Below the pieces are notes generated by a model that saw nothing but the letters and a program-made list of their open reading frames with translations, had not been told where the DNA came from and did no database searches. A stretch of 64,000 bases of DNA. It comes from Auanema rhodensis. Its lineage: Eukaryota; Animalia; Nematoda. The position numbers were made by a program, and so were the translations under genes. Positions within the stretch are counted from its first letter, which is position 1. Every line of letters begins with the position of its first letter. Positions 1-64,000 of the stretch are shown piece by piece. The DNA lies in NCBI GenBank assembly GCA_964057225.1, contig OZ059897.1:5456001-5520000 (forward strand). Reading direction: 5' to 3'.

Positions 1-22
1 ACAACATCCTCTTTTCTCAATC

Positions 23-454
23 ATGTCCTCATCGAAAATGTTTGATACCTGGTCTGCATCAACTAATTCCTATTCATGGTGGCCAGGTCAAATGCTGCCA
101 TCATGTCATTATCAGTGAGTTATCTTATACCTTTTACTGCTAATCATTTTTTCAATATTTATCAACAAAATTTTAATTTTTCCTTATCCAAAGTACAATT
201 AGTTGATATTAAACATGTTATGCAAAGCATAACAACAACCTATAAACGAACGATAAAATGCCTTGTATGCTTATCACTCAAAGATAACTATATAGTAGAT
301 AATTATAATGACGTCATATTTTAAAATCCATAGATTAACAATTGGGTGCATACATATATAAATGTATAAAGATTACAGGAATATGTGTGATTCATGCATT
401 TAATTGTCATCCTGATGATAATGAACTGATTATTATCATCTTATCTATAACAAC

Positions 455-503
<49 letters not shown>

Positions 504-710
504 AATAATGGTTTCTAACTTTATGAGACTTCTATAATATATTTTATGAATATCGTATAGTTTTCCTTATTTCAATAAATCTTATGTTACGTGCCATAAA
601 GGGAGAAGAGGGGCCTAACGGTACATGAGTCACTGCTTGATCTGTTCGTTGTCTTTTTTCTTTTCTCTTTTTTAGTTTACCATTATTATTCTTTTTTTCT
701 CTCACCTCCA

Positions 711-789
<79 letters not shown>

Positions 790-2584
790 TTCTCTCTCTT
801 TAGTCTCTAGATCTTGAGTCTCTAGATCTTGAGTACTTTTTTCTCTTTTCTGCATTAGTTTTCTCCATCAAACTTTTCTTCTACATAATCTTTTCTTTGT
901 TTGTATGTTTATATGCATTTTTATTTACTTGATGGATCATGCACATAACACCTCAAGAACCTAGAGATCTAAGTACGACTATAGCCAGATTAGCTTTGAT
1001 CTTCATGCGCCTTAGAAATCATTATACTTTTTATGTAGGCCGAACGATCATTCTTGATTACACGTGCTTTCTTTTTCTCTCGGTCTCCTGTTTTTCATAT
1101 GTTTCTACATTCATTTACCTGTCTATTTTCAAAGCGTTCTTGCTGCTTCAGAACTCAGTTTCGTCATTCCCTATCTCTACTTCTATTTTCTTTGCTCTCT
1201 CTCAAACATACAGTCTCAAACTGTTTTCCTATCTGTACAGTTTCTCTGCCCAGTAATCACATCTCTTACGTTCTCTAATCTTGTTCTTTTTCTTTTTCTC
1301 TCTCTTTCTCTCTCTCCCCATCCATCCTACGGGCAGCGATGAGTCATCAACAGCAAAACATTTCCCTCCCCTTTAACATCCTTCTTTTCAACTCCTTCTT
1401 CTCTTTTTCTCTGTTTCTATATCTATCTGGTATTCCACCATTTTCTGCTTCAGTGTCTTCCAATTTTTCATTCTTAGCGGCTTTACCTTCAAAATTATTA
1501 TTAGGCATTATTTCTGATTATTCTTCATAGGTTTCATAACCATCTACGGATTTAATTCTATTCTCGTCTTAACTTTCTTTCGTTGATTCGTCCATCATGT
1601 ATGACATACACCCTTACCCCAATGAATGGTAAGTTAAATTAAATGTTTACCTATAAGTTGTATCTGAGGTTTTCCTTCAACTTATCTACTAGTAAAAACA
1701 ACATTTATGCATTGAAAGCTTTATATTATAATCATATGAAATCAATTTTATAAAGACAAAGTTTCTATTTATCTTTTGGTAGTTTTGTTTTGTTTTTACA
1801 AAAATATTCAATTGAAACTATGACAAATACCATTATTCGTTAAAGAAAATTTTATATATTTCAAAAAAAATATAATATGTTTGAAATGAACAAATTTCGT
1901 AATTCCTTGTATCTTCTGTTAGCGAATAGACGACGATGACGTCATCTTTATGTACGACGATGTATTGTATGGTATCGAAAACGATGTCATGTGTTATAGC
2001 TTACTTAATTGGTCATCGTAAAAGCTAAAAAACGACATAAAACCCATAGAAAAGTGAAATTTTGAATTGAATATTAAAAGAAATTCTAAAATGAATAACA
2101 TTAAAAATTATACATTTGATTGGTTTAGGATGACAGTTGATGAACAAGAACAGAAAAAGCTTGAACGGAAACGAGCCAGAAATCGAGCAGCAGCTTCCAA
2201 GTGCCGTCAGAAGAAGATGGATAAAATAGCTGAACTAGAAAACCAGGTAAATTTAATAATTTTGAATGATTTTATTGACACAAGCTCAATGCAATTGCTT
2301 GGATTCATTGATAAAGAACTATAGAAGAAATTGTTTTTCCATTATATCAGAAAATGTAAAAATTGAGAATTGAAGATTGGACGACAGATACGGTTTCTGT
2401 CTATTACCTCCCCTTTAAAATAAATCCATACAATATTCAAAGTATGATGATATAGTTTTGATATTTCCAGGTTAATACTGAAAAGCAACGCGGACAAAAC
2501 CTCGATATGGAATTGCAACGGTTACGGCAGACACTTGCTCAACTGGAACAACTAATGGAGAGTCAACGTCTTTGTCGAACATAA
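23..2584 (+). CDS. jun-1: Jun-family bZIP transcription factor. Shared exons 2129-2246 and 2471-2584; candidate alternative 5' coding exons 23-114 and 1597-1628
   Basis: Basic region KKLERKRARNRAAASKCRQKKMDKIAELENQV continues after splicing into the zipper VNTEKQRGQNLDMELQRLRQTLAQLEQLM. Both upstream exons end in phase 2 at GTGAGT or GTAAGT and fit the acceptor at 2128/2129. The gene may extend upstream of the window. Confidence 0.88.
459..500. repeat. (TA)n microsatellite
   Basis: Uninterrupted TA run. Confidence 0.95.
713..798. repeat. (TC)n microsatellite
   Basis: Long TC run. It generates the spurious ER-repeat ORF 544..855. Confidence 0.95.
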
Positions 2585-4162
2585 GCTATTCTCTATGCCA
2601 GCATGGCTTTCTAACTTGTTATCGTCTGCACACGGTTGCAAACTAATATTAACTATTTAATTCCATAGCCAGATACAGAAGTTCAGTTACAGTCTGAAAC
2701 AGTTAGAATATTGCAACCTTATTTCGTCCAGGTGCAACCTTCCATAACGATCTCAATCTTTCGACAGTTTTCCTTATTTGCGTGAAAATTTTACAATTTC
2801 GTTATTATACCTGCAATTATTATAAGAATATATTGCATCATATTCAACCTCTAATTCATATTTTTCTTAATTTTGTTTTACATTATCATTTTATCGTCAT
2901 CATCATCATTATTATCATCATCATCATCAACATTATCATCATCATTATCAACAGAAACATCATCATTTTTACTTTTGACCTTTTTTTTTGAACTTTTCAA
3001 TGGAAATTTTTGTTTCACATTGCTCAGGGTATGGGCGTTTCATATCTGACTGGCTCTATTCAGCGCAACATTTTTTGCTAACAGTTAGAAACCTAGTTTG
3101 ACTTCCATCATTTCTATCATATTCTAGGATTACTTCTTCAATTTTATTTTATGAAAAAAACAATAACGGCCTGGGAAAGTTCAATGAAAACGCTTTTCAG
3201 CTTACAAAATCAATGCGATCCTTCTTTCATCCTACCTGAAAGTTGATATAGAAGTTTGTAACTTTTAAAATTCAATATTCTGCTTTTACATTTTCTGAAA
3301 TTTGGTTTCAAACGTTTGCTCCTACTTTCCGCATTACTTTACTGTTTTCCGAAGAATACTTTATTCTATTTCGTGTATATTGTTTCTTTTGTAATAGTTA
3401 AAAGATTATCAATTCTAGTTTGAATACAAACATTTTTTTTCATGATTTGTTCAGGTTTATTAAATATAAATATACTATGACTGTTATATTTACGAATAAA
3501 TTAACAAGAAATATAATAATAATCATAATTTCAACAAAGTTAGTTTCTAAACACTTGTATTATGAATTATAAATTAATTATTAGTTAACAAACAAACAAA
3601 CTAAACAAAAGGTATAATATCATATCAATTAACTATTATATACAAGAATATATTGATATTGAATATAATAATACAACATAACTACAAAATTTCAGGAAAT
3701 CTTAGATTTTATAGTGATTGTAATTAAGATTTTCTCATTTATGTAAAGAGTAATTTTAAAGTTATAATTGGAATATTTATGTGGAACGACATGATAACGA
3801 TAAAAATTTGAAAAATGTAAATGTTCTTTAATAAAACATTGCTATATACTGAAACTATACTAATTATACTTCATAATTATAAGAAAAATAGATATGAAAG
3901 TATATCAGCTTGTAAATCAGTTGTTCTAAATTTGTTTCATGATCTTCAAAAACTGAAAAATAATGTCTTTATGAATTATATTTTCTGTTTGTGTAATGAA
4001 AAGCGCAAGTCATCTGTCGTCTGGACTGCGCTAGACAACTTCGCAAGAAACAGCTCTAGCGGTCAATTTTTGGCAGTCAAAATACAAGACATGTCATTTA
4101 AATCCGGTTAATTTAGAAGCGGAAACAAGCTATTTGACAGCCCGATATCAGTAGATCCGGGC

Positions 4163-4170
4163 TATATAAG
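4163..4170 (+). promoter_or_regulatory. TATA box of the Cys-rich precursor gene
   Basis: TATATAAG about 55 nt upstream of ATG 4225, in a locally GC-richer context. Confidence 0.55.
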
Positions 4171-4224
4171 CGTGCTCAAACTGCACAAAATATCAACTTC
4201 GTCTATCTTACAGTTCTATTAAAC

Positions 4225-4959
4225 ATGATTCGAGCATCTACTCTTGTCTGCACTTGTGCATCATTCCTATTATTGGCTTTGGTTCAAGCTGGCCCACTAC
4301 CTGTATCAGATAATATTCCAACAGCTATAGATACTTTAGGAGAATCAAGCATTAGGTATATCCTATTCAAAGACTTCGGAGCAATTCAATCTTTTACAGA
4401 GTTAAGAGACAGGGAGGAGGATGTGGTTGTTGCTGTGGATGTGGAGGAGGTGGAGGAGGAGGATGTGGATGTGGCTGCTGTTGCTGTCGTCCTAGGTTTG
4501 ACTCATTGCGTGCATAGTAATATGCAAATACCCAATGTTTTTTATTCAGATGTTGCTGCCGTCGTTGCTGCACCTGTTGCACTACACGTTGTTGTACATG
4601 CTGTCGAACATGCTGCCGTCCATGCTGCGGTACACATAAAATTAATTATGTTAATCTATAATTTTCTAATATTTGAAGGATGTGGTTGCGGTTGTGGATG
4701 CGGAGGAGGAATGGGACGCAAGAGAAGATCACTCCAAAATCTCCGTATCAAGTTAGCTGATAAGAAGCAAAATACTTCCGTCATCTCAGCCGATCAATCT
4801 ACTGAAAACCACACAGAAGAACAAAAACAAATTGTAAACTTTTTTAGAAATTTCAACTTAAATATTATTTCTATATAGGAGAAAAGAAGTGTTGTTCAAA
4901 CTTCTGTTGGAGCTGTTGTTGATGTTCCAGAATGGCCAAACGCTTACGGATATTACTAA
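4225..4959 (+). CDS. Secreted Cys/Gly-rich precursor protein (nematode cysteine-rich family). Exons 4225-4355, 4400-4495, 4550-4629, 4679-4833, 4879-4959
   Basis: Signal peptide MIRASTLVCTCASFLLLALVQA. The spliced frame gives RVKR-QGGGCGCCCGCGGGGGGGCGCGCCCCRPRCCCRRCCTCCTTRCCTCCRTCCRPCCGCGCGCGCGGGMG-RKRR. All introns are GT-AG with consistent phase. Confidence 0.85.
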
Positions 4960-5300
4960 CTTTTGAAAATGGGTCATCAATATAATAATAATATTATTAT
5001 AATATTAAATATAATTTGATAGGCTTTTAATATGTAAACTACTATTTAACTATGATTTAATAAATTTTTAATAATAATTACCATTTATATATTTATATAA
5101 ATTATTTAAGTTAAAATAATATAAGCATATTATATCAGAATTATAAAAAAATTTCTGAATACAAAAATATCAATTAATAAAAATATTTTACCTAAAATTC
5201 AGTTAAAAATGAAAAATTTTCAATTTCATTTCATTTTTCATTTTATGCGAACTCGGCTGCATATAAGTCAAGTTCACGTAAAACCCACGTATCGGCCGGA

Positions 5301-5310
5301 GTATAAATAG
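5301..5310 (+). promoter_or_regulatory. TATA box of the S/R/K-rich gene
   Basis: GTATAAATAG about 50 nt upstream of ATG 5357. Confidence 0.55.
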
Positions 5311-5356
5311 TAGGCAAATCGTCATTTTTGTCATTTTTGTCGTTTACTGCCTGACA

Positions 5357-7094
5357 ATGGACAGTAAAGCATCTACTAGAAGAGTATCTATTTCTACTCC
5401 AAAAAGAAGCAGAAGCCGTTCAAGTTCTCGAAAGGCCACCGGTTCTGTAGCTAAAATGTAAGAATATTTTAATGAATCTTCAATACTTATTCAGATGTCA
5501 ATGCTATTTAATTTTAAAGTAATAACTTATTGTATTTAAGGGGAAGATTAAGTCGCAGCCGATCTTCATCTGTTAAGCGCACCACGAACAATAAGTTAGT
5601 CATATGCTCGAATATAATCTCATAAATATGTTTCAGAACTAACAAACTACGTTCGAGAAGTCGCACACGTTCAGCTAGCCGAAGTTCCTCTAGATCGTGA
5701 GAACCTTTTATAAGTCTTTTACTTATTCAATTTTGATTTAGAGTAAGAACAGCTCGCAGCATTTCAAGATCCCTGAGCCGTACAGCAAACAGAAGATCCC
5801 GCAGCCACTCTGGTGGCAGAAGATCCCGATCACGTTCTGTTGCAAGGTAATTCAATTTTATGCTTATACGAATTTTGAATGTCAAATTTTAGTGTTAAAA
5901 GAGTTGAAGCACCTATGAATACTTCCATGACACAACGATCAAGATCTGCCAGCCGCAAACAACGCTCTGTTACACGCAAGAGTCGTTCTTCTTCTCGTCA
6001 AAGTCGTTCTGTTTCGCGAGGATCAACATCACACAAGAAGTCCGCCAATGTACGGCCCCAACGCCGCTCCACATCTAAGCGACGAAGCGCATCTGTCAAG
6101 AAATTAACTCCTCGCCGATCCGTTTCAAGAAAACCAAGATCAACATCGCGTAAGCCACCAACTGTTAAAAATTCTTTGAAGAAAAGCACAAGTCGCTCAA
6201 CTTCACGCAAGAACCGATCTGCATCACGCAAGAACCGTTCCACATCTCGCAAGAGCCGCTCCATTTCACGCAAGAGTCGCTCAACATCACGCAAGAGCCG
6301 TTCCACATCACGCAAGAGCGGATCTGTCTCTCGCAAGAGTAGATCTAGTTCACGCAAAAGTCGTTCTACATCAAGAAAGAGCCGCTCTGTCTCTCGCAAG
6401 AGTAGATCAACTTCACGCAAAGCCCGTTCAACTTCTCGCAAGGCCCGTTCAACTTCTCGCAAGGCCCGTTCAACTTCTCGCAAGGCCCGTTCAACTTCTC
6501 GCAAGGCCCGTTCAACTTCTCGCAAGGCCCGTTCAACTTCTCGCAAAGCCCGTTCAACTTCTCGCAAGGCCCGTTCAACTTCTCGCAAGGCTCGTTCAGC
6601 TTCTCGCAAGAGTAGATCTGCCTCCAACAAGAGTAGATCTGCCTCTCGCAAGGGTCGTTCAGCTTCACGCAAGAACCGCTCCGTCTCTCGCAAGAGTAGA
6701 TCTACTTCACGCAAGGCTCGTTCAACTTCTCGCAAGAGTCGTTCACGATCAAGCAGAAGTCGGTCACTCAAGCGCACAAATACCATCGTCCAAAAAAAGA
6801 CTCCGAGAACAAGCCGATCCATTTCAAAAACACCTGCTAAGAAATCAATGAGCAAGACTCCCAAAAAATCTGCACTGAAATCGTAAGAATTTAAATATTT
6901 ATAAAATTAGCATTACATGTTTTTTAAGTTCAACAGCTCGATCCCGCAGCCGCAGTTCTCGCTCAGTATCAAGTGTGCGTAGCCGTTCCACCTCCAGAAC
7001 ATCACGTTCAAAATCTGGATCCCGTTCAAACACCGTCTCTGAATCCAAGAAAACCCTAAGCGGTATGAAATTGCGACCCCGCCGTCAAGCATAA
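5357..7094 (+). CDS. 491-aa extremely basic Ser/Arg/Lys/Thr-rich protein, protamine-like / sperm-chromatin (SPCH-like) candidate. Exons 5357-5457, 5541-5594, 5637-5696, 5742-5846, 5893-6882, 6929-7094
   Basis: Six exons total 1476 nt in one open frame from MDSKASTRRVS to GMKLRPRRQA*. All introns are phase 2. Almost no acidic or aromatic residues. The function is inferred from composition only. Confidence 0.75.
6197..6742 (+). repeat. Coding minisatellite, 26 x 21 nt (TCAACTTCTCGCAAGGCCCGT-like), encoding the heptad S-x-S-R-K-x-R
   Basis: Units counted directly; nine near-identical STSRKAR units at 6407-6595. Confidence 0.95.
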
Positions 7095-7612
7095 TTTGTA
7101 CTAAACTACTAAAAACTACTGAATAAATACTTGCTTGTAACACTCTTTTTTTTGTATTTGCCAAATTTGAAACGAAAAGTTTTATAATTTGTAGTTTAAT
7201 GAAAGACCAGCCATGAACCCATATACGGTACGAAGATTGAACCTTCTATCAACTCCGTGAAATAAGTGCTATATATATTTTCATAACCCTTGGGGTTATA
7301 ACGAATTTTTGGAAGGCTTGCCCGGGGATAACCAGGTGAGCTATTACTGATATGTAGTGTGGTTATGTTATAATGACTGCAAAAGAGAATAGTTGGACTT
7401 TAAAAAAATCTTTTAAGGACAATGACTACGTATATCAACAAGAAGTTATGTATAAAATTTATTTCGCCTATTGTCAATATCACAGAAATGAATATCACTT
7501 GTTAAATTATGATTTGGGAGATATGATGCACCGGAAATTTAAATCTCAATATACAAATTAGGTGTGAATATGTTACACATGGAAATAAACTATGTACATA
7601 TATATATAATAT

Positions 7613-10510
7613 TTAGGAATATCCTTGTCCCTGAAATTTTAAAGAAGTGATTGTAAAAAGAATAATCAATTTACCTTAAGATGTGTTAAATAGACATTTC
7701 TCTTAGTCTCTATCATTTTCTGCGGGAAAGGATTTAAATCATTGAAGGCTATCTTTAATTATTAACTTTCTTTAGATGTAAAAACGCAAAAATACCTGAG
7801 ATAAACTCTTGAAATCACTGATATGCTCAGAAGCACGACTGAGACAAGCATGTACCGTTCCAATTGTCTTGCAGTTGAGTACAGCAACTTCACACTGTTT
7901 TAAAACAGCGAGAGCAAATCGAAATAGTACCTACAACATTACATGCATTTTTGTTTTAATTTTATGAGTCTCTCACTTTGTTTCCTTCGTAGAGGAAAAT
8001 ATCAAAGATACTAAGGTAAATGGAATGGGGCAACACATCAACAAAGCATGTTAAGAACCAACTCAAAGTAAAGAGAGATAAATCGACCTACAATTAACTC
8101 TTATATAAAGTCATTACACGTTCGAGCCCACCTCTAAGTTTTTTAAATGAACAGCTAGTTTCGGTAGTTTTTCTGCAACTAAATCTCGCAGAACCTTTTG
8201 GTCAGCAACTGCTCCTATTAATGTGCTTGTATAATAACCTTCAGGCTGCAAATGCTCTACACAAGAAACCATGAACCAGAAAGCATCCTCTTCATCCAAA
8301 TACAAAAGTGCTATAGCTGCAAGTCGATTAAGACCCTGAATAAGCATCCAGTTTGTGAATTTCTTGTCATATACTTACTTGACAATACCCAACTTCTTTG
8401 TTATGGTATCGAAAAGCGTAGAGAACTCTTCTAAGCATTTCAATTTTACTGGAATCAGAGTCATCAAAATGTTTATTATTAGGTAGTGTTCGAGCAAGAT
8501 CGAGATCAATCTGTAACAAAAAAATGTAAGAATAGAGAAACAAAAAATTTAAAACCTGCTTAATAGCACTATCAAAAACTCCTTCTTCTTTTTTCGCTTT
8601 AGCCTTTCTAAGCATACATTGAAAATAGCCATTTCCTAACTCTGCTATTTTATCCTTAACAGAGAAGAATACCAAACTAAATAGGTTGACCAGATCAGTT
8701 AAGAAGCTACTATGAATCAATAACCTTTTCCACACTCTTCCACGGTATGCAGCCGGTACACCACTTCTTACCAATGATTTAAGTTCAGGGCTGGCTGAGA
8801 GCGATCTGCCAACCCAATTGACCAGCAAACTGTCCCATGATTGCAACCAAGCCATATAAGATTCACTCTGTTCCTAGAATAGATTAACGTATTTTAGGAT
8901 ACCTCCATAGATGTTACCAGACTAGTGGCCTCTACTATGCTATTAGATTTTTCCATATATTTGGCGGCAATATCTAACAAATCAGAAGACGTATTACCCT
9001 TGGTTTGCTATAAAAAACTATTCGTTACATAATAAAGCATGTTATTTACAGGTGATGAAATTTCTTTTCCATTAAGGTAAAATCCGAGAGTATCGGTCTC
9101 ACTGTTCAAAGTATCTTTCGGAGTTCTATTTGCCTCATCTAAGAGTTCCCTAAGAACTCCTGGCTCCATAACTAAACAAACTTATTATTATTATTTAAAC
9201 TTCCTAAGCCATACTTTTTCCTGGTTTTTCTGGAGACTTAAAATGGTTAAGAACCATTAAGTATCTACTTTTAAGTTGGTAGTAACAAGCTTCGATATCA
9301 AAGTTTTTTCTAATTAGGGTACGTTCTCGACTTTCAAGCGATTGTATAATAGCATGTAATTCTGAAAATTGAACTAATTCTGTAGAAAAAGGTGAACGCA
9401 CCAATTATTTCTTGGTTCAAGAAACAGTTTTGAGACTTATAACCTTCTACGAGATCCTTTAGTTCGTTTATATCATGAACACCTGCATCGTCAAACACCT
9501 ATTAAAAGATTATTTGTACTATAAAAAACAGAACAATTACTTTTTGGGCAGCCTCATCACACATTGCAGAATTCACATCAATAAGTATTCCTTCAGGAAC
9601 CTCCACTAAAAAGAGTTAATCATATAAATGATTGGAGAAAGACAAGGTATACCATCTCCAATCACGGCTGCTTCGCCTCCAACACTATCGGATTTTTCTT
9701 CGCATAATCGCATTATGAGCTCTTCCTGGAGAAAAACATAACTACGACAGAACGAGTCAACTTACTTTTGTTCGGACTGAGTCTCGGAATGCTTCTACAG
9801 ATGTTGTTAAATACGCAACTTTAGATTCAAGATCGCGATTTTCAGTTTCGAGAAACTGAACTTGTCTATGCAATGAATTGTTTTCCATTTGAAGATCTGT
9901 CATAATTTTTTCCTTTTGAAGAAGAAAATCTTTAACATCGTTATCTCCAGGCATCTCATCTAATTGTCTCCTATAATTACAATCGCTACTGGCTACGAAA
10001 TGCAAATATAAGCTAACAATGTTTCAACTTGCTTCTGAGCTGTAACTAATCCACTCTTCAGAGCTTTTATGATATCTTCAAGGAGAACTACATGATCTTC
10101 CAGTTCTCTACAGCGTTCCTCGGACTCATTCACACTATCAGAGCGCTGAAAATAAAATTATAAACACAAACGCTCATTAAAAATGTTCTCACTGATTTGC
10201 ATTCATCGCAACTTTTTCTCATTTTAAAGCTCTTGCGAGCTATATCAATAGCACGTTTAGGTACTTCAGCTAAGCTTTCATTAGTTCTATCAGCAATGCG
10301 TTGTAATACTGTTTCTGGGCTAGTTATAGTCTAAAATAATAAACTTATGAACAGTTAGAAAATTGATAAAGACTACTTTAGGCATTTCCATGCTGTTCTC
10401 GTTTAGCTGTCCATCAGGGCTTAAGTAGAATGTAGAATAGGAACCTGATGGACTAGATGTCGCATCAGCCTGTTGAAAGTTGTCAATCTGTAAGTGTTTA
10501 TATTTTATTA

Positions 10511-10541
<31 letters not shown>

Positions 10542-11388
10542 TAAAGTTGGGCATGACTCCAAAGTCGAATATAGACTTTCGACAAGAGTCTAAAGTCGAC
10601 TCAGTCAAAAATCGTATATTTTTTTTGCTTTTTTCATACTTATTCGAAAATTTTGGAATTTTGCCCAACTTTAATATGTGTGTATTACATCAAGCGGTGC
10701 AGATTCGGAACTAGATTCAAAACTTGTAGATTGGTAAGGTCCCAAGAAATTGTTAATTAAGAAATCCGCAGATCTTGATGTAAGTGGTGAATTAACTGGG
10801 TTTATATCAATAGCTGAAGATGGTGAAGACAATGAACTTATTTCCTAAAACAAAAGAATTTGTTTGCAAAAAGCCACAGATAGGCATTACAATTTTCTCT
10901 TCGGCTACGGTACTGTGCTTTCGACTTCGTTTTCTTGAATCTTGAAGCGCTCGAATCCATTCATCACGTAATTTATCAGAGGACGCTTCAAGTACATGAA
11001 TTGTATTACCAGCACTGGAGAAATAAAAATTAAATGTGCGATCTATGGTAGATAACCTACTGAATTTCAAATCGTCCTTTTTCCTGAGGATTATAAGTGA
11101 AAGCGGAACCGGTGAGACAAAGTCGTCCTACCGCTGTCACATCATCTCGCTCCTAATTTGAAACAATCAAAAAATAGAAAAAATATTAGAGAACCTTAAA
11201 CCAATACAAGTAGGGAGATACATCGGTTAAGGCAAACCAATATCTTCTTCTGGATATTAATCCAATCGCTCGAGTTTCAACCTGAATAATATTGATGATA
11301 AGTATGACCACTGAATTGAAATTACTCGATGTAAATATCCTGTCATACATGGCCGACTCACTGATAACCGCGGCGAAGTTTCGCTCAT
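7613..11388 (-). CDS. tbc-2: PH domain + coiled-coil + TBC Rab-GAP (TBC1D2-like), multi-exon
   Basis: PH-like N-terminus (GYLHR...HVLEASSDKLRDEWIRALQ). TBC motifs LVRSGVPAAYRGRVW, QIDLDLARTLP, GYCQGLNRLAA and EEDAFW. A TTTTCTAG acceptor precedes ATG 11388. Confidence 0.9.
10542..10673. mobile_element. 132-bp hAT-type MITE in a tbc-2 intron
   Basis: Perfect TIRs TAAAGTTGGGCA (10542-10553) and TGCCCAACTTTA (10662-10673). The 8-bp flanks ATATATGT and ATATGTGT match at 7 of 8 positions, consistent with a TSD. Confidence 0.75.
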
Positions 11389-11569
11389 GCGTCTAGAAAA
11401 AGTTTTCAAGAGAAATTCAATTAAAATCCAGTAAAAATCGATAATCACAAGAAGACAACAAAAATAGTATGAAAGAAAAATTTTAAACGGTAATAAAACT
11501 GAGATCAAAACGAGTCATTATTATTATTTTAAAATTAGCCAATCTCTATAGCTTTACAGGGATTATTTT

Positions 11570-14430
11570 TTAAGATTTTACAAATAAAGGCCTGTAACCC
11601 AATTGTAAATATACAAAGTAAAAAATACTGTTAGGAGGGGAATTCTTTCCTACAGTCACAAGATATTCAATTGATCGTGTTGTCTTTTTATTCCAATCGG
11701 ATATATGAATATCTTCTACATGACCGCCCAAAGATCTGAAAGCTATAGATTGTTGATTTAAAACATAATGATTTCCAACTTCAATCGTATATCATCTATT
11801 AGTTCTTCGTAAATTTGGATAATACTTAAAATATCCTTGACACAACCGCTGGACTTGGTGGATGTCTACATGAAGGCTTTGCTTTTCTTCAAACTACAGA
11901 GTAAAACTTACCCATGAAATTATGAGCACTTCTGTTTCTCTACAAACTAATTCAACATCTATAAAATTTTCCGCCGAGTCTATTTTTCTAATGGTAGAAT
12001 CAATAAGATAATTTAGCTAAAACGATAATGCATGAAACAATTACTCGAATAATAAAGTACCGTAAGGTAAAACTGTTCCCTCATTACGGCCACAATTCTC
12101 GAGAGTTTATCTACAATATATCTAAAACGTCTCTTTGTGGGAATGGCTCTCGAAATGCCGCGAAAAGCTGAAATAAATACTTTCTAAAGGCACTATATAT
12201 TGGGCTTACTATCATATTTAATAGACTCTAAAAGCTCTTTCATTCTGAAAAGTTTTAACCAAAGTTCCAGAAATCCACTCATTGCATCAACAAGAGTGGC
12301 TCGAAATAGAGAATCTAATGGAGGTGGTATCTGAATAGAAAACAGTACTTTTATCTATAAGCCGATAAAAAATAATTACAGAAGCACTGAAGGTTTTAGA
12401 CTTCAAATTAAAATCCCAAATAGTAGCTCTTGATACCCCAGACGTACTGAGTACTTGAGAGAAACAAATTTCCTGGAACATATTTTTCTAATTTTCTCCT
12501 GAACATTTCCCTACTTTTCTTCCCGGTTTGTATAAATATTGTGCAAGAATATCCGAAAATTTCCCAATCAATAAAACCTTAACGCTTAATAAATATTAGC
12601 CTTTTTTCGTTCTAACTAACTTTCATATCCTTATACAGGGATATTAAGTGTTTTTCCTTCGTTACAGTAAACAATTCTGCGGACCAAACTTCCGAAACTT
12701 TTCTTGCAGCTCGAAGCATAACTTCTCGAAGCTCATCTACATTGAACAGTCTAAACAAGATAAAGATATAAATACATATAAAAATATTTAGAACATACCT
12801 CTGTTTTTTAAAATTAATCTCGCTAGTAATCTCTTCTTCTATAGCGTTAGTGTAAAATGGTTCACAATGCGATTTTAATTTAAGCATTTTTCGAAATTTT
12901 AGGGCTCGGACAATCTAAAAAACAACCAAAATGCTGATAAGAGGGAAATACATTAGAAAAAAAACCTCTGTTATCAAAGGCAAACTCCATAAAGTCAAAC
13001 TCAAATCGCCAGCTTTTCGTACAAATATCTGATCAGGTTCAGTTATTTCACTGAAAAACAATATCTCAAAAAATTGATAAAAATTAAAGAACTTGAAAAA
13101 AATCGAATGATCGGTAAATCCTGCAGGAATCGTCAAAGATGAGAAAACATAATCAAGGAATCGGAATTGAGTACTCAAGAACTGTTTTTGAATTTTGGCA
13201 GCGTAATCTGCCTAAATGAGAATAAAAAAAGAAAACGTCTTAAAAAACACAAACTAAGTGACTCACAGCGGGGGTGGAGGAATAAGCGAATGAGCCAGTA
13301 GAGTTGATAAGGATAAACCACGCATACTCAACCTATATTAAATTTAAAAATAAATGATATAACATTAACACTGAACTTCTATCCATTTCCACTTATGCCC
13401 ACTTTTAATGGGAGACACCATATAATAAATCATTTGAGTTTTATCCCGTAGTGTTTGCGTCTCCATGGGTAGAGATTGAATTACTTAAAATGAGCATTTG
13501 AATTAAAAAATAAAAATAAAGTCAAATCGAACCAATATTTTTTCTCGATAATTCATCGATTGAATTTTCACAGTCGTCAAGAAATGATCTGATTATTGAG
13601 CATAAACACTAAACTTTGTATCATTAATAAATCCCTCTAGTTAATACCTACTTCAATGAAAACCGGAGGATTCTGTATAGTTTCTTGACGGTCAACAAAG
13701 CTGATTATTTCATCCAATTGTTGAAGAAGAGGTAAGAATGAACTAACCATAGCTTCCAACTAAACAAACACAATGACCCGGAAAAATCATTTCAACTACC
13801 GTTTCTTTTTGCAAACATGACAGGATATCATTTGATGGAAAAGAGAACAATGTATTCATCACAACTCTGTCATCTTCTACTATGAACAAACAATCTTCAA
13901 AGAAAATTAACTATATTAAATACATCAAAAAGCACACCATCCGTCTGTTTCTGGAGGAAACGTGGAGTTCGAATAAATTGTAGAATATGATAAACTAGAG
14001 AACGAGAATTGAGAATGTAGTATTGCTGTCTTAAATCTTAATGATTGGAACATAATGAAATTTAATTAACTACCTCTCATCATAACGACTTGAAATTTCC
14101 TTTTTCAACACATTATCCCAGTACTTCTTATTTGTTAAATCATGCTCTACTCTAATGGCATTCTTAGTGATTGGCGGTAAATTATTATTCCATCTAGATG
14201 TTCCATATCCGGAGTCACGTCCTGTTTGTAATAAGTCCTCGCTTACTGAGCTACCATCCTCGAAATTATAGAAATTTAACTAAAAGGAATTTATTCCAGC
14301 ACACTATCGAAACATCAAAATACCTCCTCAGCTATCAAATCAATATCATATGGAACGTCATAATCATAGAAATCATCTTCCTATATAATCTACATGAACC
14401 AAATTTACAAAATCAGGTGAAACAAACCAT
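11570..14430 (-). CDS. Divergent gamma-tubulin complex component (Spc97/Spc98 GRIP family), most like GCP5/TUBGCP5; about 20 small exons
   Basis: Spliced peptides MEDDFYDYDVPYDIDLIAEE..RDSGYGT..VEHDLTNKKYWDN, SLVYHILQFI..LFIVEDDRVVMN..LSCLQKETLEAMVSSFLPLLQQLDEIISFVD and KVLFSIQIPPPLDSLF..GFLELWLKLFRMKELL parallel GRIP1/GRIP2 segments of animal GCP5 as I recall them. Confidence 0.65.
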
Positions 14431-14860
14431 TATGATTTTAAATATGTCGAGAAGAAAAACAAACTTTCAGATTGAAACTTAAAAGGTGCTCATTAGCTTT
14501 AAATCATTGAATGAAAACAGATATCTTACAAAGTCTAATTGAGTATTGAAAAAACATTTTAGAATTTTTAGATTCATTAAGCTTATTAAACATATATACC
14601 TAGTAACTATTAAGTGCATTCAACAATCTAAGATGAGTAAATGACTAGAAGAAAACGTCAAGATGATAGCTAGGTAAAATAAACAAGACTTATGAACGGA
14701 TAAACATTAAAACAATATTAAAAACATCTAAACCTGGTAAACTAATGGTTCTACACAACCTAGACGTATGGCAAATTATTCAAAACATCCTGGATAACAG
14801 AATATGATCGTTTTCATTATTATTTTTTGATTCTGTACAAACATGACAATAAGAGCTCAA

Positions 14861-17800
14861 CTAAGGAGAAGGAGAATCAGTTCGTAAAAACGATGATGAG
14901 AACTGCTCTAAATTTCGGAGCAGTAAAGCGGTTTTTCCTCTGAAAACAACATTATATAATAAATGAATTTTACTTGCTAAATTTACTTGATTGTAGCAAA
15001 GGCTTTCAGAGTTGAGTCCACTTTTTCAATCTTTCTCTTGCCTTTATCTAAATCATCCTTCATTTCTCGGTGGACACCACCAACAGTGGTTCTGAGACCA
15101 TCAAACACTTGATCCATTTCTCTAAAGATAAAGCTTTTTTTCCGATTTGAAAAGCGTCAACGATACCTCACAGCCTGGACTTCACAATGAGAAATATGGG
15201 CAGCAGCAACCTATAGTAAAGTTTTGAGATGTAAAAGGTGATCTGCTGGGGACAAACCTGCTTCATTCTGGCAGCTAAGTGAGATCTAAATTGCTCCTTG
15301 AAGTGCTGCTCTTTAGCACTCGAATTCCAACGTAGTCTTTCCATAGCATACAATCCACCGTAACAGGCTGCACCAACAGCAATAACCTTAACGTTCCGAT
15401 TTTACATAGAACAGAGATAACTAAAAAAATACCCTCCATCCAACAGCTTTATAAACAATTCCACAAGCTACCATCACTCCGATACTACCATTTGCTAAAT
15501 AAGCAGCTGAGCTTAGGACCATTTGAGTCATCACGGCGTTTTCTTCCGCAGCCAAATATACAGCATCGTTAGGATCATCTCGTAAAGCTTTGTGCTGAAA
15601 AATCATGACTACACAGTGAAACACTACCTCAATGAGTAATACCGCTCTCATTGGTGTTAAAAGATTTGTTTGAATAGCGGTAACAGGCTGGCCAGATCTA
15701 TACGCAACAATTCTGCGGATTATCGAGGATAATCCAAACGTAAAACGGAATTCAAGGTCCTCATGAAAATCTCTGGAAGTTGAAAATTATACAAATCGAA
15801 GAAAAAGTTATTCATACTTAACAAGAGCAGGTGCGTCAACACAGATAGAAAACTTGAATGGTGCTCTATAGCGCCACACTTCTTCTAGTTTATGTTGGTA
15901 AGGCTCTGCCAAAATCTTTTTAACAAAATCTAAATCAAGTAAATGGGCTATTGAACCATAACAGGTAATAACATACGGAACATATCATTTTCTAAATTCC
16001 AAATCCTAGACATGAGACCACCTGTGCAACGCGCCTCTAGATCGGCGTTCACGGAATCATTAGTGAATATTGAGAGTGCCTTAAACCAAAACATAGCTTA
16101 TACAATGAAACAATACTGGAATGTACCTCCTTATATTTCTCGATTCCTTCAGAAGAATCCATAAAAGGTTGATTAAATCTATCAATTATTGCCTCGAGTC
16201 TCATAATCTCTTCAGCAAAATCGGCAGATACCTAAACAAAAATTAAAGCGAGATTTATGAGATGATATAAGATAAAAAAAACCTTGAGATGAACTTCCGC
16301 TCTTAAATGCTCAGTTTGCTCTCTGTATGCCTTTTCAAATTGGAAAAAGTTATTTCGACAATCATTAAACAGCTGTGTAGCTGCCTTAAAACAGTATGTG
16401 CTAGCAAATGTTAATATTAGAATACCATCAATCCTTCCTCATATTTAACTTTTTGTTCAGTTACTTTTCCTTGAGCAACATCAACATTGAATCGTATCTT
16501 TTGTATTATTTCTAATGCACGACGATTATGAGCTTCAAACTTTGATAATATAGCGGATCTAACAATAAAGAATATGATGGCTAAAATTTGAAAAGGGATA
16601 CCTCGATATACATTGCTCAAAGTTTTTCTCAAAATTTTCGAATTCCAACAAACGTTCTTTTGAGCCAGCTACTTGATATGCACTTTTGGTGAGACCTTTT
16701 TCTTTTAAACGAGCTTCCAAAACCTAAACAGAAGCATGAACTGGAGAGACATGTAAAATGGCAAACCTCACGAGCAGATACAAAATAAATGCGATTATTG
16801 ACTTCTTTTTCTGTACAAACTTCAAGTTCATTGACTAAAAACTGTCTAAACCTATTTTGATGCTGTTTTTTGACCTAAATAAGTTTATTATATAAAAGAT
16901 TCATGTAATCAATACCTCTTCTACATCTTCCTCCGAGGCACTAGCATCCCATCGATTGTTCAAAATAAAAACATTTGGTTTGCTTAATTTTTTAGAAACA
17001 CGGTAGAAAAAACTCTTCTCCTTTAAAATAAAAAATGCAAAACTTTAAAATATAAAAACTAACAGCTTGAGTAAGAGTCGATTCAGCGTTTAAAACTAAA
17101 ACGAACACATCAGCATCGAGACAATGTTTATCAATCCAACTATCGAACTCGGGCGATAAATCGACACCGGGACTAAACAATAGTTGAAATATTATAATTC
17201 AAAGAAACCTACCTATCAAGCAAAACAACATCATTTTGGAGAAGTCTATTCTCATTACTCTCACTATCACCAATTGGATGAAAAATTCTAGATAAATATT
17301 TTTCTATATTAATGTAAATAGAATTATGCACCTTAAAAGAGAATCTTGTCCCATTTCAGGAATATCTGAGTTTTCGGTGCTCATAGCATGTCCTATCTTT
17401 CCAAGTTCTTTAACATCAATTCGAGATGGATCATCCCCCATTATCATATAACCATTATCATCTCGACAACCTTGAACCTGCAATTACAATGAGTTACATT
17501 AGAACACACAATAATAAATAAACCTGTAGAAAGCAACAAGTGGTATGACCCATTCCTTGGGGTAACACTTTGTTATGAAGCATAGCATTAATAGTAGTAC
17601 TTTTTCCGTTACTTGTCCTACAAGTATAACAATAAAAAAAGAGAAACTATTTTCGTACAACCTGCCAAAGAATACTACTTTCATATTATCTCTTCGAAAA
17701 GTATCCATGATAGTTTGGATAGATTCTTTTAAAACAGTAATTTCAGATTCCTGCTCTTGGGGAATAACATGAGAACTTTCTTCCAAGGAAATATCTATAA

Positions 17801-18074
17801 ATCTATCATGAGCACCTGTTACAGCCTATGGTTCACCTTTATATATACTATTAAGCTCATTAACATGATCGCCTAAATCTGTATAAATTTCGCCCAAAAC
17901 TTTTTTTGCTTCTTTGAATCTTAATAAAGGTTCATCTCCATTAATTCTTCGTGTCGGTTTTCCAGACACTAAAGGAATAAACAATGTTAATAGTTTTATT
18001 TGAATGCAATACTTACAAGTCATATGAGCTCGTACATAATCACCGCTTTGATTTTGTGGCATGTATGCGCTCAT
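14861..18074 (-). CDS. fzo-1: Mitofusin / fuzzy onions GTPase
   Basis: [21 protein letters not shown]-loop, [43 protein letters not shown] region [19 protein letters not shown]-terminus LRTDSPSP*. Confidence 0.95.
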
Positions 18075-18515
18075 ACTTGAGTCATAAACACCTCTAAAAT
18101 AAAAAAAATACTAAAACTGAGTAATATAAATTATGTAAAGCATAAAACTATGGTGAATATGCAGATTAAAAGATAGACAAACAATCAAATATTGTACGTA
18201 ATGTGTATACATTTGAAAATACGCGAACTTCCGTTTTATTGTAAGTTATCAGTTAAAATGAACTTGCTAGATTAGTAAATTGAAAATTTTTATGTTACAA
18301 ATTATTCCTTTTAATTTTTAAAGGGATTAGAGTTTGGGTAATGAAAATAAGCATAAAAACTTTATTGTTTTCGAATTATAAAAATATATTTTTATATTTA
18401 ATGTTTAGCAATGCTTTCCATATAAAAGTCAATTACTAACCCTATATAATTTACAAAACGAAAACAAATACATCGTCTATTCTGAATACAAGCAAAATTA
18501 TAATATATTGATATC

Positions 18516-21463
18516 CTAAGTGGTATCTATTTGAGTGGTACTAGAGCGTTTTTTCTCTTTAATTTTTTTTTGGAACATCTTTGCCATGTTTAGGTCCTCA
18601 CCTTCTATAGTTTTCATATATTCCATTCGTACCTAAGTATAGACATACCATTTAATCAAATAAATTTTCTTACTTTTATTTCTTTGCATAACTCGAAGAT
18701 TTCCATCCATGTATCGACATGTTTAATTCTGTGGTGTAGGGAACTTCTCCATCCTTGTCTTTGCCACACGGGCATCCAGGATTTAAGTGATTTTATTAAA
18801 AAAGTCGAATTTGACCTGATGATAACTAATTTTTCATTTTCTGCTTTAGCCTATCATATATATATAATTAATTAAAATTATCTAACGAAAAAGAACCTTT
18901 CTAAGAATTTCTAATAATTGTAATGGTATAGAGGACTGATGCCACGGTACAAATGTTGGGGAGCAATTAGGTCCCGTCTGAAATTAAAAGATTGAGTGAA
19001 TATATTTCAAAAGTACACACTTTATCATAAATTATTCCTGGCTGAAATTTTGTACCATATTTAAATACACGGGCTCTCAATACTCTAAATTATTGTTGAT
19101 TAAGTTTAACTTTACATTACCACTACCCATCGATATCTAGCTCCTGGTTATCAGTTATATCTTCTAGAGTCCAGCTATACTCCGTGGTATCTTTTCGTGT
19201 GAGTGGAAACGACAATCCTTCTTCGCATAATTCACTTACTATTTTCCAATCCTTGTTGTCATTATTTAAGGCTTCATAGCGGTACCTCACTTCCTAAAAA
19301 AAACATGAAAAAAATAAGCTGATGCCGACAACTTACAAATCCTTTTACATTAACTAAATCTAGTATTCTTTCATAAATAAAATAATTTGGAGCCTGACGT
19401 CCAGAACTAGTGTACCACCTGAACGAGTATTTCATTTAACTTATTCTACGGTCAAACATACTTTTCTCGAAGATATTTCAGAAAATAAGGTGAATTAATA
19501 ACTAAAAGAACGTTTTTTAATTTGCAGTCCACCGCCTGTAATAGGACAGTGATAAATTTTATTATATATGTTCTTACTTGTTTCAAGGCTGTTTCAATTG
19601 CTATTAATTCGGCTCGAAACAAAGTTACTGGATAAAGGGAAAATCGGTGAGGTACATTTCTTCCACATTCCCCGCCTAACCAATACGTACAGTATGATGC
19701 AGAAGCAAAGCCTGTGAAGACCAAGCAAGAATAACTATATTTATGATATTATATACCATTCGCTTCTTTTTCAAATTTTGTTCCAATATAACAAATAGGC
19801 CACTTTTTTTCGGGCATCGTCGTTTCAGCACCATAACAGTCATAGACAGTGTTTAGCTTGATATCTGTTATATCCGAAATTTTAAATATTCAAATAATGT
19901 ATACCTTTCAAGAAATCCGATTTAGTTGAGCTTAAAGCTTCTTTAGATTTGAATGTCTGATCATTTAACAGTAATTCAGTAACATAGTTAGGCTTGCCAT
20001 TTTCTACAGCTGGTACATATTCGAAAGTAACCTATTACAAAATAGCAAACTTTTTAATTGCATATGCTATACCTTTTTATTCTGAATAATATGATGTAAT
20101 TCACGTAGAAGTTCAGCATTTGGTACTTTGTTGCCATTAGTCGTAATATAGTTATCGTTCTCCAACTGTTCAAGATGTTCCTTGAGATGACCGGGAAATT
20201 TGAAATCTGTCTGGATGTGTAACTTCTTTTTTGAAGACTGAAACCAGGACATCATAAATCCGTATATAAAATATTTCCAACCGATTTAATTGCAAGAATC
20301 ATAGCCTGAATCATTGCTCCAACAAACGTGTAAGATTTGTCTAATACTTTCAAGCAGTTGCGACTATCGTTTTCTCCAAAATAAATGCCTAATTTAGAGA
20401 CTCTTTCTCCTCTCTTATTAGAATAAGAATAACCCGTACAGTGTGCTATGTCAGTACTGCAAACATATACCAATAAATAAGAATTTGTCTAAGCTGTAAT
20501 ACTTGGATCCTCGACTATGACCAAGGAAACATCGAGATATTCTGATAGCGTGTGCAGTTTGAAAATTCAACGTTGAAAACATCTCGTGTCATGGAACTAA
20601 AAAACAATGAACACGTTCAGGTTGACAAAATTTACAGAAGTATTGCATTGTTGGAACTAGAGTAAATTATAAAGTAAGAAGATCAATAATTTATATCTTT
20701 ATAACCGTCGAAAACAATTATCTAGCTTTTCACGGAAGTCCGATTCAGCGCAACTTTTCTTCACATCATTTTCCAGAGTTTTTAATTCTAGCCCATGATA
20801 CTTGAGAATATCATCAGATAACAACTGGAGATCACCCTGAGAAAAAATGATGCGGCTTTTCAACGTTAGTTAAATACCATTAGTTGTTTCGAATCATCCG
20901 CATTAACACAGGATTGAATTATATCCAAAGATTTTTTCTCCTTTTTCGGAGTGAAGAGCCCCTTGCCAGTTTTGACTACGATATCATTACTTGAATATAC
21001 AACCACAGACCTTTCCTTATAAAATATACCCTTAAGTTCATATTTTTAAAATATATATCAATAAAAACTAACTAGTACAAAGGCATATAACACAGCAGAA
21101 ACTTCTGCTGAGTAAAAACTGTATGACTCGAGATCGATTCTCAAGTTTCTAAAATTCACGAGATGAAATCTTTTATCCTGAGCTTACCTCTGAGGATATT
21201 TAGGCCAAACCAATAATATAGCAGGACTTGGGTTTTTCCTGGTAACTACAAAAATTGAAGGTGCCCTAGGTGAGCGGATCAAACAACGAAAGAATCACAA
21301 TATTCAACTTTCCGCGAATTCTACTTTGAAGAAATGTTCTTTTAACATCATTGCTAGGTTTCTCATTTTGCACAATCTTAGTTAAATGAGCCCAAGCTTT
21401 TTCAATGGTTTCTTTTGAGTGACCAGGTCCTACTGTACAACGTCTAACAAATGTGAGAAACAT
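18516..21463 (-). CDS. Protein with four tandem, catalytically degenerate RNase H1-like domains; possible N-terminal mitochondrial presequence
   Basis: Four repeats of the RNase H1 pattern (G-x-Y/W-G..N, AE/L-x-A, V-x-I-x-[TS]-[DN]-S, W..NG..V.N.E/D): LVWPKYPQRN..SAEVSAV..VVVYSSN; LGIYFGENDSRN..HIQTDF..NGNKVPNAELL; YCTYWLG..FRAELIAIETAL..LLVINSPY; IIRSNSTFLIKSLKSWMPVWQRQGW. A GTTTAG acceptor lies 2 nt before the ATG. Confidence 0.75.
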
Positions 21464-21668
21464 CGCTAAACTACTTATAATATAATTCTTACAAAAGGTT
21501 TTGAAAGCTATTTAAGATCGATAAAGGGATTCCAATTACCTCAGAGAAACTTCATAAGAAAAAGAAAAAAAAAGCAAAATATTTTTAATCATAAAACACC
21601 AAATCAGAACCACAATGAAAAAAGATATCTTAACTTTGGAAACAATCTTACATATCAGTCCAAATCAA

Positions 21669-22723
21669 TTATCGATACATTTCCGCACCTTTTCTTGCTA
21701 ATGCATCTGCTTCTTCATTACCAGTAATACCACAATGTGCTTTCACCTTTTCAAATTTTACCTGAATATAAAAGATAAGTACTGTAAAGCAAAAGAAAAC
21801 GCACATCAATTGTTTTTCTCAGTTCTTTAATTTGAACAAGTAGCTCTTTGTTTTTAACGTCACCTTTATCAGTTTTCCAGCCATTTCTACTCAATAAGCT
21901 ACAAATCTAATTTTGAATTTTAGCAAACTTTTCCCATTTATTTATCCAAATATCACAAGAATTAATGCACAATTGAGAATCGGTGCAAACAACAACACTC
22001 TTAAACTCATCCTTTTTAGCCTAAAAATTAAGTTTCAAATAATATTCATAGTGTTCATCACCTGCTCTATGGCTTTAATCACTGCTAGGAGTTCTCCTCT
22101 ATTATTGGTAGCGGCACCATCTACTGGACCACATGAATTATTTGGATGGTCTGGTCCCCAATATACACCCCATCCAGCCTATTGAGTATTTAATCCGTTA
22201 ATACTTATGAAAAATGAAACTTTTGCTCCTTTTTTTCCGTTTGAAGAACAGGCTCCGTCGGTATAAACAACAGCACAATCATTGGTTGACTCCCTAAATG
22301 AAATAAATAATACAATATATGATAAAGAGTTTACAGTAGAGAACGCTTGATTTCATGTTTGTTTGGTGAGCTTGAATGTACCCTTTTACGCTGATTAATT
22401 GCTGAAAAATGAATAAGTTGGAAACTTCTAAGCTAGTTCTCACAATTCGATGTACAGGTTTTGTGAGATGTATCTGTATCTTTATGTAATTTTATAAAAG
22501 CATCTGCTTCCTCAATAGTGGTGAACTTTTTGAATCTGAATATTTCACGCAACTTATATTTGAATAATTAGCCTATCTGGCAAAAACAAAATTCATATTT
22601 TAACAACAACTAATTTTACCTAGGACCTGAGAAACCATCAACCTGTTTCTTGCATTCAAGCCATGTATTATACACCCCAACATTTTTTCCTCTAGCAACA
22701 GCATAAAAAGCTCTATTTCCCAT
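21669..22723 (-). CDS. rnh-1.0: Ribonuclease H1 with an N-terminal hybrid-binding domain
   Basis: HBD FYAVARGKNVGVYNTWLECKKQVDGF..FKKF. Catalytic motifs VYTDGACSSNG, TNNRGELLA, VCTDSQ and AHCGITGNEEADALA (complete D-E-D-D plus His). Confidence 0.93.
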
Positions 22724-23268
22724 GAGGTATACGACTTTTTGAGCTGAAATTTAAAGAATTGCATATAATTTTTAAAAAAATGCTTTTAGAAAGCATTTTC
22801 AGATGTTCAGTACAGTAAGAATAGAATATTGTTTTTGGAGCACTACTCCAACATATTTATACAGTATGAAAAAAGGAGGAAGAAATGCATTAAAAAATTT
22901 TCGGAGGTTTATAAAAATCATAAGAAAAAAATATAATTTGTTACTTCTTGAAATAAAGTAGAATAAGCGAGATAGAAATCTTGTAAAGAACTCAAGTTCA
23001 CATAAACATAAAAACTTTTATTTAGTACAAACGCATTAAAACAGTATGCTTTTCTAATTGAACCCCTTGCACGATGAAAGTGATTGAAAATTTTGTTTAA
23101 AAGGCCAAGTTCTATTAAAAGCAAGAACTCATAACTAAAGCTCTTATCAATATCACGGTTATCTATAGACTTTGGAGTATTGTACATAGCTTAGAAGATT
23201 TATCGAACAAAATTAAAAGGGGAATATATACAAATATAATTATACCAGAGCATGTATGAAACGAGTAA

Positions 23269-24081
23269 TTAATCCCGTAATTGTGCTAAACGTTGGGTCA
23301 TAGCTTCAAATTCTTCGTTCTGTTCAACATGAGGTCCATCAACCAGTGGGTTAGTAACAGCAGCAGGTGCTTTACCAAGCTCTCCGGCAGTAATTTCCCA
23401 TAGAATCTTATCGACCTCTTCCTGAACAAAAATATTAATGAAATATTTAAAAGAATAATTCACATTGGCCTCTTCTTCAAGTCCTTCAGGTTCTAAACTT
23501 TCCATAGTATCAGAAATCATTTCATCAATTATTCCGAGTTTTGTCATCTCACCAGACATTTCTCTCATAGTTTTCATAATCTCCGGAACCTGAAATATAT
23601 ATATATATAATTCAACAAAGACTTCCACACCTTGACGAGACTCTGCATACTTCTCATAACTTCTGTAGATTTTTGTAGTGAACCAGCCATTCGAATAGTT
23701 GCAAGTTGCTCTTGCATACACATAATTACACTATTTATTTGAGCTTTACTAACGTGTATCTTGGATATAGCCTAAACTAATAAATTAAAAAATGTTCCTT
23801 GTTAAAAAGAAGAAAACCTTTCGCGATTGTAACAAAGATTTAGCTAATATAATACAGACATCTCTATCACCTTTTTTAGCGGCGTCTTTAATTTCTTTTG
23901 TTACCTAAAATAACAAATAGAAGAAACTGAAAAATGAGTAATGTTTACAAAATACCTTGAGCTCTTCTCTTTGAATACCATGAATTTGCCTATCCAACGT
24001 CCTAACTTCCTGTCTCATTTTCCTTTGGAGCTCACGCACTTGCTCTTTCGGATCCTTTTTCTTCCCAAAAAGTCCCATCAT
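23269..24081 (-). CDS. vps-24: ESCRT-III subunit CHMP3/Vps24
   Basis: MGLFGKKKDPKEQVRE..LDRQI..AAKKGDRDVCIILAK..GSLQKSTEVM..EEVDKILWEITAGELGKAP..MTQRLAQLRD*. Confidence 0.95.
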
Positions 24082-24688
24082 CTACAGTTAAATAAGAATT
24101 ATATTAATTTGACAAAAACAAAAAAAGGAGACTAATACATATTTAAAGAATACATCAATTCTTTTCATTGCAAGATTATCAAGAACTAAACTATTTTATC
24201 AGGTTTTGATGGTGATTCACTCAAACGTAACCCATAACATCGTCAAAAAATATGACACAACTTAATCATACTTAAATAAAATGATTCATGCTAGATGTTA
24301 ATGTAAACACATTCACAAATCAAAGATAAATCATTGAAAAACTTTTAAACGAATAAATAAATAAATTAAAGAAATAAAGCAAGATGAACACAAAAATGTG
24401 GGCGTGGCTATCACGCAAAAACCGCTTGTTTTGTGTTTCCTTTATTTGCACCGTATTCAAAGTAGCTTCATCTTTTTTATTCTTTTTATTATGTATACTA
24501 ATAATGCTTCATAATATTAGTTATAATATTCTAACAAAATAATGGAAATATATAAAAAAAAAACATTTTTTTAACAATTTAGAATTTTGTTTGCGTATGC
24601 CCTTCTTATGTGCACCTGCTTCCTGTACAAAATGCTAAATTTGTATATTGATTTACGTTATAGAGACAGTGGTTAATATAGATGTGAA
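24082..24688. promoter_or_regulatory. Candidate bidirectional promoter between two divergent gene clusters
   Basis: Head-to-head ATGs at 24081 (-) and 24689 (+). GC-box-like GTGGGCGTGGC near 24398-24408 in otherwise AT-rich DNA. Confidence 0.55.
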
Positions 24689-26284
24689 ATGAAGCAAGAT
24701 CCAAAAACATCAACACCAAAAAAAAACAACGTTTGGTATGTTCAAAGTTACTTTTCTCCTGTAGAACTTTATTATATTAACTATTATTAGGTCATTATAT
24801 CGAACAGCTAGTGAACGATACAATGAAAATATTCAACCACTACATTCTATTCCAGATTTGGAAGAATCAAATTTTTTGTTAGTTTTCTACCTAAGTTAAA
24901 TTTTTTTTCTTTTTCTTAAGGAATAATAATGAAGTTAATAGTTGCGATCGGAACATTGGAAAAATAGATTACATGCTCAAATATCAACAAGCTCAAAGAG
25001 ACAATAATATTTTACTTCTATCACTTAGAGACCGAGAACGGGAAATTGAAAAACTTAAATCTGTCATAAAGAATTTACAATCGTTAGTTTTTCTCAAAAC
25101 TTGTACAAATACAATAAGATAAAATAATTCCAGAGAATCAGAGTCGAGCGATTCCCGACAAGAAAAAAGTACTTCTACAAGTTCTAGTCTTCCTGTTGTT
25201 AGAGTTACCCCCCAGAAGAGATCTAAGCCCAATACTGTTCAATCTCCTCGCAGATCTGGTTCAAGAAGATTGTTGTTTAATAATCAAAATAGTCAGGTAA
25301 TCAAAACTTTCTTCGTCCGAGTTTAACTATTTCATTTAGTCTTCTGACCGTGCATCAATGCCATACTCTCGTCAAATTTTGCGTAATGCTGGAATTGATA
25401 GTGATATACTTTTGAGTAGCTCAAGTAATTCTACTCCTCGAGCACGTGATTTGAACCGAAATCAAATACTTGCAAATGATATGGTCAGCATATCAACTAC
25501 GCCGACTATACGATCAGCAAACAGGATAGCGTCAACTACTCCAGCTCAAAGTTTCTTTAATTCTTTATATTCTGCAACTTATGTGTTACTTATAGCTATG
25601 AATAACTCTTCAAGATCTGCTACTAATCATCGTCCAACCCTTAATTTTTCTGGTAGTCACGGATCATCCAATGACACGTTTGTTGTGGAGAGATTGGGTC
25701 GTTTGCCTGGCAATCCTCCACCCACCTTACGTGAAGAGGAGAATCATCCTCCTAGCGTATGTTATAGAACTTTTTCTTTATTAAGTTTCTGATTGTAGTA
25801 TTACCTGAATTTGAACCGTCCTTCTTTTGTGAGACGTAGTGAACTCCGGCAAAGTATTATTAGGGAAGCTTCTCGTAGAAGATCAGAAATTGAAGCAAAA
25901 AGAAAAGTTTGGTGAATGTATCGTCGCTCAAGTTTTGTTCAAAATTATAGGAAGCCGTCAGAGCATTAGCAATGGGAACTGTAACATTGGATGAAGTCAC
26001 GGATCGTATTTTTGTGGACCCTACTAAAATCCAAGCTTTTCCAAAGAATGACATGAGAGCTATAACTCATAGGTGACCTATTTTTATGTTCTGGTTTATT
26101 TAAATAGTTTTAGAAGGTTCTCAAGCACTCGTGAATATCGTGATCGTATAATGGAAAGAGAGAAGAAAATCGAACAGGCTACAAACAGAATTTTGAAAAC
26201 ATGCTTTAGTTATGTAAGTTGGTTTTTTTTCTTCTTATGTTTCTTTCTTATTTTCAGAAAACTAGATCACAATTACTTAATTAA
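24689..26284 (+). CDS. Coiled-coil plus disordered protein with a C-terminal ALMS-motif-like region (ALMS1/CEP295/C10orf90 family candidate)
   Basis: Spliced C-terminus LNRPSFVRRSELRQSII...FPKNDMRAITHRRFSSTREYRDRIMEREKKIEQATNRILKTCF resembles the ALMS consensus RPxFxxRSxxR...KEMxxRSKRIYxxLPEV...NR. N-terminal coiled coil LSLRDREREIEKLKSVIKNLQ. Confidence 0.6.
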
Positions 26285-26492
26285 AACTTGTTAAGTATGA
26301 TCTTAACTGATATGTCACTTCTTTTTAATATCATTAAAACATATACATATCTCATTTTTGCTTGATCTCAAGTTTTGTTGTACATATTCATAATAAATGT
26401 TCATATCATTTAGTAAAACTCATTTTGGGATAGCCCTTACATATCTAATTATTCAATTTTATATTTATGTGCTCTTTACGAATACCTAATAG

Positions 26493-27218
26493 ATGCGATT
26501 ATGTTCCTTATTCCTTGTGACACTGTTTGTTGTTTCAGTATCAGCAACAGCTGAGAAAAAAAAGAAAAAGGACCTGAGCAGTTACACGTAAAAAGTTTTG
26601 GCGTACTTGTTTATATTTTTTATTTCTGTAGTGACGCTGATTTGGAAAAGTTGTTTGATGAATGGGAAGAAAACGATGAGGAACCACTGGAGGAGGATGA
26701 ATTACCATCTTACAAGCGCAAGCCAAATAATGTAGATTTAGATTCTTTGAAAGCTGAGGTTGTAACTTTACATTCTCTCATCTGTTATTGTGTGTTTAGG
26801 CAAAATCACCTGAAGATTTGCTCCGTCTTTCAAAAAAAGGACAACCTCTTATGATGTTTGTAGGAGTTGTTGACCCTGCTAGGCCAGGAAAAAAAGATAT
26901 AAGGCCTTTTACAGAACACTGGACAGGTCTCTGGCAATCTTCTTTATTCAATAACCATGTTGAATCTCAAGTCGGTTTACTTTAACATAGCAGGATAAAT
27001 CAAAAGTATTAGGTGTTCTTGGTGGATGATGATCGAGCCATTTTCATGTTCAAGGAGGGTTCTCAAGCGTTTGAAGGCAAAGAATACTTACTCAAGCAAC
27101 CTAACGTTAGAGAAGTTTGTTAGAATGCATTTTCGATTAATTAAAGAATTTTCAGATTACTCTAGAAGGGAATCAATATCCTGGGCCTGGTGCTGCATAC
27201 AGCAAAGAAGAATTATAA
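26493..27218 (+). CDS. bmy-1: MESD/Boca LDLR-family ER chaperone
   Basis: Signal peptide, DADLEKLFDEWEENDE, LSKKGQPLMMFV, LWQSSLFNNH, DDRAIFMFKEGSQAFEGKEYL, C-terminal ER-retention KEEL*. Confidence 0.93.
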
Positions 27219-27418
27219 TTTCGCCTTATTCATTGTTAATTACTTCATGATATTATGTGATTATTTTACATATCTTGCAACCAGTCATATCAATCAGCCA
27301 TAATTAAAAAATATATATAAAATTTGACTATGTGTATATTATATATTAACAACGGTTTTCACCCGAGCTATATCACATTTGAGTATTAACATTAAAATTT
27401 GTTTTTTGTTATTAGGTC

Positions 27419-30400
27419 ATGGAAGATGTCGAACAAACTGCTCTGGAGCAGGTCGCGGCAATGCTTCAAAGACCGGATCACTTGGAAAAATTACCAGAGT
27501 TAAGAAAAAGAGCAGATCGAAAAAAAGTTTGAAAAAGCAACCTAATTGCAACTAAGGAGATGAATTATTTTCAGGCTGCCGTAGAAGCCATGCTTCGAAC
27601 GGGTGTTCAATCTCAGTTAGAAGGCATTCGAACAGCGATTGCTCATCTTCATACTGCAGCGGAAGATATTGCTTCTATTGATAATGGGTTTGGAAAGGGA
27701 ATATTTTGGTTTCTCTGAAGTTTCATTTCAGAATCAACATCATTCGCGAGAAGCTGAAGCCGTTCCCACAACTACGAGAAAAAATGAAAGAAGTACGAGT
27801 AGCTAATGCCCAACATAGTCAGTATGCCGCTGCAATGGATAATTTAAAACATATATTTAATATTAATCAAACTATTGCGGATACCAATTTAGCGTTAGAA
27901 CAGGGAAAACTTCTTCTAGCTCATAAGCAGTATGTTACTTTCTTAAGAATGTTAATTAATCGATCTCTTAGTATTATGGATTTGGAACAAGCAAGAGACG
28001 AATTATTAGCAGAGGTTCATAAAACTGCTGGTGCCAGAGAATATGAAAAAAATGTATTTGCTAGTATAAGTTTTAATTTTAAAGTTTTTTTTTTATAGTT
28101 ACTGGTTACTTTCTTTATTAAAGTTGATGAATTAGTTAATACTTTGGGAAGTAATATGTGGTATATAATAGGAAGATCTTTGGATATGGCTCGAGGTTAA
28201 TTTTTAAAATTAAATTAAAAAATATAATTCATTTATATATGAGGAAAATTTTCTCATATTTCTTATAGTGGCTTCTAGAAGTTTTAATTTTATCAATTTT
28301 AAGGTGGGGAAGGTGGCCGAGGACCACAACAATTAGTTTCCTGTCTACGAATTGTAGAAAGGGAAGAAAGAATTGATAAATATTATATTGAAGCGAAAGG
28401 TGCAAAAGATTTTATGCCTCCTAATCGACCAAGAAAATGGAGAGAAAAAACTTTTGACGTAAGTAGCAATCCTAGTATTATTTTTTAAATTTGTCTTTAG
28501 GTCCTGGAGAAAACAGTATGGAGTAGAGTAGAAGGAAATCAGCTGGAGGACGATAGAGGTCATAACAAATCTTGGCTAGCTCGGTATATCATTATAATTT
28601 AATTAGCAAAATAAATATTTTCAGATATTTGGAAACAATGAGAGTTGTTGTAACTACCGATCTGCTACATGCTCGAGCTGCTGTTCCTTGCTTTCCACCA
28701 GATTATCAAATTTATGATCGTTTTGTTCATATGTATCATAATTGTGTTTGTAAACGAGTAAGTAGTTCTTTGAGTTCTTATGAGAAATATAATACATATT
28801 TAGGTACGAGAAATAGCTTCAGAAGATTTAGAGAAAAGTGAGCTAGTTCAACTAATGAGCTGGATTCAGTCTTATGGGTAGAATCTTTTATTTACGAGTC
28901 GTGCATTAAAACAATTTTTTAAGAGGAGAAGATTTCTTAGGAAGCCACCGTTTAAAAATTGCTGCTTCTGCTTTATTACAAGATTTACCAGTTTTACCGA
29001 GAACAACTTTAATTGCTCTCTGCGATTCGTAAGAATTTTAAAAAATATTATATTTCACTGAAGCATTTTAAAGATTTATTGAAATGACGGGAAAAGACAT
29101 GAACCAATGGTTGGAAAAGACGCTAAGCGCAGAAAAAGATGTAAGTGGAAATCAAGTTAATTTGTTTCATTTTTTGTTCCTAGGATTGGTACAAAAATGT
29201 TAAGCCAGATGAGGATAACTTCTCATATTTCTATACTAGCTTGCCAAACATTTTATTTGGAATGTTAAGAGATACAGTAAGTAATTTCTATACAGATTTG
29301 TTAGAATACCGAGTAGGCGCAACTGTTTCCAATTGGGCATAGTTTGAAACGACATGGGCATCCATAACTGTTTTTTGTGGGCGGTGCTGAAAATGTTTAC
29401 TATTTGAGTTTGAAAAAATTTTTACTCACTCCTTACTGGCCTAGTGTTAACGTAAGCTGTGTCTTGTAGCAAGGAAGAGAGGTCTCTACGTAATTGGTCG
29501 AATTGTCTAAGATCTCGTAGAACCTTAAGTTTATATATTATGAATGATATATAGTATTGATAACCTTGAAACTCTCTGCATAAAAGAAAACAGTAAAAAT
29601 GCACAAAACAGCCAACAGTCGAACCATCTGCAAAATTGTGTCTGGTAACTGTAGAAAATATTAGTTAAAACCAAGAAGTCAACTAGAACGATACAAAAAA
29701 AGAGCAATTTAAAAGAGGGTATCGCGTCATCTCATGAACTGCAGGCGTGTAACTAGAGTGGGTGTTCTTAGCAAATGAAGGGGTGGGGATAAGGCTCACG
29801 GCTAGAAGAACACTCGGCTATATCTAGTGACGTAAGTTCTTGAAATAGAGAGAGGATAGAGCTATCTGTATGATGAAGTGCATCAATAACATTAAATGTT
29901 AATTAATTGTTTTTAATTTGTTTAGGTTACATTAGCTAAAGAAGTTAGTGTGGAAGTTATCCCTAGCGTCATCAATTCTACTGTTAAGGAATTTTATGAT
30001 TTTGCCACAAAATATCGAGGTTTAAAGTTATGAAAAGCTTGTATTTATTATCATTTTTTCAGATGCTTTCACAGCCTATAGAAATAAATATTTCGAGAAT
30101 CGTGCTCTCTTTCCGGGTTTTACTTCAATTCTGGTTTGTATTGTCGAACAACTTAAGTTTTTAATTTAAAATACAGATTGCTGTAGCGAATAATCTGCAA
30201 ACGTGCATTGAATCAACTGATAAATACATGCAACAGGTAAAAATGTATTATAACGGTATTTGAAAGATTATTTAGGTTCGTCTTTCAATGGAAAATGATG
30301 AAGGAAACAGTGCAAGACGATGGCCAACCCGACAAGAAATTATAGAGAATATTGACAAATTGAATGGCAGATGGAATAGCGCTATCAGTACAGCGTACGA

Positions 30401-31298
30401 GTTTAAATACTGTACTGTTAACTTTTTACAATAATTATAGTGTTGGATTCCTTAGAGAAGAAGTCTGTGAAGATTTAGCCCCTCATTTAGCTGACATATT
30501 CTCAAGAAAATGGTTAGTATATTCCTCGTGATGGTTGAAGTATTTGTTGGATTTAGGCTTGTTGGAAGTTCATCGTGTGAAACAATCTGCATAACGTTGT
30601 CCGACTATTTTCTAGATCATAAGCATCTACGTCCTAATGCTAGAGGTGCATTATTGATGGATCTTCAATTTAGAATAGTAGGAGAATATTTCCGAGCCAT
30701 TGACAGAAGGTTCGTGAAGCGTTAAAGATCCTAATTAGAGAAGAGATTTAGAAGGTTGACGTTTGCCTCCCACGAGGAACGAGTAGCTTGTGGCGTTAGG
30801 CTAGGCAAAGATATTAACCAAATTGACGAAGTTTTCTCGTCATTCATGGAAAGCGAAGACCTTATTAATCAGGTTTATATGAGCTTTAAATTTTTCTTAA
30901 TTTTTTTTTAAGTTCACTTTACTGACTCCTGTACTACATCATATGGCAGGAATCATTACCTTAACAGATAAAGGTATGCTTTCTTTGGAAGCAACTTCAT
31001 TCGGAAGAAAGTATCCAAACTTTCCTGTGGACTTGTTATCTGCTCTAATAGCTACCCGTGAAGATATGTCAAGAGTAGAAGCGAAGTAAATTTGTGAATT
31101 CGAAGACCTATTATATGATTCCTTGTTTTTAGAACATTAGCTGATGAAGTTATGTCCCATGTCCAGTTCCATCCTAAAGACGAAATCTTCGGTCAGCTGT
31201 TTGCCTCAGCTCAGTCGTCTGAATCCTCATGGAAACCTTCAATAAACGTTGCGAATTTCTTACCCTCCTTTGTGAAGATGGAAAGCGCAGCTAAATAG
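27419..31298 (+). CDS. sec-6: Exocyst component EXOC3/Sec6
   Basis: ALEQVAAMLQRPDHLEKL..RKKAAVEAMLRTGVQSQLEGIR, HSQYAAAMDNLKHIF, LVSCLRIVEREERID, PCFPPDYQIYDRFV, ICITLSDYFLDHKHLRP. Confidence 0.95.
29301..29826. mobile_element. Possible degenerate non-autonomous element in the long sec-6 intron
   Basis: The only ~650 nt intron in a gene of mostly ~45 nt introns. Imperfect inverted ends TAGAATACCGAGT and ACTCGGCTATATCTAG, an internal inverted repeat near 29756-29815, and a CTAG-T end. Confidence 0.3.
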
Positions 31299-31526
31299 AG
31301 ATAAAGCTTTTTTTAACTATCACTTATAATGGGCTAAGTTGTAGCTCACATTTCAATTTTTGAGCCAAAATTTATACTATAATAATTACTGTACATTCTG
31401 CTTCGATCTGTGATAAATTATCAGTTTTGCTTCAAAATATTGTTTCACAAGAAAGCTTTGTCTTTGAAATGCTTCTATAACTGCTTCAAAAATGGAGTTA
31501 TAATTTCATGGTTTTGGTAGTAGCAA

Positions 31527-34247
31527 ATGGCGGAAACAGAAAAGAAGGAAGAAAAGCCTAAAACCAGTAAAGGAGTTGGAGCTCAGAAGGGGTCAGACAG
31601 ACGGGAATATAGAAAATTCCGCCCACGTCCAAAGAAAGATGGTTTGTACAGACCACCAATTTAGAATAAAATGTTTTATTCCAGTTTCTAAAAATAGTAA
31701 TGAAATTATCCCTGCTGATAAGCTTCCCATGGAAATAGTAGAAGCCAAAAGAAGAAACAAAAGACTTTGTCGATTTTTCAACTCTCCAGGTGGCTGTCGT
31801 TTGGGTAATGATTGCCAATATAAACATAAATTGAAAAAAGTTAGAATAAAATATAAGCACATCTTTAACTCTGTTTCAGGCTATTGTTATTCCCGAAGAT
31901 AAAATTAAGGAAGTTGAAGCTATAAAGAATGGGGAGATTAACGAGAATGTAGTTGTACCTCAAAAGGTTAGGTTTAATCCTAAACCCGTACTTCCGCAAA
32001 AACAAGTTATTAAAAAAGTAAGTTATTGTATTTATGAAAAAAGCGCGGTATTTTTCTCTTGAAGGACTCATTGGGAACAGATGCTCAAAAAGCTCTATTA
32101 GAGGCTGAAATAACGTATTTCAAACGAAGGTTCGGAATATCAAATAATTATATAGATGTTCCTGTCTTTTTAGATTCAGAAAAGCTGTAGTTGATGGAAG
32201 TAGTGGTAAAGATACATCAATCATATTTTCCTATGAAGTGACTGATCCAGATTGGGTAGAATTTCTAATTAGGAATATAGATATTTAAGTATATCTTCAG
32301 GTCTTTGATATTCGATCTATAGGGATCGCACTAGTACTACATGATACTCATCCATTGGCTCTTCCAGCCATTGATATTCCCGAGCAAACAAATTTAGGAA
32401 TGCCCGATGTTTTAAGAAGACATATTACAAACCACGTCATGAACTATTGCAATGTATGTTATTAAAGTTTAACGCATTAGGTGTAATGGAATTTTTTGTA
32501 GGAAAGTTTCAAAAAATTCGTTGCTGATGATGCTTACGAAACAATTGGAAAATCGTTGATTAGATTTCTTGACAGGAATATATTGAAGATGTTTATTGAT
32601 GGTCTGACTAAGCTGAAAAGGCTGAGAGAAGTGAGCTAATATATGAAACCTTCCAATATGATCCAAATACTGCAGGCTGAAATTGCTGGTATTTCATTAG
32701 TTTTGCCTTCAAAATCAAAAGATAAACCTGACGATAGTATTGAGGAACACACAGAAAAATCCGAAACGTTTCATGAAGAAAATAATGAAGAGGTGAGTAC
32801 TGACTGAAGTATGATCTCAATTAGTTCAAGTTCTGAGAAAATGCGACCGTTGTGCTGCATTTAATTCATGAAAATGAGCATGTGAACTTAATGGAATTGC
32901 ATTTTTATAGGAAGACGAGATCAAAGAAGAAAACTACAAGGATAATATAAATGAACTTGCCAAAGAAATTGAAAACGTTTTTGTTACAAGTTCTTCTGAA
33001 AAATTACCAATTGAAGTGTTTCTTGTATGGGATGACATGAGGTAATTGCCAGTTATTTGGGACGTTCAGAAATATAATGTTATAAACAGTCAGAATATTG
33101 CTTCGATAACCCCTGTTCTACTTCAAATAGCTAGCAAATGTGGCAGATGTAAAACTGACGACGTTCATAATGTTCCTTGCAACAATAAACCTGTTGCATG
33201 GCGTTGTACCAAATGCTCTACAGCCCAAAGTCTGAGGTGAGCTCCTATCAAATTTTTAAAATAGCACTACTGGTTCAGACTCCGTCCCTCCATACTTCAT
33301 CAACATTCTCCTGTTCTAGCACAATTAGATGCTAGAGGGTGCATACAATTAGATTGTGTTTTATTAAATAGTAGCATGAAATTTATTTGTTTAGCTTGTA
33401 ACAAAGAAGATGCTGTTCAAGTAAGAACGAACAACGTCATTTTTCGACCCAGTTGATTTCCTCTTCAGAACATAAACCTAGGACAAGCCCATAAATCGTG
33501 GTGTCGAGAATGTCACACAACTTGTGAATTTATTGTTTCTGCTGTGCGATTTCGAGGCGATTTCTCATTGGGGTTACTAGAGGATAAAGTAGCAGCTGGC
33601 AAAGTTCCAAAAGCTAAGAAGGTTGCTAGGATTACTTGGAAGATTTTTGTTTAACTTTTTAATTTCTTAGACCGTCGAAACTAAATCAGCTATAACTCTT
33701 GGACAACCATTGCCAGAGATGGGTACTTGCAAACATTATAAGAAGAGTTTTCGCTGGTTCAGGTTGATCACGACCTGTTTCAATTCTTGTATTTCAATGT
33801 GAAATTCCTAGGTTCCCTTGTTGCGGCCGTGTGTTTCCTTGTGATAACTGTCACGAGGAAGCTGGATTAGGGCATGAAATGAAGATAGCTAATCGAATGA
33901 TTTGCGGGCATTGTTCAAGTGAACAGGTGTGCGCTTTTAATAGAAACATTTTCCAACATCTTCATTAACTCTTTTTTTTTTCATTCTCTTTTCAGTCATT
34001 CAGTAAGGATAAACCTTGTATCAGCTGTAATTCTGCAATTACTCGAAAGAAATCTCAGTTTTGGGAAGGTGGTAAAGGTTGTCGTAATCAACAAAGTATG
34101 AGTAGGTTAGGAATAATATTAAAGACAAAAGAATTTAATATTTTTTAAAACTATTTTAGAAACGATGGTCATAAGTTTAGTGGAAGTAGAAAAAAGACTG
34201 TATCAAAACCGAAAACTGAAAAATTGGTTTCAAAATCCAAAAAATGA
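31527..34247 (+). CDS. CCCH zinc finger + RWD-like + C-terminal CHY-type zinc-finger protein (conserved, uncharacterised family)
   Basis: CRFFNSPGGCRLGNDCQYKH; TDPDWVFDI..L..THP; GQPLPEMGTCKHYKKSFRWFRFPCCGRVFPCDNCHE..ANRMICGHCSSEQ..FWEGGKGCRN. Confidence 0.85.
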
Positions 34248-34428
34248 AGGAGACCACTATCGGGAATTGCAGTATTTTCCAATGGATACATTATTTGATA
34301 TATATTTTTTTCGTGATAACGGTTTTGAGCCTGACGAGGTTTTCTTACGGGCTTGCTTTTCATAATTTTCAAAACTGATTGTGAAATATTTTATCTTGTA
34401 CATTATTAGATTTGAGTTTAGAAAATTA

Positions 34429-35298
34429 TTAAAATGGTACAATCCAATCAGCATTTTTTTCTGGAGAAACAACTTCTTCGTTACCATCTGATACAAATTT
34501 GGGTAACCGAGATCCAACTGACGTGAGGTCACGATTTCCTGAAGTTCTGTGCCCCGATGATTTCACTCTACAATTATCGTATGAAGTTCATTGATTGGGT
34601 GATAGGCTTACCTGTAATGTTCCTCAGAGCGATCATTACGTTCGTTACGTTCATTACGTTCTTCATAATATTTCTTTGGTCTACTTGGGGTTGGTGTAGT
34701 AGTTATCCCAAGAAGCCTTTGGAATGATGGTGGCATTGTTAAGCTTGGTAATGTTGGCATTGGTGCAATGGTTGGTAACGTAGGCATGTTTTCTGGTGAT
34801 ATTATTGGAAGATGAAGAGGTTGAACAGCCATTGGCATCAAGCCTAATGGTCGAGGGGACAACGGTCTACGGATAACTTGCTGAACTGGGGCTCTTTGGA
34901 CAACTACTGGAGCTGTATTATGATTTGGAGCACGGCGAACTCCAGTTGATGTTCGCACTAAGCCTTTGGCATGAGGGACAGCACTAAAAGCTTTCTCTTC
35001 TGGGCTCTGAGCTACAACTGGCGCTCTAAAATTACAAAAATTAGACAACAGCTCTAGGATATAGAAAGAAAAATAGAGAAATCAATGATACTGACCTGCG
35101 AATATCTGAATTTTTTCTTGCAAACCCATGAGCATACGGAACGGTTTCGAGAGCTGATGCTACTATAAACGTAATTGTTTATATTTTATAAAAATTATTA
35201 TATTTCAAAGAAAAGGTATTTAAATTAAGCCTGAAGATAACAAGTTAAAATAACAAACCGCATATTGCAGATGCAACCAAAACGAGAGCGAGATGCAT
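34429..35298 (-). CDS. Secreted Pro-rich low-complexity protein, probably cuticle/apical ECM; 4 exons
   Basis: Signal peptide MHLALVLVASAICVASA, VPYAHGFAR and VPHAKGLVR motifs, PTLPTIAPMPTLPSLTMPP, ends DWIVPF*. Consistent GT-AG splicing. Confidence 0.75.
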
Positions 35299-35971
35299 GA
35301 CCCGATTATCTTGCCCGGAGAGATCGACTGAATGAAATGGATTGAAGAGGATAAGAAAGTGAATTAAAAAGGGAAGGTGATAATGATGCTTATCTGTCCC
35401 TCCCCTAATCACCTTTCGAACCTGACCCTGTACAGAGTCTACATATTCGATCTATCAAAATCAATTTCCTTTTCATTTCATAAGGGAAATAGAGAAAAAT
35501 TAGAGAATGAAGTGAATAGAAAAAGTTGACAATACAAGAGAAATGAATTCCAAACGAGGTCAAAATTCTCTTTTTTTATTGGCTTTACAGTTTCATATTG
35601 ATGCATTGCTTTATCTCATCTAAACGTTCAAAGTTTGAACATCTGTTTTCTTCTTCAAAGGGAAACTTATCATAGCGCTTCATAGATTTGCTGAAGAAAT
35701 AGTTATATGTATGAAGAATATATCGTATATAGAAAAAAATTTCTTCTAATCTTCCTAAAAGTAGCAACATAGAAGTAGTTTGGAGTATAATTCAGTTCCT
35801 TGACTGCGGTACCGGTTCACCGTTCTCAGTAAATCGCCTGTCTAGCGGCCCAAATCCCTGGAACGATGAAATACCACAAAGCTCTCTGTAAGATATACCT
35901 TCTTGAATTAAAAAGTAGCCATTCTTACTAAAATATTCAGTGTGGAAAGTCTACATCTCAAATAATTGAAA

Positions 35972-37771
35972 ATGAAGGCTTCTGCTGAACGTACAGTTCT
36001 TCTTGTTGTTTGTGGTTTATCAATTATTTCAATAATTATTCTCTACAGGTATGTGAACTGAGGTTTTATACAAGATCTTATATTCGAACTAATATTTCAG
36101 TTATATACCGATAATGCTATCAAGAATGTCAGCTATACGATCTTTATTAGGAAATGAATTATCGACATTCTCCGAAATTGAAAGAAGAGGATGGAAGGAA
36201 TTGATTGATTTGAAACAAACTGATCGAAACAAACGCCAAATTATTTATAATTATTGTCAATGTAGTAACTTCAATATTTGCCCTCCGGGAGTTCCAGGAA
36301 GACCAGGTTCATTTAATGTTTGTTGTATCTATCTTTACTAATTAAGTTAAGGCATTCCCGGCATAGATGGTGAAAATGGTATCCCAGGAGAGCCCGGATA
36401 TGATGGTACTCCTGGAATTCTTCCTGAATTGCTTTACAGAAGAATAGATGGGTGTCGTATTTGTCCATTTGGTAAGAAAGGTGAACCCGGAGTACCTGGT
36501 CTACAAGGATTGCCGGTATATTATTGGGTTATCACTGAGTAACTTCTATGAAATCTTTCATAGGGAACTCCGGGAACACCTGGAATAAATGGTTTCCCAG
36601 GATTAGATGGATCTCCCGGCTTACCAGGAGACGTTGGACTATCTGGAGAAAATGGAGCAGATGGCCCTGAAGGACCTGTTGGGGTTCCTGGAATGAACGC
36701 TGTCTTGGCCATCAAGGGAATAGTTGGTCAGCCAGGAGAACCTGGACTTGCTGGAGAACCGGGAGAACCGGGACCATCTGGAGAGGTGTGTTATGAACTT
36801 GATTAACAAAATTTAAACATATTTTTCAGCCTGGACAGTCTGGTGCAGATGGATATATTGGTGATGTTGGATGGCCAGGAGAACCTGGAGAACCGGGTTT
36901 GCCAGGTTGGTCAAGCTATTAAAACCTGAATTTAACCGTGAAACAATACAAGAACTCTCCCTAAGTATTCCATAATCTTATTATTAGAAGAGAACAGCAA
37001 GCTTGAAATATTGTGCACTGAATCATAGTTGGGGTGAAGGTCAGATGTATTCTGAATCTAAAAACTAGGCTATTCATGCAAATTTGATGACGACCTTGCG
37101 AGAAAGCTATGTAGCGGTAAGATGATGGTCAAAGTAGAACAAGACTCAAGAACATCTGGCATATTTTGAAGTATTAACCTGAATATTCCAACTTTGAATT
37201 ATCAACAATTATTATGAATTATTCAAATACTTCTTGAAAAAACAAAGAGCTGTGTTGTTAAAGGCTAGGTTGTTCAGTTGATCATGTGAGTCAAAATGCC
37301 ATTGAGAGCGAATAAAGATATTCGTTCAAAACTAATCAACAAGTTTTAATGTTCTATTTTTTGCTTGAAAATGAAAAAAATAGATTCTATAGCAATAGCT
37401 GTCAAGAAAAATACTAAACCTTGACCGTAAATGAACATATAAAGTAATAAGAATAAAAACAAGAATAATGCTACTAAGTACATTCACTTATGCATCATTT
37501 AATAAAATAAAAAGTTTTATTCTTATTCATTTTTTAAATTATTTATTCATTTAAAAGATATATTATATTATATTTTATATGTATATGTGTATGAATATGA
37601 TTCATTTTTTTATTTTTACGAATCAATTGAAGATATTCCATATTCAAATCCATACATTTATTTCTTGTATATTCAGGTATTGAAGGATTATCTGGGAAAA
37701 TTGGCTTACCTGGTGATGATGCTGAATACTGTCCATGTCCAGGTCGAAATAACAGACACCCATTCGAATAA
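35972..37771 (+). CDS. Nematode cuticle collagen
   Basis: N-terminal hydrophobic segment, RNKR subtilisin/furin site, [15 protein letters not shown], Gly-X-Y blocks, GCRICPFG, terminal AEYCPCPGR. Confidence 0.93.
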
Positions 37772-39149
37772 ATTTATATTCAAATAGAATAACATTCTAT
37801 TTTTTCAAAATAAATAATGTAAACTTCACAATATTAATTTAAATTATTTGTTAAATTGTATAAGCTTAAGTGATAAATGTTAAACCAAGAAGTTTGAGAG
37901 TATTGTTTGATGTTCTTTGATCTAAAATTGTACGTACATGATGTGACTACTTAAGAGTTTGAATAGATTTTAGAAGCCCAATTTCCTAGTTAGTACCTTG
38001 ACCTTATTCTTAATTATTCAAATAGAACTCCAAATGACAAGTAAAATGTTTAAAGAGTACACACTAAATATGTTGAATGAAATAATACAAATATGAAATA
38101 GTTTATGTGCACTTCAGACAGATTTGAACAGGATATTCATCTCATACCAGAAAAGCAACAACTCTCAAGAAACTACCAGATTGTAGATAGCAAGATCCAT
38201 GAAACGAGACTCAGTACGTTCCCTCTGACATCTTCTTGCCATAATATCCTTTCTTCCTTGCCAATTACAAATGTCTTTTTGCCTTAGATACACAAAAAAA
38301 GGAAATCAAAATATCTCGCTTCAATGATCTTGTACAACATCGGGATGACTTTCAAAGAAGGACAAGAGGACTGACATTGGATTTACCAAACCTTATAGTT
38401 ATCTCATAAGATTTCATATGTAGATTCATTTTATACAATTAGTTATAAACTATTTAAAACTAAAATTATTATTTTTTTAAATCAAAGAGTAATAATAAAC
38501 ATTTGCTACCGTAATTAGCGGTTCAGCAATTGAACAATTGGTGGTACATGAATCCAATTGCGCAATGTTGGCTTTTGAGAATAGTTTGACGACAAAAGAA
38601 AACTGACGACAGACACCTTTCATGACCTTTTATAGAAATCATGAGAAAAAACCTAATAATAAATATAATACTATAGTTTATAGTAAACTTATACTTACCA
38701 TTTTGATTAAAAAAAGATATCGAAGTTATATATATATCCAGGAAATTAATTTGTTATAACCCTCGATAATTGCGTCAGATGTGTTAGATGTATGCAACAT
38801 TGCTTGTAAGTAGTCGGAACATACTGAATAATCTCAACTTTTAAATGATTTAAATATATTTGTCGCTGCTTTTTACATTAAAAAATGTTGTTAGGAACGT
38901 GGGTGATGTCACAAACTGTATTGAAAGCTAGCTTAAACTCATATACAAAGCCTGTTATAATTGTTTATTAAAACTATACATATATTTTTCTTAAATAGTT
39001 ATATGTGTATGTAAATAAAATATAATTTTCTTATATTACAATATATGTTTAGTTTATGGAAAGTGAGACAAACGAAAGAGAAAGAACTGTATGAACCATA
39101 GGGGCAAAAACGAAAAAACACTGTTTGCATTTCAAATATGTAGATTCAC

Positions 39150-39510
39150 TCTCATCTATCTTTCTCAAAATCTTTAGCCTAGACCAACTTAAATCCTCAT
39201 CAACAATATCATCCAATATACTATTACTAGTACTATTCCGAAACTTCATATATGCATACGAGCTGAATATCCGGTTATGTACGTCCGAGATAGATACAGG
39301 CGTTTGAGTGCTAGTCTGTCGCTTGTATCGTCTTCTATGGACATCTCGTGTGTTCGTGCTCATCAGCAGAATACAAACATAGACATACATCCTCATATCC
39401 GCTTGATAGACAATACCGCCTCAGGCCAAATGAGGTCAGGAGCGGTTTGTCCTGACCCATACTAACACCACGTGTTCTCATATTAGGTGTTCCTTCAAAG
39501 CACAAAAAGC
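39150..39510 (+). mobile_element. Possible decayed RTE-like non-LTR retrotransposon 3' fragment
   Basis: Frameshifted peptides FIYAYEL..IQAFE..YRLL/DIS..H..TN resemble the post-RT motif LYxxETW..IxAFE..RRLLxIS..HxTN. Locally higher GC. Confidence 0.3.
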
Positions 39511-42500
39511 ATGATCAAAATAATAAAATTTGAAGATTATTTTGAGTTTTATCTCTATCAATTCAACTTTTAATATGTTTATAATCAGAGAAATGACTTC
39601 ATATGTTCCATATTTTCGGATTTGATTTATACTTGCTTGCATTGAAACTTGATCGTATCCAGCTTATTATTGTTTCCTTTACCTTTATATGAGAATCTTT
39701 GTTTGTTTTTTGAACGTCGTTCTCGAATCTATCATTAACAGTGCCTTTTCCATCGTTGAGGTCATCCTACAGGTGTTTTAAAAATGCTCGCTCTGCTCTG
39801 TGCATTCCATTGCCTGACCCTTAACTATATACAGTCACAGTGAATACTAATGAGCCAACATCTAGTCATAACGTCTTCCTTTTGTTCTCGACCTCAGGTT
39901 GGGGCTTCGAGATCGTTGCTTTGAAACAAGGGGCCTCGCAGCCAAAGAGCTAGTCTCTTCCGCCTTATTGTGTTTTCTTCCTCTTTTTCTAATTCAAAAA
40001 AACACAGAAACTATGGGGTATACCGCTGACCTATTGTGGATTAGATACCTTAACCATCCAACTGTTGAAGAGGAGTATTATATATGAAAAGAGAGGACGA
40101 AGAAGAGGGGGTAGGAAAGAGAGAGAAAGAGCAAAAAGAAAGAGGGAGAGTTTAGAACATGAGATCTAAGTTTAATTCCTGAGAACAGAAGAAAGATGAG
40201 AAAGAGAGGAAAAAAAGAAGAAAATGAGCAGTTCTCTTCTTAAGGTATCCACTTCAAGATGAACTATTCAAAGCTATCTTTGTGCTCCTGTAATAGTCTG
40301 GTACTATCGGACTGTTTGATGTTTCATTTCTAAAACACTTCTCATACCTATTGTACTCAGATCCTTCAATTAGCTCTAAAAAAAGATAAAAGGTTAAGAA
40401 GCTCTTTCATCATGTAGGCCTTATGTCTTTTGAATTTCCAAAATGATCATGGGAAACTAAAGAAACATTAGTATGTGTACATAAAAAACATTTTCATTCC
40501 AATTATTGAAGAGGAGTACATTTGCATTTTGGGAAATTTCATTGTAACTGTGAAGAAAATCACTTTTTAGGATTGTACTACTAGTTTCACTTCCATTATA
40601 TTTTTCCATTGCCTGACCCTGAAAGAGCATTGAGCCCATGACGAATATTTGAGGGAATCTGAAGGTTAACCATCGTGATATCATTCAATTTCTTCTAATC
40701 ATTCCCGATATTTACAACATTCATTGTATATGAATATATTGTAATAATGAATTTATGACTGTTGACAGTTAAATCTATTCTATCCAACGAAGCTCTTTTA
40801 CGATATTTGATCTGATCTGCGCACCTTTTCATCAATTTATAAATATATATTTGCCATATTAGGTATTATAATCAAGAAAATAGGAAAATATTCTTTATAT
40901 TCTTCAAAGTTATTCGAAAATTGGTTCAATAATCACAATATTTCGTATAGAATTATACGTTTAATATACCGTAAAGATTCTTGTAACATTTGATTTTATG
41001 AGGTAAACGAACAATTTGTTCTCTCTCTGTTTCTAAAATTAGTTTTTCGATGAAAAAAATCTTTTTTTTTTATAATTTTATAATGTTAAATAGTTTTATT
41101 AATTTCCAACAATATTCTGAAAATAATATAGGAAGGCCGTCTAATAAGAAAATTCCTCAGAATCTCTTGTTCAGCCCTTCTTTTCAGTAGTATTCTCACC
41201 TTGTCATCCTTTGGTTACTCCTTTGAACTTTACAAGGTCAAAAATATGTTTTCTTTCTTTGGCTGACCATATAGAGAATTCCTTAAGAATTTAGAAGACA
41301 AAGTTCTTCCTTCAGCGATCAAACTACTCTTGACAGCATTGCTACAGTTCTCATTGAAAAATCAAATTAATATTAGTCGGCTAGCCTTTGTCTCTATTTT
41401 CTTGCCTAAACATGTCTAAACACTTGACTCTTTGGTTTATAGGTGATGTATCTTCTTTACATAAGTTAGAACTCAAGTCTTTTCAGTTAAGTAATTACCC
41501 AATAGGAAAACATGTAACGAAATTGACAATCTTGTAAGAACTTTTGAAGAGAGAAGAAGATACATAATAATAGTAATTTTAAATGCCAAAAAACTTGTCC
41601 ATGACCTTTTACCTAACTCATTGTTCATTTCAAAACTTTTAAAAATTAGGAAAAAAACTTAATTATTGTATTTATTATTTATATATGAATAATATATCTT
41701 TTATATTGTTTCAGTTACTTTTCTTTGCGTAATACTAGTGTTGCGGTCCTTGAATTTTTCTAAAATTTCAATCTTCCCAGACATTCTAACCTTGATAGTT
41801 ATCCGTGTGTTTGATTATTTCGAGTCTGATTAGTCTTGGAAATAAAAAAAACCTGTCCAAATAAATGTACGATGATATTCATGAGTTTGAAGAAAAATTC
41901 GAACACATTCCTCTTATTTGCCGTCTTCTTCTTCCAACTCATATATGTATATCAAATAAAGCAAATCTTTTCTTTGAATTTCATGCCGATATTACAAGAA
42001 AATCAAGCTAAGCCGAAACACATCTGTGAGCATCTGTTCTAAACATTTCTGAGCATTTCATACATATACAGGTTGCTCTATATTATAATATCCGTAAAAG
42101 GCATAAATCAGTAACCTGGATTAGGCCATGTGACAACAGATGATATCTATTATTCGTCTGTCCTGAACAATTCCAATGCTCAATGGTCCAGTTTATAATT
42201 AATTTCTTATATATTCAAGACCAAATCTAAAATTATTAGAAAATCACAATTAATATTTTCAGGTAATCAAGAAATAACAGTCCGAAATTCATGTTGTAAG
42301 CATGTTTTGATCTGAATATTTCCAAAATTCGAAAAATCATTCATTGCTCTACCTCTCTTAGCTAGAATACTTTAACACATTTTGAGGTTTTAATACGAAA
42401 TATGTTTTCAGGCAACAACAAAAATTTGAATTTATGTTGTTGCTTGAAAACTTTCCAGCTTACTTATATACCCGCTTAAACTTGAAGATAATTAATATAT

Positions 42501-43067
42501 TTGTTGAATTTTAAATAGAAAATGTTTCTAATTTCTCAATTATTATTTCTTGATTGATGGGAAAATTATTTGAAATATCACACTTCAATTGGTCAATAGG
42601 TTAATTCTTAATGGGCGGGGCTAATACGATAGAGGTAGGCGGAGGAAGACCAAGTGTCTGACCTAGACCTCACTGGCTCATCTTTTCCATCCATGGCAGT
42701 TGACAACCAGGTACAATGTTCCAGCTGCTTGTCATTTTAGGCATTTGACCTTATTTTTGAAATATTTGAATGTGAAGCTTCTCCATATGGATCTCTAATG
42801 ATTGCTTCCACTTTTCTACAATAATTCAATATGTACCATTATGCTTACCATGTCTCATCTTTCTCTAAATTACTTTAGAATTACTTCAATACATTTTATG
42901 TTTTACGTTTTATTTTTCAAAATCTGTTAATCAATTGAATACATTTTCAGAAAACAAATCATAAAGTAGAATCAAAGTTTACACCTTCTCCTTCTACTTC
43001 TCTTCTTCTACAATTTCTACTATTACTTCTTCGTCATCAACTTTATATTCTCATATAAGTGCCAAAG

Positions 43068-46000
43068 ATGAAACTTCTAGTAATTCTATTAAGTCTTCTA
43101 CCGATTGTTCGATCTGTTATACAATTTGATAATGCTATCAAAGGTAAGTTAAATATTTAAAGAATAAAATTAATTATATTTTTTGGAAAGAATAGAGAAA
43201 TCAAAATATAATTTGTAAACGGAAATTTATTTTTTTCTCTTTTCTTTAACTATTTTCTCTGATTGATTCTAAAATAATTATAATCAACAAAAATCTTCCG
43301 TTTTGTGCTACAGTTGTAGTTGAAATCTTAAAGATTTGGTCTCCCTCTCTTTCTCTCTCTTTCTCTCTCTCTGTCTCTGTCTCTTTTTCTTCTTCTAAAT
43401 TCGTTCTATCCAAAAACAAACAAATATGTTATCAAACGCTAATATATTTATTATATTTTAAATATATTATTTAAGATAAACCAGCCATACAATGTGGACA
43501 TGGCCATATAGCTTTAGATGTTGAAACACTTCATTCTGCTCCAGCTCATGTATTTGCTAAAGGTCATTATAAAAAGGTTATAAATTAATATAAAATAAAT
43601 ATTTATAAACATATATTTTCAGGATGGATGTTCATTTAGTAATACAACACATGTTATTTTCGATTTTGCTAATTGCGATGTAAGCAGAAAGAGAGAGGTA
43701 TGAATGCAACCGCTTTATGAGTTCACTTTTTTAAAAATAACATGCTCAGCACACGTGAAATCCACGTGACATGAATATTTTAATCAATTTAGTTTAATTT
43801 CTTTTCTGAAGATGATTTATCTTATTTCAGGTTAATCCTCGAGGAATGTCTTACAGTATGACTGTTGTTGTTCAGCTTCATCCACTTTTTGTGACAAAAG
43901 TTGACCGTGCCTTCCATGTTCACTGCTTCTATCAAGAATCTGAAAAGGCCGTTGGAATTGGAATGAATATTACGTAAGCAATTAAGAGCAAAAATTAATT
44001 GGACGGAAATGAACGAAAAAACTATAAAAAGGGCAAATCTGATTCATTTTCTCGCGTTCCTCGTTTTTCTCGACACGTCGCACATTGACTCTTGAGGTCA
44101 ATGTCCGAAAATGTCTTTGATGACATAGAAGGAAAGAGTGAAGAGGTTAAAGCAATTTTCTAATTCGCACCTGACGCTTAACCACTTTTTTTTAATTTGC
44201 AGTTGTTTTTTACTGTTTAGGCATTTTTCATTTTCGTTTTGAATTCATCATCAAACAGCTAATCAAAAGTTCGAGAAGATGATTTATAGAACTATATTTC
44301 GTCCCTTCAAGACGAACATATCCTTATTAACTCAAATTCAATATATAGACATCGGTTGAGAAAAGAAAGACAATGAGACGAAAGACGAATCCGTCCGCCG
44401 TTGTGTCCCTCCGACAATCTTGCTTGTAGGCAGTTTTGCGGTTCTCGACCTACGTCGGAGCGCCAAAGCAATTAGCAATTGTGTCCATCGGCAGGCAAGT
44501 AAATTCAAGACGTATGGCTAATTATGGCTAGGTTAAAAGTAATAGATGACACATTGCTGATCATTCACAGAGTTATATTCTCTTGGTCTCTAGAGAAGGC
44601 AAAACAGTGACGGTATTGAATGGAGTAGCGCACCCCTCACATGTAGTTTGTACATCGAGAATATCCTGGCTATGCTAACATCTCAAAGAATAATGGCCGA
44701 AGATGCCGATCGAAGGTCGTGTATATTCTGAAGATGTATTGTTCTTTAAATGGGAAACGCAAGGATCTGCATCATCCAGGATAAAACCTTGACCCTTAGT
44801 CATTCGCAGCTTAAACTTAATAAATTTTTAAAGAAAATTATATATTAAAGTCGTAACTTCTTTTTTTTTCAGCGATCCAACTGCTGTTACTATAAATGGA
44901 ACAGAAAAAATTCCAGAGTGTCAATATACTTTACATAAGGTGATTACTCATCATATAAGTTAAATTCTCATCCAATTTATTATAGGATTCTGCTAATGGA
45001 CCTGTTAGTCGTTATGCTCAAGTTGGTGACACTATCTACCATGTATGGGATTGTCCATCAGAAACTTATTCTATGCTCGTTCATGACTGTAACATTATCG
45101 ATGGTCAAGGAAGTCAACATAAAGTTATCGACGAAAATGGGTGAGTATTCAAAGAAACGAACGTCAGTCTCAATTCCAAACTTAATCTGTAAAGTCAAGC
45201 TGATTACGAGAGGGTTAATCAGCCATATGGATGGCTAACTATATGTTATAATCTGAACGACTTTTCTCCCTTCCGTATTTTCCCCTTACTAACAAATATT
45301 TCTTTGTAACCACTCAAAGGTTAGAAAAAAATATTGACGAGAACGCATCTAAATACCCTCCGATCGAAGTTACAGCCATGACACAATATTTTGTTAGTTT
45401 GTTCATTGCGATCATTTAATGTTTCGACTGAAAGTCATAGAAATATGAAATACAAGCAAATTCTTTGTGTATTACAATCCTACAACAATTCCTTTTTCGG
45501 TTAGTTCGATTGGCAATGACCTTACATGCTCAGATAATCCTCTAATTCGTCTAGCTAAATATAGCAGATTTTGTCTTTGTAAAATAAAAATGAAGACGAA
45601 CACATGAAATATTTTGAATAATCGTAATAGAACTGAAGAAAAATTATTTTATTATTTTTAAAATTAAAACAAGATAATCTATGTTTGAACTAAAACTTAA
45701 ATAAAATATAATAAATATTTGTTATTTAGATGTTCAACAGATGACTATCTTATGCCAGAACTTATATATTCTGATCAATTAACTAAAACATTTACTGTAA
45801 GTTTCAATTAATTTTAATTAAAGTTTATTTAAATATCAACTTAGGCTTCAAATGCTTTCAACTTTCCTGATCAGAATACTGTATATTTCAACTGTCAAAT
45901 CAAACTTTGTATTAAAGGAACTGAAGAATGTGATAAAATCACGGTATGAGTTGTGAAAAATGCTTTCAATACATAAGTTTATTATTAAAGCCTCCACGTT

Positions 46001-47022
46001 GCGGAGCTCTCAGTGGACACAATGATGATCCAATGAAGAATGAGTTAGACCAAGATCAGCTTATTACCACAACTCAAGCTGATACAACTTCTACAACAGC
46101 TTCAACAACTACAGCAGCTCCAACAAGTACAACAACCAAAGGTATTTAACAATGGGAATCAATGTTACATTGAAGTTATATATAGCTCCTACAACTACAC
46201 CATCAACTACAACATCAACATCAACAACAACTACAACTACTACTGCTCCGCCATCCACTACAACAACTCGAATTGAAACAACTACTGCAACTATCATAAC
46301 TACCACCGTAACTGAGTTATCATCAACTACTGGTAATAATTTATAATTTCTTATGCTCTGAGCACATTGAAGTTACAGCTCCCGAAACAACGACAATCAT
46401 TATTCCTGCTGATAACTTCCCAACACCGTCAGAAATTCAAGAATTCGTTGACCGCAAAATGAATGAAACAAACGATGAGACTGAGGGATCAGGTACGAAC
46501 TTTCCAATTAAAATCTTATAACTTATCAATTCTTCCAGGACTTGAAATTGCTCCTGAAACAAAAACACCTATTTCTCTGATTGTTGCTGATCAAGAAACA
46601 GGCCGTGACATATACCTTCGCCCGTTATCTCAACAAGCTGCATCAACCGTTGGCCCTGCAAGTGATGAGAGTGCCACAACAGCTAAGCGGGAAATCCGAC
46701 GTCGTGATACAGTACTCGATGTTGATATCACTTCCCCCGAATTGACAATAGTCGATAAGGAATACGGTAAATATTTGAAATCCTAATGCACATGGAATTA
46801 TTTTTTTCTAACATTCTACATTCATTCATTTTAGCTGCTGCTGAAGCTCCAGAAGCTTTGAAATCAGTCAGTGCCACCGGCGATGAAAAGCCTATGTCTG
46901 TGTGTATGCCTTTGGTTGCATTCTGGTTATTAGCAGCTCTTTGCTGTTTCTGTGCCACGGTTATAGCTGCTGCCATCTGCTATGCTCAAAAGCAAAAAAA
47001 TAAGTTCCGAATGTTGCCATAA
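43068..47022 (+). CDS. Cuticlin-like ZP-domain protein with Thr-rich stalk, furin site and TM anchor
   Basis: Signal peptide, FDNAI..PAIQCG, VFAKGH, VVVQLHPLFVTKVDRAFHVHCFYQE, AQVGDTIYHVWDC, VIDENGCSTD, AFNFPDQNTVYFNCQIKLC, poly-Thr, KREIRRRD, TM LVAFWLLAALCCFCATVIAAAIC. Confidence 0.92.
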
Positions 47023-48871
47023 CCATCTAGACGGACTAGAGAATTCCCTAAAAGTTCTTGATAATTCAATATTAAAATCTTATTTGATTTCAATTCATAT
47101 TTAATAAGTATGAAATCAAAAAATAACTAGACTACTATTATATAAGCTAGAATTAAGGATGAAGTCTGAAATTGTAACAATACCATGTTTTCTGTGTAAT
47201 GTTGCTATTGCTTGACCAGAAACTATAAGCTTCAATACCTTATCAATATTTCTTTTTTCATTCAAATTTCAAACAAAAAGTTTCTTCAGTTTCAGTTTCT
47301 TTTGAAATTCTCTAATAGCCACGTTCATTGATTATTAGTGAATTGATATACTAATTGCTTGAATCGTTGAGAAAAGAATGTGTTACAGTAACGATATGCT
47401 TTAGTATCTGTCTTAATATGACAGGATATTTATAAATTCATTACGTGTCACTTTATTTAAATTATTTTCTTCAAAAATTTAGTATTTTAATATAATTATA
47501 TTCTTCTAAATTCACGCAATATCCACTTATCATGGATTGTATTTGTTTGATGTTAGATGTATTATTTAGACAATTTAATGATACATCAAACGGTTGCTTT
47601 ATCTTTATCTTCATCTTTCAACTCTTTTTTTTTTTACAAACTTTGTTAATGTTGTATTACGTATATCAAGATATTGGTGCAACTATTAACCAAGACATTC
47701 TCACCAAGTTCTGTAAAGATTTAGTTAAAATACAATCAAATATAAACATATATAAGCATGTATGTATATGCATATGTGTATGCATATATTTATAAATATT
47801 TTTGTTAATTTATATTAATTATATCATTCCATTAACTGTGAGTCTGTGTCTTCCAGCCTGTTTGCCTTATATAATATTTTTAATAATTTTCTTCTTTATG
47901 CTCTTCATCTCAACATTTCAATATGAATTACATGTTTTTCCATTTTATTATACATAAAAGTTTTTTTTAAATTGAGAATGTCATGTTCAATAAAGATTAA
48001 AGCTTAATTTACTTCTTCTATTACTTCATTTACATTGATGTTATGATTTGGAAGACTGATGAAGATTCGGTTGGAGAATTCAGTTGAATAAGTTATATGA
48101 AGGACTCATGTTGCACATCTTACATTACTGATCAATAGCTAGTTTATATCGTTTATCGAATCAAAGTTCAGGCTCAATTCCCTCTCATACACAGTTCAGA
48201 TTCATCACAAAAGCTGCCGATCACCTCAATATCGCCTGAGACTTGTGATGACACCTCGGGTGATTCTAACACATCAAATTGAAAGAATCAAATACATGAA
48301 ATAGATATTATTATCATAAGATATCTAAGAGTGCATTAGAGAAAAAGAGAAACACACAATCAAAATTGTGATCTGGATACATTCGGTTGTAATAATGAGA
48401 ATTCATCTCGCATCATTTTAGTTCAGATGTGATTGCTTCGAATAATGTCGTCTATTCATTTTGCTCATTCAACTTAATATGCCATTATTTAGCTCAGAAG
48501 ATCAATTCGTTTAAACGATGTAAAGTCTAGATACATTTAATTTTATATTAACGTTTAACCTTCAGTAGTAACAATTCTTATTTTCGTTTAAGTAATTCTA
48601 ATTTTTTATCCGAAAAAGACAATACTGAACGTTGTTTCTGAATGAAATCGGTTATAAGCTTAGAAACAATTGTTTAAGAATCTCGTTATATGAAAGGCTG
48701 TTCGCATGTTCAAGGAAGATTTTTAAACTTTAAAACAGATGATTCTTTCATCTCAGATTTGATTTGATTTTAAGTTCTAAACAGTTGAAAAATTATTTTT
48801 ATCGTTTCATCTGATGCTTTTTCTTTGTTAATACTTATTTATAAAATATATTTGAATCTTATTTTCAGGAT

Positions 48872-49648
48872 ATGAAGTCGTTTTTGATTCTCTTGGCTGT
48901 TTGCCTTTGCGGAATCGCTTTGGCTGATGAGTATGTCTCAATTGGTTATAAGAACTGTAGTATGTTTCCGAACTTATTTATTTAATTTTCTATTAAAACA
49001 CAATTTCTATAGAGAAAACGAGTGATAAAATTATTTTATTTCCAGAATCTAACTTTGATCTGAAAGATGTAGCTGTCTCTGGATGCACCTTGACAACAAC
49101 TAGCAAGGGAAGAAAACTTTGCGAATTCAAAAAGAAGAGCACCCCACGCATGAGAATCAAGTTTGTTGCTGGTAAGTTGATTCTTTGGCTTAATATTAGA
49201 AAATAAATGTTTATTAAACATATTCAAATCTCAGATAAGGACACAAGTGATTTGCAAACTGCTGTAAAGGCTAAGGTTGAAGAAACTATGATGGATTTCC
49301 CTCTTCCAAACAAGAATACATGTGAATTCGGTAAGATATTAGATGAAAATGAAAAAGAAAAATCTTTGTTCTTTTTAGGTTTATCTTGTCCATTGAAAGC
49401 AGGACAAGAATATGTATATGAGCAAGGCATTTCTATCCTCGATAACTATCCAGTTGTATGTTTTTATTTATTTTTAAAACTTCAATGTTTGTTTGGATAT
49501 TCAGAGAAATTGAAAAAATAAAATTCTTTGAAATTCTCTTATATAATCTTAATTTCAGGATGAAGTTTTCCAAGTCAGCTGGACTATTGGAAATGCTGCT
49601 AATGGTAATGATGTATGCTTGCTGTTCTTGGTTAAAGTAGTCGAATAA
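48872..49648 (+). CDS. heh-1: ML-domain (NPC2/HE1-like) secreted lipid-binding protein
   Basis: Signal peptide, YKNC..VAVSGC..CEFKK..DFPLPNKNTCEFGLSCPLKAGQEYVYEQGISILDNYP..QVSW..DVC. TTTTCAG acceptor 3 nt before the ATG. Confidence 0.85.
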
Positions 49649-52600
49649 GATTTACAACATGCTAAATCAATAAAAGATTTTTTTAATATAAAAGCATAGA
49701 TGTTAATAGAATTATATAACTTTGTATAAACATATAGTAAATATGATGATAAGCTTGTGAAGAAGGAAATTCTTAATTAAATCCCGAAAATTATTTTTTC
49801 TTTCATATTTCTTTTGGCAATCAAAATTGAAAATAACTACTTCTAATCGGCCAAATGTTCAAGTAAAGTTCAAGAAAAGTTCTTATTTTGAAAAGAAATC
49901 TCAAATTATTATTGGGCTGAGAATGGAAATTATTGATCAAATCCTTTATAATTATAAGGTTTTTGAATAATCTTATTCATTCACTCTTCGAAATGTTTTT
50001 TTGTACAATCAACTTACTTCAAGAATTTCTAAGTAAATTCAATTAAAAGTTGTGAAAAGTGATTAAAGCATATGTTTTTCTATAAATGATTAGTTAAGCA
50101 TCTTTCTTCCACATATTAACTTCAATATTTCTATCATGATTTTCTTATCGTTTTCATCTTTTTCCACCTTAAACGGGAATTATGCCTGGGGCGTTGGGAT
50201 TAAGGAAAACTTTGTTTTGTTAAGGATAAACGAAAAAGCTTTCAACTTTCTTGATGAATTGAACTGAAACTTGTTGTAAAAAATGTTTCTTTATATCCTC
50301 AAATAGCAAAACTTTTCAAAATTCCAAGGAAAAAAACTTGATCAAAAGTTGAAATTGCGTCTTTGAAACCATACTACAGTTCATTGATATGAAATAATTT
50401 GTAAAGACATTTCAATTTAAAATGATGACAAATAGTTTTGGAAAGCAGGAAGTATTATGCATTTCGTCACACATTTGCTCCGCCTTGTAGAAAAAATTAT
50501 CTTCTGGCTCTTCGGAACATAATTGAGTGTGTGTGAAAGAGAGAAAGAGAGAGAAAGAGAGAGAGATAGACATAGACTAAAAGTAAAGATTAGTCATCTT
50601 ATATAGAAATAAGTAAAATACGAAATTTTAATGAAATTCCAGAGCAGAGGTTATGATAAAGCCGATCCTACCGAAAGCTTTCATTTCCCTTTTCGGACTT
50701 CATTTTCTTCCTATTTCTAGCGTTTGACTTGTATGTTGAAGCAAGTTGTACTGTGTTCAATTGCTACAAATCGACCTTGCATAACATATGAAAACGGATA
50801 CGAATTGAAAAGCAGATAGAGAAAAAAATAATAAAAGAAAGGAGGAATATATAATAAAAATAATTAAATCCATAGAACAACATGCTGTTCTGATATTTGC
50901 GATATCTTTGGGTAGCTCTAAGTTTCAAAATATTATACTTAGTATGAATGAATAGTTATTGTTTTTCCCTTTTTTCTCATTCAAACAGCTGCTATAATAT
51001 TTTGATTTTATTTCTCTATATACACTGACATTCGTCAGATATTCAAGCTGAACATGTTTGAATTCCTTGTTTTTCGTCATGTTTAACTGTTTAGGTTTTT
51101 CTCGAATATGCTCGTGAACCCTCAAACATATTATCGGACTAAATCCAGTTCTTCTGACATCCGTTTTACTTCCCGGTTGTGATCGTTTGCGAAAAAAAAG
51201 GAAAGAAAACGATTTCGTTTAGATAGATAGATGGATAGATATACTCATATACATACATATATATATCATATAATATATAAATATCAACAAATATTAAGTT
51301 AAAACTAAAAATATCTAAAGTTAGCTATTACAAACGAAAGTATTATGCTTATGATTGATCATTTTTTGAAATAACTTGGAATTGCCACCTGATCTGTTTT
51401 GAGCAATCATTGCTCGGTCAGGTGATACTCACTGTTTCATACATTCATTTTCCTTCTAGCAGTATTTTTCTCGATTTTCATTCTCTTAACCTCATTAATC
51501 CATCCATCTTCATCTGTTTTGCACATTTTAAACTTTTTTTCTTCATGCCTTAGGAAATATGTCTCGAATTTCACATGTCAAATCTCTCAACTTAAAAACT
51601 GATCAATGACTAGAATCTACATTTAAAGGGAAAAAAACAACAAAAATTAGAATTAAAAATATTAAAATATATATATTTGTTTGTAAATGTAATAGCTTAC
51701 TTGTTCTTCATAGCATATGTTCAATGAAATTTGCATGAGAGAAGGTGCAGGATATGAGCAGATTAGTTTGATTTCCTTCCTGTTCAACAACAACGTTCAC
51801 TTTGCAATTCGTTAATTCTTATTCAAAATATATATATTCTGAGCTTTAGAGAAAAATTCTGATTTATTTTGTTAACTATTACTTCCGGATTCACGAATGT
51901 TTCAGCTAAAAAAAGAAACAATCATTTTCAGCAGCAGTCGCAATTTCTTTCCTCTTTTGGGTTTGTCATCAGAAGAAAAAGTCTTTTCTTAGTTTTTTTT
52001 TCTGAATAAAAACTAAATATGTACATATGTAACTTTGCTTCTTTCATAATATCTGTTTTTCAGCAGTTCCGTTATACTTTTCTTGAGAGTTATACATTAT
52101 ATTTTAAAATTTGATAGACTTTTAACTAATTTATCGATGCCCCACTACACAGTATTCTTTCCTATTGATAAAAGAACAGAATTCGAACCAAAAAGTTTTA
52201 AAATTACTAGTAGGAAATGTTTCTGTTATATTCCCAACTATACTATGCATGGGTATCTTACTACTTATTCTATCCTACTCCTCCCCCACCCCTTTCATCC
52301 TTCCTCATGTTCATGCATATGTGCTACTGAAAAAGCAAGAAGAAAAAAGAATGAAAAACAATTCCTCTCTACTTTCATCATTTCAAAATTAAAAGAGAAA
52401 GCATAATATGTTAACAAACTAACATGAAAACGGCTTGTGCGGCACTAAGTCACAAGCAACAAATCTCATCCAATGCTTGAAACAATCAGAATTAAGTAGC
52501 TTCCTTTTTGTGAGCAGAATTTCCTGAAGTCTTCAACTTTTCAATCAAAAAGAACTGCAAACTAACTGAAAGCATTTATCAGAGAATGGCTTTTGTTTTC

Positions 52601-55600
52601 AGTTTTTGTACTAATGAATAGGTTTTAAGATGTTTTCTTCTTTCTACCTCATTTATGTTACGAACCAATTCAAATTTTAATATAGATCTAGATGTTATAC
52701 ATAGATCTATTCAATATCTATATAAACCTATTTTACATCAAATATTTCAAATATATTTTGAATAATTTGAAAAATATTAAAATCATATAAGTTAAATAAA
52801 TGTTTTCTTCTATAAAGCACCACCTTTTCTCTGTTAGCATGGTATCTTATCTTCTAAATTATCACGAAAACTCTTTCGAATTTTTTTTTGAAAACAACTA
52901 GAAGTGCTCATTACAACTAATTTTTTTGAAAACTTTCACTTTTCTTTAAAAAAAAAGAAGAAGAAAATTTCTGAGCTGAAATAAAAGTTCAGAAGCCATT
53001 GGTCATCAGGGAGGCATTGTCTTCTCAGAAATACTTCCTACTCTTTTTTCTATTTTTTTCTTCCTGGTTTCTTTTTCTTTCGAAACTTTTTCCATCATTT
53101 CACTAGATTTCATTTATTTTTCATTTGAATTTGAAAAAAAAAAACTTTCTAATATCAGGTATATATATGTATAACTATATAAATAGCATTTATGCAAATT
53201 GATCATTTTACTGACGTAGTAACGTGAGTCTCATTTTTCATTTTCAAGCGTATGAAAGTGGTTGCATTTCACGTATTCACATTATCTTTCTTTATTCCAT
53301 TTACTCATATCATCTAAGTACTCTTATTCATTTCAGTTTTTTTATATTATATCGTATAGTATTCTTGATTATTCTCTTTGATACATCTATGTATACGAAT
53401 GTAAATCCTCCGATAGAAAGATAATGAAAACCTCTCTACTAGACAAACGCGATAGACATCGTTCAATTTCTTTTTGCATTTCCTCATCTCGACCGAATCT
53501 ACTTCCTTATTTGTGTCTGTTCTGTCTCGTTGTGCGGACCAGACTGAGACTGGCTTTTCAGTTCTATTCTCTTTAACTCGAATTTTGTCTTTTCGCAATT
53601 TGTTATCTACAATATTCATTTGAAAAACCTTCTGCTATTACTTGATCCTTCTACAGCTTGCACAGCACATTTATTTCCTCATTGCCTATCGCTATCACTC
53701 TTTCCTTAATTTATCTAATAAAAATATATTTTATGACGTACTAAACCTGATAAAATTTCTTTTAATTCTTCAAAAACAATCAATTGAATTTTTATCATTT
53801 TGAAACGATAATATTGGAAAGAAGACTACAATCATTCCACAAAATGTTCAGATATAAGATGTAATTTTATTGTTTCATCACTTTATATAGTTAAGTTGAT
53901 TACAATTGAAAATTACTTCCTCATTCAACAGAGCAAAAAGCAAATCTTCCTAATAACATTATTCAGATATATCTATATATAACTATAATGTGACATAAAA
54001 TATTATATGAAATCTATATACATATGTACATAAACTTTTAAGCTAATTCATTTATAAGTTATCTATCTTCTATATCAAAACATATAGTATTGATAATGGA
54101 TAATATATGTTACTTTATATAATATTTGTTTTCTTAAAATGATTTATACAACTCGTTAACAACTTCCTCATTTAGTAAACCGTTCTTTATAATTTATACT
54201 ATATATGCACTTATATGCCTGTTATGTATATAATTAATAGAAAAACATATTTTTTTCTTTTTTTAGCTTTCTGCCCTTTTCAATATGTATTTCTATTTTG
54301 ATCCATATTATACCTCAAAGATATTAACTTTTATAATTTAGTTCAACTTTCTTTTCTTTTTCTTTTCATCGTTCTTTTCTCCTGTTAGTCATTTTTTGAA
54401 CAAAAAGTGGGCGCATATGTCGTTTTTGCTATTGGGCACACTGAATCTGAAACTTCATAAGCTCTTTATCTCTTAAATCGTACTAGTCCTATGGGCTTCT
54501 TGAAATCAAGCCTCAAAAATTATTCTCTAGAACGCTTTTCTATTTTTCTTGATAGTACATTGAATAGAGCTAAAATAGCCAAAACTCGTTCAAGGTTAAT
54601 TACATTTAGTTCTGACCATTCAGCAACCTTCAGAATCAGATCTTCTTGCTGTTTGCACTTACTGAAAGGTCATGTCTCTTTTTGCAGTGATAACTACGGC
54701 GAACAAGATGCTTCACGTTATCCAGGAAGTGATTCCATTTATAGTGCTTTCATCTTTTTTCATCATGTTCCTATTTCATAGCAGTTTCATGTCCCGCCTT
54801 TTGTTTCCTATCTCTGTTACTTTTTTTCCTCTTTCCCTCTCTGTATCTCTTTCATTTCCTCTAAACCTCTTTTCCTCTCACTCACTTATTCTCTTCATCT
54901 CATTTTCACTATTTCTTTCAGTTTTACTTTATTTTGTTCTCTGCCCAACCACCACCATCAGCAGCATCAGCACCACATCGATCAGTCTTTGTTCAAGGGG
55001 AGGGCCATAGGGCTGTGAGAAATGGAAGAGATACACAGACAGATAAAGAGAGAGGCAGAGAAAAAGAGAGAAAGAGAAAACTTCCGCCTTCCGCCCCTTC
55101 CGCCCCAAACGAAATTCACAAGCAGCTGACTATACGACGATGACGATCAGCTTGTTCATCTTCATTGTCTTTGCATGAGTAATAGTGATAACCCTTATGT
55201 AACAGCTGATCTGAATCATATTCACCATTTCTCGTCTGTAACATAACTGTTTATACATCAACTATTTCCTATTCGATGAAATACGCCCCGACTAAGAGCG
55301 ATTGCATTATTGCTCAACGACGACCCTACCCGGAACTACTTGGTGGCAGAACCAACCCGGAACTACGTATAGAACAAGAGTTAAATATCATGTTGTAAAG
55401 CCTTGTCTTTCTGCAATCTTTCTCTATGACTTCCGCTCTCTGTGTGTCTCTTCCTCATCATCATCTCCTCTTGCTGCCGCTTTCGGCCTGATTTTCTCTT
55501 AATGTTCATCCTCTATTTTTTTCTCTTCTCCCCTAGTTCTCTTTGTTTTAGTCGGTGTATACCAATTCTTTCTCTTTTATTTCTCTCTCTCTCTCTCCCT

Positions 55601-58600
55601 CTCTCTCTCTCTTTCTCTCTCTCAAATATTTTTTTCTATCTGTCTAATTCAAGATTATTCCACTACAATTAAACTATCCATTATCGTTACCTGTTCTTTT
55701 CATGTTTAGGCCATTTTTTTAATGTGGAACAGTTAGAGAGGAAAGCAACAACAGTAAATCATAATTCTCTTTATCCTATCACCTTCGTTTTCATTTGAAA
55801 AACATTATTTTGCTTGTTTCCTAAATCTAACTGTTCTCTTTGCCAGTATATAAACAACATTTTATCATCAGTTGCGGAAAGAAAATATATCAATCTTGGG
55901 TCATATTGATTATTTAAAGATAGATGTTCCTATTAAAATGAGAAAAACATGTTTATAAATAGTTAAAGCATCCATCTATGGGTTTGTCAGCATATTGGAT
56001 TTCTTTCAACATTTCTCCGAATTCAATTTCCGTTTTTTTTTGTTTGGAAGACCAGTAGCTTTTATTAAAGGTGACATTTTGCTCCCTCTCTCTATCTCAC
56101 TCTCTCTCTCTCTTTCTCTCTATTTCTTTATCTCTTTCTCTTTTTTCTTCTCAGACTTCTTTCTTGTTCTATAGATACATATAATTCAGATATTTGAATA
56201 TGGCTTACTTGTAATCATCCCTTATTATATAATGAAGAATTATAAAAAGTTGAATAGATTGGGAAAATCTTATTGGATAATCTTTCAAAAAATTTCATCC
56301 CCATTCACAAAATTTTTTATGATAAGCCAAAATTAACATTCAAGTTTTACGGCAATTTGTATATAATCCTATCTCTCTCTCTCTCTTTCCTTCTCTCTCT
56401 TTCTTTCTCTTTCTCTCATTCAATTTTCATTTTTCACCCCCTTCCCCCCATGTTCTTAGCATCTTAACATGTTTCTCACTTCCTCTTGTTATAGCTCCTT
56501 GTTTTGTATGACAATATGAATACTGAGACATGTACACATAAATGATCAATAGAATATTTAACCATTATAAAACAAAAAAAAAAGAAGATTAGAAATATGA
56601 ACAATTTTCATGTTTTTCCTCTTTTAGATTTCTTTATATTTTACAGTATTTGTAGTTTGATATGATGAGATTGACAGAGTTTTCATACCACGTGTGCGAT
56701 GAAGATAGAGATGAAGATAGAGATAGAGGGAGATAAAGAGAGAGGGGGAGACAGAGAGAGAGAGAAAAATAGATTCATTAGATACATTTGACATAAAATT
56801 CCTTTTTTGTTTCTTAATATAATATATATTTATATGTATATATAATATTAAAACTGTTTCTCATATATCTCCAATATCTTGTAATACATTTTTTTTATTT
56901 TTTGTAATTCACATACATATAGATTGTTTTTGAATTCGATTATGTTTTCACAAGATTTACATTCTTTTTCTCACCTCGGTAAAACTTTTTTTTCTCTCTC
57001 TCTCTGTCTCTCTCTTACTATCTACTACTACCTCTTTTCACCTCTATATCTCTCTCTCTATCTATTTCTCTTTTCCTGTTATGCTTTACTTGACAATCTC
57101 TACTTTTCTATCTTTATAAAAAAATATATATATATCCTAATAAATGAAAAAATCATGAAAAATTCTCATTTTTTTTATTTTTCAAAACATTTGTTTTTAA
57201 TTTGTCATTTTGTTTCTCTATTTCATGACTGTCTTTAATATATCTTCACTATTTTTGGTTTTGTTCTCCTATTTTTCATTTTGTATTATTTTGCTTCCTT
57301 ATTCATTTATATCACTAATCTCATCCTAATTCCTCTGCTTTAATTCATCTTTTTCTCTATTTTTATAACTTTTTAAAAGAACTTAACGTTTCCTTTTTCA
57401 TCCTAATTTTCTATATTTATAATGTAATATAATATTTAAACTGATTTCATCCAATGCCATCTTCTTTACTCAAATTTCATTCACGATATCGTTGAACTTC
57501 TATATCTTAATCAGTCTATTCACAACTGTTTGCCTAATAACTCTCGTTACTCTGGACAAGTTTGAACTAACGGATCTACATAACAGGAAACTTGACTTAA
57601 ACTAGGAAGTTCTCTCCAATATGACAGCAGTCGTTGTCAATTTGATCGCTTTATCATGTATGCATTCAAGAGTCTCTACTCCTTCAATTAGGCTTTGCAT
57701 AATTTCCAAAAAGTCTCTCGAAAAAAATTTCATCAAGAGCATAACAGAACGAAATTTACGTAGATGAAGTCGTAAATGGACAACGGAATATATGTGAGCT
57801 TCTTCGCTGACTTCCGTGTTCTAGACATTTCTCTCTTAACTCAATCGTGTTCTACTGTTCACTGCACACTATACCCTTTTTCCATATTTCAATATCTTAG
57901 TACATATTCTGAAATTATTTTGAAATTCATATTATTCTATGTTCTTAATGTCATGCTGCTTATCTGCCTAATTCGATGCATAACAAAGAATCACGCATGC
58001 TTCCTTCCTTCCAATATACTATGCTTCTCAAATGACATCACTTCCGCTTTATACAGCTTGGTTTTCTATTTTTTTTCCTCATTCGTCTCAAAGAGCTTCA
58101 TGATAAATCTAACTTCCGCAACGCATATCATTTATATTCTTTTGAAAAATAATAAATCATCAGCTATTTCTCTTACATTTTCTTTTCCTTTTTTTTAAAA
58201 ATAGTTACACTTGGAAAATATATAGATATATATTGTTTATACAATATATATGAACATTTTCAATAACATTTTAACTTATTTCAAATATTAATTATATGGA
58301 AAATATTATAGTTAATATTTTTATATATATATACATAGATAAATGGGCAAAAAAAGAACTTTTTTCTAACTTTTTTTTATTCTTTTTGAGAGAAACCATC
58401 GTGAAAACTGCTTCATTCAAACGAATAATCATTGTATTCAAAGATTCAACCGTTTCATTATCTCATGTTATATAAAAAAAAAAAAAAAGAAAACGTATCT
58501 TTCGTGTAAATATCATTGTCAGTCTCATTTTTGTGTTCACTCACATATACATACACATACATACATACATACACATGGATAAATACATACAGATATATCT

Positions 58601-60041
58601 TTCTTTTTTCATTTTTTTCTATTTCAATGTTAAGAATAAATCATCTTATACAACCACTCTATTTTATTTATTATCTTCATATGATCTTTTTCCTTCTTTT
58701 TTTTGATTTCAATTCCGAAGTTACAAAAGAAAAAAATGATTTGCGCAAAATTTATATCGTTTTCGTGCGGGAAGCAAGACAGAAAAAAAGTTCGATTTTT
58801 CTGATTGTCTAGTCAATGTTTGAGAAATGAGAAAAAAAAGAACATTTGTTAATTCACTGAAACTACCAACTCTTTCATACTATCTATCACAATGTATCCC
58901 AAGTCAGAAGAGTTTTTGAGAAAGTAAAACGTCTAACTTTCTCGAATGAACTTATACTGGATTAGTGACAAGAATTGAATGAATGATCTGGTTTTCCCAC
59001 ATCTATCAGGTATAAGGATAATGATATCTTTCGAAAGTGGATCTACCTGAAAGGAGAAAAGAGACGGGAAAGAAGAGATAGTTAGATAGATAAAAGTGAA
59101 TAAGTGAGTGGGGTAGATTGAAAAGAAAAAAACAAGGTAAGGAAATATGAAGGAGGGGTTTATCGTTGTTCGTGAAGTTTCAGTTTTTCATTGCTTCCCC
59201 CTTGTGTGGTTTTTCTTTCATCGCTATTCCACTCGTCGTGCTGCTAAAGTATGTTCACTTTGTCTCTGTCTATGTCTTTGGTCTCTTATTTTTTCTTCCT
59301 GGTTATCTAATACACTATACATTTGATATAGCTTGAGGACGTATGAAATAAAGTAAGAGAGAAGATTTTCGTTGAATAACATAAATATAAAGTAGAGATT
59401 GACTTGAAAGTTGAACAGAAAGAAAGAAAGAGAGTAGGAAAAGATGGAAAGAATAATTCAGTTTGGGTCTTGATACGTTTACACGGAAAGCATATATACA
59501 TACATGTAGCATGTAGATATGGCTCATGTTCATTGCTCCCTTAAATACATCCTTATGAGCATTTTCGCTACAAAGTTTTTGTATTGATGTTCTTTCATTT
59601 GTTCTTTCTCTAAGTTCTAAAAAAAATAAACTTTTCTAAATGTGCCCCAAATCCAAATTTATAAGAATTTCTTTATGAAATCCGAGTTGTTGTTCAGATT
59701 CAACATAAGAAGTTTATTCTTTTACGAACTTTCTCATTTTCTTTTCTTTTTTTTTTAAATTTTTATTCTTTTTATAATTAATATTCTTTTCTTATAATAC
59801 TATTATCATTATATAATATAAATATTTAAGAGTATAAATCAGTTTATGAAAAGTTGTAAATATTCCATTTTCTTATTGAATATTCTATTTTTTTTTCGTT
59901 TTCAAATTTTATTTTTTCTTTTAATATAAATATGAGTTTTTCTTCTCTCTTGTAATATATCTTTCATTTTCTTATCTTAACAGTTATTTTTTATTTTCAG
60001 ATTTTCAATCATCGTCCTTATACTCTAATCTATCTCCAGGA

Positions 60042-61406
60042 ATGAGCTTAACAACTCTCACTTTAGTTCTTCTATATTCCTGCTTATGTGGAATGGCTTC
60101 AGCTGATGTTTTACGCACTGTCATTTGTAAAAATTTATGTAATGACTACTTACATGTTCCTGAATCAGCTATGCCATTATGCTCCGATGTGCATTTGAAG
60201 ATGAATGAATGTGGCACAGGTTTGTATTTTTTATTATATCTTATGAATATAATTTTAATCAAAAATTGTAAATAATTATATTCTAAAGAATATATGTTTT
60301 ATCCTATATTTATGTAATCAATGTATTCTCTTTTTTTCTTCCAAACGTTTAAATACCTTTTACTTTTTTTAAAATTTCATTTTTTTTTGTGAAAAGAAAA
60401 AGTTAGAAAACTTGGTTAACTTACATATATTATGAAAAAGTTGCAATTGAAATATAATTTGAACTTGGCCAACTAATTCATCATATGCAATCAAATTGTT
60501 TTCTTTTACTCTAATATTGATTAACATTTTACCTAGAGAATGTGAATAATTATTTGAAATATTATATTTTAATCTAATCATTGGTCGTTAAAATAAAACT
60601 TCCTGTTCTTCCAATTACATGAATTCTTGCAATATATAAGCATATTTTCTAAATCTTAATAAATGAACAGGGAATAATATATATTTCTCTTTCCTTATAT
60701 TATAATATTTTAATCATATCATGTTATTCATATATGTGAATTTACTTATTTCAGTGATCACATGTGGTTGGGCTGAAGCTGAACGAGACAAAGTTCGACC
60801 AGTCGCCAACACTACAGATATAGTTTGTTGCTATCGAACAGTCATTGTGAGTTTTTTTGATTAGTTTGCATTCTTATTACATACATTTCTTGATAAGATA
60901 ATATAAAATGCTAAACATTATTATTAAATTATTAAATATTATATTGTTTCAGAAAGAAAAGGGAGATTGTGATGTTCATACTCCAGAAGTGAAGCCTGTT
61001 GAAGTTCAAATGGTAAGCATAATTTCCTTTTAATATTAATTTTATTCATTTGATAATCTATATTCACGTTTTGATTATTTTTTTTGTTTCAGGCTAATAT
61101 TTCGTGTGCAACTGAAACATGGTTACCGTGGCTCATTGCTTCAATTCTATTGATGGTTGTTGTAATTCAGGTAGCTAAATATTTTATTTTTTCTCAGAAT
61201 AAGACTTGTTTATTAGTTTTTTTATTTGAAAAGAAATTCGATATTTATGAATATTTAATTAATTTCAGTCAGCTGTTATCATCTGGACCTGTATTCATCG
61301 TCCAGGCCATCAGAAGGTTCAACAAGCACCAATGATGGAAGTTCAGTGCTCCAGAAGGCCTCTCTATATGGCTCGGCCGCTCGTTGATGGATCATTAGTA
61401 GCATAG
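60042..61406 (+). CDS. Small single-pass type I membrane protein with Cys-rich ectodomain, family not recognised; 5 exons
   Basis: Signal peptide MSLTTLTLVLLYSCLCGMASA, ectodomain CKNLC..C..C..CGW..CC..C..C, TM WLPWLIASILLMVVVIQSAVIIW, short tail ending DGSLVA*. TTTTCAG acceptor at 59994-60000 and in-phase GT-AG introns. Confidence 0.75.
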
Positions 61407-61747
61407 GATATATAATCAAATTAGCTTTTATACACTTCGTAAACATAATCATCGTCATTGTTATTATCACGAAGAAATCATCGTCATCATCGTTGCCGTA
61501 GACATCATCGTTGGGTCGTTGAGCGTCTTCAGAAAAAAGAAATTCATTTTTTTCAAACTTGTCAGCCATATCACGGGTTATTAACATGTAGCCTGAAAAA
61601 GATCTAATTTCTTGTCCTGCTTTCTATCTATTTTAATAATTTCTTCCGCTTTTTGTTTATTATTCCCTTTTTTCAATGGGAAAAAAAAACAAAAATTATT
61701 GTAATTTTCTTATCTTACACATAATTCAACACACCTGTCTCTTCCTC

Positions 61748-61773
61748 TTTCTCTCTCTCTCTCTCTCTCTCTC
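61748..61773. repeat. (TC)n microsatellite
   Basis: Direct observation. Confidence 0.85.
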
Positions 61774-64000
61774 TTTTTCCCTCTCTCCCCGATCCCCCTC
61801 TATTTCTTTCATTCTCTTTATAATGATGCATGGATGTTGAAGACAATTATCCGTACCAAAACACATCATGAAATAGCTTGTCAATTTAGTTTTTAGATTT
61901 CATTTAGTTTTGAAACAATATTCTACCTCAAAATTCTGAATATTTGATTATTTAGTATTTGAAAATAAAATATCGGCTTACGTGGCTTGAACCGAAAGTC
62001 ACGTGACGCCACAACGAAACTTCATTTCTATTTAGCGTAGAAGCACACAGCGGTTGTGATTTCATATATTTTATTGTAAAACAAATTAATTTATTTGTAA
62101 AAAGTACAATATTGACTTGCTAATATGGGTTAAGCATTTTCATCCTGCAATCATTATCATAACTCTTGTTTCTTCTATCTATTTTTCTCATTTGAGAAGT
62201 TTTTTTTTTGTTGTTATAATTTTTTAAACTTTTTATCTATCGTACTTTCTCATATAAATGTTATTTCGGGTCAAAATAGGAACCAAAATGCCTAGTTTAC
62301 TTTAAAAATTCAATATCGCCGCCATTCTCGATCTAAAGCTCTTCTTATTTCTTTTCTTTTTAAACATTATATTTTTCTTTTTGCTGCATGTTTTTTTTGT
62401 TTTGGTGCCAGGTATGTAAATATGGTTACCTCTTACCTATTCTGATCTCAATAAATTATATATTTTTTTTTGTTTTAAACTTATATATCATTATTTTAAA
62501 ATAAATAAATATAAAAAATATGTATAGATCTACATATATAGATAATTCGAGAAAGAAATACAATGCTGTCCGCAATTAACTATGCATATAGTAAATGACG
62601 ATCAAAATATGTAAATTTCAAAATTTCATTCATTTTTTTCAACCTTAAAGCAAACGCTTATATCTATATTTGACAATAGGTTTCTTGCTCAATAGACGAA
62701 TAATCCCGTTCATTCCATGCTAATGTTGTATGGCAAAGCTGGAAAAATGGAATAAATACTATTCATGAATATACAAACCGATTAATACAACATGAAACTA
62801 GAACTTACAACTTTTTGTTTTTCAGAACTGTCTAATTTGCACTTAGGAACTTGAGTCAGCGGTGTTTTCTGACAACGTAATTAGCTAAGCTAAGTTGCAG
62901 TGAATAAGAGATTTACCTGAGGACAGCCACTTCGTTGAAAAGTTGTTTCGAATGAATATGTGGAATACATTTTGCCATTATTGATTACTGAAACCTAAAA
63001 CATGTAGAAAAGTTAGAAAACGATGAGGGTGAACAAAGTTTGTACTTTGGTAGCATGATGTTTATTGGATGTTGCTATCCACCAGTTTGAGTCATGAATC
63101 TGTCTATTTGCTTCAGGTGTCACACTCTTGTTAATTAGATCCTATAATAAAAATATTTTGAAAAATATAATTTTTAAATTGAAAAAAATCACAAAGTCGA
63201 AATTAAATTTTTCAAAAGAAATAAAAGTAAGAAGAAGGATCTACCTGTAAAGTTGAATCATTATCTGGAACGGATATCTTTTTACCAGTAGATGCACTGT
63301 TGGAAATATTAATAAGGCAAGATAGTAAAAAGATGATTTTAATCATGTCGACACAAAGATAATGAAAATTCTTGATGGTGAGTATCGAATAAATATATCT
63401 AAAAATGTCAAATATTGACAGAAGTTATTGGAAAAATGCTGTGATATCATGAAAAATGGAACACAATTCTGCAACAAAGATGAGTCATATTTAACCATTT
63501 TTATATATGTATAGTAATGAAGAGTGAAAATATTTATGAAAATAACTTCTAAACTAGCAGGCTTATTATTAAAATGAAAAAAAAATGGGAAAACCAGCAA
63601 TGAATAGATGGGAATAATAATGCGAAAAAAATTTCTTTTTTTTTCATTGAGAATAAAAGAGCTCAAATGATTGGAGCGAGATCAAATACTTTTGACAAAC
63701 TTTGCGGTGTTTCTGAATCTCACAAGTCAAACGTTGGACTGAAACGACGCATTATGATTACCATCGAGGACGTTGTCACGCATGTCAACGTAAACGTCAT
63801 ATAGTTATTCGGAACAAACAGGATAGGCTTTCTTGAAATCAGTAAAAAAGCAGAAAAAAGGTCAATTCAGCAAGTTTCGCTAGACAAGTTTATGTGTCAA
63901 ATCAAAGTTGAAAACGTTAAGTAAACTATAGCATTCTATTCTAATATTAGATAACTTTCAAGCAGTCTATCTATGTCTATACATTTGAACCTCGTCAACC

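Follow-up and report, generated by a model that had tools for sequence, protein, structure and literature searches.

The gene at 11570-14430 and its transcript

We focus here on a single minus-strand gene in the window, by which we mean the whole 64,000-nucleotide stretch of Auanema rhodensis DNA that was analysed. The open-reading-frame track of the minus strand shows the gene only as fragments, from 11570 to 14430. It is the sole gene between the orthologues of fzo-1 and tbc-2, and all three genes are on the same strand. Pfam places a Fzo_mitofusin domain at 15421-15651 and a RabGAP-TBC domain at 8114-8855, both on the minus strand, and thus confirms the flanks that had been named in a first-pass annotation of this DNA.

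The gene model is built on the contigs of four small runs of one study, which were found by a run search and in which about half of the sampled words are present, as for spliced RNA. Over window:11300-14800, these contigs skip 19 short stretches whose ends read CT..AC on the plus strand and hence GT..AG on the minus strand. DNA would retain such stretches; the contigs therefore derive from RNA. The resulting minus-strand gene is made up of 20 exons, separated by 19 GT..AG introns that measure 40-55 nt. Fifteen of the 19 joints were read directly, all of them CT..AC on the plus strand, and the other four were placed from the record coordinates together with the requirement for an open frame. 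For exons 4 and 5, exactly 187 nt are exonic between 14074 and 13800, a length that two GT..AG solutions fit; the alternative splice (14036-13924 / 13873-13800) runs into a stop and was rejected. The joined mRNA, at 2151 nt, is as long as the longest contig. The first AUG in it lies at 14430, with codon 2 separated from it by a 47-nt intron, and the frame stays open through all 19 joints to give a protein of 666 aa with an acidic N-terminus (32% D/E over the first 40 aa). The 181-Mb assembly contains one copy of the gene. The many-exon gene proposed in the first-pass annotation is thus real, and the coding span that it gave is exact. The features of the locus are as follows.

14581..18110, minus strand: fzo-1 (mitofusin) orthologue, the upstream neighbour; end of its transcript about 100 nt from the start of the gene
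11470..14482, minus strand: whole transcript, 20 exons, 2105-2151 nt spliced, from the contigs of the four runs
11570..14430, minus strand: CDS span, ATG 14430-14428, stop TAA 11572-11570, 666 aa
14428..14480, minus strand: exon 1, 5′ UTR and the ATG alone; joint inferred from record arithmetic and GT..AG ends
14324..14380, minus strand: exon 2, aa 2-20, acidic stretch; joint inferred
14074..14279, minus strand: exon 3, aa 21-89, N-terminal tail; contig piece observed
14199..14216, minus strand: DSGYGT motif, aa 42-47
13938..14029, minus strand: exon 4, aa 89-120, first GRIP1-type helix LVYHILQFI; the only GT..AG solution with an open frame
13800..13894, minus strand: exon 5, aa 120-151; contigs and model
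13652..13759, minus strand: exon 6, aa 152-187; joints observed in contigs
13533..13608, minus strand: exon 7, aa 188-213; contigs
13377..13483, minus strand: exon 8, aa 213-248; contigs
13267..13332, minus strand: exon 9, aa 249-270; contigs
13093..13211, minus strand: exon 10, aa 271-310; contigs
12966..13050, minus strand: exon 11, aa 310-338; contigs
12799..12914, minus strand: exon 12, aa 339-377; contigs
12621..12750, minus strand: exon 13, aa 377-420, ending in ...HLISLYKDMK (GRIP2-type start); contigs
12515..12577, minus strand: exon 14, aa 421-441, VLLIGKFSDIL...; contigs
12380..12472, minus strand: exon 15, aa 442-472; contigs
12210..12330, minus strand: exon 16, aa 473-513; contigs
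12061..12167, minus strand: exon 17, aa 513-548; contigs
11912..12016, minus strand: exon 18, aa 549-583; contigs
11780..11865, minus strand: exon 19, aa 584-612; contigs
11470..11735, minus strand: exon 20, aa 612-666 and 3′ UTR; the contigs end at 11470-11518
7758..11416, minus strand: tbc-2 (RabGAP-TBC) orthologue, the downstream neighbour; its first exon lies about 55-150 nt from the 3′ end of the gene

The spacing of fzo-1, this gene and tbc-2 looks operon-like; a literature search returned nothing on an operon, nor on the accessions of the four runs. The peptides that had been picked out before splicing are all found in the spliced protein. The acidic N-terminus, DSGYGT, EH..YW, LVYHILQFI, LFIVEDDRV, LSCLQKETL and SFVD are present, as are HLISLYKDMKVLL..SDIL, IPPPLDSLF..LWLKLFRMKELL and IDSAENFIDV, all in the order in which they had been reported. 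The one small error is 'FSIQ' ahead of IPPPLDSLF, which is intron; the spliced protein reads FSAS-IPPPLDSLF.

Orthologous loci and similarity to gtap-1

The gene itself gave no database matches, and its conserved neighbours were used as handles to orthologous loci, the tbc-2 piece leading to contig L002 and the fzo-1 piece to contig L005. In both contigs a single middle gene lies between fzo-1 and tbc-2, and order and orientation match those of the window; in both, the middle gene aligns to the window gene. A look between fzo-1 and tbc-2 in other nematodes had been proposed in the first-pass annotation. L005 also has a galectin gene and an M13 peptidase gene, and its middle gene has large exons, with a cuticle collagen gene nested inside a 1.5-kb intron. 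In the Haemonchus placei contig L004, no match was found in the 10 kb upstream of the TBC fragment, a blank that is probably due to large introns.

Three listed papers on C. elegans cite ZK1248.14, and two of them deal with mitochondrial dynamics; ZK1248.14 belongs to the same cosmid as ZK1248.13 and is fzo-1, and tbc-2 is ZK1248.10. GTAP-1 is the product of ZK1248.13 (Haruta 2022), and its residues I70, F73, C81, R85 and R92 lie in an N-terminal segment that touches GCP2 and GTAP-2 (Krutyholowa 2026). When exons 1 to 4 of the middle gene of L005 are spliced, by way of GT..AG introns of 45-49 nt, the protein has all five of these published residues at exactly the published numbers, and L005 therefore carries the gtap-1 of C. 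elegans or of a very close relative. The corresponding F-x7-C-x3-R-x6-R pattern is likewise present in L007, offset by two residues.

Alignment of the joined window protein model to the L005 gene gives five collinear blocks at about 24% identity. The block at aa 164-300 has a z of 11.9, which none of 300 shuffles reaches, and a tblastn E of 8e-8; that at aa 93-111 (z 5.2) pairs exon 4 of the window gene with exon 4 of L005, and the others lie at aa 314-426 (z 3.6, exons 11-13), aa 477-513 (z 3.1) and aa 510-553 (z 2.7). To the L002 gene, the window protein aligns over its whole length, with exon 13 at z 5.4, and exon 16 aligns to both L002 and L005. Furthermore, at least three intron positions are common to the window gene and its orthologues. 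A phase-0 intron after exon 2, the acidic segment, is shared with L002 and L005 (AEE/LNFY, LDE/LKFY and TQE/TMFY, with a slash for the intron), another shared position is KET/LEAM versus KSY/LRTL, and yet another falls within an Asn codon (FF-N-EI versus LH-N-DV). The shared positions include that of the intron before exon 6, common to L005, and that of the phase-2 intron before exon 11, which corresponds to the 1.5-kb collagen-bearing intron of L005.

The likeness to C. elegans GTAP-1 thus comprises the slot between fzo-1 and tbc-2, the strand, collinear similarity over the whole length and shared introns, together with an acidic N-terminus, a KK[FY]..NV segment in the tail, a helix near 95-100 and the absence of an MZT1-type domain. 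The window protein, on the other hand, is only about 24% identical and its tail is about 7 aa shorter. The gene structures also differ: C. elegans-type genes have fewer, larger exons and one intron with the nested collagen gene, whereas the window gene has 19 tiny introns. At this locus we have observed a gene model, its transcription, a conserved position and collinear similarity to a gene with the published GTAP-1 residues. Judged by sequence and position, the gene is the orthologue of gtap-1 itself and no extra hidden GCP5. We consider it very probable that this is the gtap-1 (ZK1248.13) orthologue of this nematode, most likely encoding a very divergent GCP-family protein with the ring role of GTAP-1.

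GCP-family membership, proposed role and alternative readings

Vertebrate GCP5 (TUBGCP5), the proposed ancestor of GTAP-1, has the equivalent spoke in its own four-spoke module, and its GRIP1/GRIP2 layout is expected to be alike. In contrast, the window protein is much shorter (666 aa), is without the long MZT1-binding N-terminal domain and has no exon-wise match to a GCP profile. GCP4 (TUBGCP4), the minimal GCP, is of similar size and likewise has no N-terminal extension; its role in the C. elegans complex is taken by GCP2, however, not by GTAP-1, and no sequence match to it was found here. C. elegans GTAP-2 (ZK632.5), also from the four-spoke module, is a sister protein and a divergent GCP specific to nematodes, but differs in its actin-binding N-terminal domain, its GCP6-like ancestry and its locus. 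Finally, the worm partner is GCP2, where that of GCP5 is GCP4 (Krutyholowa 2026).

By sequence, GIP-1 and GIP-2 are recognisable GCPs; the GTAPs have no BLAST similarity outside Caenorhabditis, and AlphaFold predicts a GCP-like shape for GTAP-1 (Haruta 2022). Recent papers term GTAP-1 Caenorhabditis-specific. The C. elegans gamma-tubulin ring complex has been solved by cryo-EM (Krutyholowa 2026, preprint), and in it a GCP2/GTAP-1/GCP2/GTAP-2 four-spoke module replaces GCP4/5/4/6, with GTAP-1 at a GCP5-like spoke. The GTAPs have GRIP1 and GRIP2, but their N-termini are not obviously homologous to MZT1-binding domains; HMM analysis points to a GCP5-like ancestor for GTAP-1, and the GTAP-1 and GCP5 profiles detect each other (Krutyholowa 2026). 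The first-pass annotation had suggested that the gene may be a bridge between the GTAP proteins and canonical GCPs. Such a link does hold in the literature, where it has already been published on the strength of cryo-EM and HMM evidence (Krutyholowa 2026).

The Pfam GCP N- and C-terminal profiles, put forward in the first-pass annotation as a check, were run exon by exon, and neither GCP_N nor GCP_C matches any exon or open stretch of the gene, even at E 10, with the exons of 21-68 aa giving profile searches little power. Pieces of the L002 gene give no GCP profile match at E 10 either, and GCP_C_terminal (GRIP2) matches no window exon and no orthologue piece. The sole Pfam match to the family is a weak one of GCP_N_terminal on a 159-aa exon of L005 (11851-12327; E 0.16, 11.9 bits), which covers profile positions 39-116 in the expected register. 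Among about 14 noise-level Pfam matches over 41 pieces, the chance of one being to the GCP family is about 1e-3; the match is not reproduced on P0015 and P0016, the two sequences most closely related to the L005 piece. A six-frame GCP_N/GCP_C scan of the whole genome has 0 candidates anywhere and is hence uninformative.

Sequence searches of the PDB, by phmmer with three stretches of the window gene, a piece of L005 and a three-sequence profile, returned no GCP chain; the C. elegans ring model, whose release is tied to publication (Krutyholowa 2026), may be missing from the copy searched. A representative library queried with window:12615-12914 (minus strand) has 0 matches, with the gene itself missing too. 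The protein is therefore simply absent from that library, and the blank says nothing on novelty. A metagenome scan with the same stretch gave no match. Of two Atlas feature searches, the first gave no usable match and the second gave dynein-stem-like helix clusters of low recognition, not GCPs, which we read as generic long-helix features. AlphaFold of an orthologous GRIP1 fragment (P0015, alignment A1) is all helices at pLDDT 35 and is unusable. A closer kinship of the window sequence to canonical GCPs could not be shown and is unsupported at the level of sequence, as none of its exons matches a GCP profile. Assignment of the protein to the GCP fold would instead be carried over through orthology from the published structure of C. 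elegans GTAP-1, and the spoke position and GCP5-like ancestry likewise come from the literature by way of orthology.

By analogy with C. elegans, the protein may do the same job in this species. First of all, one gamma-tubulin would be bound by the C-terminal (GRIP2) half. Second, the N-terminal (GRIP1) half would pack laterally against GCP2 (GIP-2). Third, the N-terminal tail of about 95 aa would follow the adjacent GCP2 in the direction of GTAP-2. Such contacts would jointly build a GCP2/GTAP-1/GCP2/GTAP-2 four-spoke module in place of GCP4/5/4/6 in the worm gamma-tubulin ring complex.

The alternative that survives best is that the gene encodes a lineage-specific, fast-evolving protein of gtap-1 ancestry, whose role in the gamma-tubulin ring has been lost or was never had here. 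An identity of about 24% next to conserved neighbours (62% for the fzo-1 piece) and the lack of a GCP profile match on any exon are what such a protein might be expected to display. However, the ORF is intact and expressed, the similarity is whole-length in three deep lineages and includes the GRIP2-type blocks, the position and several intron sites have been kept, and C. elegans GTAP-1 is equally undetectable by BLAST yet is a core ring subunit. We thus regard a loss of the ring role as improbable.

Less probable still is a retained, fast-evolving canonical GCP5 that forms a separate hidden subunit beside the GTAP proteins, as the first-pass annotation had it. In its favour are the motif layout on which that proposal was built, and a size and an all-helical prediction that would fit any GCP. 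The gene, on the other hand, sits in the gtap-1 slot and is collinear with the gene bearing the published GTAP-1 residues. The genome contains one copy of it and thus lacks a second gtap-1-like gene that it could accompany, and the tail of about 95 aa before the first GRIP1-type helix leaves no room for a GCP5-type MZT1-binding domain. What stands of the proposal is that the family is related to GCP5; what falls is the extra subunit, since the gene occupies the gtap-1 slot and aligns to gtap-1. Finally, an ordinary gip-1 (GCP3) or gip-2 (GCP2) orthologue has nothing in its favour beyond wider GCP-family membership and can be dismissed, as position and similarity point to gtap-1 and no exon matches Pfam GCP_N or GCP_C, whereas GIP-1 and GIP-2 are recognisable by sequence (Haruta 2022).

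The N-terminal tail and the evolution of gtap-1

In the N-terminal tail, an acidic, low-complexity stretch of about 95 residues precedes the first GRIP1-type helix, which begins near residue 95-100 in both the window and the L005 proteins. In C. elegans GTAP-1, residues ~54-100 form the GCP2/GTAP-2 contact segment directly before GRIP1 (Krutyholowa 2026), and a short N-terminal tail directly ahead of GRIP1 is a GTAP-1 feature that the four-species tail alignment also finds in the window protein. The tail is too short for a GCP5-type domain, in agreement with the earlier suggestion that an MZT1-binding N-terminal extension is lacking. By eye, KKY73 of the window protein matches KKF73 of L005, and both proteins have an Arg numbered 85; the aligned window positions do not retain C81 and R92 of GTAP-1.

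Upstream of the contact segment, the tail contains the DSGYGT motif (aa 42-47), which the first-pass annotation had likened to a beta-TrCP degron. The motif is certainly present, but of two further lineages compared a single one retains the canonical DSGxx[ST]: L002 has DSGYTT as its counterpart, and in the C. elegans-type L005 and L007, which have DSAVCL[TN], it is absent; on this alignment the canonical beta-TrCP motif is not a feature of the family. DS followed by a small residue is the only invariant part across the aligned orthologues. A 'DS[GA]...T.R' island is better conserved than any other part of the tail, which otherwise drifts freely, and lies just upstream of the GCP2/GTAP-2 contact segment. 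It is conceivable, if unlikely, that the DS[GA] island is a phospho-switch that sets the amount of the four-spoke module, and that rhabditids other than Caenorhabditis keep a canonical beta-TrCP (LIN-23) degron. If so, the C. elegans-type proteins would have lost or altered that degron.

The fast evolution proposed for the gene is borne out by comparison with its neighbours. Identity of the window genes to those of L002 is about 64% for fzo-1 and about 65% for tbc-2, and the fzo-1 piece is 62% identical between the window and L005. The middle gene, in contrast, is 31-54% identical to that of L002 in a few short tblastn blocks and about 25% in longer alignments, so that it is far less conserved than fzo-1 and tbc-2.

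A disguised GCP5 in worms is already in print, together with a cryo-EM structure, and the present gene therefore adds breadth rather than concept. It provides a transcript-supported gtap-1 model from a worm that is far removed from the C. elegans-type species, and the syntenic orthologues in three deep lineages show how fast gtap-1 evolves. Furthermore, the divergent sequences are now supplied for alignments that link the GTAPs to GCP5, and syntenic orthologues that branch so deeply could help to date, as intermediate steps, the switch from GCP4/5/6 to the GTAPs.

The conserved island of the N-terminal tail

We first consider the N-terminal tail of the GTAP-1 orthologues, the best-kept part of which is the motif DS[GA], followed a few residues on by T.R. 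This island is small, and the rest of the tail is drifting.

Positions of the DS[GA] island in gtap-1 genes
Window, 14199-14216: island of the A. rhodensis gene
L002, 5108-5341: island in a second nematode contig
L005, 11227-11346: island in a C. elegans-type contig
L007, 1202-1552: island in a further C. elegans-type gene

Introns and a nested collagen gene

Intron sizes in these genes are extreme: all 19 introns of the window gene (11470-14482) measure 40-55 nt, and the introns at the three resolved junctions of the L002 gene (4938-7640) measure just 35-38 nt. In L005, a 1.5-kb gtap-1 intron houses a cuticle collagen gene (Col_cuticle_N; 12426-13487, minus strand), whereas the equivalent position in the window gene is occupied by a bare 42-nt intron (13051-13092).

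Other features of the window

Just past tbc-2, the RabGAP-TBC gene, lies a 335-aa open frame (5879-6886, plus strand) consisting almost entirely of repeated S-R-K-[SAN]-R-S-[TVA]-S units; it has no match in Pfam and may encode an RS-rich protein or be a repeat array. Within a tbc-2 intron, positions 10480-10560 form a short (TA)n/(ATATAT)n microsatellite, and a survey of the window's longer open reading frames gave a Snf7 (ESCRT-III) domain match in an open stretch at 23269-23721 (minus strand).

Arrangement of fzo-1, gtap-1 and tbc-2

On the minus strand (7758-18110), the mitofusin gene fzo-1 is followed head to tail by gtap-1 and then tbc-2, with gaps of about 55-150 nt between them, and no spliced-leader sequence is visible in the RNA contigs. 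These three genes form an equally tight trio in L002 and L005, and the arrangement looks like an operon.

Follow-up and report, generated by a model that had tools for sequence, protein, structure and literature searches.

The active RNase H1 gene of the window (the whole 64,000-nt stretch of DNA analyzed here) has two expressed genes, A and B, downstream of it, not one. By sequence comparison, gene B consists of three RNase H1-type domains with the catalytic residues lost in all three; gene A, as far as its sequence indicates, is a conserved nematode-specific protein whose likeness to RNase H is not significant. We consider it reasonably probable that these two genes behind RNase H1 comprise a conserved gene A and a gene B that is a constrained three-domain pseudo-RNase H1, a non-cleaving binder or scaffold, with both products mitochondrial. 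Free-standing natural pseudo-enzymes derived from RNase H1 are little known, and the A-B family is expressed, selectively constrained, and probably ancestrally co-transcribed with the active enzyme. The features are as follows.

21669..22723, minus strand: active RNase H1 gene, 239 aa, 8 exons (introns from RNA contigs), with hybrid-binding and catalytic domains
21464..21668, minus strand: RNase H1-A spacer, 205 nt (RNase H1 contigs end at 21571-21599; the gene A contig starts at 21527)
21463-20699, minus strand: gene A, 199 aa (RNA contig with joints and bin depths; translation)
21463-21309, 21265-21188, 21148-21073, 21030-20878, 20836-20699, minus strand: gene A exons, from the RNA contig
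20701-20699, minus strand: gene A stop codon, TAA
20597..20698, minus strand: A-B spacer, 102 nt, from the gene A stop to the 3′ splice acceptor of the gene B transcript
18516..20582, minus strand: gene B, 516 aa, 13 exons (spliced RNA contig of 1637-1653 nt in all four runs)
20582-20503, 20456-20282, 20237-20073, 20031-19905, 19864-19757, 19711-19578, 19535-19462, minus strand: gene B exons 1-7
19418-19337, 19293-19127, 19084-19021, 18977-18897, 18850-18674, 18632-18516, minus strand: gene B exons 8-13
20503..20582, minus strand: gene B exon 1, presequence-like N-terminus
19905..20456, minus strand: gene B domain 1, pseudo-RNase H1, about aa 27-165
19127..19864, minus strand: gene B domain 2, pseudo-RNase H1, about aa 196-345
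18516..19084, minus strand: gene B domain 3, pseudo-RNase H1, about aa 366-505
15168..18074, minus strand: mitofusin (fzo-like) gene (Pfam Fzo_mitofusin, E 4.6e-12 and 3.7e-7, two exons)

Transcript structures were taken from assembled spliced RNA contigs of four runs of a single study. In all four runs, two transcripts lie downstream of RNase H1, spanning 21527-20709 (gene A) and about 20598-18440 (gene B), and no contig joins them. The RNA check of exons proposed in the initial annotation therefore bore out expression and splicing but gave two transcripts instead of one. Introns across the region are GT..AG and 39-46 nt long, those of gene B having been checked. The gene A contig ends 8 nt short of the stop codon in every run, and the gene B 3′ UTR extends to about 18430-18446. 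In all four runs the gene B contig opens near 20598 with "AG" plus exon, as expected for a mixture of spliced leaders. The acceptor there is TTTTTTAG, with its AG at 20598-20597, and an in-frame TGA (20591-20589) lies upstream of the gene B ATG. We regard the acceptor at 20597 as probably a trans-splice site for the gene B mRNA, which would then be made separately by trans-splicing.

The distance of 205 nt from the RNase H1 stop codon (21671-21669) to the gene A ATG at 21463 is exactly as first described. With both genes on the strand of RNase H1, spacers of 205 and about 102 nt, and a gene B contig starting at the acceptor 20597, the layout is that of an SL2-type operon. Behind the active RNase H1, genes A and B are lined up in one orientation as in an operon, and co-transcription with it is probable. 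In 2002, Arudchandran et al. reportedly described a dicistronic SL2-type operon of C. elegans in which a gene carrying hybrid-binding domains precedes rnh-1.0. None of the literature consulted mentions downstream genes A and B.

The motifs quoted in the initial annotation are all present in the translation at their minus-strand places: the set of gene A, those of gene B (HCTG / GAMI / QTDF in domain 1, CYIG / RAEL / VINS / KIVS in domain 2, RVFK / LQL / RSNS in domain 3), WMPVWQRQGW, and MFLTFVRRC. Its proposal of four RNase H1 domains held, by blastp and hhalign, for its domains 2 to 4, which are gene B domains 1 to 3, but not for its domain 1, now gene A, which gave no significant signal. 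In blastp comparisons with the catalytic domain of the neighboring RNase H1, the three gene B domains matched with E values of 3e-9, 2e-4 (domain 1), and 7e-3. Alignment to RNase H with hhalign, window sequence included, gave 95.9% (E 5.5e-9), 96.9%, and 99.1% for domains 1, 2, and 3, respectively. A single 59-aa exon of domain 3 matched RNase HI/H1 structures by PDB phmmer (E 4e-5); single exons of domains 1 and 2 yielded no match in the same search. Gene B orthologues scored 43-61 bits against Pfam RNase_H (PF00075; cut-off 25.8), with 2-3 stretches per protein, and the raw open reading frame pieces of the window gave one weak RNase_H match (E 0.11) because the exons are too short.

Structures were modeled with AF2 on the Auanema orthologue of gene B, which stands in for the window's spliced protein, at pLDDT 72.5 and 85. 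Foldseek aligned the model with human RNase H1 at TM 0.69-0.80. The gene B fold shows the RNase H succession of three strands, helix A, strand 4, helices B-D, strand 5, and helix E, and the strand and helix order of domain 1 is seen in the model. Together with hhalign, the structure check found three of the expected RNase H folds, those of gene B. All three domains are homologous to, and share the fold of, the human RNASEH1 catalytic domain (PDB 2QK9) and the neighboring RNase H1.

As the initial annotation had claimed, no unit retains the full D-E-D-D tetrad (E. coli D10, E48, D70, and D134); a residue table of nine sequences shows it complete in no gene B domain. D10 is missing from all three domains in 9/9 sequences. 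E48 varies in domain 2 and has been lost from the other two domains, D70 survives only in domain 1 and, among the orthologues, in domain 3, and D134 is missing or variable. In domain 1, Thr stands in place of D10 and Met in place of E48; QTDF preserves D70, and His124 and D134 are gone. Domain 2 has Gly for D10 and Asn for D70 (VINS); its E48 is present in the window (RAEL) and varies in orthologues, and its helix A (FP.T.FRA.L..IE) is the most conserved block. Domain 3 has Tyr for D10 and Ile for E48, and its D70 position is Asn in the window (RSNS) and Asp in clade V orthologues.

The basic protrusion attributed to the last domain is indeed kept. It lies in gene B domain 3 (W..W.R.GWR..LH..I; WMPVWQRQGWRSSLHH in the window), is absent from domains 1 and 2, and is nearly invariant in orthologues, where W, RNGWRN, K, and I do not vary. 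The linker motif KD..EY is likewise invariant in the orthologue alignment. The phosphate-binding pocket of RNase H1 and most of its RNA-contacting residues are not kept in domain 3, which leaves hybrid specificity uncertain. Agreeing with the earlier reading, neither gene B orthologues nor the precomputed annotations of A and B contain a match to Cauli_VI, the hybrid-binding domain.

Gene A carries the motifs FVVT / SAEV / YSSN in its core. No match to the neighboring RNase H1 was found by blastp, and none to Pfam or, with single exons, to PDB structures by phmmer; its orthologues have no Pfam family recorded in their annotations, and the longest exon of Auanema gene A gave no usable match in the ESM Atlas. 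Against the RNase H profile, hhalign returned probabilities of 2-4% (P 0.01-0.03 before correction for four comparisons), in an alignment that places strand 1, helix A, and strand 4 in the correct register.

The N-termini of both proteins have the composition of mitochondrial presequences, for which 15-45 leading residues free of Asp and Glu and rich in Arg and Ser/Thr were taken as the mark. By composition count, gene B in the window begins with 28 acid-free residues, among them 3 Arg and 7 Ser/Thr; in orthologues the acid-free run reaches 42 residues and includes 3-6 Arg. The start of gene A (MFLTFVRRC...), which had been singled out as a possible presequence, is acid-free for 16-22 residues across sequences by the same count. 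Gene B of C. tropicalis and gene A of C. angaria lack such N-termini, which may reflect start-codon errors. Judging from these compositions, both proteins probably go to mitochondria, and they would be imported through their acid-free, Arg/Ser-rich N-termini.

Orthologues were found in Caenorhabditis (at least 10 species), Auanema, Gnathostoma, and six genera that are strongylid or related; carriers include Nippostrongylus, Ancylostoma, Ostertagia, and Angiostrongylus, and both parasitic and free-living nematodes are represented. As had been anticipated, they stand in the records unnamed, as "hypothetical" or "RNase H type-1 domain-containing" proteins. Gene B is 47% identical over its full length to the Auanema protein (P0005) and about 33% identical to Caenorhabditis orthologues, which together with the others are 513-550 aa long. 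Gene A is 39% identical to its Auanema orthologue, and its orthologues (199-228 aa) are separate genes at six loci (L001, L002, L003, L004, L005, and L006). Annotations keep the two genes apart, with 97-117 nt between them, in Auanema, C. remanei, C. bovis, C. angaria, and C. brenneri; in Nippostrongylus, too, they are neighboring but distinct genes. The orthologue search found no C. elegans orthologue; this absence, if real, could explain why the family has not been studied, and in that case the systems for testing it are C. briggsae, C. remanei, or Auanema. Searching the literature for this family, for dead RNase H domains in tandem, or for a link to the mitoribosome turned up nothing on these genes.

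Adjacency of A and B is conserved, and the place behind RNase H1 is ancestral. In the window the neighborhood with the active RNase H1 described earlier is present and co-transcription is probable, but in C. remanei, C. brenneri, and C. nigoni the pair does not lie beside RNase H1 (about 6-8 kb of upstream flank), so an obligatory enzyme/pseudo-enzyme pairing is unlikely. Constraint was measured from within-species pairs instead of as between-species dN/dS. The pN/pS of gene B is 0.146 in C. remanei (19 synonymous and 10 nonsynonymous differences) and 0.129 in C. brenneri (17 and 8, respectively), which indicates purifying selection and a conserved pseudo-enzyme, not a decaying copy; the selection check suggested beforehand thus came out against a pseudogene. 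The within-species comparison of gene A showed zero differences. The tetrad of gene B would have been lost before the split of clade V and Spirurina, with purifying selection since.

Single substitutions at D10, E48, or D70 abolish the activity of E. coli and human RNase H. The gene B product is predicted to be unable to cleave, and activity through a noncanonical or inter-domain composite site is very unlikely: D70 is kept in domains 1 and 3 and Glu occupies E48 of domain 2 in some species, but D10 is missing everywhere and E48 and D134 are missing or variable. That the region holds decaying RNase H1 duplicates is scarcely credible, even with the catalytic residues lost and divergence as fast as 30-47% identity between genera, since reading frames are intact, exon-level structure is conserved across species, transcripts are spliced, pN/pS is low, and the family is distributed over Rhabditina and Spirurina. 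The single spliced, internally quadruplicated gene of the initial annotation is contradicted by the RNA contigs and by the annotations of five other species, and we hold it to be highly improbable. The four motif sets do share a strand, the gap between the two parts is just about 100 nt, and a GT at 20705 could in principle be spliced to the acceptor at 20597; this sole candidate A-to-B cis-splice is, however, out of frame and meets a stop after 27 codons. Against one gene stand also the contigs left unjoined in 4/4 runs, the TGA before the gene B ATG, the orthologue lengths, the separate gene A of the five species, and the fact that a protein of about 720 aa occurs in 0 of 138 representatives.

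More room remains for gene A as a fourth, extremely degenerate RNase H-like domain encoded as its own polypeptide, a possible but doubtful reading in which the cassette would comprise four RNase H folds, possibly in an A-B complex. Gene A always directly precedes gene B, and its hhalign score of 20.9-22.0 exceeds the 12.5 ± 2.0 (maximum, 18.8) of 120 column shuffles, with the register correct. Column shuffling is a lenient control, however, the profile probability and uncorrected P values are those given above, blastp, Pfam, and PDB gave no match, and the Glu that falls on the E48-like position gives way to Asp in C. bovis and to Gln in Nippostrongylus. Somewhat less likely is that gene B is a pure protein scaffold without nucleic-acid contact, perhaps a subunit of a mitochondrial complex, its RNase H folds co-opted for structure as in the retroviral reverse transcriptase (RT) connection subdomain or the RNase H-like domain of Prp8. 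Model domains 1 and 2 align with the HIV-1 RT connection and RNase H domains, most substrate-contact residues are replaced, and the KD..EY linker is invariant. Its most conserved surface element, however, is the basic protrusion, the DNA-binding element of RNase H1, and most species still have D70 in domains 1 and 3.

Our preferred reading is that gene B acts as a noncatalytic nucleic-acid binder or scaffold, with an RNA:DNA hybrid or a DNA strand the most plausible ligand. Binding would rely on the domain 3 basic protrusion together with the domain 2 helix A, and gene A may be the partner of gene B. If gene B binds hybrids uncut, the engineered dead RNase H1 probes would have a natural counterpart, and the protein would offer a handle on the management of RNA:DNA hybrids in nematode mitochondria. 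A more specific and rather improbable extension is that A and B form a nematode-specific mitochondrial complex in which the three dead domains clamp RNA:DNA hybrids (mtDNA replication primers or R-loops), shielding them from RNase H1 or passing them to it. Were this true, the complex would be a dedicated natural "anti-RNase H" or hybrid reader that reuses the fold of the enzyme and was at first expressed together with it from one operon.

Eukaryotic RNase H1 shares the basic protrusion (W..W..NGW) with gene B domain 3, and the mitochondrial isoform of mammalian RNase H1 has a presequence, which the N-terminus of gene B resembles. Unlike these enzymes, gene B lacks both the hybrid-binding domain and the D-E-D-D tetrad, carries three domains per chain, and does not conserve the phosphate-pocket residues. 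An engineered, catalytically dead RNase H1 (D210N) serves as an R-loop probe (PMC8266564). This probe, which binds hybrid and cannot cut, may be taken as a working analogy for gene B, but it has one substitution and an intact binding surface and hybrid-binding domain, whereas many contact residues are lost in gene B and its binding is putative. The RT connection subdomain and the Prp8 RNase H-like domain are RNase H folds without catalytic residues that make scaffold or nucleic-acid contacts; they are parts of polymerase or spliceosome proteins and have no detectable specific relationship to gene B. Three proteins from metagenome or run assemblies (P0003, P0006, and P0026; about 490-540 aa) have three RNase H type 1 domains with degenerate copies, as in gene B. 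By motif reading, one domain in each keeps all catalytic motifs (Pfam, 234-338 bits), whereas all three are dead in nematode gene B, with the active enzyme encoded upstream by a gene of its own.

The active RNase H1 itself carries VYTDG / NRGEL / CTDS / NEEAD in translation and a hybrid-binding domain (Pfam Cauli_VI, E 4.6e-14); one short exon matches Pfam RNase_H at E 5.6e-4 and 20.5 bits, below the cut-off of 25.8. The gene found ahead of rnh-1.0 in the C. elegans operon, with hybrid-binding domains only, also lies ahead of RNase H1 in Auanema, C. bovis, C. angaria, and Nippostrongylus and appears absent from this window. The flanking genes had been named rnh-1.0 and fzo-1; their identities as an RNase H1 with hybrid-binding domain and, by Pfam, a mitofusin stand, but the names are analogies, the window not being C. 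elegans. The mitofusin gene lies downstream on the same strand, outside the cassette, and is noted as context.

Genes A and B are two expressed genes. The RNA contigs came from one study (four runs) and account for roughly half of the words sampled from the stretch; aligned to it, they lack GT..AG introns of 39-46 nt on the minus strand and therefore represent RNA. Besides those of the RNase H1 gene, there are two contigs, one for gene A and one for gene B, which are unjoined in all four runs. Gene models for A and B were built from the contig splice joints.

Features of the locus
22723 (ATG) to 21671-21669 (stop), minus strand: canonical RNase H1 gene, upstream of gene A
21527 to about 20709, minus strand: gene A RNA contig
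21463-20699, minus strand: gene A, 5 exons, 199 aa, TAA at 20701-20699
About 20598 to 18430-18446, minus strand: gene B RNA contig
20582-18516, minus strand: gene B, 13 exons, 516 aa

The RNA bore out splicing and transcription but not a single transcript. The initial annotation had proposed one spliced gene with four RNase H1 units, which is contradicted by the unjoined contigs, by an in-frame TGA (20591-20589) upstream of the gene B ATG, by the sole candidate A-to-B cis-splice (GT at 20705 to the gene B acceptor), which is out of frame and meets a stop after 27 codons, and by separate annotations elsewhere. The A and B orthologues lie 97-117 nt apart and are annotated separately in Auanema sp. 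JU1783, C. remanei, C. bovis, C. angaria, and C. brenneri, and are likewise separate in the Nippostrongylus annotation. Gene A orthologues in those five species are 199-228 aa long. Gene B orthologues are 513-550 aa, and no fused A-B protein of ~720 aa occurs among 138 representatives. The contigs, frame, annotations, and orthologue sizes therefore indicate two genes, with one and three units.

The first bases of the gene B contig are the AG of the acceptor TTTTTTAG (20598-20597), and exon sequence follows. All nematode spliced leaders end in AG, and several such leaders would split the assembly graph exactly there, which may explain the break. Genes A and B are probably expressed as an operon with trans-splicing. 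The gene A contig ends at ~20709 in all four runs (contig size and bin depths), 8 nt short of the stop codon; a poly(A) site is not expected there, and 20705 could be a minor donor, yet one out of frame with gene B. All 23 introns defined at 18500-22800 are very short (39-46 nt), shorter than the usual C. elegans short-intron class and similar to those of the Auanema sp. JU1783 locus (41-54 nt).

Sequence comparison and modeling identify three RNase H1-type domains in gene B. Searched by blastp against the neighboring catalytic domain, gene B gives three separate alignments (residues 358-485, E 3e-9; 30-148, E 2e-4; 221-330, E 7e-3). A 59-aa exon of its last domain matches RNase HI/H1 structures (E 4e-5), and the same query matched 138 proteins in a 1.8-billion-protein library. 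Six full-length orthologues score 43-61 bits against Pfam RNase_H (cut-off 25.8), in 2-3 stretches apiece. For each domain, a profile built from the window and eight orthologous sequences was aligned against one of 32 canonical RNases HI and the neighboring domain; the probabilities were 95.9% (E 5.5e-9), 96.9% (E 1.4e-10), and 99.1% (E 3.8e-19) for domains 1 to 3. Modeling the Auanema orthologue with AlphaFold2 (7-sequence alignment, pLDDT 72.5) gave the RNase H element order three times, and Foldseek matched the model with the catalytic domain of human RNase H1 at TM 0.69-0.80 by target. Of the four RNase H folds anticipated, three were recovered in gene B, while the gene A unit has no significant RNase H match.

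Catalytic positions (E. coli numbering) in gene B and its orthologues
D10: domain 1, Thr (invariant); domain 2, Gly/Ala/Arg; domain 3, Thr/Tyr/His/Arg
E48: domain 1, Met/Ile; domain 2, variable (Glu, Asp, Gln, Ile, Thr); domain 3, Ile/Thr/Leu
D70: domain 1, kept (invariant); domain 2, variable; domain 3, kept in clade V orthologues (Asn in the window and in Gnathostoma)
His124: lost in domains 1, 2, and 3
D134: lost in domains 1, 2, and 3

D10, E48, and D70 are each needed for RNase H activity. Because this set is incomplete in every domain, all three are predicted to be catalytically inactive, and probably already were in the common ancestor; the dead sites proposed initially agree with the absence of a complete D-E-D-D set from each. 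Gene B encodes a selectively constrained protein of three pseudo-RNase H1 domains. Its ORF and exon structure were mapped exactly in nine loci, and a selection estimate, in which a ratio near 1 would indicate a pseudogene, gave within-species pN/pS of 0.146 in C. remanei (19 synonymous, 10 non-synonymous differences) and 0.129 in C. brenneri (17 and 8). In comparisons across species, dS has reached saturation, with dN at 0.16-0.24. Gene B shares 47% identity with the Auanema protein and 30-35% with Caenorhabditis and Nippostrongylus proteins.

The predicted unannotated orthologues were found across Caenorhabditis, Auanema, strongylids, and Gnathostoma. The family spans at least ten Caenorhabditis species (those returned include C. 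briggsae, nigoni, tropicalis, brenneri, japonica, bovis, angaria, auriculariae, and sp. 36), Auanema, Nippostrongylus, Ancylostoma, Ostertagia, Heterorhabditis, Angiostrongylus, and Cylicocyclus, with a 641-aa form in Gnathostoma (Spirurina). Their RNase H domain is already flagged in databases, under names that are only "hypothetical" or "RNase H type-1 domain-containing protein". No C. elegans orthologue was returned by a protein search restricted by length window and word index, a lead rather than proof of absence; the gene may be lost or strongly altered there. The Ancylostoma ceylanicum annotation (locus L007, 7023-7922 and 10001-13126) divides gene B between two genes, one of 206 aa with domain 1 and one of 368 aa with domains 2-3, and several strongylid entries (194-377 aa) resemble similar fragments.

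Gene A is conserved (39% identity to Auanema, 25-32% to Caenorhabditis) and always directly upstream of gene B, of which it is probably a partner. Gene A, whose exons each encode at most 51 aa, has no Pfam, blastp, or PDB match, and no Pfam family is recorded in the five species. Profile comparison places its motifs in the RNase H register claimed for this unit (IFVV as strand 1, YSAEV as helix A, VVVYSSN as strand 4), but the homology is not significant (probability just 2-4%, P 0.01-0.03). None of 120 column shuffles (12.5 ± 2.0, maximum 18.8) reached its score of 20.9, but this control is lenient. A fourth RNase H fold is thus possible, though less likely than not.

All motifs quoted initially were located on the minus strand, the RNase H1 stop lies exactly 205 nt from the next ATG (21463), and a mitofusin gene follows gene B on the same strand (Pfam Fzo_mitofusin, E 4.6e-12). 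Both neighbors keep their assigned identities, but the names rnh-1.0 and fzo-1 apply by analogy only, the window not being C. elegans. The upstream RNase H1 has a hybrid-binding domain (HBD) right at its N-terminal start (Pfam Cauli_VI, E 4.6e-14); its RNase_H match is weak (one short exon, E 5.6e-4, 20.5 bits, below the 25.8 cut-off), and the translated catalytic domain contains VYTDG, NRGEL, CTDS, and NEEAD.

A-B adjacency is universal, and the pair forms a conserved cassette behind RNase H1. The order Snf7-family gene, HBD-only gene, RNase H1, A, B is common to Auanema, C. bovis, and C. angaria, and from the HBD-only gene onward to Nippostrongylus and Ancylostoma; in C. remanei, C. brenneri, and C. 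nigoni, the upstream flanks examined hold no RNase H1. The proposed linkage is therefore ancestral but dispensable. In the window, Snf7 also lies upstream of RNase H1, only ~550 nt away (22724-23268); one ORF there had no Pfam match, and the HBD-only gene seems absent. Elsewhere, a ~210-aa gene with only Cauli_VI domains occupies this interval (orthologous loci L001, 4689-5599; L004, 4241-5200; L005, 4023-5085). Directly upstream of A-B, C. remanei (L002, 1-6378) has three extra genes (496-695 aa) with faint RNase_H/RVT_3 matches, only ~25% identical to gene B domain 1; in C. nigoni (L008, 3359-5738), the annotation fuses gene A into a comparable upstream gene (tblastn).

The suggested mitochondrial presequence is compatible with N-terminal composition: gene B begins with 28 residues without Asp/Glu (3 Arg, 7 Ser/Thr) in the window and up to 42 (3-6 Arg) in orthologues, and gene A with 16-22. 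Both products are probably imported into mitochondria.

The most conserved gene B blocks are domain 2 helix A (FP.T.FRA.L..IE..L..A), a linker motif (KD..EY), and the domain 3 basic protrusion (W.RNGWRN..K.I), noted initially in the last of the four units. The basic protrusion is a DNA-binding element of RNase H1, and through it gene B might act as a non-catalytic nucleic-acid binder. The main rival is a pure protein scaffold; the phosphate-pocket and most RNA-contact positions of RNase H1 are not retained. Nucleic-acid binding without cleavage, which we infer for gene B, would be analogous to D210N RNase H1 probes (PMC8266564).

A literature search returned no description of the gene B family, its three-fold dead architecture, partner gene A, or the operon context. 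Three proteins from metagenome or run assemblies (P0003, P0006, P0026) likewise have three RNase H domains, but judged by motifs one of these has the full catalytic set and the other two are degenerate, whereas all three are dead in gene B; as such tandem proteins are known elsewhere, the family is no new category. The best matches of the domain 3 exon are P0001 (1181 aa) and P0002 (1903 aa), from ~60-kb ENA metagenome contigs (E about 1e-26, 19 matched stretches each). P0001 has no Pfam RNase_H match at E 0.01 or better, and both look like extended arrays of the RNase H basic-protrusion segment.
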